Source: a virus. Taken from it: DNA of 64,000 bases. The translations under genes were made by a program, and so were the position numbers. Below, one piece after another: positions 1 to 64,000 of the stretch (its first letter is position 1; the number at the start of each line of letters is the position of its first letter). The notes beneath the pieces are model-generated. The model saw only the letters and a list, made by a program, of their open reading frames with translations. It was not told the origin of the DNA and searched no databases. The stretch is from IMG/VR virus record IMGVR_UViG_3300007734_000758. One strand, written 5' to 3'.

Positions 1-525
1 CTTCGGCCGAATATCTGAAAAATCAAATTCAACTCTAGGTGATCCAGAAAAGTAACTCTTAGTGAGAGTCTTTATTGCATCTGCCCAACCTTCAATTGAA
101 TCTGCAATAAGATACCTACGTTTACGGTCACTATTAGGTTTACGTATTTCTGGTAACTTTTCTACATGATGCTTTTGTACACTGAAACCTACTCCAGTAC
201 CACCTAAAAGTAAAAACATCGTTTCACTAAAAGCACGGATATCATCAATTGGCAAATATGCACAATTGTATATTCGATTCGGAGAGATTTCAATCGGCTT
301 GCCTGCAAACTGCATTGACCTCATAGATGGTAATATTTTTTTATCATATACCAACTTATAAACCTCTTTAATCTCATCGGTTAACTGGGGATACTTTTTA
401 AGATGCATCTCCATATTCCTGGTAACTATTTCATTCCAGGTTTCGCGCCTTTCTAGATACTGCTGATACTTGGCGTATTTCATAAAAGTAGAAATTTCGC
501 TTAATATCGAATTCGATAATTCCAT
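1..525 (-). CDS. nrdJ: Class II (adenosylcobalamin-dependent) ribonucleotide reductase, N-terminal part; runs off the left edge
   Basis: Not in the ORF track; translated by hand from ATG at 525: MELSNSILSEISTFMKYAKY...RRETW...LPSMRSMQFAG...NCAYLP...FSETMFLLLGGTGVGFSVQ...IADSIEGWADAIK, typical of phage monomeric NrdJ; GAGGAAAGGA upstream. Confidence 0.85.
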   Translation of the reverse strand, partial: MELSNSILSEISTFMKYAKYQQYLERRETWNEIVTRNMEMHLKKYPQLTDEIKEVYKLVYDKKILPSMRSMQFAGKPIEISPNRIYNCAYLPIDDIRAFSETMFLLLGGTGVGFSVQKHHVEKLPEIRKPNSDRKRRYLIADSIEGWADAIKTLTKSYFSGSPRVEFDFSDIRPK

Positions 526-576
526 TAATCCTTTCCTCGTTTAATAAATTAAATAATATTCGTTCTCATCCGAAAC

Positions 577-614
577 ATTTATAGATGACTGTAGCGCTGA
601 CATCATCTATAAAT
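577..614. repeat. 12-bp perfect inverted repeat (ATTTATAGATGA / TCATCTATAAAT) between helicase and nrdJ
   Basis: Arms at 577-588 and 603-614; the right arm overlaps the ATATTTATA motif. Confidence 0.75.
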
Positions 615-617
615 ATC

Positions 618-1976
618 TTATTCGAAGCCTTCTCCCTTAATCTCCTGATACTTTCTTCCTAAAAGTTTTCGCATTGCTTCGGCACCACCATCCATTTGTT
701 TCTGTGCCTGCTTTCCATCAGAGGATGTATCTGCGAATATTTGTATCTGTCCGTTACTAGTATTAATTTTGGAAGGAAGAGTAATACCATCCGGACCAAA
801 TCGATTTTTAATCAAGTGCCAACGACCCGTGCCCGCTATCTTATCATTTATTTTTCTAGAGAGGGAAATAACAAAATCAGCAACCATTACTTTACCAAAT
901 GACTGCGCAATCTTATCTGCTTCAATCACTTCCGATTCGGTGCTTGATCTATTAGCTTGCGAAGCTGTCCACACGGGTACTTCATATTCACCTGCCAATC
1001 CTCGCATCTCCTCATAGATAATCTCTATTTCTTCATGTCGTTTCTCATTACCCGGTCCCTTGAGTAGATCACCATAATCTATAATGATTAGATCCGGATT
1101 GAATCCTAGCATCTTACATTTTTCGATGTGTGCCTTTAATCCATTTACCGATGTCGACTTGGTAGGATAGTACTTAATCACCAACCCACCCTTTAACGAA
1201 TTGAGAGTCTGCTGTATCTCATTAATATGATACTTCAAGTTTTGATTGATGATACCAGTCAACACAGAATCATAACGAAGACCTACATACGCTTCATTCA
1301 ACTCCATAGTATAGTGTATCACCTTTAACCCTTGCCGAATTGCATGTGCACCGATATTAACCAAAGACCACGACTTTCCCGCTCCAGGACCTGCAACGAA
1401 TACTCCCAACTCTCCCTTTCCTAATCCTCCCTGAGTCAATTCATTAATAACGTCCCAAGGAGTAGCCCTTACATGCCGTACTGCTTCAGTGTATCGATCC
1501 TCTATATGTAGCATGTATTCATGGCCGATATTTTTATCTGCACCAGCACGTAATGCTAAGTCAATCTTACGTTTAATGTTTTCATAATCACCATTCTTTA
1601 GTAGATCGACTGATTGGATGATTGCTTTCTTTATCTCTTGATTCTTACAAAAGTCTAGAGTCTTCTCTTTAATAAATGGCAGATCCGTGGATTCTACTTG
1701 TTTCCATGATTCTTTAAGATGATCAATCACTTCGGATTTCAATAAATCATCCTTAATATCTTGAATCTTTACTTTTAACGCTTCTAATGAAGGCGGAGTC
1801 TTATACTGTGAGGAGTATTGAATTATATTCTCAATCAACCATTTATTGGCCTCGTTTTCAAAATATCCTGGATCTAATATATCCTGACTCTGTTGAAGGA
1901 ACAATTTGTCTGTCAGTAACGAGGTTATGACCTTTATCTGAAAATTGTACCCATATTCACTTAATCTATCACTCAT
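618..1976 (-). CDS. Replicative DNA helicase, DnaB/T4 gp41-like
   Basis: Walker A AGPGAGKS, YTMEL, IIIDYGDL, WTASQANR, IKNRFG motifs. Confidence 0.92.
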   Translation of the reverse strand: MSDRLSEYGYNFQIKVITSLLTDKLFLQQSQDILDPGYFENEANKWLIENIIQYSSQYKTPPSLEALKVKIQDIKDDLLKSEVIDHLKESWKQVESTDLPFIKEKTLDFCKNQEIKKAIIQSVDLLKNGDYENIKRKIDLALRAGADKNIGHEYMLHIEDRYTEAVRHVRATPWDVINELTQGGLGKGELGVFVAGPGAGKSWSLVNIGAHAIRQGLKVIHYTMELNEAYVGLRYDSVLTGIINQNLKYHINEIQQTLNSLKGGLVIKYYPTKSTSVNGLKAHIEKCKMLGFNPDLIIIDYGDLLKGPGNEKRHEEIEIIYEEMRGLAGEYEVPVWTASQANRSSTESEVIEADKIAQSFGKVMVADFVISLSRKINDKIAGTGRWHLIKNRFGPDGITLPSKINTSNGQIQIFADTSSDGKQAQKQMDGGAEAMRKLLGRKYQEIKGEGFE

Positions 1977-1981
1977 ACGTC

Positions 1982-2013
1982 TGAATATATTTTAAAAATC
2001 GAAATAATACAAA
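1982..2013 (-). promoter_or_regulatory. Bacteroidota sigma70-like promoter for helicase
   Basis: TTTG-N20-TATATTCA on the coding strand, ending 5 nt before the ATG. Confidence 0.55.
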
Positions 2014-3075
2014 TTATTCTCTTGGCATAGCGGATAAATACCCAAAACTAGTACGTAGCCAAGTGTCAATATCTTTTATTACAGTAAACATCTTATCCAT
2101 CATGAACATACGTTTAAACTGAGCAATATTGTATTCGTTGGTGGGACGTGCTGCAAAATCTAACAACATTAGTTTTGCGTTGCCGTTAATATCCGGTTCT
2201 TTCAATTGCATCAAAGCATAATTCAAATGTATCTTAGATTCATTAGTAACAATACTCTGAAACACTTTCTTCTCCTGATCCTTAGAGTTTTCAACTAAAA
2301 AATCAACAGAGAGTTCTGCATCAGCACTTAGTTGCGGGAATGCTTTTAAAAGTGTTTTAGCACCGATGCCAGGCACGCCTGATATATTATCACCGGTATC
2401 CCCAATCACTGCACGGTAGAGTAGAAAATTCTTTGCATTAACACCGTATTCTTGCAATACCAATTCCGGAGTATACAGTTTCTTTTTAATGGGACTCCAT
2501 ACATTAACTCGCTCGTTACATAATTGAAGATAGTCCCTATCAGATGAAACAATCACTACCCTCTCGGATTCTGTGAATACTTGGGTAGTTAAATATGCAA
2601 TAGAATCGTCTGCTTCTATGTTGTCAATAGCAATAGTACTAATCGGCAAACAATCTAGATACTCGATAAGCCTTTGGAATTGCATACGCATAGATGCCTG
2701 TTCATCCTGGATGTCTTCGAACTCTTCATACCGATTGAATTTAGTACGAACGGCACGGTTCTCTTTATATTCCGAATACATCTTCTTACGTTTAGCAGAA
2801 CCTCCCTTTCCATCAAATGCTATTATGCATCTGGTAGGTTTGAATGTTCTTACTAATAGTGCCAAGGACCGTAAGAATCCTGTCACGCCGCCAATGTGCA
2901 TACCATCATCATTTAGTGACGGTACGGCTGAAAATACTCGTATATACAGGTTGAGCTAGAGACCGTCGATAATCAGTACCCGATCATTTCTTTTCGTGGT
3001 AGCTGCATCGACGGTCTTATCTTTTTGCTCTGTTTGAAAATCCTGATAACGATGTAATAAATCGTTCCTGTTCAT
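2014..3075 (-). CDS. 5'-3' exonuclease / flap endonuclease (PolI N-terminal domain / T4 RNase H-like); true start at 3075, in-frame TAG at 2958-2956
   Basis: ATG at 3075 overlaps the upstream TAA (TAATG) and is in frame with the annotated ORF: MNRNDLL...RVLIIDGL*LNLYIRVFSAVPSLNDDGMHIGG; downstream motifs IAFDG, YKENR, EADD, SSDRD, GDTGDNISGVPGIG intact. Confidence 0.85.
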
Positions 3076-3917
3076 TATGCTTCTTCGTTAATTACATCCG
3101 AATCTACTGTCACTTCATCAATTCCACCATCAATACCGGGACGGTATTTGAAGATATAAGCATTGCAGATATCTCGGTACATTGCTGCCTGGACTTCAGG
3201 TCGTTCTTGTAACAGCGTATGGAATGATTTGCTTTGGAATTTTATCTCCTCACCGGTTTCTTGGTCTATATAAGTATACCAGGCACCAGCGTTCGTAATC
3301 AAACCATAATCTTTCATGAGTTCCATCCATCCTCCGTAATTATCAATTCCGGATTCAAAATAGATATCATAACCAACCATCCTCAACGGAGGTCCGATTC
3401 GATTCTTAACTACCTGCGCATTTGTTTTTATACCAATAATCTGTTCAACACCGGCGCCATTTTTAACTTTAATTTGGCCGATGGATTTTAAACGTAACCT
3501 AACAGATGCGTGGAAGGGAATTGCTTTCCCGCCGCTAGTAGTATTATGATTCAATCTGCCATTTGCCAGATATGTATGATCATTACTATCTACTTCAATA
3601 TCAACTACGTGCATTGGCTCATCAATCACTTTAAAATCCGGGTGCTCGCATGCAAAGATTTCTTTTCCATTTTCTACAAATCGGTGATTACCAGAAACTT
3701 TTATGTGTCCGTCGGTATAAAATGAATTGACACTAGGTTTGACTATAAAACTTTTAATTGGAACGAAGACTCGATTTCCTGTACTCGAATCTATGGATTC
3801 TACTTCCAATTCGAGATCCGATAAATCATACATCTCTTCTTCAGAGAAATTGTTTAATTGTAAAAAACGATCGGCAAGCTCAGCCAATGTAATTTCTTCT
3901 TCTATGTATTTGCTCAT
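3075..3917 (-). CDS. uvsX: Split-intein C-fragment (125 aa) fused to the RecA/UvsX C-extein
   Basis: Intein blocks VSGNHRF, VVDIEV..HTYLANG, NHN/T followed by RecA TTSGGKAIPFHASVRLRL...VVKNRIGPP...AGAWY. Confidence 0.9.
   Translation of the reverse strand: MSKYIEEEITLAELADRFLQLNNFSEEEMYDLSDLELEVESIDSSTGNRVFVPIKSFIVKPSVNSFYTDGHIKVSGNHRFVENGKEIFACEHPDFKVIDEPMHVVDIEVDSNDHTYLANGRLNHNTTSGGKAIPFHASVRLRLKSIGQIKVKNGAGVEQIIGIKTNAQVVKNRIGPPLRMVGYDIYFESGIDNYGGWMELMKDYGLITNAGAWYTYIDQETGEEIKFQSKSFHTLLQERPEVQAAMYRDICNAYIFKYRPGIDGGIDEVTVDSDVINEEA
3543..3917 (-). mobile_element. IntC of atypically split intein
   Basis: Ends His-Asn before Thr+1; acidic N-terminus MSKYIEEEITLAEL. Confidence 0.88.
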
Positions 3918-4963
3918 ATATGTTCTTTTATTATTTGTTTACATTTTTCAACATCAGTTAAAATATCATTTTCCCACAGCACTATCACAGTATAAGAATT
4001 TTCTTTTAAAGATACAATTTTTTCTTCATCATATTTCCATATATCAGCAGCTATTCTAGATTTATGTGTGGTATCTGTTGGTTTGAAATACTTAGGATTT
4101 GCATGCCAAAAATCCCCAAAACACTCAACTATAATATTACCCTGAACTAAGAAATCAGGTACATATGATTTATCGTTTAAATGTATTGTGGTTTCGTATT
4201 GCCACTCTAAGGACAAATCATTTAAAATCAAGGCTATTTGATATTCAATCGAATTCATATCATAACCGTTAATTTTAAAATTTTTTTGCTTGTGCGAAAG
4301 AAGCATCCTATAAAATTTATCAGGATCGTTTTTCCTAGCATCATGCCACATATTTTTAGCTGCCCGCGATATTTTTTGTATCCTGTCGGGAGCGTTGCAC
4401 GCTGCAACAAATCGTTTCTTATATTCAGGATCAAGCATACGTTCCCTATTCTTCTCGGATATCCGCTCGTAATGTCCCGAATCCTTACGAGTTTGTATTT
4501 GTTTATCTCGCCACGCAGGATCCGTTTTCCACCGTTCAGAATTTTTCTTACCGATGATAGTCGCCCATTTTTTTTGTTTTAATTGTAACTTATTTCTAGT
4601 AATATCACCTGCAGGTGATTCATAATGCTTTTGTAATGAAGCACTAACTCGTCTTCCTATCATATTTTTTTCTTGAAGCAACATTTTCGAATCATCCGGC
4701 TTAAATGTATCTACATACCACTGTATTAAGTTAGTCTTAGCACAAAGTTTTTTTCTTTCATGAAAAACCTCATTTCCTAGAACATCGCCCAAATAATGAA
4801 TATAGTATTCTTGCTGTACGCCACTATAAGGAATTCCGTTCGGTCGGATCGGGTGTGATTTATTCTCTTTAAATTGCTCTTTTAATTTTAATTTGATTTT
4901 TGGATTTGTAGGTTCATTGTTATAGGTTACATCAAAAAAATCCAGTATTAAGTCAGTATTCAT
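3914..4963 (-). CDS. Vsr/DUF559-like PD-(D/E)XK homing endonuclease inside fractured recA
   Basis: C-terminal SIE...YVPDFLV..IIVECFGDFWH...LWENDI; basic helical N-terminal region; lies between the two intein halves. Confidence 0.82.
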   Translation of the reverse strand: MNTDLILDFFDVTYNNEPTNPKIKLKLKEQFKENKSHPIRPNGIPYSGVQQEYYIHYLGDVLGNEVFHERKKLCAKTNLIQWYVDTFKPDDSKMLLQEKNMIGRRVSASLQKHYESPAGDITRNKLQLKQKKWATIIGKKNSERWKTDPAWRDKQIQTRKDSGHYERISEKNRERMLDPEYKKRFVAACNAPDRIQKISRAAKNMWHDARKNDPDKFYRMLLSHKQKNFKINGYDMNSIEYQIALILNDLSLEWQYETTIHLNDKSYVPDFLVQGNIIVECFGDFWHANPKYFKPTDTTHKSRIAADIWKYDEEKIVSLKENSYTVIVLWENDILTDVEKCKQIIKEHI

Positions 4964-5020
4964 AAGTCCCTCTGTTGTTGTTTATATGTTTTATACTTAT
5001 AAATATTAACAGAGGGACTT
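4964..5020 (-). promoter_or_regulatory. 13-bp hairpin sequestering the endonuclease initiation region, with the ATATTTATA motif in its loop
   Basis: AAGTCCCTCTGTT (4964-4976) / AACAGAGGGACTT (5008-5020) perfect inverted repeat; motif at 4998-5006; the 3' arm abuts the ATG. Confidence 0.8.
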
Positions 5021-5030
5021 TTTATGAATA

Positions 5031-5759
5031 TCAACCAATCTTGTATCGTATTTTTACTTTCGTACTAAACGGATCCACACACCAGGGATCTCCGAAACTT
5101 ACTCCTAATCGAGTCCTAAGCTGGTTTGTAAAGATTAAACAGATACGTTCACGGGCAATCATATTAGTAATCTTACGCATTGCCTTAGAAAGGATAATTG
5201 ATTTAGACGTAGCATAACCATCCTTATCATAATCCGCTGCCTGTTCAATCTTGGTAGATGCACCCATAATAGAATCGACTACAATAGTAACCAACCTATC
5301 TTTAGAGGATTTTCGAATTGATTCAACAATATTCTCAATCGCTTGGAAGATGTCCTCAATGGTTTCTAATGGAACATACAACATTGTATTTAGATCCAAA
5401 CCAATCGCTTCCAAAAATTCCCTACTGACAGCACTCTCAGTATCAATATATACTGCTAAGCCACCCTTTTGTTGGGTAGAAACGAGTGCATGTGCTGCAA
5501 GTAAAGATTTTCCCGAAGCCTCGAGCCCAGTAATCTCTGAAATTCGCCCTACCGGAAATCCTCCATTCGGTCGGTTAGCGATTGCTAAATCTAATAACGA
5601 TGAACCGGTTGATACGAATTCATTTACATCTGCAGGAGTATCAGTATCTCCATCTAAGAAGTACGCCACCTTATAATTGGTACTCTTAAACTGCTTGTTA
5701 AGATTCGCTGCTAGTGTGGATGCTAAATCATCCAACACTTCTAATTTTGTTTTGTCCAT
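5031..5759 (-). CDS. uvsX: RecA/UvsX N-extein fused to a 16-aa split-intein N-fragment
   Basis: Walker A GLEASGKS, YIDTE, IVVDS, FTNQLR..LGVSFGDPW, then CVDPFSTKVKIRYKIG-stop. Confidence 0.9.
   Translation of the reverse strand: MDKTKLEVLDDLASTLAANLNKQFKSTNYKVAYFLDGDTDTPADVNEFVSTGSSLLDLAIANRPNGGFPVGRISEITGLEASGKSLLAAHALVSTQQKGGLAVYIDTESAVSREFLEAIGLDLNTMLYVPLETIEDIFQAIENIVESIRKSSKDRLVTIVVDSIMGASTKIEQAADYDKDGYATSKSIILSKAMRKITNMIARERICLIFTNQLRTRLGVSFGDPWCVDPFSTKVKIRYKIG
5034..5081 (-). mobile_element. IntN (16 aa) of atypically split intein
   Basis: Cys1 directly after FGDPW; block-A-like CVxxxTxVxI; basic. Confidence 0.85.
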
Positions 5760-5771
5760 TTGAACTCCCTA

Positions 5772-6530
5772 TTAAGAATTGAATAATGAATCGAATGCGG
5801 CGGATACATCTTTAACACCGGTTGATTTTGCAGGTGCTGCGGTTTCTGATTCCGTATCCTCGTCACCAGCAGTTGCAGTGTTTTCAGGATTCATCCAATT
5901 TTCTAATGCAGTACGCAACTCTTCATAAGTTGGTTCATTAAACAAATCTGTAATCGTAGGTTGTTCTTTAATAAGATTGATTACATCCGGATCTGCAGTG
6001 ATAGGCGTAGTATTCGGTTTAACACGTATCTGTGTTTTAGGATATGCACCAGGTTTTTCTGCTGCAATAAATTCAACAGTAATATCACGTCCCGCTTTCG
6101 GATCTGTGATATCGCCGTAATCCGGATCTACCATGAAACTCAGCAATTCAGAATAAACTGACTTACCGAAGCCCCAAAATTTAACACCTTCATTCTCCTT
6201 ACCACGAACCAGGATCGGTACATATGTACGCATTTTAGGTTCTAACTTTTTACCCATACGCCATTCATCAGAGTTTCCAGATGTCTTTAATTTTTCAGCG
6301 AATTCTACAATTGGGTCAGCCTTACCGAAAGAAGCGGGAGAGAGATAGATCTTCTTTCCGATGTCATAATGAAACAACAATTCAATAAATGGATTTTCTT
6401 TATTGTGCTTGTAAGGTACGATTCGAATCTGATGTGTACCTGGTTCAGGCTTCCAAATATTGGTTTGTTTTGTGGTCTGTTTCTGTAACTGATTAAGTTT
6501 CGATTTGATTAAATCTAAGTTGATTGCCAT
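5772..6530 (-). CDS. Single-stranded DNA-binding protein, T4 gp32-like
   Basis: WKP..G..QIRIVPY, VKFWGFGK, DYGDITDP..GRD, acidic tail ending AFDSLFNS; adjacent to uvsX. Confidence 0.8.
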   Translation of the reverse strand: MAINLDLIKSKLNQLQKQTTKQTNIWKPEPGTHQIRIVPYKHNKENPFIELLFHYDIGKKIYLSPASFGKADPIVEFAEKLKTSGNSDEWRMGKKLEPKMRTYVPILVRGKENEGVKFWGFGKSVYSELLSFMVDPDYGDITDPKAGRDITVEFIAAEKPGAYPKTQIRVKPNTTPITADPDVINLIKEQPTITDLFNEPTYEELRTALENWMNPENTATAGDEDTESETAAPAKSTGVKDVSAAFDSLFNS

Positions 6531-6570
6531 AAGTAATCCTTTGGTTTAAATTGTTAAGTAATAATTGATT

Positions 6571-6602
6571 TAAATATATAAAAATAATTCGTTAAGTACA
6601 AA
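6571..6602 (-). promoter_or_regulatory. Bacteroidota sigma70-like promoter for the ssb-uvsX operon
   Basis: TTTG-N20-TATATTTA. Confidence 0.55.
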
Positions 6603-6604
6603 TG

Positions 6605-6994
6605 CTAAATGTTTCTAACCTCAAAAAAATGCAACTTAATTTGACGTAAATTACCCTCACTGGTCAGCAATAGGCTATTACTATATAAGGCCCAATTGAT
6701 CGGTAATGTTTTATCTAATACTCCGTTATTCATATTCCTAATAATCACATTCAACGCGTTCACAGTATATAAAGTATTAGATTCCTTCTTCCTATGAATA
6801 AGAATAGTATTTTTTCCGTAATCTACCAAATTAGTTCGTAAAATATTATAGGTGCAGTATAAATCATTCGAGTTGGCTGTATTTTCAAATACGAAAATTC
6901 GTTTTTCTGGAAGTTCATATGTTTTACTTACATAATCAATAACCAGATCTAAATCAGACTTTTTAACGAATGTGCATAGCAACTGCGTGTTCAC
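6605..6994 (-). CDS. Hypothetical protein (129 aa)
   Basis: ORF in the replication cluster, GTG start with AGGA upstream; function not recognised. Confidence 0.7.
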   Translation of the reverse strand: MNTQLLCTFVKKSDLDLVIDYVSKTYELPEKRIFVFENTANSNDLYCTYNILRTNLVDYGKNTILIHRKKESNTLYTVNALNVIIRNMNNGVLDKTLPINWALYSNSLLLTSEGNLRQIKLHFFEVRNI

Positions 6995-7033
6995 TTAATA
7001 TCCTACTTCATTCCTCTGTTCTTTCGATAGGTA

Positions 7034-8368
7034 TCACAATTGTAATTCTAACATTGAACCGTAATCTGTTCCTGCTTTGACCTTTACTGGATACTTACTA
7101 CTTAATATATTATAAATACCTACCAATACATTTTTTCCTTCTGCAGGATCAACATCAAATAGGAATGAATCATAAGTATATAGAACAAGTTTGGAATTGT
7201 ACTGCTTTAGGTATTCATTGATTTCGTTTATAACTAGTATACCCGTTTCAAACTCTAATGCCTGCAGGTAGTAGTTGAAAAGTTTATTATTAGTGATGTC
7301 TGAAAAGTTACTTGCATATAGTTTTCTACCGAATACCGGAGTTTCGATATATCCCCTAGTAATGAATGTAGTCCATAAATTACGAGTCAAGTCCTTTACA
7401 CGCTTAAACAATTCTATATCTTGATACTCAGGGTCAGTACCACCAAATACCTGCTTGAATGTTATCTGTTTTGCAACCTCATACTCATCTGCATCAATGG
7501 TATCCTTTTGAAAGTATATCTTCGCAAAGTGTTCGTGAATCGATTCCTCATCGAAACTGTATCCAACACACTGACTAATCAATCGTAAGTGAAACGAATC
7601 AAAATCAAACTCAAACAATTTACCACCATTAAACCTGGATACGAATACTTCGCGTGACCCATCCTCTTTATTCAATGCTGCAAAGTTAACGGTACCAAAA
7701 TTATTACTAGGACGGCCTGTCGTTGTATAGATATTATACAAAGAATGCACTAAGTTTCCACGCAATGGATATTTAGGAAACATTTGCCGGAAACGTTTTT
7801 CATTCACACAAATACCATTAGATTCTAAAATCTTTAGTGAATCCAATACCAACCCATTGTATATATCAGAAACAGAGTCCGTTTCAAAACGTTTCACTTC
7901 CGGGAGGAATAGCTCTAGTAACCGATCACAATATTCGATGTGTTTAGTGATCGGAATAATCTTATTGTCACTCATTACTGACGAGTACCAACGTTCAAGA
8001 TAAGAGGAATAACCCTCTCGAATCTTTTCTATCGGTAGGTGAGAATTATTATTTAGCCAGTAAACTAATTCTATATCATAGGACTCTTTAGGAACCCATA
8101 GGGGCATCCATTTTTTCCGGTATACAAAGATATTATGGCTATGAGAACATGCCCCTATGGCGTTCATATCAATGCTAAGGGCGTCTAAATGATTTACCGG
8201 AAGTACCGCTCTCTCTTCCTTATCAATAAAGTAAACGTACACTAACGAGACCGGATTATTCACATAATGTAAATGCGAAGAACTGAATACTGGTATCCAT
8301 ATGGAGTCCGATTCGGACAGCATATCCTGAAACCATTCTATATCAGTATTACATTCAATGAATCGCAT
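7034..8368 (-). CDS. Divergent, short family A DNA polymerase-like protein
   Basis: TTTGRPSN, motif A DFDSFHLRLI, motif B AKQITFKQVFG, NYYLQA, motif C LYTYDSFLFD. Confidence 0.75.
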   Translation of the reverse strand: MRFIECNTDIEWFQDMLSESDSIWIPVFSSSHLHYVNNPVSLVYVYFIDKEERAVLPVNHLDALSIDMNAIGACSHSHNIFVYRKKWMPLWVPKESYDIELVYWLNNNSHLPIEKIREGYSSYLERWYSSVMSDNKIIPITKHIEYCDRLLELFLPEVKRFETDSVSDIYNGLVLDSLKILESNGICVNEKRFRQMFPKYPLRGNLVHSLYNIYTTTGRPSNNFGTVNFAALNKEDGSREVFVSRFNGGKLFEFDFDSFHLRLISQCVGYSFDEESIHEHFAKIYFQKDTIDADEYEVAKQITFKQVFGGTDPEYQDIELFKRVKDLTRNLWTTFITRGYIETPVFGRKLYASNFSDITNNKLFNYYLQALEFETGILVINEINEYLKQYNSKLVLYTYDSFLFDVDPAEGKNVLVGIYNILSSKYPVKVKAGTDYGSMLELQL

Positions 8369-8373
8369 ACTGA

Positions 8374-8406
8374 GTAATATTAATAAATTAGGTTGAAACT
8401 ATCAAA
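8374..8406 (-). promoter_or_regulatory. Possible Bacteroidota sigma70-like promoter for the polA-like gene
   Basis: TTTG-N21-AATATTAC; weaker match. Confidence 0.4.
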
Positions 8407-8761
8407 TCGAATATTCTGACAAATCTCTAAAGTATGTTTGTATACCTGGGAAGTCTACAGATACCAGTACCAATGTATCTCGATTGGTGATTGCTATCTG
8501 TTCTGGAGTGCCTTTAATTCTCCATTTCATCGTTCCGCGTTTCCACAATATAGGGTCTATGCCAGTATTATCTCCGTAGCTATTATAAGAATCTTCTGAT
8601 ATTTCAACAAATACAGTTAATTCGTTTCGTTTCTGTACAAAGTAACGATTTATAAAGCCTAATCGTACGTCTCTTTCGGTCACAGATGGCTTCGATTCAG
8701 AGAATGAATTCCTTTCTAGCGGATGTGCTGGTGGGCCTAATATAAAGTCTATATCAATCAT
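8402..8761 (-). CDS. Hypothetical protein, probably baseplate-associated
   Basis: ATGA-coupled to the upstream hub gene; RYFVQKRN..FVEIS motif. Confidence 0.65.
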   Translation of the reverse strand: MIDIDFILGPPAHPLERNSFSESKPSVTERDVRLGFINRYFVQKRNELTVFVEISEDSYNSYGDNTGIDPILWKRGTMKWRIKGTPEQIAITNRDTLVLVSVDFPGIQTYFRDLSEYSI

Positions 8762-11700
8762 TTAAGTCGTCCTGTAGTTTGATCAATTAATTTTGCATTG
8801 CTAGGTTTATTGGTATAATTGTTATTTAACCAACCTACCGGATCGATATTATTTCCGGAATTTCCATCATACCATATTTCATAATGTAAATGCGGTCCGG
8901 TACCCGCCGTACCTGTAGTTCCTATAACTTGCCCACGCGTAACATATGTGTCATTTGCAACCGCAGCACTCCTACCATGACCAAAGATATGCCAATTACG
9001 GTTTTTATCTACCAACACCATATACTGTTTATTTCCTAAATTTCCATCTCCCGAATTATTACCTAAACTACCATTACCGGCTCGAATAAATACAACACCA
9101 TCTGCAGGTGCTACTATCTCAGAACCTATACCCACTCCCACATCTATGCCTTCATGAGCTCTAGTAATACCATTAATAGATCTGTTAGCCTGAGGTAGGC
9201 TTGAAATTTTACCTTGAACTGTATTGTTTAATGGTATCCATGATGGATAACCAGGAGTCCATCCCGATATCGACTGTCGTGTCTGTGATGCTGCGGATGC
9301 TGGAGTGGCGTCTTTAATTACGTCCCCGTATAAAGACCCCCCATTCGGATTAAGGTCACATACCGTTTTTAAATTTGTAGTCCATTTATTATTAGCATCA
9401 ACAGTATGTGTAACATTCAAAACTCTAAATACAGTATTTTTATACCCGGATAACTGCGGTATAATTGATAAATTTATCAAATCGCCGAACTCAAATCCAT
9501 TAATACCGTCAACCGTCAAATCAATATTTAACGGGTACGGGATAACTCCATCTTTACGGACGACTTCTTTAGGTACCGTATTTATGAACTCACGAACTGC
9601 AGATTTGAGGGGATCTACTCCCGTTTCATTTGCTTCAGAATCAGCAAAAACAAATACACGTTTATAAAATAAATCCTCGATAGCTATTTGGTGTTTCGTG
9701 TATTCATCCAGATTTTTATTTTCTGACAATTCGCTAGCTGTAGAACCTTCAATACTCGCTTCAGCATATGCATTCATTGCGATCGCATCTTTAGGTATCG
9801 TCATTGAAACGTTAGTATTAATCGTTACGCCGTCGGTAGTTATATTTTCAAACACGATCGGTTTTAATGGGTCGTTGGGAGGTATGGTGTTGAATTTTTT
9901 ATTCACTAAAATTATACGAACACCAGACTCATCGTGTTGCGGGATCATATCGATATCGAAAAAACCACCCGACGCGTCGCGTATTAATGAAAATATTTTT
10001 TTCAGGAATGATTCCAATGACAGTTTAACTGCCGGCGTTTCCGTGCTTTCGATACGTTCGGATGTAGGTTTTGTTTCTTCTGTTTCACGAACCGATTCGA
10101 ATATACGAATTATTTCATCTACATTGATTAATATCTTTGTAAGATCCACTGAATTGGTCACAGCCTCATTACCGGTCAATCGTGTAAAAACTAACTGATC
10201 GCCGCCGCGTTTTGCATCTACCGAAAAATCATAACCAATAACACCTGCCGTGGATGAATCACCGCCCGTTGCATTTTGTATCAGCCAATAACGCGTAGCT
10301 TTTGTTTGATCGGCATACGTCACATCAAACCCAGCAGCGTCAGTAACTACCCATTTACCATTTTTATAAATCACGGTCGTCTGTGGAAGCGATAGCCCGG
10401 GGGTATTTATGTCGACTGCTACTACTTCGCCGGTCGTACTATTAACGGCTTCGATCGGTATGGTAACAGTTGAGTTTGCTGGTATTTCTACATTACTACC
10501 AGCTAACGTACTAACTGCTTCGGCGATTGCATTTGCAGTACCGTAATCTCCTACTTTTTTTATGTAGGGGGGTTTCGAACTACCACCATCCCAATTCGTC
10601 CATACAACCCTCATAGGATCGCCAGAACACAAATATTCGTAATTAGGTGCGCGCAAAAACTCATTAGTACATACAAATTCAAACCCAACCTCATTAGTCC
10701 CACTAGGCAACGTACGTGTTTCTGGCGTAGCAATGTTAGTCGTGGTTGTCGTGTTAGCATCATCGAACTGTTTAAGTAAACGTTCTTTATTTGCAGGTAC
10801 GATTATTTTATTGATTAGAATATTTACTAAGTAACCCAAAGTAATATATATACCCGTATATTCGGCATTCGTAAATTTCTCTGCAAGCCAACCCAGTCGT
10901 CTAGAAGCTAGAATTCCTTTTTGAGGTAAATTCGGATAAACTACCATTGCATGACATGCAGTATCGGGCAACTTTTCACCTAAATAAGGCAACTTATTTC
11001 TAGGATCAAAAACTAGTTTTGTCTTTGTTGCGAGCCTTCCTTTAAGTCCAGAAGCTGCCGGTTCTTCCGGATTATTACCAACAAATAGATTATAGTATAT
11101 CACGTCGATTATGCTTGAAATATTCCGTTTAACGGAATTTCCTTGCCGATTCACAATAGAAAGGCCATTCAATCCAGGAACCTTTAAATTATTCACAGTT
11201 GTGTACATGTCGAAACCTCTCCCGACTGTATTCGCTGATCCCATGGCAAAGAATTTACATTCTATTATGAAAGAAGCACCACCCTTTACATTAAATTCGT
11301 ATTTATATATTACTAGATTATTACATACTAATTTTTTAAAGTCTTGTGCGGTAGTCGAATCTTCTTTGAATTTCATATCCCAAGTAGACTTATACGGATA
11401 TGATATTTCAATATCAACTAAATTATTCGGTCGTAGAAAAATACTTTCTAACCTATTAAAATCATTTAAGCTGTAAACGTTAAATGTTACTTCTGCTGTT
11501 AATAACATTCCAAATTGACCTGCCACAGATACCTGAACGTCAGTGATGCCTGGTAACGGTCTTGGTGCGCCTACTTCCGGATTCATATTATATATCGACC
11601 CAAAATCGCAGGCATCGGTATCGGTGTTTACTGGAAAGGTATATTGATCGACTACAATTTGTGTAGTACTCGGCAACGTTTTGTCTAGATAGGCAGCACT

Positions 11701-12057
11701 TATAAATGGTTGAGTTGTATCTGGAACCTCTCGATTTGTAAAACTTGTAACGTTACCATCACGATTTACATTCACTTCATGCCAAGCACCCGTATTACTA
11801 CCTACAGGTATTATGTATACATACTCTTTACCATCGCGACCTGTTCTAGCATTATTCGGAATAGACCCGGCCGTAGTAGAAGCACGCAGACTAGATTGAA
11901 TACGTTTACCCGTGACCTTTACTTTTGCAGGAAATACTTGGCGCTGTTCCGGTCCTACATTACACGGATCATCCGGATTACCATATACCAGTTTAGGTTT
12001 CTGCTCGTCACGTAACTGCTCATATATCCTAGAAGTACCTTTAAATTTGAAACCCAT
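8758..12057 (-). CDS. Baseplate hub-like protein with C-terminal M23 peptidoglycan peptidase
   Basis: PLPGIT..., LTVDGINGFEFGD..., FRVLNVTHTV...WTT hub-like segments; M23 motifs HEGID, APADG, TGPHLHYE. Confidence 0.75.
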   Translation of the reverse strand: MGFKFKGTSRIYEQLRDEQKPKLVYGNPDDPCNVGPEQRQVFPAKVKVTGKRIQSSLRASTTAGSIPNNARTGRDGKEYVYIIPVGSNTGAWHEVNVNRDGNVTSFTNREVPDTTQPFISAAYLDKTLPSTTQIVVDQYTFPVNTDTDACDFGSIYNMNPEVGAPRPLPGITDVQVSVAGQFGMLLTAEVTFNVYSLNDFNRLESIFLRPNNLVDIEISYPYKSTWDMKFKEDSTTAQDFKKLVCNNLVIYKYEFNVKGGASFIIECKFFAMGSANTVGRGFDMYTTVNNLKVPGLNGLSIVNRQGNSVKRNISSIIDVIYYNLFVGNNPEEPAASGLKGRLATKTKLVFDPRNKLPYLGEKLPDTACHAMVVYPNLPQKGILASRRLGWLAEKFTNAEYTGIYITLGYLVNILINKIIVPANKERLLKQFDDANTTTTTNIATPETRTLPSGTNEVGFEFVCTNEFLRAPNYEYLCSGDPMRVVWTNWDGGSSKPPYIKKVGDYGTANAIAEAVSTLAGSNVEIPANSTVTIPIEAVNSTTGEVVAVDINTPGLSLPQTTVIYKNGKWVVTDAAGFDVTYADQTKATRYWLIQNATGGDSSTAGVIGYDFSVDAKRGGDQLVFTRLTGNEAVTNSVDLTKILINVDEIIRIFESVRETEETKPTSERIESTETPAVKLSLESFLKKIFSLIRDASGGFFDIDMIPQHDESGVRIILVNKKFNTIPPNDPLKPIVFENITTDGVTINTNVSMTIPKDAIAMNAYAEASIEGSTASELSENKNLDEYTKHQIAIEDLFYKRVFVFADSEANETGVDPLKSAVREFINTVPKEVVRKDGVIPYPLNIDLTVDGINGFEFGDLINLSIIPQLSGYKNTVFRVLNVTHTVDANNKWTTNLKTVCDLNPNGGSLYGDVIKDATPASAASQTRQSISGWTPGYPSWIPLNNTVQGKISSLPQANRSINGITRAHEGIDVGVGIGSEIVAPADGVVFIRAGNGSLGNNSGDGNLGNKQYMVLVDKNRNWHIFGHGRSAAVANDTYVTRGQVIGTTGTAGTGPHLHYEIWYDGNSGNNIDPVGWLNNNYTNKPSNAKLIDQTTGRLK

Positions 12058-12058
12058 A

Positions 12059-12370
12059 TTATCTATTGTTTTGTTTGTTTTGCAGTGAACTGTTTATATC
12101 GGTATCATCTAACGGCAACGGTATACGTATTCTGGTTCCTGGTGTTATGTACATTGAACCTTTAGATACCCCCGGATTCACGTCAGCGATTATCCACCAC
12201 TTAGTAACATCATTGTAATACCGTTGCGCTAATAGATCTAAACGGTCACCTGCAGTAACGTATATATAAACATCACTAGATTTAGCTTCGTAATATGGAT
12301 ATAGTGTGCTAGAATAATATCGTTTGTTTGTATCCGAAAATCGTACAGGTGAATATGCGTATCTATTCAT
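12059..12370 (-). CDS. LysM-like baseplate protein
   Basis: GDRLDLLAQRYYND..WWIIADVN...PGTRIRIP. Confidence 0.8.
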   Translation of the reverse strand: MNRYAYSPVRFSDTNKRYYSSTLYPYYEAKSSDVYIYVTAGDRLDLLAQRYYNDVTKWWIIADVNPGVSKGSMYITPGTRIRIPLPLDDTDINSSLQNKQNNR

Positions 12371-12383
12371 ATACTATAAATAT
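12371..12383 (-). promoter_or_regulatory. Representative copy of the phage-specific ATATTTAT(A/T) motif (putative late promoter), about 20 copies in the window
   Basis: ATATTTATAGTAT directly before the ATG; other copies are listed in the findings. Confidence 0.7.
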
Positions 12384-12394
12384 CGTAACATGTA

Positions 12395-14596
12395 TTATTC
12401 TACAGTATTAATACTATAGACCGGTGAATCTGCACATGACAGCCGTTTACCTATATAGGTAAAGTCAACATCGACAGTTATATATTTCGGTGCCTGTTTA
12501 TCCGCTTCTATTTCCCATGGAGTTTCATTATCTATTGAATATGATAACGAATCAATTAACATGACTTCATCAACAAACAAATCACCAATGGTAACCTCAA
12601 CGAAATTACCTAGAGGCGGATTATCTTTCGATAAAATAGGCATCGTTAGGTTAGCTAAATTCTTCAATTTCTTATACACCGGTTCTAATTCATCTCTAGA
12701 CTCAACAGTAACGACAAATGAAATGCTAATCGATCTATCGAACGCATTATACATATATCGATTGAATGCAGAGTTTTGTAATTTTTCTGCTTCCCATTGC
12801 GGACCGAATCTATCGTTTATGCTACTTAAATATGCACGAAAATAGACCGGAGCACCACCGGGATATTTTGCGAATCGAAACTTGATAATTCCATTATCAT
12901 CATCAAATCCATTCTTGTTATCATCAGTGCCCAGATCTGTCGTATTACCGCGAATATTTTTTGATAATTCTTCGGTTTCTAACTTACCAACGTATTTTCT
13001 TTTTAGTGCTGCTTTGCTTTGATCATCTAAATACGCAATAAAATTATTTTTCTTTGTAGACACGCTCGCTGCTTTGCGTACTTGGCCATATGATAATGTA
13101 GAATATTTTTGAACTAACCCATTTTCGCCTGTATTAGGATTGTTCTTGAATCCAGGATATGTGCTATCTACGTTATTATTAGCGATTCGAGTGTTTCCGG
13201 GTGAATAATCAGTTATTTTTAAGCTAGAATCTAGGCGCTTTGCTAATCGATTGTTACCTGTATAGTCAATAGAATTTTTATCGGTTACTACCGCTGAATT
13301 AGGTCCCGGGTATGTATTTCGATTCCTGGACAAATTATTGTCCGGTTTATCTTCTATTATTACTGTGTATGGTGCTTCAATATTATAAATGTTCCCCAAA
13401 TCTTTACCATCAAAACTTACCTTACTATTAGTAAACCGGCGTATTTCAGTCAAACCAACACCCAGGAATGATTTCGGGCCAGTAGCACCAGATAATGTTT
13501 TAAATGAAGCACCTATAGATAATGGATTTACGATTGTAGTAGATACGGATTCGCCAATGGTAGGTATCACCTTCGCACCCCCAGGTTCAAATACCGAATC
13601 AATTGTTATTGTGGTTTTTTTAAGAATTTCATCACGCAATTTAACGAGACGGTTAAAATTAGTTGCAAGTCCACCATTACCGCGTGTTTTGATAACTTCT
13701 TCATACGTCCCGTCAGATCCTTTACCTAAAATCCCATGTCTAGGCAAACGAATACCCAAGCCAGAAGCTGCTGTGTTCGCTAACAGATTTATTGGTAAAA
13801 ACGTTTTTGTATTTGATGGATAATTTGCAAACGGCGTTCTAGCCTCACCTATTGCATTTTCCACATTCGGATTCATCAATTGAAGACCGAACTGTGTAAC
13901 TAAAAAACTAATGCCTTTCGGTGATGCTAGAAATTTACTAATTCTAAGTACATCATTACTTGCACGATCTGAATATGATGCAAACCCGCTTCTAGGAAAA
14001 TCAATGACTGATGTTGAAGTACCACCCCAACGTTGCGGATCAATTGAACCTTCACGTTGAATTCCACGTAATATATACGGTTCTTTTATATAACTTGAAT
14101 TGTATGAATCTTCACGTAAATTAAATCTGTTATATACATCCTCGATTGGAGTATTGCTTAGATAGGTTTCACGTAAGAATCCCCTACGATCCCCGCTAGG
14201 AACTGCAAGATCTTCATATCTATTTGTTTCGTAAAATCCGGTATGGGGTTCTGGTTTCCATTGATATATTTCACCCTTATAACTCTTTGGGAACGGATAA
14301 CCCTCACCGCCCTGAGCAGATCGCTTAGCGATACCCATATCGAACATTGAGTTCTTAGTAGGAAAATCATCCTTTGCAGTGATATACTTTATAAAGTAAG
14401 GTCTTCCATTAACACCAATTCCTTCTACTCTAACTACCGGAGGTTTAACCGCTAAACCAGGAGTCATCGGAGCACCCTTTCCTGCTTTAGGCGGAATAAA
14501 TCTACTCTCACTATCATTTGGGATAGGAGTATCTGGCGTAAAATTTGGCTTTGGGCCGCGCCATACTAAGTCCGATTGTAGTTTTACTAATGGCAT
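12395..14596 (-). CDS. Baseplate / tail-tube initiator-like structural protein
   Basis: Between tape measure and LysM genes; C-terminal FRAYLSSIND...RSISISF...VTIGDL...PWEI tube-fold-like segment. Confidence 0.6.
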   Translation of the reverse strand: MPLVKLQSDLVWRGPKPNFTPDTPIPNDSESRFIPPKAGKGAPMTPGLAVKPPVVRVEGIGVNGRPYFIKYITAKDDFPTKNSMFDMGIAKRSAQGGEGYPFPKSYKGEIYQWKPEPHTGFYETNRYEDLAVPSGDRRGFLRETYLSNTPIEDVYNRFNLREDSYNSSYIKEPYILRGIQREGSIDPQRWGGTSTSVIDFPRSGFASYSDRASNDVLRISKFLASPKGISFLVTQFGLQLMNPNVENAIGEARTPFANYPSNTKTFLPINLLANTAASGLGIRLPRHGILGKGSDGTYEEVIKTRGNGGLATNFNRLVKLRDEILKKTTITIDSVFEPGGAKVIPTIGESVSTTIVNPLSIGASFKTLSGATGPKSFLGVGLTEIRRFTNSKVSFDGKDLGNIYNIEAPYTVIIEDKPDNNLSRNRNTYPGPNSAVVTDKNSIDYTGNNRLAKRLDSSLKITDYSPGNTRIANNNVDSTYPGFKNNPNTGENGLVQKYSTLSYGQVRKAASVSTKKNNFIAYLDDQSKAALKRKYVGKLETEELSKNIRGNTTDLGTDDNKNGFDDDNGIIKFRFAKYPGGAPVYFRAYLSSINDRFGPQWEAEKLQNSAFNRYMYNAFDRSISISFVVTVESRDELEPVYKKLKNLANLTMPILSKDNPPLGNFVEVTIGDLFVDEVMLIDSLSYSIDNETPWEIEADKQAPKYITVDVDFTYIGKRLSCADSPVYSINTVE

Positions 14597-16713
14597 TATG
14601 CGAATGAATTATTTACCTTTACCTGTTCTCCAATTGCTCCAACTGCTCCCCTACCTATAACTATCTGCGTACTGCGAACTGCATTTGCAAATGCGTCTGC
14701 CATACGATTATAATCTATTTCAGGAGCAGAACCGCCTCTACCACCTAAATTAGTACCAGCAACAATGGTATCTCTATCATTGAGTGCATATGCTCCTTCC
14801 GGGCCACTTAATACTCTACTGTATCCTGCAGGACCGGATAACGGCGACATGACCATATCATCCTGTTTACTTATCAATCTTTCCAATCCACCAGCGACTG
14901 CAGCTGCTGCAGCAATGCCTAACGCTGCTTTTACCGGATTAGTTGCTGCTCGTGCGACAGCGAGACCAATCGCTTGACGTTTTGCATATAACATTCGAGC
15001 ACCAACAATCGCTAATATCGGCAATAAATATTTCATACCGCTTACAATCAAACTAACTGTCTGCGCAATAAACGAGAAGATAGGGGCAATTGCACTAACA
15101 ATCGATAAAATCGGAGGCATTAATTCAGATTTTATTTTATCTAAACTAGTAGTTAATTGTTCCGTTGCCTGTACACTTTTAGCTCGGTTTGCAACCTCTT
15201 CTGAAGTCAGGTTATTTATATTCCCTAAATCACTTCCATATTTTGATACTAATGCAGCCTCCTCAGCTGTCATGTTCATTGTCTTTTCCTGCAATACCAT
15301 TGAACGCTGCAATTCATCTACAGTTAAGCCAGTAGCAGTTGCAATTGCATTACGTTGTAACGCGTTCATTTGTTCGAATTCGGCAATCGAACCTACCTGA
15401 TTCAATACCTCTTTAGTTGCACCTGCAATATCACCCTCAATCGCCAATCTTCTTGCGGCATCGAAATTTAACTGCCTACCAATCATTGCAGATGCTTCAA
15501 ACTGTGCGGTTAATGATTTTTCAATATCAAGTAAACCTTCTGCGACAGTCGATGCTTTTTCTAATGAGAGGCCTATTTTTGCCATCTCAACCGCAGCTTT
15601 GGCTAATGCTTTAGGATTTCCTGCAAAGTATTTAGATGCAACGCCTGCATTCTTTGCAATATCTTCCATTACCTTAGCAGGCTGTACACCGGCAGCTTCT
15701 GCCAAAGCCATCGTAGCAGTCGATATGTCTGATGCTACTTGTGGCGATACATTTCCTATCTGTTCAAATGATCTTTGTACCTGAGCAACAGTATCTACAC
15801 TAACACCAAACGCATCTGCCATACCAGCTACATTTTGTACAGTTTCTGCTGATATTAGGTTTAAATTACCAAACTCTTTAACCAATGCTACGTTTGCATC
15901 TAGTATTTCTTTCTGTGTAGATAATCTATTTTCCGAAGATGCCTGTAACTCATAACTCTGTTTTACTAATTCTGCTGATTGGTCGACAGTAAGTCCAGTA
16001 GCAGTTGCGGTTTCTTCTGCGGATTGTCTGAATTTATCTAATACAATGAACGCACCGGCAATCAATCCAACCGTCGCTGCCATGGCTAATTGTGCACCGC
16101 TAACATACGTACCAAATTTTTTCATACCGGCACTGAGTGCTTGCATCGGACTTTCGCCCCGTTTCAATGATTCACCTATAGCACCGATCGAATCAGATAT
16201 TCCTTTTGATACTTTAGAACCTAAATTATCTAAACCCAAAGCTTTTTGTAAAAAACCGCCGGCCGGTAATGACTTAAAAACCTTATCTAATGTGGTTTGT
16301 AGTTTTTCTGACTGATCTACCGCCATATTTAACGCTTGACCAAAAAATGGCATCTTTTTATTAATCTGAGCAATATTTCTTAATTGTTTTCGTTGCGCTT
16401 CGATTATTCTCAATTGTACTTCATAAGCCTCGCGAGTAATTTTACCAATAGTAACTGATGTATCAAGTTCTTCTTCTTTCGATTTTAATATCTTTGCTGC
16501 ATTAGTAAAATTCTTTTTATTAAATGAAACAAGCGATTTAACCGTATCAGTGAGTTTACCGGTTAAATCTAGATATTCTTCTTGTAATTCGTTTAATTCT
16601 TGCTGTGCCCGTAAAACGTCATTTACATACTCTTCATATTGAGCGGGTGTAATAGTACCCCGTTCTTTTTGCTGAAATAGCTTATCAATTTCACTAATTC
16701 TTTTTTTTGCCAT
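14596..16713 (-). CDS. Tail tape measure protein
   Basis: 705 aa, Ala-rich helical, hydrophobic segments, downstream of tube and tail chaperone. Confidence 0.8.
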   Translation of the reverse strand: MAKKRISEIDKLFQQKERGTITPAQYEEYVNDVLRAQQELNELQEEYLDLTGKLTDTVKSLVSFNKKNFTNAAKILKSKEEELDTSVTIGKITREAYEVQLRIIEAQRKQLRNIAQINKKMPFFGQALNMAVDQSEKLQTTLDKVFKSLPAGGFLQKALGLDNLGSKVSKGISDSIGAIGESLKRGESPMQALSAGMKKFGTYVSGAQLAMAATVGLIAGAFIVLDKFRQSAEETATATGLTVDQSAELVKQSYELQASSENRLSTQKEILDANVALVKEFGNLNLISAETVQNVAGMADAFGVSVDTVAQVQRSFEQIGNVSPQVASDISTATMALAEAAGVQPAKVMEDIAKNAGVASKYFAGNPKALAKAAVEMAKIGLSLEKASTVAEGLLDIEKSLTAQFEASAMIGRQLNFDAARRLAIEGDIAGATKEVLNQVGSIAEFEQMNALQRNAIATATGLTVDELQRSMVLQEKTMNMTAEEAALVSKYGSDLGNINNLTSEEVANRAKSVQATEQLTTSLDKIKSELMPPILSIVSAIAPIFSFIAQTVSLIVSGMKYLLPILAIVGARMLYAKRQAIGLAVARAATNPVKAALGIAAAAAVAGGLERLISKQDDMVMSPLSGPAGYSRVLSGPEGAYALNDRDTIVAGTNLGGRGGSAPEIDYNRMADAFANAVRSTQIVIGRGAVGAIGEQVKVNNSFA

Positions 16714-16973
16714 TACTTTATATGACCTTTATCTCTATACAACTTAACTAAATCGTTTTCTGGATCTATTTTAGCCAAATGCTTAATAAGCGAAATCATA
16801 CGTTTGTTATAGTTTGCATAATCTATGAATGCCGCTTTTAATTCAGGATCATCTTCCATTTGATGAATTGCTTTTTTTAAGGTACGTTGTACTTTAGGCG
16901 CCAAGAAAGTACGCAATAAGATTGCAGCCACATTTTCTTGTATACGTATACGATAGTTTCTTTCAGCACTCAT
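16713..16973 (-). CDS. Hypothetical protein (86 aa)
   Basis: Own ATATTTATA motif and AGGA upstream; TAATG-coupled to tape measure. Confidence 0.65.
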   Translation of the reverse strand: MSAERNYRIRIQENVAAILLRTFLAPKVQRTLKKAIHQMEDDPELKAAFIDYANYNKRMISLIKHLAKIDPENDLVKLYRDKGHIK

Positions 16974-17005
16974 ATTATTCCTGATTATATACTATAAATA
17001 TGTAA

Positions 17006-17221
17006 CTATTTCTTTTTAGGCGTACGCATCTGTGCCTTACGGACTGCCTTTTTCTCAGCATCACGTTGATCTTTTAGAACCTTTTCGATTCTAGAGATAT
17101 AGAAATTCCTAATAAATACTGGTAAATTGTATACATCCGCCCAATTGAATCCACCCTTACCGAAATAAATCAGATCGAATATTGATTCATGTATACGAAT
17201 TCTATCTTTAGGTTGTAGGCC
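17006..17221 (-). CDS. Frameshift extension (GT-like) of the tail assembly chaperone
   Basis: +1 frame open across the T7 run; IFDLIYFGKGGFNWADVYNLP..IR resembles chaperone T-domain motifs; no credible own start. Confidence 0.65.
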   Translation of the reverse strand, partial: GLQPKDRIRIHESIFDLIYFGKGGFNWADVYNLPVFIRNFYISRIEKVLKDQRDAEKKAVRKAQMRTPKKK

Positions 17222-18068
17222 AAAAAAAGTCCACTCCAATTGGAAGGGTAGCACGAAAGGGATCGCCGGTTTCCTCATCCGTAAACTCCAATTCAAGATT
17301 TACATCGGGAGTCATCATTTTTATGTATGCACGGAGAGCTCTTGAATCTGCTGCTAATAATTCTTTACTAACAAAATTCCTAATAATAGCCTTATCTTTA
17401 TTTCCATCAACTGAAACTATAGAATGGATCAACCTGGTAGAAAGCAATGTATCAGTGCCACCAGATATCTTTTTAGTACGTTTTACCTCTTCCTCAATCT
17501 CAGCCTGTTCTCGGTGTGAAAGGAGCTTATATGTAACTGTACGTTTAGACACGGGAAGTGTAAATTCAAATTCATTTACATTTTTAGGTAATGTATCAAA
17601 ATCAACCTCAATATTTTCTATACGCGTCAAATCAACGGTTTCTTTCTGTTGATTTCCGGAAGGCGTTTCAATCTCAACATCATAATCCTTTCCATATCCT
17701 AGAATCCTGGCAGTGATCATAATTGCATTCTTATCACATAAGAGTAAGTCTTGATAATTAACTCGTTTACCCTCACCATTTCCTACAATCATACTTTGGA
17801 ATAATTTATCTAAAACTACTCCCTGTTTGATATAGGACTGCGTAGTCAGGATATCTTCCTCTTTTGCGGTCATATATTTCATTTCTACCTTACCGGATGA
17901 GAGTGGATTTTCTGCCGGATAAAACCATCCTTTCGATGGCAATTCTAAAATTTCAGTCGGGAATTGGTATTTACCTGACTCACCTGTAGTTTGCTGTTCG
18001 TACTGTGCAGCAATTTCTTTTGCAATATCTGCATTTGGCTTTTTGTAATCATCTGTAACGATTGGCAT
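17208..18068 (-). CDS. Tail assembly chaperone / baseplate hub assembly protein (T4 gp26/gp51-like)
   Basis: LPSKG..Y, MTAKEEDIL, ARILGYG, FTLPVS..., ends VDFFWP; between tube and tape measure. Confidence 0.75.
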   Translation of the reverse strand: MPIVTDDYKKPNADIAKEIAAQYEQQTTGESGKYQFPTEILELPSKGWFYPAENPLSSGKVEMKYMTAKEEDILTTQSYIKQGVVLDKLFQSMIVGNGEGKRVNYQDLLLCDKNAIMITARILGYGKDYDVEIETPSGNQQKETVDLTRIENIEVDFDTLPKNVNEFEFTLPVSKRTVTYKLLSHREQAEIEEEVKRTKKISGGTDTLLSTRLIHSIVSVDGNKDKAIIRNFVSKELLAADSRALRAYIKMMTPDVNLELEFTDEETGDPFRATLPIGVDFFWPTT

Positions 18069-18104
18069 AGTGTAACTTCCTTTATTATAAATATAGATAA
18101 CATG

Positions 18105-18133
18105 AAAAACTCCCCTATATTATAGGAGAGTTT
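18105..18133 (-). terminator. Rho-independent terminator after the tail tube gene
   Basis: AAACTCTCCTATA / TATAGGGGAGTTTTT hairpin ending in a U-run. Confidence 0.7.
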
Positions 18134-18161
18134 AAATTTATTCTTGGGTACGATTACGCCC

Positions 18162-18650
18162 TTAGAATTGCAATATGCAATAGTCGCAGCCAATGGTTAA
18201 TTCGATATTAACTGCATCTTCAGTCGACCAATCCATATTACCAAAGGTTGCACTCTTAATAAATGCGCCTTTAATAGTCCATTCTTCAACCTTATCACCG
18301 ATAGGACCTAATGAATTGAGTGTCAAATCTTTCTTGTAAAAGTCAGAATAACCATCACGGCCGGTTACTGATTCGTGGTGTAAACGTACCCACTCCATTA
18401 CTGCCTGAGCACCGGAAGGTACAATTGGATCATACAATGTCATTGTAATGTCCTGCCAACGTGACTTGCCCTTCAATTTACGTTCAACGTTAATGTGGTC
18501 AAGAACAATCTCACCTTGGTCAATTGATGGTCTATCAGTTGCTTTAATAATGAATGACGGGATACCATCAACATACATAATAAATCGCATGGCCACTTTC
18601 GGCTCATACGCGGTAAAAAATATTTCGGTAGGGTCTAAAATTTCTGGCAT
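18162..18650 (-). CDS. Tail tube protein (T4 gp19-like)
   Basis: EPK...RF, W.DITMTLYDPI, VMEW, YKKD, VEEW.IKGAF, DYC.L. Confidence 0.88.
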   Translation of the reverse strand: MPEILDPTEIFFTAYEPKVAMRFIMYVDGIPSFIIKATDRPSIDQGEIVLDHINVERKLKGKSRWQDITMTLYDPIVPSGAQAVMEWVRLHHESVTGRDGYSDFYKKDLTLNSLGPIGDKVEEWTIKGAFIKSATFGNMDWSTEDAVNIELTIGCDYCILQF

Positions 18651-18693
18651 AGGTTTGTTTCCTTTATACTAATAAATATCTACAAATTGAATT

Positions 18694-19143
18694 TTATTTA
18701 CTAAAAGTATACCACACAAGTTCACCACGTTCCTCATCCCAATCTGTATTCTCTTTTATTTTATACAACCGTTTCAATCGATTCAACATATTGCCGGGCA
18801 ATTCACGATAATTATCATAATTCACTAATATATCGCCATCCTCAGCCTGTAATAGAAAATCTGCACCACGAAATAACCTTTCTAAATACGTCTTTAATTC
18901 GATAACATTTGTATCTGTTTCTGAACCACGTTGTACAGTTACACCCTCTGTAACCGGAGCAGTTGTTTTCCGTAGCATTTCGGCAACCTGTTCACGTATA
19001 TATGAACGTATTTCATGCATGTGCAATGCCGCCAAATATTTCTTTAATGCTTCCTTAGTTCCTTTAGTTGCACCAACTCGTTTACCGGAGTCCTTTTTAT
19101 ATACGACGTATTTATCACCTTGTTTTTTATATGTATATGGCAT
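18694..19143 (-). CDS. Hypothetical protein, putative internal head protein
   Basis: Contains IRSYIREQV, a variant of the IIREE motif shared with small head-cluster proteins; late motif upstream. Confidence 0.6.
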   Translation of the reverse strand: MPYTYKKQGDKYVVYKKDSGKRVGATKGTKEALKKYLAALHMHEIRSYIREQVAEMLRKTTAPVTEGVTVQRGSETDTNVIELKTYLERLFRGADFLLQAEDGDILVNYDNYRELPGNMLNRLKRLYKIKENTDWDEERGELVWYTFSK

Positions 19144-19178
19144 AGGACGGTTCTGATTTTTATATAATAATAAATATC

Positions 19179-20693
19179 TTAACGATTAAAAAGTACATAT
19201 TTTAGGTTGCCACAATCCCATACCCGATCAAATTTCATACTCAACATATTCTCCCACTCGGTCTTCGATTTATCACCTCCCAATTTATTGACAATCCTGC
19301 CTTTCGTGAAATTAAATCTATGATACCTGTGTATGCCTTTAATATACCAGTAATTAGGATCCGATATCGACTCCAACTTAAACCCATTCTTTTCATATAT
19401 GTTATCAGTGACTGATGTCCAGCGCCTATCTGCATATGATATAATACTAGATGGATTGTACTTCGCTACAACGAATTTTATCATTTTATCGAACATGCCC
19501 GGCGTGGAGGTATTTAATTCTACCGCATATCTGACAATCTCTAAAGTATTCGTTAAACCTTTATTGGAACCTAACGATTTTCTAGGATTAGATAACGACA
19601 TAACTGAAACCAACGCACCATCATAAAACGCCCCTATATGTATTTTTGCTGATATACTGCCTTGAATATGATTTGCATTTAAAAAATCCTTTACTTGATT
19701 GTGTGCTATTTCCTGGAGTGTACATTTTCTAGTGTGAACGGTTCTTCTATCTAATTTATTAACCTGGTTCAAAATCTTTTTTTCTACAATCTCACGTTTA
19801 GATAACCACTCATCTTGGAATATGTGTATTAGTTTGATACCATTAGCTTCGGCAATTTCTGTTTTATTTAAATGGTACTTTTTCGTTTTACCTCCATGAT
19901 ATTCAGAGTGCCAGTACAACCCATTATATTCAATAGCTAGATCAAAATCCGGCAAAAATATATCAAATTCTACGCCCAAATTTCTATAAGGCGCTATTAC
20001 TCGAATATCATGTTCTTTTATGAAATCAATTAGTTGAAGTTCTTCTTTTGATTGATAACAGTACTTCCTCGATATATTTAATTTTGAAGTGATTGAACTA
20101 TGTAAATCATGTAAACGGTCACTTAATATCGGCGCATTTGGAAAACGCCGCTTGTAATCACTTATACTGATACCGTGAATTGATTTCATATGAGTGTTTG
20201 ATATCTTATGGAAATCATCACCGCACAGTAAACACTTTACAGACGATTCTATGACTTTTTTGTCGAAGTATCTATTCCATAAACCAGAATAGGTTGGGTA
20301 CTTATCGATAAATGATTCAGGTGTGTACCCATGTGAATGTATATGTATCGTAAAACATCCACTCTTATTCATAAGATCTTTGGTTTTCCATTCACATTCC
20401 GGACAACCTATATATTCACACTGCTGTCTATCGATAACATCATAATGATTTGAGATAGAAGTAAACTGTATATTGTGTTTTGATTCAATATGTATCCGTA
20501 AGTGACCAGATACATTATATACATCATTACTAATATGATCACATAATTTACACTTTATCTGCTTATCGGTTTGTTTTTTCTTTTTTGTACAGCGGCTAGT
20601 ATTGTATTCAGTATCTGAAAACTTACAAGCGTTAGAACAGTATATTCGTTTAACATTATCGAAAACATTCTCGCACATCTTACATTTTTTCAT
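19179..20693 (-). CDS. Free-standing Hef-like (PD-(D/E)XK) homing endonuclease with multiple Zn fingers
   Basis: Several CxxC/HxxxH units; SKEE...DIFLPD..AIEYNGLYWHSE...IHIFQDEW; C-terminal SYADRRW, RVWDCG. Confidence 0.8.
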   Translation of the reverse strand: MKKCKMCENVFDNVKRIYCSNACKFSDTEYNTSRCTKKKKQTDKQIKCKLCDHISNDVYNVSGHLRIHIESKHNIQFTSISNHYDVIDRQQCEYIGCPECEWKTKDLMNKSGCFTIHIHSHGYTPESFIDKYPTYSGLWNRYFDKKVIESSVKCLLCGDDFHKISNTHMKSIHGISISDYKRRFPNAPILSDRLHDLHSSITSKLNISRKYCYQSKEELQLIDFIKEHDIRVIAPYRNLGVEFDIFLPDFDLAIEYNGLYWHSEYHGGKTKKYHLNKTEIAEANGIKLIHIFQDEWLSKREIVEKKILNQVNKLDRRTVHTRKCTLQEIAHNQVKDFLNANHIQGSISAKIHIGAFYDGALVSVMSLSNPRKSLGSNKGLTNTLEIVRYAVELNTSTPGMFDKMIKFVVAKYNPSSIISYADRRWTSVTDNIYEKNGFKLESISDPNYWYIKGIHRYHRFNFTKGRIVNKLGGDKSKTEWENMLSMKFDRVWDCGNLKYVLFNR

Positions 20694-20762
20694 CTTTACT
20701 CCGTATATTAGGATCTAATATAATAATAAATATACGAACAAACAAGAAAACATACAGGTTGT

Positions 20763-20791
20763 AAAAAAAGGCGCCTTACGGGGCGCCTTTT
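20763..20791 (-). terminator. Rho-independent terminator after the major capsid gene
   Basis: AAAAGGCGCC-CCGTAA-GGCGCCTTTTTTT. Confidence 0.88.
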
Positions 20792-20809
20792 ATATTGTAT
20801 ATGCTAAGA

Positions 20810-22498
20810 TTAGATAGTATTTAAACCTTTTACATATATTTTTCCGTAGAATTCCGGACGAACTACTTTTTTCGCATAACGAGTCATTACCCCTTTACGC
20901 GGTGTGAAGTTCGTAGGATCATAAACAAGTGGTGTCATGATCAATGGAATATACGGACTGTAAACAGCACCTGTCTCAAGGAACTGAGAACCACGATATC
21001 CTAACAGGATCAGGTTTTCAGTCATATAAGGATTCTTATATACTTGGAAGCGGCTGTTTAACTGGCCGATCTTCTGAACACCCATAGCAAACTGCATTTT
21101 GTTGCCATCGGTATCGGCAGCGTATCCAGGAATAGATTCGAGGATCGTTGCAACGGTAGGAGATACTACTACGAAGTTAGCACCACCACGCATTGTCAAC
21201 TGATGAATCTTGTTACTTACCTTCTGGATTTTGGTACCAAGAGTTTGGAACCATCCACCCTGGGTATTGTAGAATCCACCAGTGGTTGCAGACTGCTGAG
21301 TGAATGCTGAACCATCCCAAATTTCGTTGTTAACCGCTGACCAATATTCTGTGGTCTGTGCGTTGTTAACTAACATATCCAGGATCTCTAAATCGATCTC
21401 GTGAGAGATATATTCAGATAACATTGAAGTCAATTCTGCTTCAGCGTCGATTGCATGGTATGCATTCAAGTCTTGAGCAAATTCAGGAGTCCAAACTGCC
21501 TTTAATTTACGTGTCTTAGCAACGATTGCCTCAGAACGTAATTCAAGGTTGATTTCCGGAATACTTAAATCCTGACCAACTGCAGAAGATCCTTGAGTCT
21601 TACCATCTTCAAAATCACCACGAGTGATATTTGTAGGTTGCTTCTGGTAATATACCTTAGCGGATGCCAATCCATCATTGGCTGCAGAAGCAGATACGAG
21701 GAAGGTAATCGTACCAGCAGCTTTGTTATACTTCGTGAATTCAGGATAGAAAGTGTTAACAGTGCTACCAGAGATAGCAAAACCACGAACGCCATTGAAG
21801 TCAGCGTTAGCGAGTGATGCAGTAGCTACTGTTACTTTCACAATTGAACCAGCAATAATGCTAGCACCAACGCTAGAAGAGAATTCAGTATTGTAGTTAT
21901 AATCTGCATTGGCAGCACCTGTAGCTACGTCAGCTACGGTAAACGTAGTAGAGTTAAGAGTCGAACCGGAGCTTAACAGAGAAGAGGTAACAGCGTTGAT
22001 TGAATAACCAAAACGGCCTGCACCATAAAGACCCTGTGTTCCTGCGGTTCCAGGATTGATGCTAGTACCATTACCACCAGCATCAGTGATACCAAATACT
22101 GAATCAGCCTGAGAAGTACGACCTTGACCAGTTAAGAATCCGAAAGGACCATCCTGGTTAGTGCCGTATTTGAAATCCAGGAAGAATACCAGTCCTGAAG
22201 GCATTGACATAGGCTGTACAGAAACGAAATCTTTTGCCGCAATTTCTGCGAATACACGGCGAACAAGTGGAAGGGCAATACCGTTCCATTCTTCTGAACC
22301 TGCAGAAGTACCAGTTTGGTTAGCCTCGGTAACCAACTGCTTGGCTTGGTTCTCTAACAGAACCGCCATACCGGTCTTTTCGTAGTCCTTTGCAAGACCT
22401 TCGAGAAGACCTGTTTTTTGCCATTTGTCTACTAATGCTTTAGACTTAGCCTGTAAAGCACTGTATTCACTATTTGGCAATAATTGAGATACATTCAT
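20810..22498 (-). CDS. Major capsid protein (T4 gp23-like)
   Basis: VLLENQ, LPLVRRV, VSVQPM..PSGL.FF, AKTRKLKAVWTPEFAQDL.AYH..DAEAEL, YSPYIPL, GVMTRYA. Confidence 0.95.
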   Translation of the reverse strand: MNVSQLLPNSEYSALQAKSKALVDKWQKTGLLEGLAKDYEKTGMAVLLENQAKQLVTEANQTGTSAGSEEWNGIALPLVRRVFAEIAAKDFVSVQPMSMPSGLVFFLDFKYGTNQDGPFGFLTGQGRTSQADSVFGITDAGGNGTSINPGTAGTQGLYGAGRFGYSINAVTSSLLSSGSTLNSTTFTVADVATGAANADYNYNTEFSSSVGASIIAGSIVKVTVATASLANADFNGVRGFAISGSTVNTFYPEFTKYNKAAGTITFLVSASAANDGLASAKVYYQKQPTNITRGDFEDGKTQGSSAVGQDLSIPEINLELRSEAIVAKTRKLKAVWTPEFAQDLNAYHAIDAEAELTSMLSEYISHEIDLEILDMLVNNAQTTEYWSAVNNEIWDGSAFTQQSATTGGFYNTQGGWFQTLGTKIQKVSNKIHQLTMRGGANFVVVSPTVATILESIPGYAADTDGNKMQFAMGVQKIGQLNSRFQVYKNPYMTENLILLGYRGSQFLETGAVYSPYIPLIMTPLVYDPTNFTPRKGVMTRYAKKVVRPEFYGKIYVKGLNTI

Positions 22499-22522
22499 CT
22501 TTTTTTCCTTTTTTTAGATGTT

Positions 22523-23380
22523 TTAAATTAAACCAGCTAAATACTTCATACGATTAGCTAATTCATTGCCTTCGCTTAAGATTTCTTTGCTAGGTGCAGT
22601 TGAACGGCTAGGTTTAGATGCAGCTGATTCTTTAATTGTTTTCTTTGTTGTTTTCGACTTAAATGCTTCACTTAAGGTAGCGTATACTAATTTAACTTCA
22701 CGGATCGTGTTTGCACGGTCAAAGTTTTCAATTACGCGTAATTTTTGTGCTTCACTTAAATCGTAATTTTTAAATAACTTGTTGCTAAATAACAATTTAG
22801 CATTAAGCATGTTCACTTCGTTGATCTGGCTACGAAGGAATTCGATAGTGCGATAGGCTTCTTCTAATTCGTCTTCTTTTTCCTCTTCTTCCTCAACAGT
22901 CTGCTCGGCTTTTTCTTCTTTCATTTCTTCTTCGCCTTCTTCTTCAGACAGTGATTGGATGAGTTCTTCTAGATCGACTTCTTCGCCCTCTTCGCCTTCT
23001 TCCATTTCGTCTTCCATCTCAGCTTCTTTCATTTCTTCAGAATCTTCACCTTCTAATTCACGAATAATAGACTCAAGATCTAAATCTTCGTCTTCTTCTT
23101 CTTCGTACTCTTCTTCCGGTGTTTCATCTTCGAAATCCATTTCAGCTTCAACGTCTTCCATATCATCCTCTTCAGCTTCTTTAGTCATTTCAGGCTCTGT
23201 TAATTCTTCTTCTTCCTTAACAGATTCTTCTTCTTCTTCCATTTCTTCAGAAAGCTTAGCGGATAACATGCTTTGTAACCTAGGGGCAAATGCCTCCTCT
23301 AATGCTAACTTAGCATTCGCTAATGCAGATTCACGTACGGCTTTCGCATCAGCAATTGCTTCTTTTAACAAATCTCTCAT
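22523..23380 (-). CDS. Prohead core / scaffolding protein
   Basis: Highly acidic, many LxE sites, directly upstream of the capsid gene, ends RMKYLAGL. Confidence 0.8.
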   Translation of the reverse strand: MRDLLKEAIADAKAVRESALANAKLALEEAFAPRLQSMLSAKLSEEMEEEEESVKEEEELTEPEMTKEAEEDDMEDVEAEMDFEDETPEEEYEEEEDEDLDLESIIRELEGEDSEEMKEAEMEDEMEEGEEGEEVDLEELIQSLSEEEGEEEMKEEKAEQTVEEEEEKEDELEEAYRTIEFLRSQINEVNMLNAKLLFSNKLFKNYDLSEAQKLRVIENFDRANTIREVKLVYATLSEAFKSKTTKKTIKESAASKPSRSTAPSKEILSEGNELANRMKYLAGLI

Positions 23381-23501
23381 GATTTATCCTTTAATTTAAT
23401 TTCAGGAAATAAGATTATTGGAAATCTTAATGGTGGGTAGTTATAATGTAATTGCGTATTAGGCACGCAATATAATTCTATAATATATATGTACGTACAT
23501 G

Positions 23502-23542
23502 AAAAAACATCCAAAATTCTTAAAAAAGTTTCTTGGATGTTT
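23502..23542 (-). terminator. Possible terminator after rpsU
   Basis: AAACATCCAA / TTGGATGTTT 10-bp stem with U-run; long loop. Confidence 0.5.
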
Positions 23543-23567
23543 CAATCTTTAATTTAACTGATCTGCT

Positions 23568-23783
23568 TTACCGGAACTGCTCCCGATAAATAGCGTTTAA
23601 AATTTGGCGCCTACGACGTACTGACGGTTTTTCATATTCCTGTAGTTCGTGTAATCTTTCGATGTTCTTTGATCGTTTTAAGTCTTGTTTCCAAATTTTG
23701 ATAGCAGTGTTGATGTCATTGTTAATTACTCGTGCTCCCGTCCCTACTATCATAGACGCCAAGTGTTTTTTGTTTAATCCCAT
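23568..23783 (-). CDS. rpsU: Phage-encoded 30S ribosomal protein bS21 (71 aa; ATG at 23783)
   Basis: V.NNDINTAIKIWK...K....E..EYEKPSVRRRRQ...AIY; located in the head cluster as in described bS21 phages. Confidence 0.85.
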   Translation of the reverse strand: MGLNKKHLASMIVGTGARVINNDINTAIKIWKQDLKRSKNIERLHELQEYEKPSVRRRRQILNAIYREQFR

Positions 23784-23829
23784 GTTGTTTTGTTTTTGTT
23801 TATAACTGTTTGTATTTAAATAACCTGTA

Positions 23830-24075
23830 TTATTCTTCTCCCGCAACCATATCAGCAACAGCAGCTTCATAAACCCCTAACATATCTACCAATGCATTTG
23901 CCTGCTGATTGGTCATTGAACCTGCAGATATCATATTCTTAAGAAATGTATTTATCTGTCCCTTTACCTGTTTAACGGCAGCAGTATCTGAACCGGCTAT
24001 CGGTACACGTACTGCTTCGGACATTACTTTACCGATTTCTTCTCGGATGATTGATTGTAATTCTGAACGTTTCAT
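23830..24075 (-). CDS. Small putative internal head protein
   Basis: N-terminus MKRSELQSIIREEIGKVMSE. Confidence 0.7.
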   Translation of the reverse strand: MKRSELQSIIREEIGKVMSEAVRVPIAGSDTAAVKQVKGQINTFLKNMISAGSMTNQQANALVDMLGVYEAAVADMVAGEE

Positions 24076-24467
24076 TTTAATGATTCGCCTACCTTATAGT
24101 ACTTACTTAATACTTGACCCATATCATCATATGCGGCCTCTAAACGTTGCTGCAATCCTGACATTTCAGTTGCGGTCTTTTCAAATATCTTATATGCTTC
24201 TTTTAACTGCTTCATGTGACGAGATACTGTAACATTGTCAAACCAATGCTCAGATTCTTGAAGCGTTAAATGTTCAGCAATCTCAATAATATTGCTAATT
24301 TCCCGTAACATTTCATTTACATTTTTAGCAGTATAGATCGAGTCTCCATAATTATGGAAATTAGCTACTGCCTCCATGAATTGACGCTTCTCTTCAGAAG
24401 TGAATTTTTTAGGTTCTTCCTTCTCTCCGAGGTATTTTTCATTAATCAATGATTTTAAATTTGCCAT
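24072..24467 (-). CDS. Hypothetical helical protein of the head cluster
   Basis: MANLKSLINE N-terminus; coiled-coil; ATGA-coupled. Confidence 0.7.
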   Translation of the reverse strand: MANLKSLINEKYLGEKEEPKKFTSEEKRQFMEAVANFHNYGDSIYTAKNVNEMLREISNIIEIAEHLTLQESEHWFDNVTVSRHMKQLKEAYKIFEKTATEMSGLQQRLEAAYDDMGQVLSKYYKVGESLK

Positions 24468-24488
24468 ACGATTTCTTTTATATAATTA

Positions 24489-24728
24489 TCAATACTTTGC
24501 GCCGATACGTTTAAGAATAGCCGAATGAGTCTTAAGCATTTCTTCTAATGACTTTTTTACTCCCATTACATCCGCACTTGCGGTTATAGATTTAGATAGA
24601 TTATTTATATCACGTACAATACGAGCATAATTCTTAACCGGATCTGGTTTACTAGATGAAAACATATCTTCACTCATTACTTTATCTACTTCTTCTCGGA
24701 TAATATTTCTTAATTCTGATGCTTTCAT
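24489..24728 (-). CDS. Small putative internal head protein
   Basis: N-terminus MKASELRNIIREEVDKVMSE; ATATTTATAGTAT immediately before the ATG. Confidence 0.7.
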   Translation of the reverse strand: MKASELRNIIREEVDKVMSEDMFSSSKPDPVKNYARIVRDINNLSKSITASADVMGVKKSLEEMLKTHSAILKRIGAKY

Positions 24729-24757
24729 ATACTATAAATATCTATTAATTTTACTTA

Positions 24758-25549
24758 TTACTTAAATTCGGGATATGTACGTTTCATGTTATCCAGGATA
24801 AACTTAGCACACACATCATCTCCCTCTTTTGTAGTATCTAAGTGGATTGATGTTTGGCGTTGCTTCATCCAGGCAAATTTAAAAGCAAAACCATCACTAC
24901 GTACAGTTTCACCATCTGTCCAAAGATATCCGCATGAATCATTTACCCAAACGTTATTAAGGCGACTATTGTTTGCAATACAGTCTTCTACTAAGAATTT
25001 ATTTGACCAACCATTATGATATCCGGATGGGGTTACAAATTTAGTATCAGCCACTTTGTATTCACACAGGCGAGAAAATAATTCTACATGCTTCAGGTTC
25101 GGACATTTTCCTTTTGACTGAGAAACAAAATCTTTCATCTTGTTTTTCAATGCAATTGCTGATGCTGGGAAAGCATTGCTTCCGTCACGCAAATCATCGT
25201 GACACATAATAATACCTTGAACATCTGCATAGGTATAACCATTAGCAGAAAGAGTTGAGGTTACATTCTTCCAACCCGCACCATCAGGCATCAACCAATC
25301 ATTTATGTCTTGTGCACCGACACAACAGTTGAGGATATCAACATCTACAAGTGCATTGCCTAATTTTTCTAACTGCGTTGATATTTGGCCCGGAGTACTT
25401 GCTCCGATACAAATAAATACAATCTTCTTATTTCCTACCTTACTTAGTATAGGTCGCTTTGACAAATGATCTGGGGTAGATCCTAATTTAACAGGATAGC
25501 CGTTATATACGGCTGATGTGTTATTAATTAATGGAGTATAAGTTGGCAT
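24758..25549 (-). CDS. Possible SGNH/GDSL-like hydrolase
   Basis: FICIGAS (block I-like), NCCVGA (block II-like), C-terminal IHL...G; AAAGGA upstream. Confidence 0.4.
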   Translation of the reverse strand: MPTYTPLINNTSAVYNGYPVKLGSTPDHLSKRPILSKVGNKKIVFICIGASTPGQISTQLEKLGNALVDVDILNCCVGAQDINDWLMPDGAGWKNVTSTLSANGYTYADVQGIIMCHDDLRDGSNAFPASAIALKNKMKDFVSQSKGKCPNLKHVELFSRLCEYKVADTKFVTPSGYHNGWSNKFLVEDCIANNSRLNNVWVNDSCGYLWTDGETVRSDGFAFKFAWMKQRQTSIHLDTTKEGDDVCAKFILDNMKRTYPEFK

Positions 25550-25569
25550 ATTGTTCCTTTTTTTATTTA

Positions 25570-25785
25570 TTAACCAGCTAACGGATCTTCTGTCGGAACA
25601 GGTCCGGCATCATATCCATATAAACTAAGCCTTGTCTGTAATTGTACGGGGTCAGCGAACGCATCTTCTGTAGTAATATTACTATATAGACTTGTACGCG
25701 TTTGTAATTCAGGATTAGCAAATACATCCTCTACGGGTCCTGCCGGATCCGGTGCATAAATTGATACCATATCTACTAGTGCCAT
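25570..25785 (-). CDS. Small acidic protein with an internal tandem repeat
   Basis: EDVFANP-ELQTRTSLY / EDAFADPVQLQTRLSLY; GAGGA upstream. Confidence 0.6.
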   Translation of the reverse strand: MALVDMVSIYAPDPAGPVEDVFANPELQTRTSLYSNITTEDAFADPVQLQTRLSLYGYDAGPVPTEDPLAG

Positions 25786-25797
25786 AAATTCCTCGGT

Positions 25798-26412
25798 TTA
25801 AACGTTACCTAATATATCTGTTACGATATTGTTAATTCGCTGAATCTGATCAAATTTAGGATTTGCGTTGATTGATTCCTGAATCTTTGATGGCGACAGA
25901 AATGCACCATGAGTCGATGGATTAGATACAAAATCAAACGCAATTAATTCGAAGTCCGGTTGAACTTCAACAGCTCCCGTTTCACGTAATTCTTTTACTG
26001 AACCCAATCCACGTGAACTGATTCCTAAACGAATACCTGCCTTAAACAATTCCTTAAGGATATTACCTGCAGGTGTGGACAACACTTCAACTGTTCCTAC
26101 TAAATCATCGCCATCCCAATGCATCTCTAACACATTGTGTGATACGTTACTTAAATTTACCACACTAGAATCCGGATGATCTAATTCTCCCAATGCACGA
26201 CGTTCACCAATAAATGTTTTAGCATATTTGGTGGCTTCACGCATTAAGATTTCTTTAGGGTAGATTCTACCGTTATGATTCTTAGCATTAGCACGCTGCA
26301 ATACGCCAGATACAACTAATCGGCCATTATTGCGTTCCATAGACTCATTAATCTGTCTAGGGGATACTTCAAATAACGTATAATCTACTAATAATTGCTT
26401 GTCCATGATCAT
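25798..26412 (-). CDS. Prohead maturation protease (T4 gp21-like)
   Basis: N.NGRIYP, ALGELDHP, VSH, LSTPAG, GISSRGLGS, FDFVSNPS. Confidence 0.92.
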   Translation of the reverse strand: MIMDKQLLVDYTLFEVSPRQINESMERNNGRLVVSGVLQRANAKNHNGRIYPKEILMREATKYAKTFIGERRALGELDHPDSSVVNLSNVSHNVLEMHWDGDDLVGTVEVLSTPAGNILKELFKAGIRLGISSRGLGSVKELRETGAVEVQPDFELIAFDFVSNPSTHGAFLSPSKIQESINANPKFDQIQRINNIVTDILGNV

Positions 26413-26573
26413 ATATATTTTTTATTGTTAAAGTATTGGCTATTCACATACTCCATATACCTACGCCATTTATCCTGTTCAATAGCATATAATCGTTTCT
26501 GCTCGTTAATAGGCAGTTTACTATTCTTCGGATCTTTACTAAATTCTTGCCAGGTACGTGAACGTGGTATCAT
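26409..26573 (-). CDS. Small 54-aa protein missed by the ORF track
   Basis: MIPRSRTWQEFSKDPKNSKLPINEQKRLYAIEQDKWRRYMEYVNSQYFNNKKYI; ATGA overlaps with both neighbours. Confidence 0.65.
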   Translation of the reverse strand: MIPRSRTWQEFSKDPKNSKLPINEQKRLYAIEQDKWRRYMEYVNSQYFNNKKYI

Positions 26574-27205
26574 TGTCCCAACTCCTTCATCTTGTTTGAA
26601 ATACGGATTAACCTTTCAGATATTTTAGAAAAGTTTTTCTTTGAACGTTTCCAATAAGAGTTAGATTTAAAACCGGTTTCATTCTTTAATTTGTAATTAC
26701 GATCTAATATCGTTTCAACCTCACCCAATAATTTATTTATTTGGTTGATTGATTTATTTATTTTCTGTTCGTTGGTAGCAGTGTCGTCTTTTTTATAATC
26801 ACGATAACTAATCTCGTTTAATTGACGCATCATCTTCTTATATGTGCTTTCCATCGGTTTGAAGTATTTTTTTGTTTTCGGTACTTTCTTAAATCCCATC
26901 ATTTCAATACGGTCATCAGGAATTTTACCAAAAGCATACGGAGTCAAATAACCTTCAACTCCACCAGTAGTACTCGCTTCATCCATTAATGGCTCATAAC
27001 CCTGGCCCTTCATGATATCTACGAGATATTCCCAATAGGCTTCAGGTACGATATAGTACCCATCCTCATCCATATCAATATATGCTTGAGCATCAGAACG
27101 CATTAAAAATAATTCACCTTCCGGATCGTTAACGATGAAAGGTATCATATTTTCATTGGTTTGCTTCTTAGGAAAATCACGTTTCATAATCAATGATATA
27201 CTCAT
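26570..27205 (-). CDS. Hypothetical head-cluster protein
   Basis: EASTTGGVEGYLTPYAF motif, coiled-coil C-terminus; coupled to neighbours. Confidence 0.65.
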   Translation of the reverse strand: MSISLIMKRDFPKKQTNENMIPFIVNDPEGELFLMRSDAQAYIDMDEDGYYIVPEAYWEYLVDIMKGQGYEPLMDEASTTGGVEGYLTPYAFGKIPDDRIEMMGFKKVPKTKKYFKPMESTYKKMMRQLNEISYRDYKKDDTATNEQKINKSINQINKLLGEVETILDRNYKLKNETGFKSNSYWKRSKKNFSKISERLIRISNKMKELGQ

Positions 27206-28038
27206 AGTCTACTTAATTCATTAGCCAATTCATAAAATTTCAACATCGTAAATACATGCTTCTCTTGAACCTTTTTACTGTGTTCAATGTTTTCTAACAA
27301 ATCTAAAATTCCTTGTACTTTAATTTTAGTGGCTTTGTCTGAAAGCTTTTTAGAATTGGTTTCTATAGATTTGCGCAATGAAGCAGCATTCTTTCCTACA
27401 AATTCTTTTAATTGAACTGTATCTTCGACACCATTTACATATATACGAAGTAATTCTTTCTGTTCAGGTAATAGGTTATTGTATTTTTCGTTGAATTTGT
27501 CTACTAACAATTTATAAGATAATAGACGAACATCACGGTCTAATTTGCTAAAGTCATCCTTTACTTCAACAAGTTCCTGTTTCGGTGTACAAATGAATTC
27601 AACTAATTTAGATTTAGACCTAACCATATCAGCAGGATTATCTAAATCCGTATATTCGAAAAGTTTGTAAATAGCAGCTAACACTGCGTAATTTTGAATC
27701 TTCGCATTGAAGAAAGATTCCATCACATACTTAGCATTGATATCACGAATGAGTTTAAACTTCTCCTTACGTAAGTTAGTTTCATTTAACGTTTTACGTG
27801 ATGCAATGATTGTTTGAATATAATCTTTTGCTGTGGATTCAGTCTTAAACTTCTCTTCAAGTATTCCTTTATACAGTACCAATTCCTTATTCAATTCAGT
27901 ACCTTCCCTAAAGTACTTCTTAATTAATCCAACGGAAGGACTAGTCTTGGAATTCATAATATCCGAAGCTACCTGTCTAACAAGTAATTCGAATAGAATA
28001 CCTGTGTTTTTGAATTTAGAATGCTTTAATGGTTTCAT
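27202..28038 (-). CDS. Hypothetical protein between portal and protease (head assembly)
   Basis: KHSKFKNTGILFELLVRQ N-terminus; late motif upstream. Confidence 0.7.
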   Translation of the reverse strand: MKPLKHSKFKNTGILFELLVRQVASDIMNSKTSPSVGLIKKYFREGTELNKELVLYKGILEEKFKTESTAKDYIQTIIASRKTLNETNLRKEKFKLIRDINAKYVMESFFNAKIQNYAVLAAIYKLFEYTDLDNPADMVRSKSKLVEFICTPKQELVEVKDDFSKLDRDVRLLSYKLLVDKFNEKYNNLLPEQKELLRIYVNGVEDTVQLKEFVGKNAASLRKSIETNSKKLSDKATKIKVQGILDLLENIEHSKKVQEKHVFTMLKFYELANELSRL

Positions 28039-28074
28039 ATAGTTTCTTTCATATATAAATATGTAGATATTAAA

Positions 28075-31000
28075 TTAAACATTAAAAGAATCCAATCTAC
28101 TTTCATCTAAAAGTGTCCCCGTATCACTAGGTTCGACATGTTCGTTTAATGTTTGAGCAACGCTCGTTGATTTTGCTAATTTATTTTGTTTCATTGAATG
28201 TAATATAGAACCGATATATTTCGTATTTTCACCGAATGCACTGCTAGTTTTAGGAGTTTTAGACATACCAGTATCAACTTTAAATGTATCTGATACATCT
28301 TTCATTCCGAGCGGATCCGGCCCATCTACATCGCGATCACTCTCAAAATTCGTTTTAGCTTTAGGGCGTCCGGGCCCGGGAACATATTCACGTAATCTAG
28401 GATCTTCATACTTACTTGATACGTGCATTGATGCAATATCATGAGGAGTACCATAGCTCTGTTTAGTCAATTTCGGATCATTTCCTTCACTCTTTATCTG
28501 CTCTAAACGGAATTCTTGCTTGGTATCTTCTACCACTAATTCCTGTTCATTTTGCCAACCGTTTTGATCCATATCAAAAATGTTTTCATAGATAAATTTA
28601 CGGCTGAATAACTTACTTTCAATTAACGTATTTGCCAAATCAATCTTTTCCTTCATTAATTCGACCTTCTGACGCTCATATATGATTGAGGGAGAGGTTA
28701 AATTCAATTCGAAGTTAACTAAATCGGCATCTTCAAATCCCTGTGTATATAAGTGAACAACGGCAATCTTATATAACTCACTAATTACTATTCGTTGGAT
28801 ACGTTCAATGGTCCTAGCAAAACGAACATCTTCAGCGGCCAGAGTACTATTATGTATAATCACGCCAGCATCCGTACCAAAATTATGATATCTATTAATC
28901 GTTAAATCGCAGGTATCTATATTCTCAGACAACCATTCAACATTCAGCACCGTATGATTGGCATAGTGTGACTCGTATTGCCTATAATTTTGCATAAATC
29001 CTTTATTGGATAACGCTAGAGGCATGTGTGCAAAAACAAAATCTTCTTTGTTGATATCATATAATTCGAATACACGATTTAACGTAGCTCTAGTAATTCC
29101 TAATTTAGATTCTAAGTCTTTAAACGAATTCGATACTTTAGCAGTCTCCAATAAAATATCATACGGGACTTTGTTAAATTTGCAGTTATATGTATTTCCT
29201 ATCTTTCTATTTCTTGCTATAGCAGAAATACATCCTCCAGCCGCGCATGTTTTATTGTTAGGTACACCTAACCTACCAACAAGTTTACATCCACATATCT
29301 CACAAGTATAATCATACCTAGGCAACTTATTTACAGGTGCGTGGGTTCTAGCATATTCACCTAACTGCTTGGCAGATTTAGCACCACCCTTCTTACCCCC
29401 GTTACTAGAATTAATTAAAAACTGCGGTGAATTTCTATATTGGACCATAGCAGGTGATTTGTTCCACTCATGTGCATTTTTCTGATGAAATTCTCTATGT
29501 TCGAAAAATGTCATTGATCCATCTAAATTATCTGGATTGTTATTCCTAGAATTATAATCTTTATGGTGTATAACTTTACCGTCTTCTTTAATATTATAGT
29601 GATCAGCAACCAATCTATGTACTAAAGTATACTTCTCGGTGCTTGGATTATATACTGTAGTATAGTGTTTTTTGTATCCACCATTTCCTAAATACAACGG
29701 CATTAGAGCTTGACCAGTATTCAAATCTTGAGCCTCTATCCATTCACCGTTTCTAGTTAAAAACTTATGGTCTGGCGTACATTCGATATATTTCCCGTTA
29801 TCCAAATTAACGCGTACTATCTGAGTATTTAACCTAGTATAACCTGCCCACTCAATTTCGCCGGGCACGATACTATTTGTATCTGTATCTAATGAATATA
29901 CATAATTTTGTTTACCCGCATTAAATTCATCAATTAAATCCGAAACGGTTAATACTCTCCCGTCAATCAACGGAATCATAGTTAGCGGACTGATACATTT
30001 ACCTTGGATGCCCTCATCATACCCTAAGAATGCTTTGGGTATCTTCAGCGCAGCCATCATCTTGTTCCTTAAATATTCTATATCCTCTATCTGACCGTCG
30101 CTTGATAATCCAGGCAACGTTTCAATTGAAGTACCACTTTCCGATCCTCGTACAGGTAAATAGAAATCCTCTAACATGTTTTGCATGTTGAATTTCAAAT
30201 TATACTCCCCGGTTTGCGGATCCATATATGGAACTTTCTTTACCTTAGTAATAATATTCTGGATATGAGAATCTACCTCAATCGGTGGGATATTACCTAC
30301 ATCTATCTTAAATATACGACGTTCCGGCGCACGCATAATACGTTGCAGTAACATCGCATCTTCCATCAGTACTAACTGCTTAAATAATTTACGAGCACCT
30401 TCGATCATTGATTTTCCGTACGGTAAGAAATTCGTATCGGATAGCATTCTAAAGTGTGCTATTTCATAATATTCAAAATGTGTATTCTTTTCATTGGAAC
30501 TATACACAGAGTTTTTACCGATAAATGTGAAACGTACACTGTACGGATTTTCAGGATCGTATCCCTCTTGTCTTTCTAATTCATAGGCTGATATGGGCAT
30601 TACGTTAACAACACCCAATTCTTCATTAATATCTAAATACAGATAAAAATCTCCGTATTTACACATATTACGAACCCACGGCCATAAATTATACTCGACA
30701 TTCAATACATCATAAAATAAGTTATGAAGTATCTTTTGAATACGTGCATCCTCAGTCTTAATCTCTAATACAATATTGTTTTCTGAATATGTAGTAGATT
30801 CATCTGCATAAATATCAAGCGCAGATGAAATGATCGGATCTAAGTCCATTGCTTCATAATCAGTATACAATTGAGTCTTTACCGCATGGAAACTGTAAGC
30901 GTTACCAATACCAGTAACTCCCATAGTACGATTTGTATGCAGACCAGCAAAACGATCTACGTATGTACTTCCATATGGGTTACCTCCCGCTTGGAGTTTA

Positions 31001-31101
31001 CTCGTATCAGTTACTTTAATCTTATTGGCGCCTACCTTCCGTACTATAACTTGAGTACTGAATAAACGCCTTAACCTAGCACGTATTGATGTATCTATCA
31101 T
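28075..31101 (-). CDS. Portal protein (T4 gp20-like) with intein
   Basis: LMEDAML..RI.RAPERRIFKIDVGN, EDFYLP.RG...GT.IETLPG, ALKIP, EDVRFARTIERIQ. Confidence 0.93.
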   Translation of the reverse strand: MIDTSIRARLRRLFSTQVIVRKVGANKIKVTDTSKLQAGGNPYGSTYVDRFAGLHTNRTMGVTGIGNAYSFHAVKTQLYTDYEAMDLDPIISSALDIYADESTTYSENNIVLEIKTEDARIQKILHNLFYDVLNVEYNLWPWVRNMCKYGDFYLYLDINEELGVVNVMPISAYELERQEGYDPENPYSVRFTFIGKNSVYSSNEKNTHFEYYEIAHFRMLSDTNFLPYGKSMIEGARKLFKQLVLMEDAMLLQRIMRAPERRIFKIDVGNIPPIEVDSHIQNIITKVKKVPYMDPQTGEYNLKFNMQNMLEDFYLPVRGSESGTSIETLPGLSSDGQIEDIEYLRNKMMAALKIPKAFLGYDEGIQGKCISPLTMIPLIDGRVLTVSDLIDEFNAGKQNYVYSLDTDTNSIVPGEIEWAGYTRLNTQIVRVNLDNGKYIECTPDHKFLTRNGEWIEAQDLNTGQALMPLYLGNGGYKKHYTTVYNPSTEKYTLVHRLVADHYNIKEDGKVIHHKDYNSRNNNPDNLDGSMTFFEHREFHQKNAHEWNKSPAMVQYRNSPQFLINSSNGGKKGGAKSAKQLGEYARTHAPVNKLPRYDYTCEICGCKLVGRLGVPNNKTCAAGGCISAIARNRKIGNTYNCKFNKVPYDILLETAKVSNSFKDLESKLGITRATLNRVFELYDINKEDFVFAHMPLALSNKGFMQNYRQYESHYANHTVLNVEWLSENIDTCDLTINRYHNFGTDAGVIIHNSTLAAEDVRFARTIERIQRIVISELYKIAVVHLYTQGFEDADLVNFELNLTSPSIIYERQKVELMKEKIDLANTLIESKLFSRKFIYENIFDMDQNGWQNEQELVVEDTKQEFRLEQIKSEGNDPKLTKQSYGTPHDIASMHVSSKYEDPRLREYVPGPGRPKAKTNFESDRDVDGPDPLGMKDVSDTFKVDTGMSKTPKTSSAFGENTKYIGSILHSMKQNKLAKSTSVAQTLNEHVEPSDTGTLLDESRLDSFNV
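28849..29997 (-). mobile_element. 383-aa intein with HNH homing endonuclease in portal
   Basis: GK/CISPLT...CTPDHKF...HNFGTDAGVIIHN/S; internal VHRLVA...IHHKDYNSRNNNPDNL. Confidence 0.92.
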
Positions 31102-31121
31102 ACCTTATTTATTAATAAATA

Positions 31122-33119
31122 TTACAATAACCATTTTAATGATTCAGAAGAACCATCTGGTAGTTTACTTGTCCAGGGAGAATTACTTGGATCATTGACT
31201 GTATATATACCGGAATGCTTTCCTATATGTGTTACAGCCTTTAATGTTAGATCTAAACCCTGTTGTTTCAATTTTAATGCAGTATCACGTATCCACAATG
31301 CAATACATAATGACATAATTAAGTCATCATTATAGCCATGCTGCGCTTCTGCTCGGTTACCAATCCAAATAAATACTAGCAATTCATCAATTAACCGTTT
31401 ACTATGTATGATTGGTGCCTTTTCACGGAAATAGGTTTCTAATTTCGCAATCATTAGTGGTCTGGTCTTGGATGAGGTAGTGAAGCCAGGAACCATTGCA
31501 CTCTTATCTTTAAGATCATATCCTTTAGACAAATGAATATTCTCATCCAAATAACCATCCTGTCGGTAGCTGTAATAAAGATTTGGGTATCCTTTATCTA
31601 TTGCTACCTGTATAACTGCCCAACCAATATTAGCATTTTCAATCGCCAATATTGCATTGTTATATTCCGTAGCCATTGATACTAACATGTGACCGTATTC
31701 AGTCGTTCCTATCTTTCCTCTAAATTCAGCTACCTGTCGTAAACTCTTTAATTCAATAATATGGAATGCTGAATAGTCCCCGCCATCACCGCGGGCAACG
31801 TCGGCCGCTACTATATAATCTTTTGTATAATCCGGGTACTCCCATAGCCACAATTCACCACCCATTCCACGTTTTTCTATAGGTTCCTGTGTATAGGTTT
31901 CTCGATACCATTCTATCAATTCACCTGCAACTACGGTGTGTCCGGATGAAATGAAGTCGGTGTCGCAGTTGTGACTTAATAACCCGTTAGTAAAATATAC
32001 ATTGCCATTAGCAACATCAACCAAATCAAATAAGTCGATCGGTTCCGTTATTGTTTCAATTTCCAATATGCACAACTTACCATGCGTTGATTCAATTGCA
32101 TCTCCTACATGTAAAGTATCTGCATATACCTCAGAACCTTCGATAATAAATCTATGATTTTTGGAGCATTCTAAGTCTATTCCGCCTTCAAGTAAAATAC
32201 GCAACCTGTCGGATTTCTGTACTCGGCGGATGCCGGTAAAAAATTGATAACCGTTTGGAGTTAAAACACTATATTTGGTATTTTTATTCTCTTCTGCAAG
32301 TCGTTCATATAATTCGTTTATAGTAATTTCTTCCTCGTCACCAGTTATATTATTTACTATATTCACCAAACTATTGCCGGAAACACACTCCTGTGCCGCC
32401 AATCTTTCACCTAATAATTCAGTTTGAAGCTGACGCCAACTCTCATCCCTTTCCGGATGCAGTGACCAATGTAAACGTATTGGATGGAACTGTCCGCCGG
32501 ATTCGGCATCTACCCATGTCCTATGGAAGAAGTTACCAGTACCGTTCGGTGTACTCAGTACAATTGCACCACCACCCGTCGCTAATGTTTGTTGTGCTGC
32601 TGCCCATATCTCATCAATCTTTGTGATAAAGGCAGCCTCATCGATTATAAGAAGTGAGAGTGCTTCAGAACGACCCGAATGACCTGCACTAGAAACGGCC
32701 TTTATTTGTGAGCCGTTCTTAAACTTAAGCGATAATTTGTTATCTTCAATAGTAATACCACGTAACCAGGTAGGTAGGTTTTCGTGCATTACTCTCACTT
32801 TAGTTACTAAGTTTTTTGCTACCTCTTGTGTAGTGGCGATTACTAATACGTTGAAATCATTCTTGAATAACATGCACCAAAGTGAATATCCAGCAACTAG
32901 GGTAGAGATACCCATTTGCCTTGATTTCAGAATGACATTGTAACGATTATCTGCTAATTCTTGTAGTGTGTTCTCTTGGAAGTTATATAACTGGAAGAAT
33001 ACCTTTCCTTTGGTAGGGTGTTGGATAATACAATACTTTTTCATGAAATATACCGGATTAACGGCACACTTCATGTATTCTTCAGCAATAATTTGTTTTA
33101 GCGATTTGTTCTCAGCCAT
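31122..33119 (-). CDS. terL: Terminase large subunit (T4 gp17-like) with mini-intein
   Basis: KSRQMGIST, LLIIDEAAF, LSTPNG, DVARGDGGDYS, NDDLIMS. Confidence 0.93.
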   Translation of the reverse strand: MAENKSLKQIIAEEYMKCAVNPVYFMKKYCIIQHPTKGKVFFQLYNFQENTLQELADNRYNVILKSRQMGISTLVAGYSLWCMLFKNDFNVLVIATTQEVAKNLVTKVRVMHENLPTWLRGITIEDNKLSLKFKNGSQIKAVSSAGHSGRSEALSLLIIDEAAFITKIDEIWAAAQQTLATGGGAIVLSTPNGTGNFFHRTWVDAESGGQFHPIRLHWSLHPERDESWRQLQTELLGERLAAQECVSGNSLVNIVNNITGDEEEITINELYERLAEENKNTKYSVLTPNGYQFFTGIRRVQKSDRLRILLEGGIDLECSKNHRFIIEGSEVYADTLHVGDAIESTHGKLCILEIETITEPIDLFDLVDVANGNVYFTNGLLSHNCDTDFISSGHTVVAGELIEWYRETYTQEPIEKRGMGGELWLWEYPDYTKDYIVAADVARGDGGDYSAFHIIELKSLRQVAEFRGKIGTTEYGHMLVSMATEYNNAILAIENANIGWAVIQVAIDKGYPNLYYSYRQDGYLDENIHLSKGYDLKDKSAMVPGFTTSSKTRPLMIAKLETYFREKAPIIHSKRLIDELLVFIWIGNRAEAQHGYNDDLIMSLCIALWIRDTALKLKQQGLDLTLKAVTHIGKHSGIYTVNDPSNSPWTSKLPDGSSESLKWLL
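31968..32387 (-). mobile_element. 140-aa mini-intein in terminase
   Basis: AQE/CVSGNS...CSKNHRF...LFDLVDV...YFTNGLLSHN/C; no endonuclease domain. Confidence 0.92.
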
Positions 33120-33129
33120 ATAACCATTC

Positions 33130-33161
33130 GCAATATAAGATTAATCTTCCATACTTCCAAG
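33130..33161 (-). promoter_or_regulatory. Bacteroidota sigma70-like promoter for terminase
   Basis: CTTG-N20-TATATTGC. Confidence 0.5.
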
Positions 33162-33524
33162 AAGCTGCTTCTCTAATCTATCGCGATGTTTTTGCAATTT
33201 CATACGGTCTGCTACATATTCTTCTTTATTGATAGTACCCGCTTTGAATTTCTTAAATAACATATCCATACCACGCTGAACTTTCAATAATTGATCATTC
33301 AATTTGTTATATGAAGTATCAAAGCCACCCTCTTGATCCCAGTCTAATGAATCGTCTTCATCGGTAGCTTCTTCTACCTTTTTACTGACAACATCGCGAC
33401 GGTTTTTGAGATATTCGTCTGATGCATCAACATCGCCATCATTGTCGATGTCTGCGTCTTCTTTTCCTACTGGATCTAAAGCTTCTAAAACTTTTAGACC
33501 TAACATTGATTTTAACTTAATCAT
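33141..33524 (-). CDS. Putative internal head protein with DxDxDG (Ca-binding-like) motif; ATG at 33524
   Basis: MIKLKSML..VLE leader; LDPVGKEDADIDNDGDVDASDEYL. Confidence 0.6.
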   Translation of the reverse strand: MIKLKSMLGLKVLEALDPVGKEDADIDNDGDVDASDEYLKNRRDVVSKKVEEATDEDDSLDWDQEGGFDTSYNKLNDQLLKVQRGMDMLFKKFKAGTINKEEYVADRMKLQKHRDRLEKQLLGSMED

Positions 33525-33536
33525 ATACAATAAATA

Positions 33537-34184
33537 TTAGGCAGTTTCATTTTCCTGAATGCCATAATATTGTAATATACGATTCCTGAAGTCTGCATAA
33601 TCAGCACGGAGTTGTGCCTCTTGTTCCTCTACATTAGATCCTAAGTCCCACTTTTCAAGTGTACCGTCTGCATTGACATATGAAGGATCTTTTTTAATGT
33701 TAGCAATCATGTCTTCAAATTCCTGGTCAGTATCACGTATCCAGGCCTTAACATTCTCTTGCATCTTTTGCATTTGAAAATCGCCGAATTTGCCTTCATA
33801 CATGAGTTTCGTATCACGCTTAGCAACACAGTCAATACACATCTTATACAATGACCACATCCTAGTGTCTGCAACCCCACTCATGTTTTTATCACAGTGT
33901 GGACAGTGGCTTGGCATCTGCATATCTGAAAACAATTCCGGACTCTCGTGCCGTATTGCTTCCATTACACCGATTTTACGCTTGAATCCCTTTTCTTGTT
34001 TCCAATGCGTTTCTTCACCGGTCACCGGATCTGTTTCAGTCCAGACATCTCCCGTTTTTCTAGAAATTACGTTTGGGTCGTTTTCCGATTTTGTATCGGA
34101 CATGAAAAAACTCTTCTTAGTTTGAGTTCTATGCGTGCCATCTAGCATCTGACGCAACGCTTCAGTATTACGTAACCTTGTCAT
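33537..34184 (-). CDS. Hypothetical Zn-binding protein
   Basis: CPHC...CIDC. Confidence 0.65.
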   Translation of the reverse strand: MTRLRNTEALRQMLDGTHRTQTKKSFFMSDTKSENDPNVISRKTGDVWTETDPVTGEETHWKQEKGFKRKIGVMEAIRHESPELFSDMQMPSHCPHCDKNMSGVADTRMWSLYKMCIDCVAKRDTKLMYEGKFGDFQMQKMQENVKAWIRDTDQEFEDMIANIKKDPSYVNADGTLEKWDLGSNVEEQEAQLRADYADFRNRILQYYGIQENETA

Positions 34185-34190
34185 ATTATT

Positions 34191-34511
34191 TTATTGATTT
34201 CTTAATTTTTCGCGTAATTTGTAGATTAATTCGCGAGTCACTAATTTCGATTTAACATCGCCAGTCTTTTCATCCATAATATCAATCATTGTCATAATGA
34301 TATCAGCCATATCTTTAGCGGGCCTTGAAGGTAAACGGCGAACTAATTGTTTAATCTGTGACAGTGAACCAATCTTTTCAACCTGCTTTTCTACAGGAGA
34401 TTTAGCTTTCATAGGTTCACCTGGAGTGAGATCACCACGGACAGGCAATGCTTCCTGCAATGCTGCTTCAATCTCTTCTCTAATTATTTGTTCTAAGTCT
34501 GATCGTTTCAT
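34191..34511 (-). CDS. Small putative internal head protein
   Basis: N-terminus MKRSDLEQIIREEIEAALQE. Confidence 0.7.
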   Translation of the reverse strand: MKRSDLEQIIREEIEAALQEALPVRGDLTPGEPMKAKSPVEKQVEKIGSLSQIKQLVRRLPSRPAKDMADIIMTMIDIMDEKTGDVKSKLVTRELIYKLREKLRNQ

Positions 34512-34534
34512 TCTATTATTCTTTTATATAAATA

Positions 34535-36328
34535 TTACCTAATATACTTTAACATACCTAAAATTTGATTTGCAGGAGCAAATGCGCCTGTCAATTTATA
34601 TGTATCGCCTTTATATGTAAATACTATTCCCTCTAACGGAACTAATTTATCTAAACCACCTAACTTATTGATACGTTTCAATTGGTCACGTAATTTATCT
34701 AAGATAGCGATATCCCCTGATGCTTGTATCTGCTTTATAGTATCTGCTATACCTTTACGCATTTCTTTTACCGCATCATTAGGTACGGCTGAAAGCACAT
34801 CAGATATATTACTCAATACCTCAGCACCCAACTCTAAAAATATATCTTCAAATTGACCCACATTACGTTTCATCTGATTTTCTGCAAATTCTTTATCTAC
34901 CTGCTTCATATCATTCAACTCATCTGTATCAGAAGTAATATTTTTGTCTAATCTGAATGACCTGTCTCCACGTGACCAACGGGAAATTAATGCTTCTTTA
35001 CTTTCCTGGGAAATATCTGGGTAATTTTTATCGATATAATCGTCCCACCATCTATCGCTCCACTCAATAACCTCATCATTATCAGTCAATCCATATACCT
35101 TTTGTAACTTGTCTATCTTATTTAAGTAATAGGGTAAACGTTTATCGAAAGATTTGGATTTTTCTATCTGTACTACTTTGGGAGGAATTATCTTAAACTG
35201 CTTTTGTGTGTCTGCATTTACCTTTGCAATCATACGCTGTAACTTCTTTCCGTATTCTGGATAGGTATCGACTACTTTTCCCGTTTCATCATACTCAACC
35301 AATCCGTGAAACTGTAAATATGCATCTGTACCATAATTGATAATATTCTTAGTTTCAGGAAAAATGATTTCTAAATTCATGAACCGTTTTCCGTTCTGGA
35401 ATATCTCATCCAATTCCCTTTTCGGCAAACGATTTAATGCAGATTCTAAATCATCCATTGCAAATCCAAAAGCACGTTCAATTGAACCACGTCCTGCAAA
35501 TTTCATCTTTATATCATCAGCACTTATTGGATCTTTTATTTGTGTTTTGTTTCTTGCTGCTAGTACCTGACCGTCCTTAAATGTAATCTGCAGGTTCTGT
35601 CCATCAGTCTTTTCAACTACATCCTTCTCAATATTCAATTCACCTGCCAAGGCTCTACGTATCATCTCCTTCATATCACCGAAGGTTAAGTCGTTCTTAT
35701 CAAACGGGTGATTGAGATGGCCGGCGGCGCCACCCTCCATTATGGATTCACGGACAGAGAACTTATCGGCTAACATATTCGCTATACCCGAATCATACCA
35801 TCCCATTATTTGTTTGAATTGCTTAGGAGAAGCAGTCGCTAATACATTACGCAACTCAGTACCACTCATCTCTCCATATCCTGGTATAGCAATACTAACG
35901 TGTGGAAGTACATATAGATACCCATGTTCCTGATAACCTTTAAGATTATTCTCATTTCCCTTTAACGGTTGAAAATAACTCGATTTACCGGATTTCAACA
36001 TTCCGGTACGGAATCTAGGATCTTCACGCATATCCTTATCACCGACTGCAAATACCACTGAAGTATCTTCAGGAAATGTAGCAGTTAATTCTTCTGCTTT
36101 ATACGGATTCTTTACCTGGATAAATCGATTTGAGGGGATACCGTGTGCTACGGCTACTTTACGTTTCTCTGCAAATGTTAATGGAGAACGTCCCGGTTCA
36201 ACTTTACCGGAAGTTACAACATATACGTTATTTTTACCAAACTGATCGACTAAATCAAGATATGAGTTATAATGATGTCGACCCATTGGCTGGAATCGAC
36301 CTGGGTATATTGCTACTATTCGGGGCAT
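34535..36328 (-). CDS. Two-domain protein: HIGH-type (cytidylyltransferase-like) nucleotidyltransferase plus ligase-like KxDG domain
   Basis: YPGRFQPMGRHH, PL.F.EK, AVGDKD, MSGTELR; then EGGAAGHLNHP, EKTDG, EGIVF, YKLTG. Confidence 0.65.
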   Translation of the reverse strand: MPRIVAIYPGRFQPMGRHHYNSYLDLVDQFGKNNVYVVTSGKVEPGRSPLTFAEKRKVAVAHGIPSNRFIQVKNPYKAEELTATFPEDTSVVFAVGDKDMREDPRFRTGMLKSGKSSYFQPLKGNENNLKGYQEHGYLYVLPHVSIAIPGYGEMSGTELRNVLATASPKQFKQIMGWYDSGIANMLADKFSVRESIMEGGAAGHLNHPFDKNDLTFGDMKEMIRRALAGELNIEKDVVEKTDGQNLQITFKDGQVLAARNKTQIKDPISADDIKMKFAGRGSIERAFGFAMDDLESALNRLPKRELDEIFQNGKRFMNLEIIFPETKNIINYGTDAYLQFHGLVEYDETGKVVDTYPEYGKKLQRMIAKVNADTQKQFKIIPPKVVQIEKSKSFDKRLPYYLNKIDKLQKVYGLTDNDEVIEWSDRWWDDYIDKNYPDISQESKEALISRWSRGDRSFRLDKNITSDTDELNDMKQVDKEFAENQMKRNVGQFEDIFLELGAEVLSNISDVLSAVPNDAVKEMRKGIADTIKQIQASGDIAILDKLRDQLKRINKLGGLDKLVPLEGIVFTYKGDTYKLTGAFAPANQILGMLKYIR

Positions 36329-36340
36329 ATACTATAAATA

Positions 36341-36670
36341 TTACGTGATTTCTAAATACGATAATAAGGTATCGAATGAAGCCGAGAATGTAGTAGAAAT
36401 CTTTATAGAATCGCCAGTCTGTAATACTAGGGTATCTGAGATAGGTTGGAAGGTTGATTGTAATGGTATAGATGCACTTTCAATTAAGAAGTAGTCCGTA
36501 GGGGAACCGCTTTTGTTTATCACTACATCCGTATATACCATACTACTAGTGGTCACGTTTGAAATATATAAGCTCTTAAGTAATGTAGTAGTACTTATCG
36601 GTGCCGTATATAGTGTAGTCGCTCCTACACTAATAATTTTATTTGCTGATAATTTATATGTATTTGGCAT
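36341..36670 (-). CDS. Small beta-rich virion protein of the fibre cassette
   Basis: TTLYTAP...LYISNV...LVLQTGDSI...SYLEIT pattern. Confidence 0.6.
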   Translation of the reverse strand: MPNTYKLSANKIISVGATTLYTAPISTTTLLKSLYISNVTTSSMVYTDVVINKSGSPTDYFLIESASIPLQSTFQPISDTLVLQTGDSIKISTTFSASFDTLLSYLEIT

Positions 36671-36674
36671 ATTG

Positions 36675-36905
36675 TTAACCTTCTATAGTTTCGGTGTAGT
36701 TGTTAGGATTCGGATCTGGCAATGGGATATTGAAAAATATACGGGCTTCCTCTTCGGAATCAAACCAATACCAGCCGTCTACTGGATATGTATAGGTGTT
36801 ACGTTCTTCCCTAAATAATCTAAAAGCATCGTATGCTCCGTAAACAAAGTTATGTCCACAGAACAATTCATCATTTATATATTTATAAAAACCTGCTGTA
36901 TTCAT
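36675..36905 (-). CDS. Small fibre-associated (chaperone-like) protein
   Basis: Directly after the LRR fibre gene; YTYPVDGWYWFDSEEEA; late motif adjacent to the ATG. Confidence 0.55.
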   Translation of the reverse strand: MNTAGFYKYINDELFCGHNFVYGAYDAFRLFREERNTYTYPVDGWYWFDSEEEARIFFNIPLPDPNPNNYTETIEG

Positions 36906-36917
36906 ATACTATAAATA

Positions 36918-39836
36918 TTATCCCGATACATTCCATCCTTTGCCCGTAGCAATAGCAGGATTGTCATTGGCAGTACCCCAGTTACCTGTCACTGTAATAA
37001 TAGGTGATCCCGTAACGGTAGCTAAATTTGTATATATTTCATTTAATTGATCTGGACCTAATGAAAGGTTAGCGTATGAAATCGCAGCTGCAGTTCCCGT
37101 TATACGTGAACGTTTAAGGGAAGATACCGTAAAAAACATATTTGTAAATGTAGTACCCGCAGATACATTCAACGCAGGAATCTCTGATATCGACCGACAG
37201 CCATTAAACATAAGAGAAAAATTCGTACCAGCAGCTGTATTAAATGCCGGTATATACGTCAACGACGAACAACCACTAAACATAGAACTAAACAACGTGC
37301 ATTTCGCGGTATTAAATTTTGGAACATACGCCAATGATGTACAATTAAGAAACATTTGGTCTACGGTCGTAGCATTACCTAAATCTAACATAGGTGTTGT
37401 TTGCAGTGAAGAACACCCACTAAACATCGATGAAAAGTTAGTTCCCTGTGAGGTATTAAATGGTGGAATTGATTGTAATCCACTGCAGGTATTGAACATA
37501 GAACTAAAGTTAGTCCCCGCGGATGTATCAAATAATTCTAATGTTTTCAATGAACTGCACCCACTAAACATTGAAGTAAAGTTAGTAACTTTAGGTGTTC
37601 TTAGTGCCGGAACACGTATCAATGATTGACAATTTATGAATGCTGATGCGAGTGATGTGGCACTGCTAAAATTAAATGCAGGTATTGTCCGCAACGAATG
37701 CATAGTAGAAAACGTCGTAGTAAACGTCGTACCTCGAGAAGTATCAAATTTTGGTAAGGATTTTATCGAAACGGCAGAACTAAACGCATTTGACCAATCA
37801 GTAACTGCAGATGTATCAAATAACGGTATCTGTCTTAAACTATAACAGTTCTGAAACGTATTACTCAAGGATGTAACCCTAAATGAATTAGTGAGTAAAG
37901 GTAGTTTTTCTATAGAATAACATGAACCAAACGCAGATCCCAATGTTGTGCATGATGATAAATCCAGCGTTTCAGGCAAATCGACTAGGGAATAACAATT
38001 GCTGAATGTAGCACTAAACGAAGTAACTAACGATGTGTTACCCACAAATCGAATCGATTTTAGCTGGGTACATGAGCCAAACGCGGAAGCTAACGTAGTA
38101 CACCTACTAACATCGATAGGCGGTAAATCAATTAAAGACCGACAACTACTAAACATGGTGCTACCATCAACCGGTCGTATTTGAGCACGTACACTGCGCA
38201 GATTGAAACAATTACCAAATGCAGCCTGCCAGGTACTTACATTATTAGAATTAAGCAGTGTTACCGTTTCTAAGTCATTACACCCACTAAACATACTCGT
38301 TACGTTAGTAACATTAGTACAATCTAATGCAGGTACGCGTCGTAAGTTAGTACAGTTTTGGAACGTTCCAGAAAACGATGTTGCGGAAGTAGTTGGTAGC
38401 TGTACTACTTCTATTAAATTAGATGCCCCGCGGAATCTACTAACATAAGAACTAACTGCGTTCGTACCTACAAACTCAAAACGCTTTAACATAAATGAAT
38501 TGTATCCGCTGGTAGCGCTATCACAAACACTCAACGTACTAATATTCGAACCGGCCATGCGAATATCAATCCATCCATTAGTTAGTGTGTTTACTAACGG
38601 TAATGAACCGGTCGGTAGGGTCGGCCTTGCGGTATTGAAGGTTACTGATGTAAGATTTACTCCAGATCCAGAAGGTGTAACTGTAATTAGCACTGGTTTA
38701 TATCCTTCCGGCGTGACTGAACTAGATAATGCATTAAAGGATGAAGTGGTGTATTGCCTTTGTGCCACTGCGTTGGATGCGTGATTACTCACAGTACCGT
38801 CGCCCCAATCAACAGTAAATGCTCCTTGTACCTGAATGGTGGCAAAATTCGAATTGTTATTGTATACAGCATACCACCCAACTATCTTTTGATCTCCCGG
38901 ATTGACCGGTGGTAAATCTGGCAATCCTGCTATCGTTACATCCGGTGCAGTAGAATATCTCGTAGATCCAGAATTAATAACACTTATTGAGCCTACCTGA
39001 GTACCCACTAACGAAGCAGTAACCGATGCATCGTAATATAATCCATCAACCGTAATATCTGGAGGTCTCGTGTATCCGCTTCCCGAATTCGTTATTGTTA
39101 TTGAACTTAATCCTGCTGCTATTGAGGCTGATATTATCGATCCGGATCCACCACCTCCCGTTACGGCGATAGTAGGCGCGCTAATATATCCATATCCAGA
39201 TTCAAGTATAGGAATAGCTAGTGCAGTAATTACCGGATTTCCTCCGGTAAATGTGATGGTGGGGTAGTTACTACCACCTCTGTAATTACTACCCGTATTA
39301 TGAATAGTTATTCCGGTAACTTGTCCTCCCGCTATTGATGCAGAACCGATCGCAGTAACGCCGGTAACGCCGTTTGCGGTTATGGGGGCAGAAAAAGACA
39401 CGGAAGGTACAGTCTGATATCCAAATCCTGGATGTGATATATATGTTGACTTAATATAGTAGAGTGGTTCTACAGATATGACCGATTGAGCAGTAATAGA
39501 TGATACATACCCGTTAGCGCCGGTGCCACCACCTCCCGAAAAACTTAAAGTAGGCGCCGTTGTATAACCGCCACCACCTGAATATAAAATTAATGATACT
39601 ACACTACCATTTGACAACGCAGCAGTTGCAAGAGATCCTGAACCGTTTCCTGAAGAGCCGGTAGCTGGTAGATTGGGTGTTACTGGTGCTGGTGTACTTA
39701 CAAAATTATTCGGCTGTGCATATATATCATCTTTATTGTATGCACGTATTAGGCTATGTTGTTGTAATCCTATCACTCCGTTGGTATCATCCCAACGATT
39801 TTTACCTATATATCCATTATTTTGACGTCTTGCCAT
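36918..39836 (-). CDS. Receptor-binding/fibre protein: Gly-rich beta repeats, VDWGDG domain and BspA/DUF285-like LRR array
   Basis: GxGYxxAPT repeats; about 20 repeats of F..C.SL..P.F.TS..T.F..M. Confidence 0.7.
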   Translation of the reverse strand: MARRQNNGYIGKNRWDDTNGVIGLQQHSLIRAYNKDDIYAQPNNFVSTPAPVTPNLPATGSSGNGSGSLATAALSNGSVVSLILYSGGGGYTTAPTLSFSGGGGTGANGYVSSITAQSVISVEPLYYIKSTYISHPGFGYQTVPSVSFSAPITANGVTGVTAIGSASIAGGQVTGITIHNTGSNYRGGSNYPTITFTGGNPVITALAIPILESGYGYISAPTIAVTGGGGSGSIISASIAAGLSSITITNSGSGYTRPPDITVDGLYYDASVTASLVGTQVGSISVINSGSTRYSTAPDVTIAGLPDLPPVNPGDQKIVGWYAVYNNNSNFATIQVQGAFTVDWGDGTVSNHASNAVAQRQYTTSSFNALSSSVTPEGYKPVLITVTPSGSGVNLTSVTFNTARPTLPTGSLPLVNTLTNGWIDIRMAGSNISTLSVCDSATSGYNSFMLKRFEFVGTNAVSSYVSRFRGASNLIEVVQLPTTSATSFSGTFQNCTNLRRVPALDCTNVTNVTSMFSGCNDLETVTLLNSNNVSTWQAAFGNCFNLRSVRAQIRPVDGSTMFSSCRSLIDLPPIDVSRCTTLASAFGSCTQLKSIRFVGNTSLVTSFSATFSNCYSLVDLPETLDLSSCTTLGSAFGSCYSIEKLPLLTNSFRVTSLSNTFQNCYSLRQIPLFDTSAVTDWSNAFSSAVSIKSLPKFDTSRGTTFTTTFSTMHSLRTIPAFNFSSATSLASAFINCQSLIRVPALRTPKVTNFTSMFSGCSSLKTLELFDTSAGTNFSSMFNTCSGLQSIPPFNTSQGTNFSSMFSGCSSLQTTPMLDLGNATTVDQMFLNCTSLAYVPKFNTAKCTLFSSMFSGCSSLTYIPAFNTAAGTNFSLMFNGCRSISEIPALNVSAGTTFTNMFFTVSSLKRSRITGTAAAISYANLSLGPDQLNEIYTNLATVTGSPIITVTGNWGTANDNPAIATGKGWNVSG

Positions 39837-39849
39837 ATAACAAAATTTC

Positions 39850-41646
39850 CTATATTAAGAACCAAGTATAAGCTTCCACTACTGTCGTGTCTGCAGTTGC
39901 AGTTATTCCCGTTAAACCGGAACCATTTCCAAAGAATGAACCGCTAAATGACCCGGAGTATCCTCCCGTAGCACTAATGGATCCGGTCACAATTAAACTA
40001 CCAGATATAATTGCACTTCCGGTGTACGGAAATGCAGTACCAGTACCTCCCGTAGAATTTATAGTAACGGCACCAACGCCACTAACTGGCGATATTGAAA
40101 TATTAGTACCGGGTATTATTTGTGTTACTCCGCCATTCAATGCATATGAGGCCGTGGTTGCAAACGATGCCGATAACACCTGCATACTCGAAGTCTGGGA
40201 CGTTAGAACATATGAAGAGGTGGCAGCATTCAATGCTATAATTGACGATTCAACTGTCGTGATTCTGTTACTGAATCCACCACTCACTGAAGTAAAGGCG
40301 CCGCTAATATCAGTTGCTATCTGGGCTGAACTACTTAATAGGGTTGGTTGATTAGCAATGTTTGAATACAGCACATATGATGCGCTCGTTGCATTAGTAA
40401 CATTATTTACGGTAATCGGAAACGTACTGTTATTTCCTTTCGTAAATGTTATAGTTGCATTTGATACTGATGCGGTAATCAATAAACTTCCAGTGTCTAC
40501 CGTAGCAGTCGATGCATTTAACGCATAACTCGCAGTCAATGCAAATGAACTACTAACTGCATTTAATATATACGAGGCAGTAGTTGCGAATGACGCCGAC
40601 AACACTCGCATACTACCGGTTTGTGATGCTAAAATATATGATGCAGTGGCGGCATTCAATGTTACAATCGACGCTTCAACAGATGTAATCCTAGAACTTA
40701 AACTGCTACTCGTTGCATTTATTGCCCCGCTTATATCAGTTGCTATTTGGGCTGAACTACTGATTAGTGTCGGTTTGTTGCTAACATTTGAATATAAAAT
40801 ATAGGATGCGGTCGTTGCCAGTGAAGCTGATAATACGGACATGCTCGATGTCTGTGATGCTAAAATATATGATGCCGTGGCAGCAGTTATCGATACTAAC
40901 GATCCTTCTGTCACGGTTATACGTGAACTTAAACTACCGCTAACACTAGAAAATGCACCAGTTATATCGGTTGCAATCTGCGCAGAACTGCTTAGTAGGG
41001 TAGGTCGATTGGCAATATTCGCATATTGTATATATGAAGCTGATACTGCATTACTTGACCAACTCGATGTTCCCTGCAGACTTCCGGTAAACCCGTTAGT
41101 ACCAACAACACTACCACTAAATATAGCAAGACCAATATTAGTAAATGTATTAGAACTGCTTACAATCAGCGAACCCGTAATTATTACGGTTTGATTTAAT
41201 GGGTTGACATATGAAGCAGTCAATGCAGACGATGCGGCATCGGCATTGGTTGAATAAGATGCGCTTACCGCATTCAATACATAACTAGCAGTCTGTGCTA
41301 AAGTTATATAAGAAGCGGTCACTGAATAATTCGACCAACTGCTAGTCCCAAATAAACTACTAGTAACACCGCCGGTGACATTTAATGTCCCGGATATTAT
41401 TTGGTTACCGATAAAAGTATTAGATCCAGTAATTGCAAACGACCCGGTATCAACACTAACACCATCCTGTCCACGTTCCCCACGCGGACCCTGCGGACCA
41501 ATAGTAGAAACAGTAACTACGGATACTTCCGGCTGCACTACTGTAACATCACGTTGTTCGGGAGTTCCAGTAATAATAACCTGACGGTCTGTATTCTGTA
41601 ACTGTACCGTATTGGAAGTTTGGTTTACGTTAACGTAATTAGACAT
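39850..41646 (-). CDS. Ser/Thr/Ala-rich tail fibre shaft protein
   Basis: Short collagen-like GPQGPRGERG, many xASY / ITGS motifs, three 77-aa repeats. Confidence 0.7.
   Translation of the reverse strand: MSNYVNVNQTSNTVQLQNTDRQVIITGTPEQRDVTVVQPEVSVVTVSTIGPQGPRGERGQDGVSVDTGSFAITGSNTFIGNQIISGTLNVTGGVTSSLFGTSSWSNYSVTASYITLAQTASYVLNAVSASYSTNADAASSALTASYVNPLNQTVIITGSLIVSSSNTFTNIGLAIFSGSVVGTNGFTGSLQGTSSWSSNAVSASYIQYANIANRPTLLSSSAQIATDITGAFSSVSGSLSSRITVTEGSLVSITAATASYILASQTSSMSVLSASLATTASYILYSNVSNKPTLISSSAQIATDISGAINATSSSLSSRITSVEASIVTLNAATASYILASQTGSMRVLSASFATTASYILNAVSSSFALTASYALNASTATVDTGSLLITASVSNATITFTKGNNSTFPITVNNVTNATSASYVLYSNIANQPTLLSSSAQIATDISGAFTSVSGGFSNRITTVESSIIALNAATSSYVLTSQTSSMQVLSASFATTASYALNGGVTQIIPGTNISISPVSGVGAVTINSTGGTGTAFPYTGSAIISGSLIVTGSISATGGYSGSFSGSFFGNGSGLTGITATADTTVVEAYTWFLI
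40147..41034 (-). repeat. Three 231-bp (77-aa) intragenic repeats
   Basis: Copies at 40804-41034, 40573-40803 and 40147-40377: Y..Y.N..N.PTL.SSSAQIATDI.GA...RIT..E...AAT.SY.L.SQT.SM.VLSAS.ATTAS. Confidence 0.85.
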
Positions 41647-41647
41647 T

Positions 41648-42028
41648 TTATCTAGTTACCTCTTTGCTGAGTTTTACTTTTCCCTCAATTAACCTGGTTA
41701 CTGTACTACCCGAAACTAACTCTAAATCATATACACCTTCATTGAATGTAAACAGTGATGAAGTGGTGGCAGAAATATATACTCCAATTGAACCGGATGA
41801 TAATGGTTTAGTTCCAGAAGAACCACTCAAGTTTAATCCGGTCCCATCTGCAGTTAAGGTTGAAGTCAATGATGCAATTGTTGTAGTAGAATCTACACTA
41901 GAACGGATCTGCATCCTCGCAGTATATCCAGTCAAATCAATTGGAGTACCTGCAGAATCTTTATACTGCAACTCAAAACTTAAAGTCGCACCCTGCTCAA
42001 TTAAAAAAGAGTATTTTCCCGCTGCCAT
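41648..42028 (-). CDS. Small Ig-like tail-fibre attachment protein
   Basis: IEQGAT...IDLTGYTARMQIR...GVYDLEL...RLIEG pattern. Confidence 0.65.
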   Translation of the reverse strand: MAAGKYSFLIEQGATLSFELQYKDSAGTPIDLTGYTARMQIRSSVDSTTTIASLTSTLTADGTGLNLSGSSGTKPLSSGSIGVYISATTSSLFTFNEGVYDLELVSGSTVTRLIEGKVKLSKEVTR

Positions 42029-42047
42029 TTACTATAAATATTTGTAA

Positions 42048-42707
42048 TTAATATTTATTGCTCAACAGCCTGAATATATCATCCAATGCAGGATGCCTGT
42101 GATTGTCTTTTAGAATGATTTCCGAACAATACTCGCTACTTCGCAATTTCGGTATTTCGTGAATTGCAGAATCATTATCGTATTTCAAATCAATCTGTTC
42201 TAGGTCACCGCAGAAAATCATCATACTTCCTTTACCTAACCTCGATACTGCCATTGCGAATTGTTGCTTTGTTAAGTTCTGAAACTCATCAATAATACAA
42301 ACAGCATTCTCGAAAGTACGACCTCGGAAGTGTGTAAGTGAAACCAGCTCGATTGATTGTTCCGTTTCCATCTTTTCCAATATTGGAGGCACATTATATA
42401 CCTTACGCATATTGTCTCGTATCGGAACTAGCCATGGTTCCATTTTCTCTTTCTCAGTACCTGGCAAAAATCCGTTATCTTCGGTAGCAACAGTTGGTCT
42501 AGTAATTACAATTTTATTGATTTCCCGTTTAAAGAAAAGATCCAATGCGATGGCACACGCTAAAAGCGTCTTACCACTACCTGCCTTCCCCAATACGAAG
42601 CTGATAGGATGCCTTAATATAATTTCCTTCGCAACTTTTTGCTCTTCGCTCAAGGTAACTGAGAGCTTCACAGGACCCTTAGGGATCCGTTTCTCCTTAT
42701 TCTCCAT
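42048..42707 (-). CDS. phoH: PhoH-family ATPase
   Basis: GKAGSGKT, ITRP, GFLPG, EKMEPW, FRGRTF, IIDEFQN, SRLG, GD..QID. Confidence 0.93.
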   Translation of the reverse strand: MENKEKRIPKGPVKLSVTLSEEQKVAKEIILRHPISFVLGKAGSGKTLLACAIALDLFFKREINKIVITRPTVATEDNGFLPGTEKEKMEPWLVPIRDNMRKVYNVPPILEKMETEQSIELVSLTHFRGRTFENAVCIIDEFQNLTKQQFAMAVSRLGKGSMMIFCGDLEQIDLKYDNDSAIHEIPKLRSSEYCSEIILKDNHRHPALDDIFRLLSNKY

Positions 42708-42766
42708 ACATCAATAAATATCTAATAATACGGAGTTTTCTTGATATACTTGAAGTATAGGGTATG

Positions 42767-42796
42767 AAAAAAGGGAGTATTTCTACTCCCCTTTTT
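42767..42796 (-). terminator. Rho-independent terminator after the tail sheath gene
   Basis: GGGAGTA-GAAA-TACTCCC-TTTTTT. Confidence 0.88.
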
Positions 42797-42812
42797 ATGT
42801 TTCTATAGGTAA

Positions 42813-44609
42813 TTATTCGCCTGGGAAGGTTGCACCAGTCGGTTGAACTATGAAGTCCACAATGATGAATTCAGCGGTCTTGGCAGGCTGTAAATAAATC
42901 GCTCCACGCAATTCATTACGGTCAACTACATCCGGAGTATTATTGGTTTCATCCATAATAACTTTGAATGCATATAAACCCTGACGCTGCTGAACGCTCT
43001 CGAAATAAGGATTCACAATAGAAAGGAACCTATTACGAGTTGCAGCAGTATTGTTCTCGAATACCAGGAAGCGACTTGTACTTGCAACAAATTTCTTAGC
43101 CGCAATCAGCAACCTACGAACATTAATCCTGTCTAATGCAGATGATTTCTTCTGCAAGGTCTTCTGACCATACACTACAACACCTGAACCAGGGAAAGTA
43201 GCAATTGGATTCACATTTGCATCATATAATGTGTCACGGTTGTTTTGAGTCAATTTCCTCTCGGCCTGGATGGCGATATCAATACCGCCACGATTTAAAC
43301 CTGCAGGAGCAAACCATTCAGCGGACACTCGGTCATTGAATGCATAGATACCAGGAATCAGAGTTGAAGCCGGCACCCAAACGTTCCTTCCTAAATCAGG
43401 ATCAGGTATTTGGATCCATGGCCAATACATAGCAGCATAGCTAGTATCACGGTCATCTGCTTCTTGTGTTGCTGAGGTAATCGTGCTTCCGTATTGAACC
43501 GGATCAATTACATAAAATGCATCACCGCGGTTTTGAACCATATTCAATGCTGTGGTAATTTGTGTTGCATGTGCAGTGATATCATCTAATAAACCCGGAG
43601 TAACTAACAGGTTAATATCATATTCATCCTGGTTAGCTAACAGGTTAACTGCGTCTGCATATACGGTAGCAGCAACACCCTGAGTGTTTGTACTGTCTAT
43701 CGTTTCAAAATATTTAGCCGGATGGCTCAATGCACCATCAGCACCAAACGCAAACGTTCCAGAAACTGCTGCAGGTAATGAAGCTAAATAGGTAGCATCA
43801 GATACATTACCGTTATTATCTAAGAAGTTATACGTGGTTTTATTTACTGCAACGCGAACATATGCACTCTTATTGGGATATGAACCACTTAATTGCAGAT
43901 AAGGTTGATCTGTTCCTACATCTGCTAAAGTGTATACTTGGTCACCAATTCTACGTGCAATGTATGAGGGTGAATTAGGATCTAATGAAAGATTTGACCA
44001 CGTTTCTAAAATAGTTTTGCTAGTATTAGTATCATCTCCACGACGAATAACTAAGGTAAATGTACCTTTAGCTTCATTCACATTGGAAATTTCCCAACGT
44101 AAATTATCGGTAGAACCTGAAACTAAAATACCATTGGTACTTTGATCGGCACCTGAACCGGTACCACGCGTGGATGCACCCTGTTGTCCAGAATTTAAAA
44201 TAGTGCCATCTGCTAGGGTATACAATGTAAACGAAGCACCATCTGAAGCTGAACCATATGTTGCCGGATTTGTAACAGATCCGGATGAAGCAACATTACT
44301 ATATGCTTTTGCATATCCTGCTCCCATTACGCGCACTACCGTTACACTAGTAGCATTCTTTAAATACTGTTCAACTGCATAACTAGTAAGGTACTTGTAT
44401 GAACGCTTAGTAGCGCCAGAACCACTAGTAAACACATTACCGAATTTCTGTATATATTCGGAATAAGAACCTACAACTGTAGGTACAAATGCAGGACCTT
44501 TTACGGTAGGGCCGATGATTGCGGCACCGATATTAGCAACACCTGCAGGTAAAAACGACTGGTCGATCTCATTGGTAAACACACCAGGCGATACAATTTT
44601 TTCTGCCAT
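42813..44609 (-). CDS. Tail sheath protein (T4 gp18-like)
   Basis: SPGVFTNEIDQS, YAAMYWPW, WFAPAGLNRG, GQKTL, LDRINVRRL, FENN, LQPAKTAEFI. Confidence 0.95.
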   Translation of the reverse strand: MAEKIVSPGVFTNEIDQSFLPAGVANIGAAIIGPTVKGPAFVPTVVGSYSEYIQKFGNVFTSGSGATKRSYKYLTSYAVEQYLKNATSVTVVRVMGAGYAKAYSNVASSGSVTNPATYGSASDGASFTLYTLADGTILNSGQQGASTRGTGSGADQSTNGILVSGSTDNLRWEISNVNEAKGTFTLVIRRGDDTNTSKTILETWSNLSLDPNSPSYIARRIGDQVYTLADVGTDQPYLQLSGSYPNKSAYVRVAVNKTTYNFLDNNGNVSDATYLASLPAAVSGTFAFGADGALSHPAKYFETIDSTNTQGVAATVYADAVNLLANQDEYDINLLVTPGLLDDITAHATQITTALNMVQNRGDAFYVIDPVQYGSTITSATQEADDRDTSYAAMYWPWIQIPDPDLGRNVWVPASTLIPGIYAFNDRVSAEWFAPAGLNRGGIDIAIQAERKLTQNNRDTLYDANVNPIATFPGSGVVVYGQKTLQKKSSALDRINVRRLLIAAKKFVASTSRFLVFENNTAATRNRFLSIVNPYFESVQQRQGLYAFKVIMDETNNTPDVVDRNELRGAIYLQPAKTAEFIIVDFIVQPTGATFPGE

Positions 44610-44658
44610 TACGATTTATCCTTTTTTTTCTTATAAATATGTAGGATAATCACCAAAA

Positions 44659-44934
44659 TTATTTAGTTGGTGTAACTGTTCCAGAACCAATATCAATTGA
44701 AACTGGGCCGTACTTTTCGAATAATTCGGTATTGTATTTAGTTTCATTATCTAAGATTGCATCATATCTCGCATCTAATTTTGCAATCTCATCCATAACT
44801 AAACGTAAACGTTTTTCTAAATCAATCCTTTGAATTTGAAGTTGACCGGCAGTGAATACTAATTCATCACTCTGTCTGCGCAAATCTTCCAAGCGCTGTA
44901 ATTCTTCTGTAGTTAATTTTACTGGTTCTGACAT
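44659..44934 (-). CDS. Small coiled-coil protein
   Basis: 91 aa, heptad pattern, ends KYG..SIDI.SG; AAAGGA upstream. Confidence 0.65.
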   Translation of the reverse strand: MSEPVKLTTEELQRLEDLRRQSDELVFTAGQLQIQRIDLEKRLRLVMDEIAKLDARYDAILDNETKYNTELFEKYGPVSIDIGSGTVTPTK

Positions 44935-44953
44935 AACATCCTTTTATTTGTTT

Positions 44954-44985
44954 GTAATATAACAAATTTTGATCTATTGATCAAA
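44954..44985 (-). promoter_or_regulatory. Bacteroidota sigma70-like promoter
   Basis: TTTG-N20-TATATTAC. Confidence 0.55.
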
Positions 44986-45858
44986 TCTTCTGTGAATTTT
45001 TTTAAAGTTATCTCCGGTATTATTCGGATAACCTCCCGGGGGCGGATAATCTACTTGAGAGTTATCTGTCTCGAATTCATTTCCAAACACTACTCGTTTA
45101 ACAGAGAATGATTTTTGTAAGTTAGAAACTCTATACTCGTATGGTATTAATATCTGTCCCTTAACTTCCAACGCGGAGGTAGCGCGCACTATCCTATCTT
45201 CAGCGGCCGTATTCGTCACTTCATAGGAGAAATCTCGTATATGAGTAATAAATTTCCAAGTATCGCCCCAAGCATATCCACCTGCAGGTATTAGCATCTC
45301 TACAATATTATTCAATTGTTCGGTGTATTCTGCCCATATGTATATCTCGTATGATACTAATACATATTCAGGAATTGCTAATGTATAGAATTCTTTCGTG
45401 GGTTTTACATTATTTAATATTGAGAAACGATCGTATGTATTATTCTTAGTGTATTTAGACTGTAAGAACATTACATTCATGTTTTGTTCTTTTCGGAACT
45501 GAGGAAGGTTAACATCTAATTTACGCAAGTCATCGCGTTCAGCCATACCCGTTCTACGTATAGTAATAAGTGGAGTAATCTGCTTTCCCTCCTTATCACG
45601 CAAGTATCCATGTTTTTGTACTTGAGCCCAGGTTTCTCCGTTACTGAATATTACCGGAACCTCAACAATATTTCCGTTATCAACTATATAGGGACGGATA
45701 CGTTCACGGATAAACCAATAGATTGCATAATCTATATCATACAATCCAACTTTAGGCGTTTTTATAGTATCCGTATCTCTACGTATCTCAGTAGCCCTAC
45801 TAATCTTAGGATCTAAGGATGTACTTGAAAGGGTTCTATTTAATAACGGTTTTGACAT
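44974..45858 (-). CDS. Tail terminator / sheath stabiliser (T4 gp15-like)
   Basis: VPVIF...E.W, PLITIRR, P.YV.VSYE..IW..Y.EQ.N.I.E; lies after the neck genes. Confidence 0.6.
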   Translation of the reverse strand: MSKPLLNRTLSSTSLDPKISRATEIRRDTDTIKTPKVGLYDIDYAIYWFIRERIRPYIVDNGNIVEVPVIFSNGETWAQVQKHGYLRDKEGKQITPLITIRRTGMAERDDLRKLDVNLPQFRKEQNMNVMFLQSKYTKNNTYDRFSILNNVKPTKEFYTLAIPEYVLVSYEIYIWAEYTEQLNNIVEMLIPAGGYAWGDTWKFITHIRDFSYEVTNTAAEDRIVRATSALEVKGQILIPYEYRVSNLQKSFSVKRVVFGNEFETDNSQVDYPPPGGYPNNTGDNFKKIHRRFDQ

Positions 45859-46394
45859 TATAAGTTTTTAGGAACATACCTGTTAATATTATTCCCGGTT
45901 CTAAATTCTTGTATATTGAGTTTACTTAATCGTGTCTTATGTGCCTGAACCAGAACTGATGTATTATAACCAAATTCAGGCGTTTCTGCATAAATAGTAC
46001 CTAAATGTGTATCTGGATTCTTTCCGGCCCAATATTGGTTATTCTCAACCTGATCGATTTCAAAGTATTCCATGTTCCAACGAATTATATCTCCCGGGGA
46101 CATGTATACATTAATTTCAACCAATGAATCACGTAAAAATGAGAACAATGCAGTCCTGTTATAATCCACACCCAAATCATCAGCACTCGTTACCTTCTCA
46201 TCTCTCTGTACTAAACAGGATAGCCGTACAGGTCTAAAAAATACTTTCTCAGAACTTTCCCCGTATAAATTTTCATTGGTATTTTCTAAGGACAGTTTAA
46301 AGTATTCAACCTCAGTATCTACATACCGGTTGATCAACTCCTTTGAGAGACTTCTAATTAAACTCGCATCGCGGCCCGATCCAAATAATGCCAT
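45858..46394 (-). CDS. Neck / head-tail connector (T4 gp14-like)
   Basis: NLYGE, PGDII.W..EYFEI; synteny. Confidence 0.6.
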   Translation of the reverse strand: MALFGSGRDASLIRSLSKELINRYVDTEVEYFKLSLENTNENLYGESSEKVFFRPVRLSCLVQRDEKVTSADDLGVDYNRTALFSFLRDSLVEINVYMSPGDIIRWNMEYFEIDQVENNQYWAGKNPDTHLGTIYAETPEFGYNTSVLVQAHKTRLSKLNIQEFRTGNNINRYVPKNL

Positions 46395-46397
46395 ATA

Positions 46398-47555
46398 TTA
46401 TCCTGTATAGATGAATAGCGGCATCTTCACCATTTGATTTTGTAATGCTTCCGCTTCTGCCTGTTTCCTTTCTAACTGTGCCTGCTTTGACATTGAATCT
46501 AACGTTTCACGCAATTCAGTAATCAATGCTTCCTTTTCAGTAGCGCCTTGAGATACTAAATCAGCACCGTTCAAAGTTATTTCTGAATTAGGAATTGGTA
46601 ACGATGAATACTTGCCGCGAATCAAACCTAACACTTCTTTGCAGAGTGCCAATGTATATTTACGTATCCATTGTTTACCGATATCATTTATCAATGTATA
46701 CTTTAAGTTGCCGTACGGGATATTACTTGCATCTGATACTAATCCAGGTCCTCTACGAAGTACATTTCGTTTTTCTGATTTCAGATAATAGTTGAAATAT
46801 ACAGTGAAGTCATATGTAGGAACCGGGAATATCCTAAATCTAGTATTCGATAATTGGAATCCATAAGCACTCTTACGGATCATATCATTAAACTCAATAC
46901 CTTGCAGTCGAAGTACGTCAGCATATAACGGCATCAAGAGATAAGATACACCGGGAGAATAATTACCCCAACCAAAGGTATCTAATAACTGCTGTGAACC
47001 TAAACCGGTACCTACGAATGGATCGAAATACTTAACAATCGCAGGAGGATTTTGGTGGAATATCTCACGAATTTCAAATACGTCTGCAGCTACTGAGCCG
47101 GTTTCTAAAGTTACAATTGAACTATCAGTTAAATCATATACCTGTTTTCCTTCAGTAATTGTAATCGATCCGGTATATAACGTTAATGTACCCTCAGCTT
47201 CGGCTTCAGTGCCATATGTAGATGCTATATGAAATATACCTTCGAATGAATTATCTAATAACCTACCGGTAAAGGATGAACCGGTACTCAATCCTAATAC
47301 ATTAATTAAATTATCACGTGCATTAAATGTATTAATCTGATTTCCGTACTCGGTGATTGCTTCCTCAAAGCAGGTATAGATATTATCTGCCTGTAATTCG
47401 ACATCATTAATAGGATAACCAAGCCTAGTAGCTACGAAATCTACTACCTTATCGGCATCCTCTTGGAATTTGATTTCATAATCATAAAATCCAAAGGGAG
47501 TATCCCCCGGAAAGAATGATGATGAGCCTGGATATATTGGGACGTATACTGACAT
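46398..47555 (-). CDS. Neck / head completion protein (T4 gp13-like)
   Basis: RLGYP..DVEL, WIRKYTLAL.KE.LG.IRGKY..P....LNG. Confidence 0.8.
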   Translation of the reverse strand: MSVYVPIYPGSSSFFPGDTPFGFYDYEIKFQEDADKVVDFVATRLGYPINDVELQADNIYTCFEEAITEYGNQINTFNARDNLINVLGLSTGSSFTGRLLDNSFEGIFHIASTYGTEAEAEGTLTLYTGSITITEGKQVYDLTDSSIVTLETGSVAADVFEIREIFHQNPPAIVKYFDPFVGTGLGSQQLLDTFGWGNYSPGVSYLLMPLYADVLRLQGIEFNDMIRKSAYGFQLSNTRFRIFPVPTYDFTVYFNYYLKSEKRNVLRRGPGLVSDASNIPYGNLKYTLINDIGKQWIRKYTLALCKEVLGLIRGKYSSLPIPNSEITLNGADLVSQGATEKEALITELRETLDSMSKQAQLERKQAEAEALQNQMVKMPLFIYTG

Positions 47556-47604
47556 ACTATTTTATATAAATATCGGTATATGCAGTATTATCAACAATAT
47601 CCAA

Positions 47605-47667
47605 TTAAACCTCTTCACTCGGTGGAGGTAGTAATTCACCTGGGTATATCGCTACTATTCGAGGCAT
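47605..47667 (-). pseudogene. 20-codon remnant duplicating the first 10 codons of the 34535..36328 gene
   Basis: MPRIVAIYPG-ELLPPPSEEV-stop; 47638-47680 is 41/43 identical to 36299-36341. Confidence 0.7.
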
Positions 47668-47689
47668 ATACTATAAATATATTTAACAT

Positions 47690-47896
47690 TTAATTATACA
47701 AATTATATATAAGGTCGTTTAAGTTAGTGTATGAACTCCCACCGTCTATCGTTACAGACAGGTCTAACCAAATAAATCCTCGGTCCGTAGGTATCGATAC
47801 TTGTGAGTCCGATATAATCTCATATGAATTACCATCGAAATAATATTCTAAACCACGCATCAAAAATCCGCCATCGATCTTTTCTATGTTAAGCAT
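47690..47896 (-). CDS. Small fibre-associated protein
   Basis: Overlaps the stop of the large fibre gene. Confidence 0.55.
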   Translation of the reverse strand: MLNIEKIDGGFLMRGLEYYFDGNSYEIISDSQVSIPTDRGFIWLDLSVTIDGGSSYTNLNDLIYNLYN

Positions 47897-50800
47897 ATTC
47901 CGTTATCCTCACTTTATATACACATGATATATCTAGAGCACTAGCATTTTGTGCAGAAAATAGAAAATATAAATCTGAAGAATCATCAACCGTAACCGTC
48001 GTATTGGGATTGACACCACCCAGGACATTATAATCTGACGTAAGTGTCGTCGTGGTGCTCGCAATTAGACCGACAGTGCCCATCTTTTGCATATCACGAG
48101 CTAGTTTGAGAGAGCCTTGGCCGGCAGTCAATGACTGTATTCCTAATTGTGTTGCTCCGGTCAATGAATCGGTTGTATTTATGTGTGCTCTATACGCTAT
48201 AGAACCGCTGGTACCCGCAACCCGTAATGCTGACCATACAATCTCGATGGTTGAATTTGTGCGTAGAGTATTTGCTGGTACTAATATTGAAACACTACTA
48301 GTAGCGGCCGTTCCGCCGGTCACATTTGATCCGGTACCCGGAAACGCGCCTATAAGTCTAGGGCCTGGAAAGTTGGATGCATAACTTGCAGTTCCTACTA
48401 GAGCACCGACGAAATACGAAGCCGTTAACGCATTCTGTGTTGGATTATACTGCAATCCAGTATCTATGCCTAACGGTCGTGATCCAGATCCGGCAGATAG
48501 CACTACGTAGAATTGGTTGGGGCTAGACTCTTGCGATCCAATCTCCGATTCTTTTGCAAGATTTGCATATGATGCAGTCACTGCAAAGTCTGCGGTTCCT
48601 ACCAAATCTCCCTTAAAATATGAAGCAGTCACTGCATTCTGTGTAGCATTGTACCTCAATCCGGAATCTACATATAATGGCCTAGAACCAGCACCATCTA
48701 CAAATACAGGAAGGTATGGACCATTGCCGGTATTCTGTGATGTTATCAACGACTCTGCTGACATTATTGCATATGATGAGGTAACAGCGAAACTTGAAGT
48801 TCCTAATAATGATCCGGTTACTCCTCCCGTTATTCCTAACGAGCCGGTTATTTGGTAATTCCCGGTTAATATCTTTTTATTGACCCATTTACCGGACGCA
48901 TTATCATAAATAAGAAGATCACCATCAAGTATAGAAGCGACTGCTACATCGGTTAGTGCTGATAGTGTGGTTGAAGTACCTCCGGTACCGCCTCCGCCAA
49001 CACCAGTCGCTGCTCGGAATAGAGGCGCCTGTACTATCTTATTATTACCAGTATCTAATAAGTCTGTTGTGTTCCCACGAACTAGTAAGTACGCCGAAAG
49101 AACATAAGCATTTTTAGTTGATACATCCTCCGTAAATGGATCTGATGCTAAACCAGAAATAGCTTCATTTAATGTACTATATACAGACTGCCCGTAGTAT
49201 ACGTGAGCTCTTCCCGATATCGGATTTACAGTAACTCGTTGTATACTCCAGTTATTATTTCCTACAGTCTGTAAAATACCAGAACCGTTATCATAATTGA
49301 CCGGGTCGATTTCTGTGTAATATGCGCCGGCGTTATTATCAAATTTATATCCAGAACCACTACGGTATATCCTAATAATACTTGCAGTGGGGAACGATGA
49401 GTTTTGCGTATAAGTACTCGGAAAATCAGGCGTATATTGGTAGTATCCACCCATATTAAACGCTTCACCGTTAGATACGTTTAATCTTAAAGTACCCGTC
49501 TGACCCGAAATCTCAAATCCTGAAATCTTTAATGGGCCCAGTGCCCTAATTAAGACATTCTGCTGAGCATCTATATCATAATTTGTAGTTATGTTAGCGG
49601 AAACACCATTAATAGTAGAGCTGTTATAATGCGATACGCGACCTAACGGAATATAATTATGATACTCTTCCGGCGTAAAGAATGTAGATTGCTGATTAAT
49701 ACTGCCATTGCTACCTACATATACATACGTATTTTGTGTCGTGGCAATATTCGTTACGGGCACGGTTTGTGTGGGCCATGTTACATATATAACCGTCGGG
49801 CCTATTTCAGAACCACTAGTAGCATTATGATTTACGATTAAGCCGGATCCAGATGAAACTGAGAATTGGTTTGTGGATCCACTGTATGATAATACACCAC
49901 CATATAATATGCCCGTGTTTAACATTCCCTCAAACCATTTCCATTTGACTAGATTTCCATCCTGTCGTATATATAGGTCCCGTCCCAATGATGTATTAGA
50001 AGAACTAACAAATAGGAAAGTATTTTGTGCATCTAAACCATTCGGGTCTGGATCTTGTGTGGGTTTAAAATCTATAGCACCACTAATGATAACTGTCTGA
50101 TGCAATGGATTTACATAGGATGCAGTCAATGCGTATGAAGCGGATACCGCTATTAACGACCAATGTAAATGACCAGTACCGTCATTCTGCAAGAAAGTAC
50201 CCCAAATACCGGAACCGGATGGTAAATATATGTTATCTGAAACTCCGTTCGGTTCCCGATATATTGAGGTAGTACCAGATCCAGAAGTAATTCGTATTAC
50301 GCCCGGCTCTATTTTAGTATATGTATCAGCTAAACTACCAGAGAGCTCAATAGTACCAGGACCTAATTTTAGAGGTCCTTCAGTATCATTCCTAATTTCT
50401 ATTAAACCGGGAGTTATATCTACTACACCACCACCAGTCAACTCTGCCGGATTTCCCACATCATCACGTATCGTGATTCCGGTGCCGGTAGTCTTACCGA
50501 GAAGTTTGGTGTTACCACCAGAAAAATTAGGTCCGTATACTATGGTCTCTAACGCTGCCTGGTTGGATTGATAATCGAAATATTGAAACTTAAAAATCTG
50601 TTCTGTATTATCGTATATCGGATCTATCTTAGTCAGTAATCTAGCATAATTAGGTGAAAACCCGTTTTCTACCGGAACTATTATTTGAATTCGATTGAAC
50701 GCCCAGCGACCTGAACGTATTACAAATACCGGTCGTATTTGTCCGTTACCTAGTGCCTTAAAATCAAAAATCGCATCATCAAACTTCGCATCCGTTCCTT

Positions 50801-52469
50801 CCAAACTACCGACATATACACCATACTGAGAAGTTAAATTCTCCGTATCGAGTATTCCGGTTCGATATTTGCTAGGCCCAAGTAAAATATTTTTACTTCC
50901 ACTTAAGAAAACATCAACCCTAGGCGTCGGATATCTTGAAGAAACCATATCGGCACTAGCTTCAGCATATGCACCAAAACGCAAACTATATTGTGTATCT
51001 CGATAGATTGTGGGAGTGTATTCTACTTTAGGAGCAAATTCGACATATGAATTGTTATAGTATGCAAATCCTAATCCACCCGTGCCACCAATACGAATCC
51101 CGTCAATTATATTATCGTCTACTGCCCTAACTCGAACGGTGAACGTACCATCTACGTTATAATAACTGCTTGAAAAATATGTATCGATACTTCCAGTGTA
51201 TATATTAGATAGTTCAACCTCTTGAATACCTGAAGCGATACTGGCAGTAATTCTGTTTTTGTCGCGTAGAATATTATACGGGACTAAAACAGTTTCTCCA
51301 TTATCAATAAAATCACCGAAAAGACCCGTGGGCTTATAATAAGTTCGTATCTTATAGATTGAACCACCTCCAGGAGCTAAATCAGTAAATTCACAATCCA
51401 CAAATGATGCGGTGTAACTACTTGCAGTGGCGTTGGTGCGCAACTTAATATAACTAGCAGTAATGTTGGTACTCGCTTCAAATGAATTGATAGTTGTGGT
51501 CTTCGTTGTACCATCAGTTGCTACGTATGAAAACGTGTACTTAAATGGATTATCTACATTTATGGTAGATGAATTCACTACATCTATAATTGATGCAGAG
51601 TATACAATTGTAGCCGGATCATGTAATGCAGGATTTGCAATATCGCCCGGTAAATATTTTGTTACCTTTGCGTTTCTAACAATAACCTTTCCGCCCACCA
51701 TATCTTTAGTGAAAGTGAATCCAGAAGATTTTATAGAATTGCTTCCCAAACCACTAACGGTAATATACTCGCCACTAGTAGCCAATGCACCAGCAACGGT
51801 AGGTCGTGCCTGTATATTACGTTTATATGTAGTATCTAACTGTGCCTCAATAAACTCGTTAGAACGACGATTACCAGACAATACATTTTCTGAACGTATG
51901 TATGATTGTAATTGAAATGTAGCCGTTCCAGATCCGGTTACAGTAGCGTCAATTGAACTTCCAGATGCAGGCACAACATACGGTACGGTTCTTTCACGAA
52001 TTGTAACCGTAGGGCGCTGGGTAAATATGATTTCGGTACTGTTCTTTGTAACGGGAGAAACTTCCAAATCTGCGTACCAGACCACATTTAATTCGTTGCT
52101 CTGAGGACTCAAGATCTCCCCGTTAAGCCCTTCGCGTGCAACTGAAGCCAGGTATATACGGGCCGGGCCCGGAGCTGAATCTGGGTAAATATGGATAGAA
52201 ATCGAGCGTGATTTATCACTGCCTACATAATTGAGTACTTCGTGATATATCGTGTTCCCGGCAGCATCAATTAGCTCAACTAGAACGGGCGCACCTGTCA
52301 CCAACGTTCCTGATTTGGGAGCTAGCTTTAACAGATTTTTACCGGAGGTTAACAGCTTCGGCAACGAGACGATGTTGAAATACTTTGGTGATAAATCACT
52401 AGTATCAACTACATCTGCGGTTTGGATTAGATTAGATAGATATAACGGATTAAGTTGCTGTTTAACCAT
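47889..52469 (-). CDS. Large (1526 aa) tail fibre / baseplate-attached virion protein
   Basis: S/T/G-rich beta protein; LSALTDV...GDLL.YD..SGKWVN fibre motif; xASY repeats; distinct C-terminal tip. Confidence 0.7.
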   Translation of the reverse strand: MVKQQLNPLYLSNLIQTADVVDTSDLSPKYFNIVSLPKLLTSGKNLLKLAPKSGTLVTGAPVLVELIDAAGNTIYHEVLNYVGSDKSRSISIHIYPDSAPGPARIYLASVAREGLNGEILSPQSNELNVVWYADLEVSPVTKNSTEIIFTQRPTVTIRERTVPYVVPASGSSIDATVTGSGTATFQLQSYIRSENVLSGNRRSNEFIEAQLDTTYKRNIQARPTVAGALATSGEYITVSGLGSNSIKSSGFTFTKDMVGGKVIVRNAKVTKYLPGDIANPALHDPATIVYSASIIDVVNSSTINVDNPFKYTFSYVATDGTTKTTTINSFEASTNITASYIKLRTNATASSYTASFVDCEFTDLAPGGGSIYKIRTYYKPTGLFGDFIDNGETVLVPYNILRDKNRITASIASGIQEVELSNIYTGSIDTYFSSSYYNVDGTFTVRVRAVDDNIIDGIRIGGTGGLGFAYYNNSYVEFAPKVEYTPTIYRDTQYSLRFGAYAEASADMVSSRYPTPRVDVFLSGSKNILLGPSKYRTGILDTENLTSQYGVYVGSLEGTDAKFDDAIFDFKALGNGQIRPVFVIRSGRWAFNRIQIIVPVENGFSPNYARLLTKIDPIYDNTEQIFKFQYFDYQSNQAALETIVYGPNFSGGNTKLLGKTTGTGITIRDDVGNPAELTGGGVVDITPGLIEIRNDTEGPLKLGPGTIELSGSLADTYTKIEPGVIRITSGSGTTSIYREPNGVSDNIYLPSGSGIWGTFLQNDGTGHLHWSLIAVSASYALTASYVNPLHQTVIISGAIDFKPTQDPDPNGLDAQNTFLFVSSSNTSLGRDLYIRQDGNLVKWKWFEGMLNTGILYGGVLSYSGSTNQFSVSSGSGLIVNHNATSGSEIGPTVIYVTWPTQTVPVTNIATTQNTYVYVGSNGSINQQSTFFTPEEYHNYIPLGRVSHYNSSTINGVSANITTNYDIDAQQNVLIRALGPLKISGFEISGQTGTLRLNVSNGEAFNMGGYYQYTPDFPSTYTQNSSFPTASIIRIYRSGSGYKFDNNAGAYYTEIDPVNYDNGSGILQTVGNNNWSIQRVTVNPISGRAHVYYGQSVYSTLNEAISGLASDPFTEDVSTKNAYVLSAYLLVRGNTTDLLDTGNNKIVQAPLFRAATGVGGGGTGGTSTTLSALTDVAVASILDGDLLIYDNASGKWVNKKILTGNYQITGSLGITGGVTGSLLGTSSFAVTSSYAIMSAESLITSQNTGNGPYLPVFVDGAGSRPLYVDSGLRYNATQNAVTASYFKGDLVGTADFAVTASYANLAKESEIGSQESSPNQFYVVLSAGSGSRPLGIDTGLQYNPTQNALTASYFVGALVGTASYASNFPGPRLIGAFPGTGSNVTGGTAATSSVSILVPANTLRTNSTIEIVWSALRVAGTSGSIAYRAHINTTDSLTGATQLGIQSLTAGQGSLKLARDMQKMGTVGLIASTTTTLTSDYNVLGGVNPNTTVTVDDSSDLYFLFSAQNASALDISCVYKVRITEYA

Positions 52470-52479
52470 ATATCTATAA

Positions 52480-55400
52480 TTATGGTTCGAACATCAATTT
52501 AGAGTATCCATTTTCTTTATGTAATTCGATGTGCTTATCTGCCATGTCTCTAGATGAATCTATGTGAGAAATCATCATTATAAACTGAAATTGTGTCTTT
52601 AAATATTCGAACATTATTCCGATTGTAGTTAACATCGTACTATCTAAATTACCTAAACCTTCATCAATCACTAAGAAGTTGGTTCTGGGTAATGCGGATA
52701 TGTTTATTAGTGAGGTTCGTATTGCAAGAGATGAAATAAACCGTTCCATACCGGAAACCAATTCTATCGGCCATACATTATCATCATCATAAACAATATA
52801 CCCGTTGATATTCTTTCCATCCGTATTGAGAAGGATATTGAAATCTACTATCTCACTTAAAATGTTATTGATTTCAAATTCTAATTTAGGTAATGCCTTC
52901 TCAATCAACTGATATGGAATACCATCCCTACTCACACATTCTAAATAGTATTGATATGCAGTGTGCAGGATTTCTAAACGTTGCAGTTCCTCCATACCTG
53001 CATTGGCAGCTGCTAATTCTTTCTCAGTGACTGCCATCTGTATACCAAGACGATTAACTGCTTCATTTAATAAATCATAATCAGTCTGTGCTTTATTACG
53101 TTCATCACGCAATTCTACCAATTGACGGTTTATATCATCGTTCCAGACTATTGAAGATTCCTGCTGAATAGATTTTTGTAAGCGTTCGTTTAAAACGTTC
53201 AATTGGATATTTTCTTTTTCACGGTCAGAATTTAAATGTTTAATTTCTGACTCCTTTTTATGTATCGAGAATTCTAATGAACGAATGGTATTCTCTAACT
53301 CAGTAACCAATTTACGTTTCTCTGCCACTCTTGAACTAGAAACCACATCACGTAAAGTAACCAATTCATCCTCAATCCGTCGTAAATCATTTGATAAATC
53401 AGGTAATTGATTTTTAGCATCATTTGCCTGTTGCACAAACGTATTTCGAATACAATACTCGCATTCAGGATCATATTCATGATTCTTAAGAGTATCGATT
53501 AAATCATTACAATGTTTTATTTTAGAGGATAATTGCAACGATTGTTTCTCTAAACGATTTATCTCCGTTTTGGCGCTATTTAATTGATTTTCTTCTGTCA
53601 CCAACGCATCAAAATTTATTGATCCGATCTTTTCCTTTAAGGAATCATAATCCGTTTGAAATCCAGAAAGTACTACATTAGCCGTTTCTATATCTGAGTT
53701 GATTGCTTCAATCTTTGAAACTATTGCAGCAATCTCATTACGTATCAATTCCGGCTTTTTTAGTGTGTTGTCAATTGATTTTAGTTTAGACGTAGTGTCT
53801 AACAATAAATCATTCAATTCATTTAATAACGACTCAGCATCAGAACGTTCTTCACGCTTATCATCCAATGCTGCAGAATATTGACGTATTAATACTTCTA
53901 AGTCTTTGATCTTAGATGAATAATTTTGTAGGTTTGCCTGTTTTAAAAGAGTCGCCGTATCTTTTATCTCTTCATTCGCAACAGAATAGAGATTTTCAAA
54001 TATATTGATATCAAGGAAAGAAGCCAATAATTCTTTACGTTCACGTTGACTCTTATCAATAAATCCGGAGTTATTATTTTGTACTGAGTATGCCGTAATC
54101 ACAAAATCTTCATACTCACCGATATATTGACGTATTATCTTATTGGTCTCATCACGTTCCGAACCATTTAATATCTTTAAATCACCGTTATCTTCTACCT
54201 GATAGAAGTTAACCATTACCGGAACTTTACCCTGTGCATTACGTTTTCCCCTACGCTCGATTATATAATCGATCCCATCTATCTCAAACGATAATTGACA
54301 TGTAAACCAATTCTTTTTATTGTTTAATACATGAATAGATTTAGATGTTCTCGAACATTTATCAAAACAACAGAATGATAGTGCATCTAATAATGAACTC
54401 TTGCCGCTTGCATTGGCGGCAAACAATCCATACATACCAGACATATTTTGAAAGTCTATATAATTGTCTTCTCCATATGAAAACATATTACTAAATTCAA
54501 ATCGTTTCGGTATCCATACAATATTCCTTGATATCTGTAAATCAGTCAATTTAGAATTAGTCACTCGGTTGATGTGACGGATACCGTCTAATATTTCACT
54601 ACCTAAAACGTATTTATCGCTCAAGTACGAAGTGATAAGTTTATTCTGAACCTCGACATCGCGGATATTTATTGCATCGTTTTTATTGATATTCGAAGCG
54701 TCATTCGAAACACGAATCTTCTGTATGGATATCTCTTCTACTTTACGTTTTGTTTTTATTTCAGCGATGATAGAGGAAAGTACAGATGCGTCTGTATTTG
54801 TTACCCGTACACGAAGTCTGGGACGTTTAGGAATTGTATCTGACCAATTGGTCAATACACCATCCACAACATCCAGAGTATAATAACCATAATCATTTTT
54901 TATATCAACTGACAGTTGTGAATGTTTCTCTAAGTCCCACACCATCAATCCATGCGCATCCAGCGTTTCCCCATGTGACTGTTGAATTAATGATCCACAA
55001 TATGCAATAGAAGGCGCTTTGGGAGTTTCAGAGTATAATTGAAGGAACTGCCTTTTGTGTATATCTCCTAAAAGTACTAAATCGTGTCCATCAAATAATT
55101 CTTTAGTTACATTTAGATTAGACAATTCAATACCCAGATCTGTTTGGGCTTGATGTAATGCCCCGTGATGTAATGCAATTTTATACTCCGCATCAAACTT
55201 ATCTGCCAGAATAAAATCTTTCGGAGAATCAAAAACAGACATCACATTAAATGCTATCCCACCCATTCGGTATATACCAGTATCAATCCAATAATATAAA
55301 TTCGGTAATTGTAAGGCATTAATTATAGGAGTGAGTGCATCTAATCGATTTGTATTATTTAGATTACAATCGTGGTTTCCTGGTATAACAATTGTAGGCG

Positions 55401-55656
55401 CGATTGCTGCGAGTGATCTAAAGAATTCAGACACCACCGATACTAATTCTGGGGAAATATCTGTCTTAGAATGCACGATGTCTCCCGCTACATAGATAAC
55501 GGACGAATCTGTCTTTTTCTTTTGGATATATGTGTATAAACGATTGAATACCTGTTCATACTCTTTGTGGCGTTTTAGATTTCTAACATGGATATCACCA
55601 ATATGGAATATATGCGAAATCTTTTCTATACCACACTCTATCGTAATGTCTTTCAT
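52480..55656 (-). CDS. Fused SbcD/Mre11 nuclease and SbcC/Rad50 ATPase (T4 gp47-gp46-like)
   Basis: GDIH, AGDIVH, PGNHD, LGDIH; Walker A NASGKSS, CEYC zinc hook, VSGMERF, IDEGLGNLD, ISH. Confidence 0.9.
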   Translation of the reverse strand: MKDITIECGIEKISHIFHIGDIHVRNLKRHKEYEQVFNRLYTYIQKKKTDSSVIYVAGDIVHSKTDISPELVSVVSEFFRSLAAIAPTIVIPGNHDCNLNNTNRLDALTPIINALQLPNLYYWIDTGIYRMGGIAFNVMSVFDSPKDFILADKFDAEYKIALHHGALHQAQTDLGIELSNLNVTKELFDGHDLVLLGDIHKRQFLQLYSETPKAPSIAYCGSLIQQSHGETLDAHGLMVWDLEKHSQLSVDIKNDYGYYTLDVVDGVLTNWSDTIPKRPRLRVRVTNTDASVLSSIIAEIKTKRKVEEISIQKIRVSNDASNINKNDAINIRDVEVQNKLITSYLSDKYVLGSEILDGIRHINRVTNSKLTDLQISRNIVWIPKRFEFSNMFSYGEDNYIDFQNMSGMYGLFAANASGKSSLLDALSFCCFDKCSRTSKSIHVLNNKKNWFTCQLSFEIDGIDYIIERRGKRNAQGKVPVMVNFYQVEDNGDLKILNGSERDETNKIIRQYIGEYEDFVITAYSVQNNNSGFIDKSQRERKELLASFLDINIFENLYSVANEEIKDTATLLKQANLQNYSSKIKDLEVLIRQYSAALDDKREERSDAESLLNELNDLLLDTTSKLKSIDNTLKKPELIRNEIAAIVSKIEAINSDIETANVVLSGFQTDYDSLKEKIGSINFDALVTEENQLNSAKTEINRLEKQSLQLSSKIKHCNDLIDTLKNHEYDPECEYCIRNTFVQQANDAKNQLPDLSNDLRRIEDELVTLRDVVSSSRVAEKRKLVTELENTIRSLEFSIHKKESEIKHLNSDREKENIQLNVLNERLQKSIQQESSIVWNDDINRQLVELRDERNKAQTDYDLLNEAVNRLGIQMAVTEKELAAANAGMEELQRLEILHTAYQYYLECVSRDGIPYQLIEKALPKLEFEINNILSEIVDFNILLNTDGKNINGYIVYDDDNVWPIELVSGMERFISSLAIRTSLINISALPRTNFLVIDEGLGNLDSTMLTTIGIMFEYLKTQFQFIMMISHIDSSRDMADKHIELHKENGYSKLMFEP

Positions 55657-56588
55657 GAATTAAACATTTCTAAAATTTGTTTACTAAATAGGTCGCTACG
55701 GTCCATTATTTTAGCGTCCCTAATATATTTTACCATGCCCTCAAATCCTATCTCAGACGGGTCCTTTTGATGCAAATCAACAAAATAAACATTCTTTCCC
55801 ATAGCCATAAATTCTTCAGCGAATTCCAACGCATCTGCTCTCGCATCTAAATCAAGGCAAATATAGATTTCATTTACATCCTCTTCTAGGATCTTAAACC
55901 GAAGTGCATCGGGTACTGTTTTACCGAATAACGGAATTGCATTCCTTCGAACTGCAATCGCATCAAATGCTCCCTCAACCAAAACTATCGGGAGTGACCA
56001 ATTTATGAATGATTCGAACCCGATAATATCCTTACTTATTTTAGGATTTTTATGTTTGTGTTTATCATCTTTATAAAAGGCCCTGGATACAAAGAAATTC
56101 AGTCTACCGCGTGAATCATAACTCGGAATAATAATTTTTCCTGAATACGGGCCTTCTGTGCAGTATCCTATTCTATACCTAACAATCTCTTCGGGAGTTA
56201 TTCCTCGATTCAACATGTAATGTACTGCATTCCTATAATGCGGTGATGCCATATTCGGAACCCACAATGGTTCATATTCATATGGAAGAATTGCAGTTTC
56301 TTTAGTATCATCTGCTGCCTCTACATAGACACCATTACTGAGTATTTTTGTTAACTCCTTACGTATTTCTTTCGGAGCCTTTGCTTTAGACAGTAATGTA
56401 TATAAACTTTTACCGGAAGTATTACATACCCAACAGCGCCAATGCTGTAATTGGATATGCACTTGCAACTTCTTTTTATGGTGAGTGCAGAACGGACAAT
56501 AGAAACTAACATCCGTTTTACTTACAGTTGAAGCATCTCCTAGAACTCGTTCGAGTAACGATACAATCTCTTGGGTATTATCCAACAT
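55653..56588 (-). CDS. DNA primase (Zn ribbon + TOPRIM)
   Basis: CPFC..CWVC; VEGAFDAI; LDLDA; DPS. Confidence 0.88.
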   Translation of the reverse strand: MLDNTQEIVSLLERVLGDASTVSKTDVSFYCPFCTHHKKKLQVHIQLQHWRCWVCNTSGKSLYTLLSKAKAPKEIRKELTKILSNGVYVEAADDTKETAILPYEYEPLWVPNMASPHYRNAVHYMLNRGITPEEIVRYRIGYCTEGPYSGKIIIPSYDSRGRLNFFVSRAFYKDDKHKHKNPKISKDIIGFESFINWSLPIVLVEGAFDAIAVRRNAIPLFGKTVPDALRFKILEEDVNEIYICLDLDARADALEFAEEFMAMGKNVYFVDLHQKDPSEIGFEGMVKYIRDAKIMDRSDLFSKQILEMFNS

Positions 56589-56592
56589 ATAT

Positions 56593-56623
56593 GAAGTATA
56601 ATAAAAACACTTGTAACATCAAA
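56593..56623 (-). promoter_or_regulatory. Bacteroidota sigma70-like promoter for primase-sbcCD
   Basis: TTTG-N19-TATACTTC. Confidence 0.5.
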
Positions 56624-56624
56624 A

Positions 56625-57038
56625 TTATTTTAACCACTCTTTGGGTATTTCTTTCTCAGCCCAAACAATTCCATGCTTATCGCAGAACTGCCCATATGTG
56701 GTCTTACTATTTTTTGATATCCGTGTTTTTGCAGAAACGAAAACAATTCTAATATCCAATTCAGGATGCTGTTCTTTAATGAGTAGGTGTTTCTTCCTGT
56801 CCTCTGCTTCCCAACGTCCCTTACTTTCAATAAGAATTCCGTTCGGTAAAGTAAAATCAACTCTATAATTGTGTTTACTTTCCGGAACAATATAAGGAAT
56901 TGTTGTTATTTCATAAATTTCAGAAGCAGGAATTTTATGCTCAACTAATTGTTTTGCTATTTTAGATTCAAAACCACTCTTAAAGCCTTCCCGTATTGCT
57001 TTTTTTCTTACTTTGGATCGAGAATTCCATCCGCCCAT
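56625..57038 (-). CDS. T7 endonuclease I-like Holliday junction resolvase
   Basis: FKSGFE, Y.VDF.LPNGI.IESKG, DRKKHLLIKEQHPELDIR.VF, KTTYG. Confidence 0.9.
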   Translation of the reverse strand: MGGWNSRSKVRKKAIREGFKSGFESKIAKQLVEHKIPASEIYEITTIPYIVPESKHNYRVDFTLPNGILIESKGRWEAEDRKKHLLIKEQHPELDIRIVFVSAKTRISKNSKTTYGQFCDKHGIVWAEKEIPKEWLK

Positions 57039-57055
57039 ATAACCTTCTTTTGTTT

Positions 57056-58702
57056 TTATGTATCAAATCTGACGATAAAGTTTAAATCAATATCATCACG
57101 TTTTTGTATCGGTTGTGCCATTTTCGCAACGGCTACCATTTCATTCTTATCATTATATAATCCAATTGTACTTATATATGGTTTCAATGACCCGGTCCTA
57201 AAATCGCCAGAAATCAAATCAGAATCTGGTGACTGCAATACTGTAGGATTAAATGATAAATTAAATGTATCTTTAGGCACGCGTACTAAGATTTCATGTT
57301 CATAAATACGCTGGGATCCATTATAGTTTAAGGTCCATGTATTATTTAAAACATCTGTATTTGAATATTTCGCATGCGGGCTAGAAATAACTATATTTCC
57401 TGAACGGTAGAAAACATTTCCTACAACGTTAGTTTGAAATAACGATCCAGACAGGTAATGTGCATTGGCTAATGAACTAACTTGGTCCGTGGTTAGTGCG
57501 GTATTGTACATCCTAATTTCTGCCATCGATCCACTAAATCCGTTAGAACCGCTTATATTTAATGCGCCGAATATTATATCGGAATTGTTATATGTTTGGT
57601 GCACAGTAGAATCAGTTATTGTCTTATCTAAAGCACCGTTTACGTACAACTCAATATTACTTCCGGTTTTCTGTACTACGTAATGCCTATAGGTATTGTC
57701 ATCTACAAACATTGATGAAGAAATAGCCACTGTATTCGAACCATCTGACCTTTCTACTAATAAGCGTTTACTGGTACTATTACTCATACCAATAAAGAAC
57801 GGGTATCTATTTCTAAAGATATTTTTCTTAGAAGTCTTAATAATATCTCGTTTTAATCCCAATTCAGTTACTGTTTCCGTGCCCTGCTTGGAAACCATAT
57901 ACATTCGATTTGGAATTGAATCATTGGATATTTTAGCCCAAAATGATATTGCCCAGTTTTTATCTTTTGCCCACTTAAAATTATCATTATTATCTGTTGC
58001 AATATAACTAGTAGAACCGTTAAAGTTTGCAACCAATCCGTGATACGATCCGGTAGTCCCACTTGAAGTCAATCCAGTAGTATATATAATATCCTTTACT
58101 GTCGCTGGCACTAACGGATCAAATACATTACTTTGATACTCTAAAGTATTTTTTACGGGAGTACCGGTTACTGTCTTTATATAACGGTATTCGTTATTGA
58201 ATGACCAATATCCCAATAAATTACTACTCGGAGCAAAATTAGTGATACTGATTGCGGAATCTTCGAGGTTACCGTATTTATCATCTTGTAGATAGAACTG
58301 CGTACCTGCACTAGTAGATCCGGTTATCACAACGCTCTCACTCTTTATCTTTTCACCCATCAACAGGTATGGTACAGATATTAAACTAGCGGAGTAGAAT
58401 AATGTTTTCGTAGTGCGGCTCGGAACATAATGCTCCATAGTTCCATATGGTTCATACGGCAATTCATAGTATAGTTGATTGATTGAATTCCAAATTAATG
58501 GTTGAAAAGTACCATCAGAATTGGTTAAATAGTTAGATGAACTGATTTCCGGTGCAGCATAGTTGAATACTGCTTTGTATACAGAATAACCACTCGAAGT
58601 CGTTGCACTGATATTAGTTGCAACAAAGGATGGGTGGGCAGTACGGGCTCGTCTCTGATAATCTCCTCCACGTATAGGTCGAAATGTTAACAATCCCGGC
58701 AT
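57056..58702 (-). CDS. Virion/baseplate protein with LamG (concanavalin-like) domain
   Basis: FNG..SY, ISFW, HYVV, LYVNG, FSGSMAEIRMYNTAL; C-terminal YISTIGLYND...VAVAK. Confidence 0.7.
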   Translation of the reverse strand: MPGLLTFRPIRGGDYQRRARTAHPSFVATNISATTSSGYSVYKAVFNYAAPEISSSNYLTNSDGTFQPLIWNSINQLYYELPYEPYGTMEHYVPSRTTKTLFYSASLISVPYLLMGEKIKSESVVITGSTSAGTQFYLQDDKYGNLEDSAISITNFAPSSNLLGYWSFNNEYRYIKTVTGTPVKNTLEYQSNVFDPLVPATVKDIIYTTGLTSSGTTGSYHGLVANFNGSTSYIATDNNDNFKWAKDKNWAISFWAKISNDSIPNRMYMVSKQGTETVTELGLKRDIIKTSKKNIFRNRYPFFIGMSNSTSKRLLVERSDGSNTVAISSSMFVDDNTYRHYVVQKTGSNIELYVNGALDKTITDSTVHQTYNNSDIIFGALNISGSNGFSGSMAEIRMYNTALTTDQVSSLANAHYLSGSLFQTNVVGNVFYRSGNIVISSPHAKYSNTDVLNNTWTLNYNGSQRIYEHEILVRVPKDTFNLSFNPTVLQSPDSDLISGDFRTGSLKPYISTIGLYNDKNEMVAVAKMAQPIQKRDDIDLNFIVRFDT

Positions 58703-58718
58703 TCATTTATTTTTTATT

Positions 58719-59894
58719 TTAGAAATCTAATTTAACCTTAATATTAGCTTCACGTGTAAACGACTTCATCAACGGTTTACTTAATTTCGCTACTGCTAAT
58801 AATTCCTGACGGTCATTATATAGACCTACACTAGTAATATATACTTTAGGATCAGTGACAAATGTTGCTTGTGCTAATTCACCTTCAGATCCAGTTACAT
58901 AACTAGGATTATTTGAGTAGTTATACTCTAAGTTCTTTACCCTAACAAAATAGTATGTAGACTTAACCTGCTCAGCAGAACGTGCCTTAAATCCTAATGA
59001 GAAATTCGAAGCTGCTCCAGATATTGAAGTGAAAATCCTAAATGCATTATCACCCGCAGTATTTGAACTTACATTCGTACTAAATGAAGCACTCAAGTTT
59101 AATGTATCTGCATTTAATACTGCAATACCGTGCTGCGGATAAAATAAACCATAGTAGTGCGGTGCAGATGAATTATACACACCGTCTGCTATCGTTCCCG
59201 AAACTAGATTATAAACTTTACCTGCAGAATTTACAGTAGCCGTATTCAATGTACTATCATCAATCAACTTGATTGGCGTGCTGGAAGCACTCACAACCGG
59301 ATTGGTAGAGCCGGTTAATGCTGCCAATGAAAGTTCAAAGTTACCCTCATCAATACGTTCACGCATCCTAGCACGATTAATATTAATTACATATATATGA
59401 TTCGAATCGGTACCATTAAATGTAAACTTAGAATCATTAGGTTCAAGTAATAACTGACGATACTGTGAATAGATTGCTTTGGTCGGATAGTCACTGTAAC
59501 TAGTACCAGACTCTGCAGAACCTGAACCATTAATATGGCCATAGGCAACAGAGAATTGGGGGGCTGCGGTTTCTGTGGTACTTGCACTTTGAAATACTTC
59601 GTAATAATATGTTTTTTGTGTTGCCGTTTCGGTAGAAGAGGTAAAGAATGTAGTCAATGTACCAACATTGTTTGACCATAACCCTTTAGTAACCTCTTCC
59701 TGCTGATTGGCGATTACATCACCATCAACGAAAGGAGTATATAAGCCAGTAAATGAAGCTGCATTTCTAATTGCAGCACCCACTCCGGCACGGCCTACAT
59801 TATTTGCGAATATACCATTCGCTAACGGCCTATTTGTAGTCAATCCGCCGGTTCCTGCTACGGTGGTTGTAGTTGCTATTCCTGGTAACGCCAT
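58719..59894 (-). CDS. Virion/baseplate protein, paralogous to its neighbour
   Basis: C-terminal YITSVGLYND..ELLAVAKLSKP..K; structural cluster. Confidence 0.65.
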   Translation of the reverse strand: MALPGIATTTTVAGTGGLTTNRPLANGIFANNVGRAGVGAAIRNAASFTGLYTPFVDGDVIANQQEEVTKGLWSNNVGTLTTFFTSSTETATQKTYYYEVFQSASTTETAAPQFSVAYGHINGSGSAESGTSYSDYPTKAIYSQYRQLLLEPNDSKFTFNGTDSNHIYVININRARMRERIDEGNFELSLAALTGSTNPVVSASSTPIKLIDDSTLNTATVNSAGKVYNLVSGTIADGVYNSSAPHYYGLFYPQHGIAVLNADTLNLSASFSTNVSSNTAGDNAFRIFTSISGAASNFSLGFKARSAEQVKSTYYFVRVKNLEYNYSNNPSYVTGSEGELAQATFVTDPKVYITSVGLYNDRQELLAVAKLSKPLMKSFTREANIKVKLDF

Positions 59895-59905
59895 ATTTTT
59901 TTATC

Positions 59906-60574
59906 TTATAAAGTTAATCCTACTCCTGAAGTAGTAGCTAAAGTTTGTTTCTGTACTGTTAAATTAATTGTTACAAATCCACCGGTTTCATTTCCTACGA
60001 TTGTAATTGTAGCCGTTTTAGTGGATATTGGTTGTGATTTAGCAGTAATTCTAAATTCTAAACCAGTAACAGCAACACTCTGTGCGGCTTCATTATCTCC
60101 AATAAATGCAGGTATTGATGCTGCGGCTGCTTGCGGGGCTACGGTAACAACTTCAATAGTCGCTACACTTGAATCTGAAAGAATTGCAGTGTATCCGAAG
60201 TTAGAATTACCATTAGTTAAATTAGCCGTATACGGAGTAATCGTAGAATTACCACCCGTTGTCAATGTAATTGAAGTTTGGCCAACCTTTACTACCGGTA
60301 TACGAACCGTGTTCTTAGGTAATGAAACCAACTTATATTTAAGCATTTGTGTTTCATCCGGCAACGCCTCAATTAACGGTAGATTTTCGATTGCAATACC
60401 ATAATACGCAGAACCTAACGGATGGTTAGGATTCCATAATGAATAATCAATCTCATCATCTGCAAGTGCAAACTGCGTAATATTGAATTCATTCTGCCCG
60501 CGGGCTAATAATTCACGGCCCTTTTTGGTTAATATTGCATCAACCGTTATACTAGAATTGTTTAAATATCCCAT
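59906..60574 (-). CDS. Virion/baseplate structural protein
   Basis: VDAILTKKGRELLA, FALADDEIDY; late motif upstream. Confidence 0.65.
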   Translation of the reverse strand: MGYLNNSSITVDAILTKKGRELLARGQNEFNITQFALADDEIDYSLWNPNHPLGSAYYGIAIENLPLIEALPDETQMLKYKLVSLPKNTVRIPVVKVGQTSITLTTGGNSTITPYTANLTNGNSNFGYTAILSDSSVATIEVVTVAPQAAAASIPAFIGDNEAAQSVAVTGLEFRITAKSQPISTKTATITIVGNETGGFVTINLTVQKQTLATTSGVGLTL

Positions 60575-60614
60575 GATACCTTATATTTTATTATAAATAT
60601 ATCGTTAGAGAAAA

Positions 60615-63600
60615 TTAAAGTACACTCAACGTGGAGTTACCTGAATCCTCGGCTGAACGCAACGCTAACGATGAAACTTCAAAATATTCCACTACAGGTC
60701 CATTATCGGGAGTTGCTGTCGTAGGTACATTGAAATCCGGACCGGTCAATCTACAACCATCATAATATAGATTAGTAATATCTGTAGGGTTATCATCTCT
60801 ATATGAAGTTTCAACTAGAGACCTGGAATAATAGAGTCCGCGTGATTGACTCACTGCAATATCATATCCAATCAAGTATGGAGTCGTTGCCCAAGAAGCA
60901 AAACTACGGTAATGATATTCAACTGCTTTATACACTGTTGATGTGCGGTAACCATCTATATATGATCCGGTAGGGGAGGCTTCTAATGGATGAGTCGACG
61001 CTGTTATATAACCTGAACCTGAGAATATAACTCCAGTATAGGAATATTTAGCGCCTTCAAACCTATCATCCTTAACATTAAGACTTGCAGAGTAATCTGT
61101 TAATTCCGCTTCAAGTGATAACTCTGTATCAAGTTTATAATTCGCTTCGTAATTGTCCTGGGTGAATGATGGTTCTTTATATGACACTGCCTTTGAACGT
61201 TCTAGAACGCTCGGTTCGATCAATAACCCGGATACTAGATTAGCCCTAGCAGGTACTAACTGTTTTAACGATTCGAAGAACGCGAAATCAAATAGGGTAA
61301 AGATTCGTATATATGTATTTATGTCATTCTTCTGAGTATACTTTTTCCAATATTCATTCGTGAATTTATGTAATGTTTCATACGAATCTTTATACTGTTC
61401 TGCAGGTAATCCGAAATAATCGTCTAAACTAACATATCCTACATGATTATAAATGTCTTTGTTTATATAATCTGTGGGAGAAAATGCAATTACCAATTTA
61501 TTGGAATCTGCCGGTGCATTGTCGAATCTACTTACCTCAGCTCGAGTGGTAGGATCTAATCTACCATATAGGTCACTCGATTCCAAACGTATTTTTACTG
61601 AACGTGGACTTGATCCAAATGTATCCGGAGTATATGTATAGAAGGTTTCAATATTATCATCGTAATTGTAACCGCTTGTTGGATTTGGGAATGATTCTGC
61701 CAATCCATACGTTCCAGTACCTAGTGATGAAAAATCAGTGCCATATCTAGGATGTGATGATGTTATTGAAGTGTTCGTAGAATGGTTGTATCGAAGCCCA
61801 TCGACACCAAACGGATAATATCTAACTAATTGAGTATATGAACCGGTAGGGTTATTTGCTCGATATGCTGCCGGGTTTAGAGTATGATAATCAAATATTT
61901 CTTGAGTTATCTCCTCCATGTATTCTTTATATGCTTGAATATTTCCTTCGAATTTACCGGATCCGGAAACACCTGCCGTTATATTTTTATATCCCCCGAT
62001 TAATATACATGCATCAGTACCGGGCCAAGTTGACTTAGGTATACACCAGAAATTTACGTCCGTGTCTGAATTAAATGTATAATTTAATGTGGCACTGCCC
62101 GAATGAATTATTTTTCCTGTTATATAATCGCTGGCTTTCTGTACACGTACTGTAATATTAGCTGAATATGGATATGTGCTAGAAGTAATAACTGTATCGG
62201 TAGATAACATTACATTCCACCAATCATTATCATATATCGGTAAATAGGGAGTATATGCGTTTATCTGTTTATTTAACGATCCAGTACACATACTAAAACG
62301 TATTCTTGCATACTGTCCTGAACCACTAAAACTTCCTGTAGATTCTAAAATTAAACCCCAAAATCCCGAAGTACCTGTCGGTACGGCTGAGTGCAATAAC
62401 ATGCTCAACGAACCGGATACGGTAGGCGTAGGTTTAAAACGGAACATTATTGTTTTTGGCGGCGTATCTATTATATCCGCCGATAGATTTATATTCAATG
62501 TTACTCTGTCATAACGAACATTAGATTCGGTATCAAATGCAAGTGCATAGTTAAACCTATCATCAACCAATGCTGCGTCTCGGGAACTTACCGGAGGACC
62601 ACCATACTCTCTAATAGGTACTAATGTTTGAGGAATACCATAAGCATTCATTAAAGCATTTACAGACCTACCGGTACCTTTTGTTTTTAGTACATATGGC
62701 AAATTGTTTATAATCCTACGCCATATTTCACTCGTATCGTCTTCATATGCTTTTGTGAATATTGAGCCGGTTGATTGGTATGAACCAGAAACAGATGTTC
62801 CTAATTTATAACTCCATAAGTCTTTTGATTCTTTACCATTAATCAACTCCCATCCCATCGAGTTTGCTATTCTAGGAAGTAATTCTTTTGGTATTCCTAA
62901 TTTAGGATGTTGCTCGGTTGAATAACGTTTATTCATCGCATCTACATATGACCAAACGATATCATAATAGTGACCAATCATATTCACGAATAGAACATAC
63001 TGATCATTTAACGCATCTTCACGTATATGTAGTGGTATTGTATTTACTAATGAGTTCGGATTCTGCTCGTCATACAGTGAACCGGTAGCAGACAATCCAT
63101 TATACCAACTTAAACCTAAACTACTTGTGGTATGATGTAATACATATGAACCGCTACTTAAATATTTCGGATATGGAGTAATGGTATAACCGTCTGCGCC
63201 AATAAAAGATCCGATAGCACCATGTGTAAACAGGCTCGATGTGGCTGAATTGTACAGCCATTTCTCGAAATCATCAAATGAACCTAGAACTGAATATTTA
63301 CGTTCACGGTTGATTTCAATATTCCCTGCTTTACCTATAGCATCGCTACCCGAAGCGCCGGACAACAATGCTATCTGTGAATCATAGTATTCTACTAATT
63401 GTAATTTATAATAAAAGGTGTCAATACGTTCTTTAGCGGAACCGTAAAATACAAAATTATCAAACCCAGTATAGTCTAAGTTTAGGTCGATTCCCTGTAT
63501 TGATCCGGAAAATATTGAATTGATTACTTTATTCTTAACATCTGTCGTTGCTGCTAATAAATCATTCCACGTCTTAAAACCAGTTTCACGGCTTCTATTA

Positions 63601-64000
63601 TTTTGTACGTCAATATCAAAATTAGGACCACGTATTTGGTTGTAAGAAGGAACAAATGGTACCTGCAGGAATTTTGCATAACTAACGAACGAATCCGTTA
63701 ATTCATCGACGATCCATAATGGTGAAAGAACATCTACGTTAAAATCTAACGGCCTACTTAGCTTAAAATACATTAATGTATCTTCTGAAACGGTCACGGA
63801 AGAAAGATTAATTGTATCTATGTAGGTATTGATTATTTTGTAAATATTATTGTTTCCGAAGTTCAGTGCATAGGAATCAAAATATTCGCTGTTATTCTGT
63901 GTTCTAGGATCATACTTAACAGTATCTAACCTAGTGACTTCATTAAGATTTTTAGAATCATTAAATGTTAATGAAACGTTCACTAACGGATTCAATTTCT
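60615..64000 (-). CDS. Large baseplate wedge-like protein, 5' end beyond the window
   Basis: FVNMIGHYYD, NNLPY.LKTKGT, YGIP, LKQLVPARA; frame is open to the right edge. Confidence 0.65.
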   Translation of the reverse strand, partial: KLNPLVNVSLTFNDSKNLNEVTRLDTVKYDPRTQNNSEYFDSYALNFGNNNIYKIINTYIDTINLSSVTVSEDTLMYFKLSRPLDFNVDVLSPLWIVDELTDSFVSYAKFLQVPFVPSYNQIRGPNFDIDVQNNRSRETGFKTWNDLLAATTDVKNKVINSIFSGSIQGIDLNLDYTGFDNFVFYGSAKERIDTFYYKLQLVEYYDSQIALLSGASGSDAIGKAGNIEINRERKYSVLGSFDDFEKWLYNSATSSLFTHGAIGSFIGADGYTITPYPKYLSSGSYVLHHTTSSLGLSWYNGLSATGSLYDEQNPNSLVNTIPLHIREDALNDQYVLFVNMIGHYYDIVWSYVDAMNKRYSTEQHPKLGIPKELLPRIANSMGWELINGKESKDLWSYKLGTSVSGSYQSTGSIFTKAYEDDTSEIWRRIINNLPYVLKTKGTGRSVNALMNAYGIPQTLVPIREYGGPPVSSRDAALVDDRFNYALAFDTESNVRYDRVTLNINLSADIIDTPPKTIMFRFKPTPTVSGSLSMLLHSAVPTGTSGFWGLILESTGSFSGSGQYARIRFSMCTGSLNKQINAYTPYLPIYDNDWWNVMLSTDTVITSSTYPYSANITVRVQKASDYITGKIIHSGSATLNYTFNSDTDVNFWCIPKSTWPGTDACILIGGYKNITAGVSGSGKFEGNIQAYKEYMEEITQEIFDYHTLNPAAYRANNPTGSYTQLVRYYPFGVDGLRYNHSTNTSITSSHPRYGTDFSSLGTGTYGLAESFPNPTSGYNYDDNIETFYTYTPDTFGSSPRSVKIRLESSDLYGRLDPTTRAEVSRFDNAPADSNKLVIAFSPTDYINKDIYNHVGYVSLDDYFGLPAEQYKDSYETLHKFTNEYWKKYTQKNDINTYIRIFTLFDFAFFESLKQLVPARANLVSGLLIEPSVLERSKAVSYKEPSFTQDNYEANYKLDTELSLEAELTDYSASLNVKDDRFEGAKYSYTGVIFSGSGYITASTHPLEASPTGSYIDGYRTSTVYKAVEYHYRSFASWATTPYLIGYDIAVSQSRGLYYSRSLVETSYRDDNPTDITNLYYDGCRLTGPDFNVPTTATPDNGPVVEYFEVSSLALRSAEDSGNSTLSVL

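Follow-up and report, generated by a model that had tools for sequence, protein, structure and literature searches.

Programmed bypassing has so far been known from gene 60 of phage T4 and its relatives, from yeast mitochondria and, as a candidate, from one Streptomyces phage. In the gene 60/MobA cassette (Bonocora et al. 2011; Manning and Atkins, bioRxiv 10.1101/2022.08.31.505936) the bypass protects against the nuclease of the MobA element itself (bioRxiv 10.1101/2022.08.31.505936), and refolding of a 5' stem-loop has been proposed to pull the mRNA forward (bioRxiv 10.1101/2024.12.09.627546). Bypasses have also been described in the terminase gene of Streptomyces phage Hau3 and, as byps, in Magnusiomyces mitochondria (PMC10732093; PMC5009743). 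Hopping over an in-frame stop codon has been reported for synthetic constructs in E. coli (Weiss, Dunn, Atkins and Gesteland 1987; O'Connor et al. 1989, as reviewed in PMC5009743). A 2016 review of recoding knew of no natural in-frame stop hopping (PMC5009743), and in the literature searched here we found no natural stop-hop reported since that review.

The locus described here lies in a 64,000-nucleotide stretch of a viral genome (IMG/VR record IMGVR_UViG_3300007734_000758), hereafter the window, where the gene for a 5'-3' exonuclease is interrupted by a stop codon between two identical leucine codons. The original prediction had the gene start at 3075, coupled to the C-terminal recA ORF (recA-C), with CTC-TAG-CTC inside the first catalytic motif, and a fresh reading of the sequence agrees: the start codon ATG (3075-3073) overlaps the TAA of the upstream recA-C ORF, the minus strand reads ATC GAC GGT CTC TAG CTC AAC, and the frame is then open to 2016-2014. 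The features of the region are as follows.

2014..3075, minus strand: 5'-3' exonuclease / flap endonuclease (FEN) gene including the 6-nt gap (from Pfam, translation and homolog alignment)
2959..3075, minus strand: upstream part of the nuclease, 39 codons from Met to the take-off Leu, with the VLIIDG strand and its metal-ligand Asp
2962..3015, minus strand: 5' stem-loop of 54 nt, with 3' arm AUCGACGGU (the I-D-G codons, 2970-2962) and 5' arm ACCGUCGAU (3015-3007)
2959..2961, minus strand: take-off codon CTC (Leu)
2953..2958, minus strand: 6-nt coding gap, made up of the stop TAG (2958-2956) and the landing codon CTC (2955-2953)
2014..2952, minus strand: downstream part of the nuclease, from the resume codon AAC (2952-2950) to the stop TAA (2016-2014)
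3914..4963, minus strand: 349-aa ORF between two recA pieces, a relative of Vsr-like homing endonucleases (tblastn E 5e-12)

The translation spanning the stop matches 5_3_exonuc_N (PF02739) with an E-value of 1.9e-33 and 115.9 bits (cut-off 34.3), and 5_3_exonuc (PF01367) with 36.3 bits, slightly below the cut-off of 40; in the alignment the invariant D37 and G38 coincide with those of homologs, and further motif residues do too, as expected of a member of this family. At the position of the interruption 11 database homologs (55-67% identity) read IIDG--LN. Since uninterrupted homologs read IIDG-L-N, the window gene has exactly two extra codons, Leu and stop, and dropping exactly 6 nt restores DGLN, as had been claimed. 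The same six nucleotides are extra relative to 90 uninterrupted relatives (79 viral loci and the 11 database homologs), which makes them a coding gap of the kind found in gene 60-type bypassing. Judging from the sequence, we consider a programmed +6 translational hop the probable means by which the nuclease is produced, with a predicted product of 351 aa and a predicted junction peptide of VLIIDGLNLYIR.

This stop is the only in-frame interruption in the 64 kb, the remaining ORFs of the window being whole. A suppressor tRNA is absent from the window and from the whole genome, whose record spans 157,151 bp and has terminal repeats; the genome's sole tRNA is a tRNA-Leu with anticodon UAA (G000:C1:4425-4511, outside the window). 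TTA is the commonest Leu codon of the phage (48%), and CTC is the rarest in the window (4%). General reassignment of TAG, which the original prediction had also discounted, is rejected on these grounds together with the use of TAG to terminate four of the 50 other window ORFs, the same four that had been pointed out, and the use of three stop types by relatives. With the downstream ORF in the zero frame, a +1 frameshift at CUU-U was likewise rejected. Elsewhere in the window, two minus-strand ORFs (17006-17296 and 17208-18068) overlap by about 90 nt, the shorter having a TTG start and a TAG end; this could be a frameshift site or merely an over-called ORF.

Twenty near-identical contigs, drawn from separate JGI, ENA and Logan samples, share the interruption unchanged, and all 20 retrieved loci (98.5-100% identity) carry GGTCTCTAGCTCAAC. 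The exact 39-aa upstream product is recorded on 32 contigs, the truncated 295-aa product on contigs from JGI, ENA and Logan samples, and the two together on dozens. Pattern scans able to accept an allele lacking the 6 nt found none in the window's lineage. The insert is identical across independent samples and is therefore real and fixed rather than an assembly error. The gene also shows no sign of decay, as the original prediction had argued from its intact downstream motifs: among variants of the window's lineage 21 of 23 polymorphic sites are synonymous. A more distant locus, L011 (83% DNA identity to the window), keeps the stop and reads CTT TAG CTC; relative to it, dN/dS is 0.17 over codons 1-39, 0 over codons 20-39 and 0.05 past the stop (codons 41-299). 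In the stretch from the stop to the next Met, codons 41-58, the two differ by four synonymous and no non-synonymous changes. Purifying selection thus acts on both flanks of the insert, and this, with the purely synonymous variation of codons 41-58, makes both decay and a restart at Met59 unlikely.

A degenerate scan of IMG/VR for I-D-G-x-stop-L-N recovered several nuclease lineages just 36-45% identical to the window, with TAG, TAA or TGA at the stop. A comparison with related phages for a retained x-stop-x with co-varying flanking codons had been proposed at the outset, and a broader IMG/VR scan, which left both flanking codons free, found the pattern on 70 viral contigs, all of them genuine nuclease genes with one stop each, forming 34 clusters at 90% identity and 23 at 80%. 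The upstream segments of these loci are about 22-48 codons long (three lack an upstream ATG), and wherever the contig reaches far enough the downstream part is whole, at 306-327 aa. Two control scans that allowed any codon at the stop position gave no sense codon there and only stop-bearing alleles (67/67 in the broad form); the extra codon is therefore always a stop. In prokaryote genomes (596 Gb) the broad pattern had only six matches, all spurious, and no cultured phage was found with the interruption. The closest cultured relatives, Microcystis phage Mel-JY01 (41-47% identical) and Flavobacterium phage immuto (35-42%), are uninterrupted or annotated whole. Two cultured leads were dropped: 'two features under the match' in SPO1 proved to be merely a 2-nt overlap with a neighbouring gene, and in Exiguobacterium phage EalM-132 the gene is whole. 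Interrupted alleles have a scattered, patchy placement on a maximum-likelihood tree built from 121 nuclease sequences, requiring 19 state changes, at least 12 of which are forced by well-supported branches.

Counted per 90% identity cluster (n=34), the stops are TAG 15, TAA 10 and TGA 9, and the types interchange inside close clades. The take-off codons are CTT 26, CTC 3, CTG 2, TTG 2 and TTC 1, and the landing codons CTC 10, CTT 9, CTG 5, CTA 4, TTA 3, CGC 1, CGA 1 and TTC 1. The single Leu codon at this site in uninterrupted viral loci (79 loci) is TTA 17, TTG 13, CTG 14, CTA 10, CTC 9 and CTT 5, so that CTT occupies the site in 26/34 interrupted clusters (as take-off) against 5/68 uninterrupted genes; the bias would fit a weak G·U wobble pairing at take-off. 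Although TTR makes up 44% of Leu codons at the site in uninterrupted genes, all 30 Leu/Leu pairs are of the same class, CTN/CTN or TTR/TTR (chance about 0.51 per pair), and the first two bases of take-off and landing codons match in 31 of the 34 lineages, so that matched codons accompany the stop in nearly every case. The two codons also covary. A clade with TTG-TAG-TTA has a sister lineage with CTC-TAA-CTT, a CTG take-off always goes with a CTG landing, in two separate clades, and the TTC (Phe) take-off is paired with a TTA landing. The flanking codons are constrained at the nucleotide, not the amino-acid, level, and the occurrence of Arg or Phe landing codons suggests that no residue is read from the landing codon itself. 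Counting against a hop, the landing codon is a poor match in three lineages (L160/L168, CTC TAA CGC; L166, CTT TGA CGA; L170, CTT TAG TTC); these may hop with minimal pairing or by a variant mechanism. L160 also lacks the anchored hairpin described below.

The 5' stem-loop was no part of the original prediction. Its 3' arm runs right up to the take-off codon, its last base being the one immediately 5' of that codon, and the fold of the window hairpin has a z-score of -3.6. A helix anchored at this point averages 8.4 Watson-Crick pairs across the 33 interrupted lineages compared, whereas the 72 uninterrupted ones average 3.4 (p 6e-13, a value that overstates independence, the interrupted lineages being related), and at least seven anchored pairs are present in 26/33 and 8/72, respectively. 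The pair that closes the helix varies with the third base of the Gly codon (G:C 14, A:T 7, T:A 6, C:G 2). In an unbiased alignment of 11 lineages of similar spacing, RNAalifold gave a 9-bp helix with three compensatory pairs; its pair count was 98% against 85.5% in shuffles (0/500), and its covariation score 0.372 against 0.120 in shuffles (0/500), with slid controls at no more than 0.08. The same program found no structure in 23 MAFFT-aligned lineages, because the 5' arms lie at differing offsets. About seven of the 33 interrupted lineages have no clear anchored hairpin, which also counts against a hop. Six uninterrupted loci (L062, L064, L070, L080, L084, L102) keep a hairpin terminating at the Gly codon. 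Most uninterrupted carriers of the hairpin are sisters of interrupted clades and are therefore likely revertants, which in these six suggests a recent, precise loss of the 6 nt between short direct repeats. At the level of sequence, then, the hairpin behaves as a stimulatory structure would, being peculiar to alleles that have the interruption or have probably lost it. Comparison is uninformative as to a nascent-peptide signal, since every member of the family conserves the VLIIDGL that precedes take-off.

An endonuclease-like ORF lies within 1.3 kb upstream of 29/65 interrupted loci and 1/74 uninterrupted ones (p 7.5e-11, again with independence overstated by the relatedness of the interrupted lineages). 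The architectures of these neighbours, NUMOD3 with a Vsr/MTES_1575-like domain or HNH with NUMOD3, are those of homing endonucleases; NUMOD3 is above its cut-off in seven of nine neighbours examined, and the matches to the nuclease domains Vsr, MTES_1575 and HNH are all below Pfam cut-offs. The sole uninterrupted allele found with a Vsr-like endonuclease ORF directly upstream is L110 (IMGVR_UViG_3300044966_000523), where the ORF lies about 200-1085 upstream of the site. This allele counts against a cassette, as does the lack of an endonuclease gene directly upstream of over half the interrupted loci, the window among them. In the window the nuclease gene directly adjoins recA-C, and the Vsr-like relative, which matches the L160 endonuclease (BLASTP 2e-11), sits inside recA instead; no second copy of it was found in the genome. 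The recA gene is in pieces at 3075-5759 (minus strand), with a 242-aa N part (5031-5759), the 349-aa ORF and a 280-aa C part in which the RecA match begins only at residue 123. Most sister contigs have one intact 381-aa recA without the 349-aa ORF, and the recA insert is therefore polymorphic in the population.

Comparison of closely related loci places the edge of the exchanged DNA at the interruption. The uninterrupted locus L100 is 97-99% identical in DNA to the interrupted L149 and L172 and 84% identical to L141, and in all three the identity starts exactly at the stop/landing codon. Upstream of this junction, back to the end of recA, is a non-homologous replacement segment that supplies a new N-terminal part together with the hairpin; L172 and L141 have a 312-aa endonuclease ORF there as well, of which L139 retains just the final codons. 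Further locus pairs have inserts of 600-1000 nt at the recA/nuclease junction. Neighbouring endonuclease genes, clean junctions against element-free alleles and a patchy phylogeny are thus all present, as in a homing cassette. Between L011 and a further locus, L002, identity is 0.92-0.94 in a stretch of about 270 nt surrounding the site and roughly 0.8 elsewhere, weak evidence of a younger exchanged tract. Transfer of an N-terminal module as the sole cause of the patchiness was rejected: N-terminal peptides diverge with the rest of the gene in most lineages, and mosaicism is only local.

We propose that a ribosome with peptidyl-tRNA-Leu paired to its take-off codon, CUU in most relatives and CUC in the window, would meet the stop in its A site; the tRNA would then unpair, the mRNA slide by six bases and the tRNA re-pair on the matching landing codon. 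Decoding would restart at AAC, so that nine bases specify one Leu and yield the normal IIDGLN active-site motif. The hairpin probably drives or biases the forward slide by refolding behind the ribosome: with its 3' arm inside the ribosome at take-off, we infer that refolding pulls the mRNA forward. The core of the original prediction, a stop-hop between matched codons, holds up well in this comparison, diverged relatives retaining x-stop-x with three stops, co-varying codons and selection on both sides. The purpose originally suggested for it, a limit on nuclease dose, finds no support in these data. As to origin, the evidence points to the boundary of a homing-endonuclease cassette. The 6-nt gap, the hairpin and the replacement 5' coding segment would together make up the 3' edge of a mobile cassette, and free-standing homing endonucleases lodged between recA and the nuclease gene would be its carriers. 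The gap most likely breaks the endonuclease target within a motif that tolerates no amino-acid change, and translation would remove it, as with the 50-nt gap that T4 gene 60 has for MobA; in the window's lineage the cassette would persist without an adjacent endonuclease gene. Taking the endonuclease target and the immunity role by analogy from MobA, we regard such an origin, in immunity to the endonuclease, as likely. Somewhat more cautiously, we favour the fuller statement that this is the first natural conserved stop-hop, a six-base translational intron with its own 5' hairpin driver, spread through phage flap-nuclease genes by at least two homing-endonuclease families as a self-immunity device.

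Other explanations would need no hop. Were the stop simply read through by a near-cognate or suppressor tRNA, the result would be an enzyme with two extra residues (DGL-x-LN). Such readthrough would make re-pairing unnecessary, and C directly follows the stop in 30 of the 34 lineages; a stop followed by C is a weak termination context. Yet three stop types are in use and interchange, no suppressor tRNA was found, and no homolog has an insertion at the site; a sense-codon allele, which would yield more product, is absent from 67 contigs, and the covariation of flanking codons at the nucleotide level, with Arg or Phe landing codons among them, is not what readthrough predicts. We consider it improbable. 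Slightly less probable again is an enzyme in two pieces or truncated, in which translation stops and then restarts at Met59 (2901) or at a non-AUG codon to give a peptide and a large fragment, or an N-truncated protein. Gene callers do annotate ORFs of 39 and 295 aa, and phage genes are known to be split into working pieces by endonuclease insertions. Such a restart would not account for the purely synonymous variation of the codons ahead of Met59, a residue not conserved among homologs, and would leave the matched codons and the take-off-anchored hairpin unexplained; the landing codons (CTN, TTA, CGC, CGA, TTC) are not start codons.

Removal of the 6 nt before translation, through a genomic subpopulation without them or excision from the RNA, also seems very unlikely. 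The short direct repeats that flank the gap and the precise losses at the DNA level in evolution are in keeping with it, and contigs can hide rare variants; against this, none of the collections yielded an uninterrupted allele of the window's lineage, and we know of no mechanism for a 6-nt RNA excision. We give the least credence of all to an inactivating scar, in which the 6 nt would be the footprint of an endonuclease or mobile element, the gene dead and its conservation inherited. While linkage to homing endonucleases, a patchy distribution and the precise losses could all be read in this way, a dead gene is difficult to reconcile with a dN/dS of about 0.05 and 21 of 23 polymorphisms after the insertion being synonymous, with downstream ORFs that are whole in all complete loci of lineages just 36-45% identical, or with a stop that is kept while switching type and a structure that covaries.

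The proposed hop has several features in common with described systems. In the nuclease and in gene 60 alike, the take-off codon is matched by the landing codon and followed by a stop, a stem-loop lies 5', the gap falls within a conserved motif, and the cassette has a patchy distribution. Both cassettes end at the landing codon, bring their own replacement coding segment and are linked to homing endonucleases, with the endonuclease swapped (HNH, Vsr) or lost and the bypass kept. They differ in gap length (6 nt against 50 in gene 60, or 20 in one clade) and in host gene, a flap nuclease rather than a topoisomerase; moreover, the nuclease gene is not split into two proteins, and its site has only the 5' hairpin, with no room for a take-off stem-loop. 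The two cassettes have no sequence relation. A second parallel is the +1 frameshift site of prfB (RF2), which reads CUU UGA C. Here too the P-site CUU is followed by a stop and then C, with an upstream element close to the shift codon, although the nuclease frame resumes in zero frame six bases on, not at +1, and the upstream element is a hairpin instead of the Shine-Dalgarno pairing of prfB. The Hau3 and Magnusiomyces bypasses are similarly short non-coding inserts in conserved genes, skipped at a slow or unused A-site codon; their gaps are at least 10 nt and out of frame, and it is a rare or unassigned sense codon that triggers the bypass, whereas the trigger in the nuclease would be a stop. 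The geometry is that of the synthetic stop-hops, with the peptidyl-tRNA re-pairing six bases downstream. Those constructs are artificial, have no stimulators and are described only as low-level (bioRxiv 10.1101/2022.08.31.505936), which counts against an efficient hop, whereas the present site is natural, conserved, set in a catalytic motif and provided with its own 5' hairpin.

Apparently, then, this is the first natural case of a trick previously seen solely in synthetic constructs, and it would constitute a second, independent family of endonuclease-linked bypass cassettes, with the smallest possible gap. With dozens of natural variants that differ in take-off codon, stop, landing codon or hairpin, it would offer a mutational series ready for use, in a compact system (about 70 nt) suited to the question of how a refolding 5' hairpin and weak P-site pairing move the ribosome. 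For annotation the warning is that nuclease genes interrupted in this way would not be pseudogenes. More generally, mobile elements may be able to hide an insert in an essential motif by means of the ribosome, rather than RNA or protein splicing. If this is true, bypassing would be a recurrent solution for mobile elements invading catalytic motifs, not an oddity of T4.

Follow-up and report, generated by a model that had tools for sequence, protein, structure and literature searches.

An uncultured freshwater or estuarine phage with a 157-kb genome encodes its RecA recombinase as two genes, which raises the question of whether, and how, the two halves become one protein. We addressed this question in a window of 64,000 nucleotides (the whole stretch of DNA analyzed) from the virus record IMGVR_UViG_3300007734_000758. 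Three ORFs lie on its minus strand: recA-N with an intein N-fragment (IntN), a Vsr-like endonuclease gene, and an intein C-fragment (IntC) with recA-C. The sequences and coordinates given for this locus in an initial annotation were all present in the window on that strand, and the features are as follows.

5759 to 5031, minus strand: first ORF, recA-N plus IntN, 242 aa, reading ...LGVSFGDPW, then CVDPFSTKVKIRYKIG, then a TGA stop (5031-5033)
5759 to 5082, minus strand: recA N-extein, 226 aa, with Walker A (GLEASGKS) and Walker B (IVVDS)
5081 to 5034, minus strand: IntN, 16 aa, block A with Cys1 and one beta-strand
5030 to 4957, minus strand: predicted RNA hairpin of the 67-nt spacer, with a core stem of 12-13 bp, its arms lying at about 5019-5008 (5') and about 4976-4965 (3')
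4963 to 3914, minus strand: second ORF, free-standing Vsr-like putative homing endonuclease, 349 aa, with the Vsr-like core C-terminal at residues about 235-335 (PDF...ECFGDFWHANP...WEND)
3917 to 3075, minus strand: third ORF, IntC plus recA-C, 280 aa, residues 1-125 ending ...NGRLNHN, then TTSGGKAIPFHASVRL
3917 to 3543, minus strand: IntC, 125 aa, opening with an acidic strand and a helix (IEEEITLAELADRF); block B is SGNH (H78), block F contains D106, and block G contains H124 and N125; start codon overlapping the stop of the endonuclease gene (ATGA)
3542 to 3078, minus strand: recA C-extein, 155 aa, starting at Thr+1; stop at 3075-3077
5081 to 3543, minus strand: whole mobile cassette (IntN, spacer, endonuclease gene and IntC), 1,539 bp or 513 codons, from the Cys1 codon to the Asn125 codon

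Residues 42-225 of the first ORF match positions 27-199 of the Pfam RecA profile (E 1.2e-32), and residues 123-192 of the third ORF match positions 198-262, an order which indicates that the two are collinear halves of one RecA, as initially proposed. The N-extein ORF was assigned to PHROG 97, a UvsX-like recombinase; in the PDB, RecA matches reach E about 1e-16 and UvsX (3io5) 1e-5, and of the earlier label "RecA/UvsX" the RecA type was retained and the T4 UvsX type dropped. As read from the DNA, the cassette lies between the codons for W226 and T, in the part of the gene that encodes the L2 DNA-binding loop of RecA. The joined exteins, FGDPW-TTSGG, reproduce exactly the reading of intein-less homologs: all 66 other matches with a readable junction are uninterrupted (...FGDPW-TT[SA]GGKA..), 65 of them reading ...GVSFGDPW.

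The strongest evidence is an empty allele. A near-isogenic metagenome contig (L126, Ga0129336_10009347) lacks exactly positions 3543-5081, aligning with window positions 7012-5082 at 99.6% identity and directly onward with 3542-1 at 97.0%; the 324 nt upstream of the junction match throughout, and the 443 nt downstream contain a single difference. This allele encodes an uninterrupted 381-aa RecA, 99.5% identical to the predicted spliced product, and the 381-aa cluster P0163 has the same identity to that product. As in other fractured genes, uninterrupted homologs equal to the joined exteins exist, here in L126, P0163 and other intein-less clusters.

The inserted pieces have the marks of a class 1 intein, with Cys at intein position 1, a block B, and a C-terminal His-Asn followed by Thr+1. 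C227 (intein Cys1), V228, P230, T233 and Y239 are invariant in 34 N-side relatives, and among 26 C-side relatives, whose mean column identity is 40%, H78, D106, H124, N125 and T126 never vary; no intein block is missing, and the Cys1/Thr+1 pair noted at the outset is invariant. The IntN consensus across the recA intein family is CVDPFTTK[VI]KIRYK. Block B reads S75-G-N-H78 against a family consensus of T-x-N-H, the residue at -3 in this copy being Ser where the consensus has Thr. The charge complementarity noted at the outset, a basic IntN facing an acidic IntC start, was also found, with net charges of +3 and -15 (-12 of it within the first 45 residues of IntC). In the terminase mini-intein of this genome (32387 to 31968), quoted in the initial annotation, residues 18-140 align with IntC, and the split pieces gave no match to the Pfam Intein_splicing profile, which found only the portal and terminase inteins.

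We modeled the fold on a contiguous ortholog (L002, IMG/VR 3300005551_000075), in which IntN is joined directly to IntC (...KIRYKV-IEEEITL...). The AlphaFold model of this intein is a HINT domain (pLDDT 92.6, pTM 0.86), and the top Foldseek matches in the PDB are all inteins (E down to 1.6e-5, TM 0.6-0.7), including VidaL (6vgv) and PolB16 (8cpo). In the model, the break point falls in the turn that links strands 13-18 and 21-26; helix 27-35 comes next. A split at S1 is one with a short IntN (about 15-16 aa) that stops directly after beta-strand 2 and leaves the next strand and helix alpha1 to IntC (PMC13014065); the break, correctly placed by the initial annotation in the loop after block A, sits in a hairpin turn that is this published site, and the pieces are separate ORFs, with a stop after the 16-aa IntN and an ATG of its own for IntC. 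The HINT horseshoe was thus seen in the contiguous ortholog, and the pieces of the split locus were modeled solely as a complex. The predicted IntN-IntC complex reached 0.73 against 0.37 for the best control, a docking mark that 58 of 80 solved complexes attained, compared with 2 of 110 mismatched pairs; runs shared at least 80% of contacts, with a partner pLDDT of 55-56. The predicted interface joins residues 224-242 of the IntN ORF to IntC residues 2-12, 35-40, 72-79 (block B), 102-107 and 123-126 (the C-junction). Docking is supported by this prediction in a form resembling solved inteins, and the pass may reflect the model's memory of, or likeness to, those structures.

The endonuclease ORF, expected in the gap from the initial annotation and found there, belongs to PHROG 22677 and PHROG 945 ("endonuclease"). 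Its Vsr core motifs (the PDF Asp, the FWH His and W-E-x-D) are present and invariant in four orthologs, and its profile matches are weak: E 0.0015 for TIGR00632 Vsr, below that profile's cut-off, and E 0.004 for a profile of the four orthologs against Vsr (1cw0, 1vsr, 1odg). In 25 of 42 IMG/VR loci, an ortholog lies at this position. Upstream of the gene, the spacer hairpin has an MFE of -28.8 kcal/mol (z = -7.66; none of 200 shuffles as stable), and its stem buries the GAGGGA Shine-Dalgarno sequence of the endonuclease gene. Hairpins of different sequence bury the Shine-Dalgarno in two further loci (L003 and L004), and one covers the ATG in another (L001). The loop carries TATAA-like motifs. 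The IntC start has no clear Shine-Dalgarno. We tried Shine-Dalgarno strength as a gauge of translational coupling and set it aside, because many recA-N starts likewise have none and the IntC, endonuclease and recA-N starts across loci could not be discriminated.

The initial annotation called such loci a rare class, a description that does not fit metagenomes. IntC clusters number at least 119, with about 113 beginning M..IEEEITLAE, and 51 of the 118 top N-side matches end in an IntN of 15-31 aa, all but one of 15-20 aa, with a mode of 15 aa (22 of 51). The IntN-coding motif occurs in 42 IMG/VR contigs. In 25 of these a Vsr-like gene separates the halves, four have the contiguous form, five were counted as split but lacking a Vsr-like gene (one of these, L118, misclassified), and three have other or decayed inserts. 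None of the INPHARED phage records encodes the IntC part. Clusters P0082, P0097 and P0023 are contiguous, as is L002. The contiguous orthologs share the insertion point and blocks of the split locus (IntC 41-55% identical), whereas they form a single polypeptide and have no endonuclease gene. P0082 keeps a Met exactly at the split-form start and is 82% identical to the split cluster P0083 over the aligned region. An S2 split was first suggested by IntNs of 28-36 aa in three loci (L085, L087 and L124); it was rejected because their IntC still begins with the strand and helix, the extra residues being tails.

We were concerned that endonuclease invasion might simply have inactivated recA and its intein, leaving pieces that lie idle or assemble noncovalently without splicing. 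The endonuclease-split nrdA of an Aeromonas phage is reported as a fragmented phage gene that works without splicing (PMC3045599), and IntC has no obvious ribosome-binding site. A permanently broken gene nevertheless seems improbable: residues needed only for splicing chemistry all stay unchanged among relatives with identities of no more than about 40-66%, the split state is kept in more than 100 clusters, the split locus is the genome's only recA, and a 141-aa insertion left in the L2 DNA-binding loop is unlikely to be tolerated. It is more improbable still that the halves are rejoined at the nucleic-acid level, the 1.1-kb insert being a group I intron or other RNA element that carries the endonuclease ORF. 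Vsr-like ORFs are described in Bacillus recA group I introns (Dassa 2009, PMC2677866), and one relative (L087) has a true group I intron five codons downstream of the intein site (RF00028, 70.9 bits). In the locus itself, an Rfam scan of 2900-5900 at E<=1 returned only four chance-level snoRNA/miRNA matches, far below gathering scores; the ORFs continue for 16 and 125 codons outside the RecA homology, and these stretches contain intein blocks A, B, F and G; and the gap in the empty allele coincides exactly with the intein codons and does not have the shape of an intron. Contigs from one DNA run, two probably-DNA runs and one metatranscriptome, all at thin coverage, contained no joints and no empty-allele contig, the metatranscriptome yielding one 188-nt contig, in recA-N. 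That the layout is an assembly artefact or chimera of what is, after all, a metagenome-assembled virus record is the least credible explanation, since a 1,599-nt contig from an independent freshwater run is identical over 3513-5111 (taking in the IntN end, the endonuclease gene and the IntC start), the same stretch is present in runs of about nine further studies, and 25 other IMG/VR contigs have the same three-gene layout.

We conclude that the feature is real and well supported, and that a naturally split intein most likely joins the halves post-translationally; very probably this is a fractured recA, in which a class 1 mini-intein was broken at S1 by a free-standing Vsr-like homing endonuclease gene. 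From this anatomy, we infer a course for fragment association, splicing chemistry, homing and regulation. Three proteins would be made from one strand: RecA-N with the 16-aa IntN, the endonuclease, and the 125-aa IntC with RecA-C. The basic IntN strand TKVKIRY and the acidic strand with which IntC opens, IEEEITL, would form an antiparallel pair and so complete the HINT horseshoe. Cys1, aided by block B S-G-N-H78, would make the thioester, attack by Thr+1 would give a branched ester, and cyclization of Asn125, aided by His124 and Asp106, followed by an O-to-N shift, would leave a native W-T bond in a 381-aa RecA, with LGVSFGDPWTTSGGK as the predicted splice-junction peptide. The endonuclease presumably cuts intein-less recA alleles during co-infections, spreading the cassette; its expression is probably kept in check by the hairpin covering its ribosome-binding site, and the ATGA overlap may couple translation of IntC-RecA-C to that of the endonuclease.

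This kind of locus is already known: fractured genes have been described since 2009, VidaL and PolB16 have been characterized, and the lineage here has no detectable sequence similarity to either. The fractured genes of Dassa 2009 (PMC2677866) have the same layout as this locus, with adjacent halves on one strand (host-N plus IntN, then IntC plus host-C) and a free-standing endonuclease gene between them; as far as that account is used here, half of the endonucleases are Vsr-like, a hairpin lies upstream of the endonuclease ORF, variants without the endonuclease gene occur, and the named hosts are gp41, IMPDH, DnaE, NrdA, NrdJ, ligase and terminase, with recA appearing only with group I introns. 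Gp41-1, Gp41-8 and NrdJ-1, characterized from that study, are canonically split (PMC13014065). The published natural short-IntN inteins are VidaL, PolB16, AceL TerL and GOS TerL (PMC13014065), and the 16-aa IntN is no novelty in itself, given 16 aa in VidaL and 15 aa in PolB16 OarG, both characterized (PMC13014065, PMC10189870).

Comparison with these atypically split inteins showed a shared S1 type with VidaL and PolB16, and phmmer of the contiguous ortholog against PDB sequences (E<=10) returned no intein, placing it outside the VidaL sequence lineage. According to PMC13014065, VidaL (PDB 6VGV/6VGW; Neugebauer 2017, Burton 2020) is naturally split, experimentally characterized and cysteine-dependent, and like the recA intein it breaks right after beta-strand 2. 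In both, IntN ends in Gly, IntC begins M-x-EE... before the strand and helix, and the fold is HINT. VidaL differs in its Ser+1 (Thr here), in exteins (ESG/SGK) that look like a P-loop site rather than the L2 loop, and in sequence (14% identity in the Foldseek alignment). The 2017 VidaL paper reportedly also names a "VidaL UvsX" intein. PolB16 OarG (PDB 8CPN/8CPO; PMC10189870) is likewise naturally split at S1 and metagenome-derived, its 15-aa IntN being the modal length of the recA family, whereas it is a cysteine-less Ser1/Ser+1 intein with an NX histidine motif and a 168-aa IntC, hosted by a PolB polymerase and 14% identical in structural alignment. AceL TerL and GOS TerL (PMC13014065) are also natural short-IntN inteins from phage-like metagenomic DNA; they are hosted by terminase and split one element later, after helix alpha1 (S2). 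The AceL TerL IntN is 25 aa long, and that of GOS TerL is longer. On the endonuclease side, I-Bth0305I is presented as the characterized representative of Vsr-like homing endonucleases in recA group I introns (PMC3239194). The putative endonuclease here would share their Vsr-type core and recA target but sits in a split intein instead of an intron, and its sequence did not match the I-Bth0305I structure, Vsr itself being the only match. Open-access full texts on split inteins with UvsX, or on atypically split inteins with RecA, did not describe the present arrangement.

We hold it possible, if short of probable, that the recA L2-loop intein is an undescribed, sequence-distinct and very abundant natural S1-split lineage (15-16-aa IntN, Cys1/Thr+1), caught at every stage of its cycle: contiguous, invaded by the Vsr-like gene, with a decaying endonuclease, split without endonuclease, and as the near-isogenic empty allele. 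There is demand for short-IntN split inteins in protein semisynthesis and live-cell labeling because the N piece is accessible by peptide synthesis, and studies so far cover only about five natural examples (PMC11923092); a large family of this type, dissimilar to characterized inteins, is a plausible source of orthogonal tools, and if its members splice well, it would supply more than 100 natural variants of one. The known picture of fractured genes stays unchanged. The empty allele, together with the contiguous, split and endonuclease-less relatives, provides a clean natural record of a homing endonuclease fracturing an intein and its host gene, and this lineage, if the reading is true, would serve as a model, at the level of populations, for the splitting and possible re-fusion of inteins.

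The source record is a 157,151-bp IMG/VR virus with direct terminal repeats that is rated complete, and its split recA sits on the minus strand within a replication and recombination module ordered SSB, recA-N, endonuclease, recA-C, small ORF, FEN-type exonuclease, and DnaB-like helicase. Two ORFs beside SSB, 7034-8368 (minus strand, 444 aa) and 6605-6994 (minus strand, 129 aa), gave no PHROG match at E ≤ 1e-5. The features of the split gene are as follows.

5759..5031, minus strand: recA-N ORF, 242 aa; residues 42-225 match positions 27-199 of the Pfam RecA profile
3' end of 5759..5031, minus strand: IntN, 16 non-RecA residues (CVDPFSTKVKIRYKIG) followed by TGA
4963..3914, minus strand: putative Vsr-like endonuclease ORF, 349 aa, between the two recA halves
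3917..3075, minus strand: recA-C ORF, 280 aa; RecA profile positions 198-262 are matched from TTSGGKAIPFHASVRL on

The first 125 residues of recA-C (IntC) are also non-RecA and end in NGRLNHN. The initial annotation had read this locus as a RecA fractured and rejoined by an atypically split intein with a 16-residue N-fragment, and its observations on the ORFs, RecA collinearity, and the ends of IntN and IntC were right to the residue. As it also stated, IntN is basic (net charge +3) and the start of IntC acidic (-15 overall, -12 of it within the first 45 residues). The putative endonuclease between the halves has a Vsr-type core (...PDF...ECFGDFWHANP...WEND) and matches PHROG 22677 and PHROG 945 'endonuclease'; the similarity to TIGR00632 is weak (E 0.0015, below that model's cut-off), as is that between a profile of four orthologues and Escherichia coli Vsr 1cw0 (E 0.004).

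Jointly, IntN and IntC contain all class-1 intein blocks: Cys1, block B S-G-N-H78 (family consensus T-x-N-H), block F Asp106, a His124-Asn125 terminus, and Thr+1. These catalytic residues are invariant in 26 C-side relatives (mean column identity 40%) and 34 N-side relatives (66%). The genome also has a contiguous terminase mini-intein of 140 aa, and IntC aligns with its residues 18-140; the only part missing from IntC is thus the first 17 residues, contributed by IntN. A dead recA, or one whose halves assemble noncovalently, is unlikely: the genome has no other recA, and the residues that serve splicing alone do not vary among the relatives.

The most decisive evidence for the identity and ends of the intein is a precise natural empty allele. 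The JGI metagenome contig Ga0129336_10009347 (L126) matches window positions 7012-5082 at 99.6% and continues straight on at 3542-1 at 97.0%, so that exactly 3543-5081 is missing. This segment of 1,539 bp (513 codons) opens with the Cys1 codon and closes with the Asn125 codon, both complete. The RecA of L126 is uninterrupted at 381 aa, and at the junction the two sequences differ at none of 324 nt upstream and one of 443 nt downstream. The 3% divergence falls mostly in an apparently mosaic, recombined patch of the helicase gene (618-1976): 81 of the 106 downstream differences lie in 750 nt (793-1542), with at most five per 250 nt elsewhere. RecA cluster P0163 (381 aa) shows 99.5% identity to the product expected from splicing, and all other intein-less matches with a readable junction (66 of 67) read ...FGDPW-TT[SA]GGKA..., so the joined exteins FGDPW-TTSGG were correctly anticipated. 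Joining of the halves at the RNA level is likewise unlikely: an Rfam search of the locus gave no intron model match, the codons beyond RecA homology encode intein blocks, and the stretch absent from the empty allele coincides exactly with the intein codons. An assembly artefact is excluded by independent contigs with the same layout; one is identical across the entire recA-N/recA-C gap, and near-identical DNA occurs in runs from ~9 further studies (freshwater, estuary, river, and seawater).

Contiguous orthologues locate the break. In L002 (IMG/VR 3300005551_000075), the intein reads ...FGDPW|CVDPLSTKIKIRYKV-IEEEITLEAF...RLHHN|TTSGG, and further contiguous forms occur in clusters P0082, P0097, and P0023. 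In a confident AlphaFold2 model of the L002 intein (pLDDT 92.6, pTM 0.86), the break maps to the turn between strands 13-18 (KIKIRY) and 21-26 (IEEEIT), before helix 27-35, in agreement with the proposed loop after block A. VidaL and PolB16 are broken at the equivalent place, published as the S1 position and described as 'immediately following beta-strand 2' (PMC13014065). The top Foldseek matches of the model were inteins only (Aes123 PolB1, Pho RadA, TFIIB mini-inteins, VidaL 6vgv, NrdJ-1, PolB16 8cpo, and Mtu RecA). A predicted complex of IntC 1-135 with RecA-N 205-242 scored 0.73 against 0.37 for the best control, passing a mark that 58 of 80 solved complexes and two of 110 mismatched pairs also passed. 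Contact agreement between runs was at least 80%, partner pLDDT was 55-56, and the interface joined IntN 224-242 to IntC 2-12, 35-40, 72-79 (block B), 102-107, and 123-126 (C-junction). This score supports IntN-IntC binding without proving it, and may be owed to likeness with solved inteins.

The IntC search returned at least 119 clusters at 90% identity, of which ~113 begin at M..(Y)IEEEITLAE and are therefore genuinely split. Among the 118 best N-side matches, 51 terminate with an IntN, whose length is 15-20 aa in 50 of them and 15-31 aa overall (mode 15 aa; consensus CVDPFTTK[VI]KIRYK). The IntC part was not found in cultured phages (INPHARED). A degenerate IntN-coding pattern retrieved 42 IMG/VR contigs, which we sorted by state.

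State of the recA locus in the 42 IMG/VR contigs
Split, orthologous Vsr-like gene in the gap: 25
Cut at the contig edge, Vsr-like gene after IntN: 2
Split, no Vsr-like gene: 4 (five tallied, L118 misclassified)
Other or decayed inserts: 3 (L110 and L123 with a 60-aa remnant)
Contiguous intein: 4
Contig end reached before IntC: 3

Later stages of the intein/endonuclease cycle are visible in several loci: the remnant in L110 and L123 is the N-terminal part of the endonuclease; in L124 and L125, where IntN is 28 aa, the gaps measure 68-109 nt and contain no endonuclease; and in L084 the gap spans 540 nt and holds an unrelated ORF of 143 aa, with a Vsr-like ORF of 133 aa downstream of recA-C. Contiguous P0082 retains Met-Asn-Tyr exactly at the start position of split P0083 (82% identity over the aligned region, higher in the intein part). 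Two histories would account for this: loss of the endonuclease gene accompanied by re-fusion, or insertion of that gene immediately 5' of a Met that was already present. Given the exact empty allele, the contiguous orthologues, and the size of the family, the fractured recA with its predicted split intein is a real and unusually well documented case.

The 67-nt spacer 3' of recA-N folds into a predicted hairpin (MFE -28.8 kcal/mol, z = -7.7) whose 3' arm includes the GAGGGA Shine-Dalgarno (SD) of the endonuclease gene. Hairpins of differing sequence bury the SD at the equivalent place in L003 and L004, and in L001 one covers the ATG, in agreement with hairpins noted by Dassa 2009 (PMC2677866). 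The ATG of IntC overlaps the stop codon of the endonuclease gene (ATGA), and no clear SD precedes IntC at this locus; translational coupling of IntC to the endonuclease gene is possible, and an SD comparison across loci did not discriminate on this point.

A 2009 study described fractured genes that carry Vsr-like endonucleases (PMC2677866); in its available text, recA is not among the named hosts and appears only with group I introns. Characterized natural short-IntN inteins include the S2-split (after helix alpha1) AceL TerL (25 aa) and GOS TerL (PMC13014065) and the S1-split VidaL (16 aa; PMC13014065) and PolB16 OarG (15 aa; PMC10189870), so the class was, as the initial annotation held, already known. 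The recA intein is of the same kind as VidaL and PolB16 and is split at the same site, but it differs in sequence: phmmer found no similar PDB inteins, and identity to both was 14% by structural alignment. By these comparisons, it is a separate lineage of an already known kind. The 2017 paper introducing VidaL reportedly also names a 'VidaL UvsX' intein, and this lineage may already have been described there.

Two further inteins lie in the genome. The terminase large subunit ORF (31122-33119, minus strand) contains the contiguous 140-aa mini-intein (31968-32387; Cys1 ... SHN / Cys+1; weak Pfam Intein_splicing match, 14.7 bits), which is 25% identical to the recA IntC, and the portal ORF (28075-31101, minus strand) contains a 383-aa intein (28849-29997; Cys1 ... 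IIHN / Ser+1; Intein_splicing 62.3 bits) with an HNH endonuclease domain (PHROG HNH over residues 473-549). The phage therefore has three inteins of three architectures. In some relatives, recA is in three pieces (L003 1649-2872, IMG/VR 3300009537_000182; also clusters P0132, P0134, P0181, P0199, and P0169): the Walker A P-loop holds a second atypically split intein (...EA|CVTEDTIIDVIIE stop, IntN 13 aa), with its IntC ~100 nt further on, ending NHN|SGKS, and no endonuclease gene. In P0169 this P-loop intein is contiguous, and its IntC is weakly similar to VidaL (E 0.041). P0023 (427 aa) has two inteins 7 residues apart in the L2 region (...VISHN|TSFGDPY|CVDPY...), the second being the contiguous form of the recA L2 intein. 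In L087 (660-982, IMG/VR 3300007513_000220), recA contains, in addition to the split intein, a group I intron (RF00028, 70.9 bits) that sits directly after TTPGG, five codons 3' of the intein site; in L085 and L106, which look similar, TT(S/P)GG is followed by a Vsr-like ORF or another insert, with no Rfam match for these inserts. The L2-loop codons of recA are a hot spot for inteins and group I introns alike.
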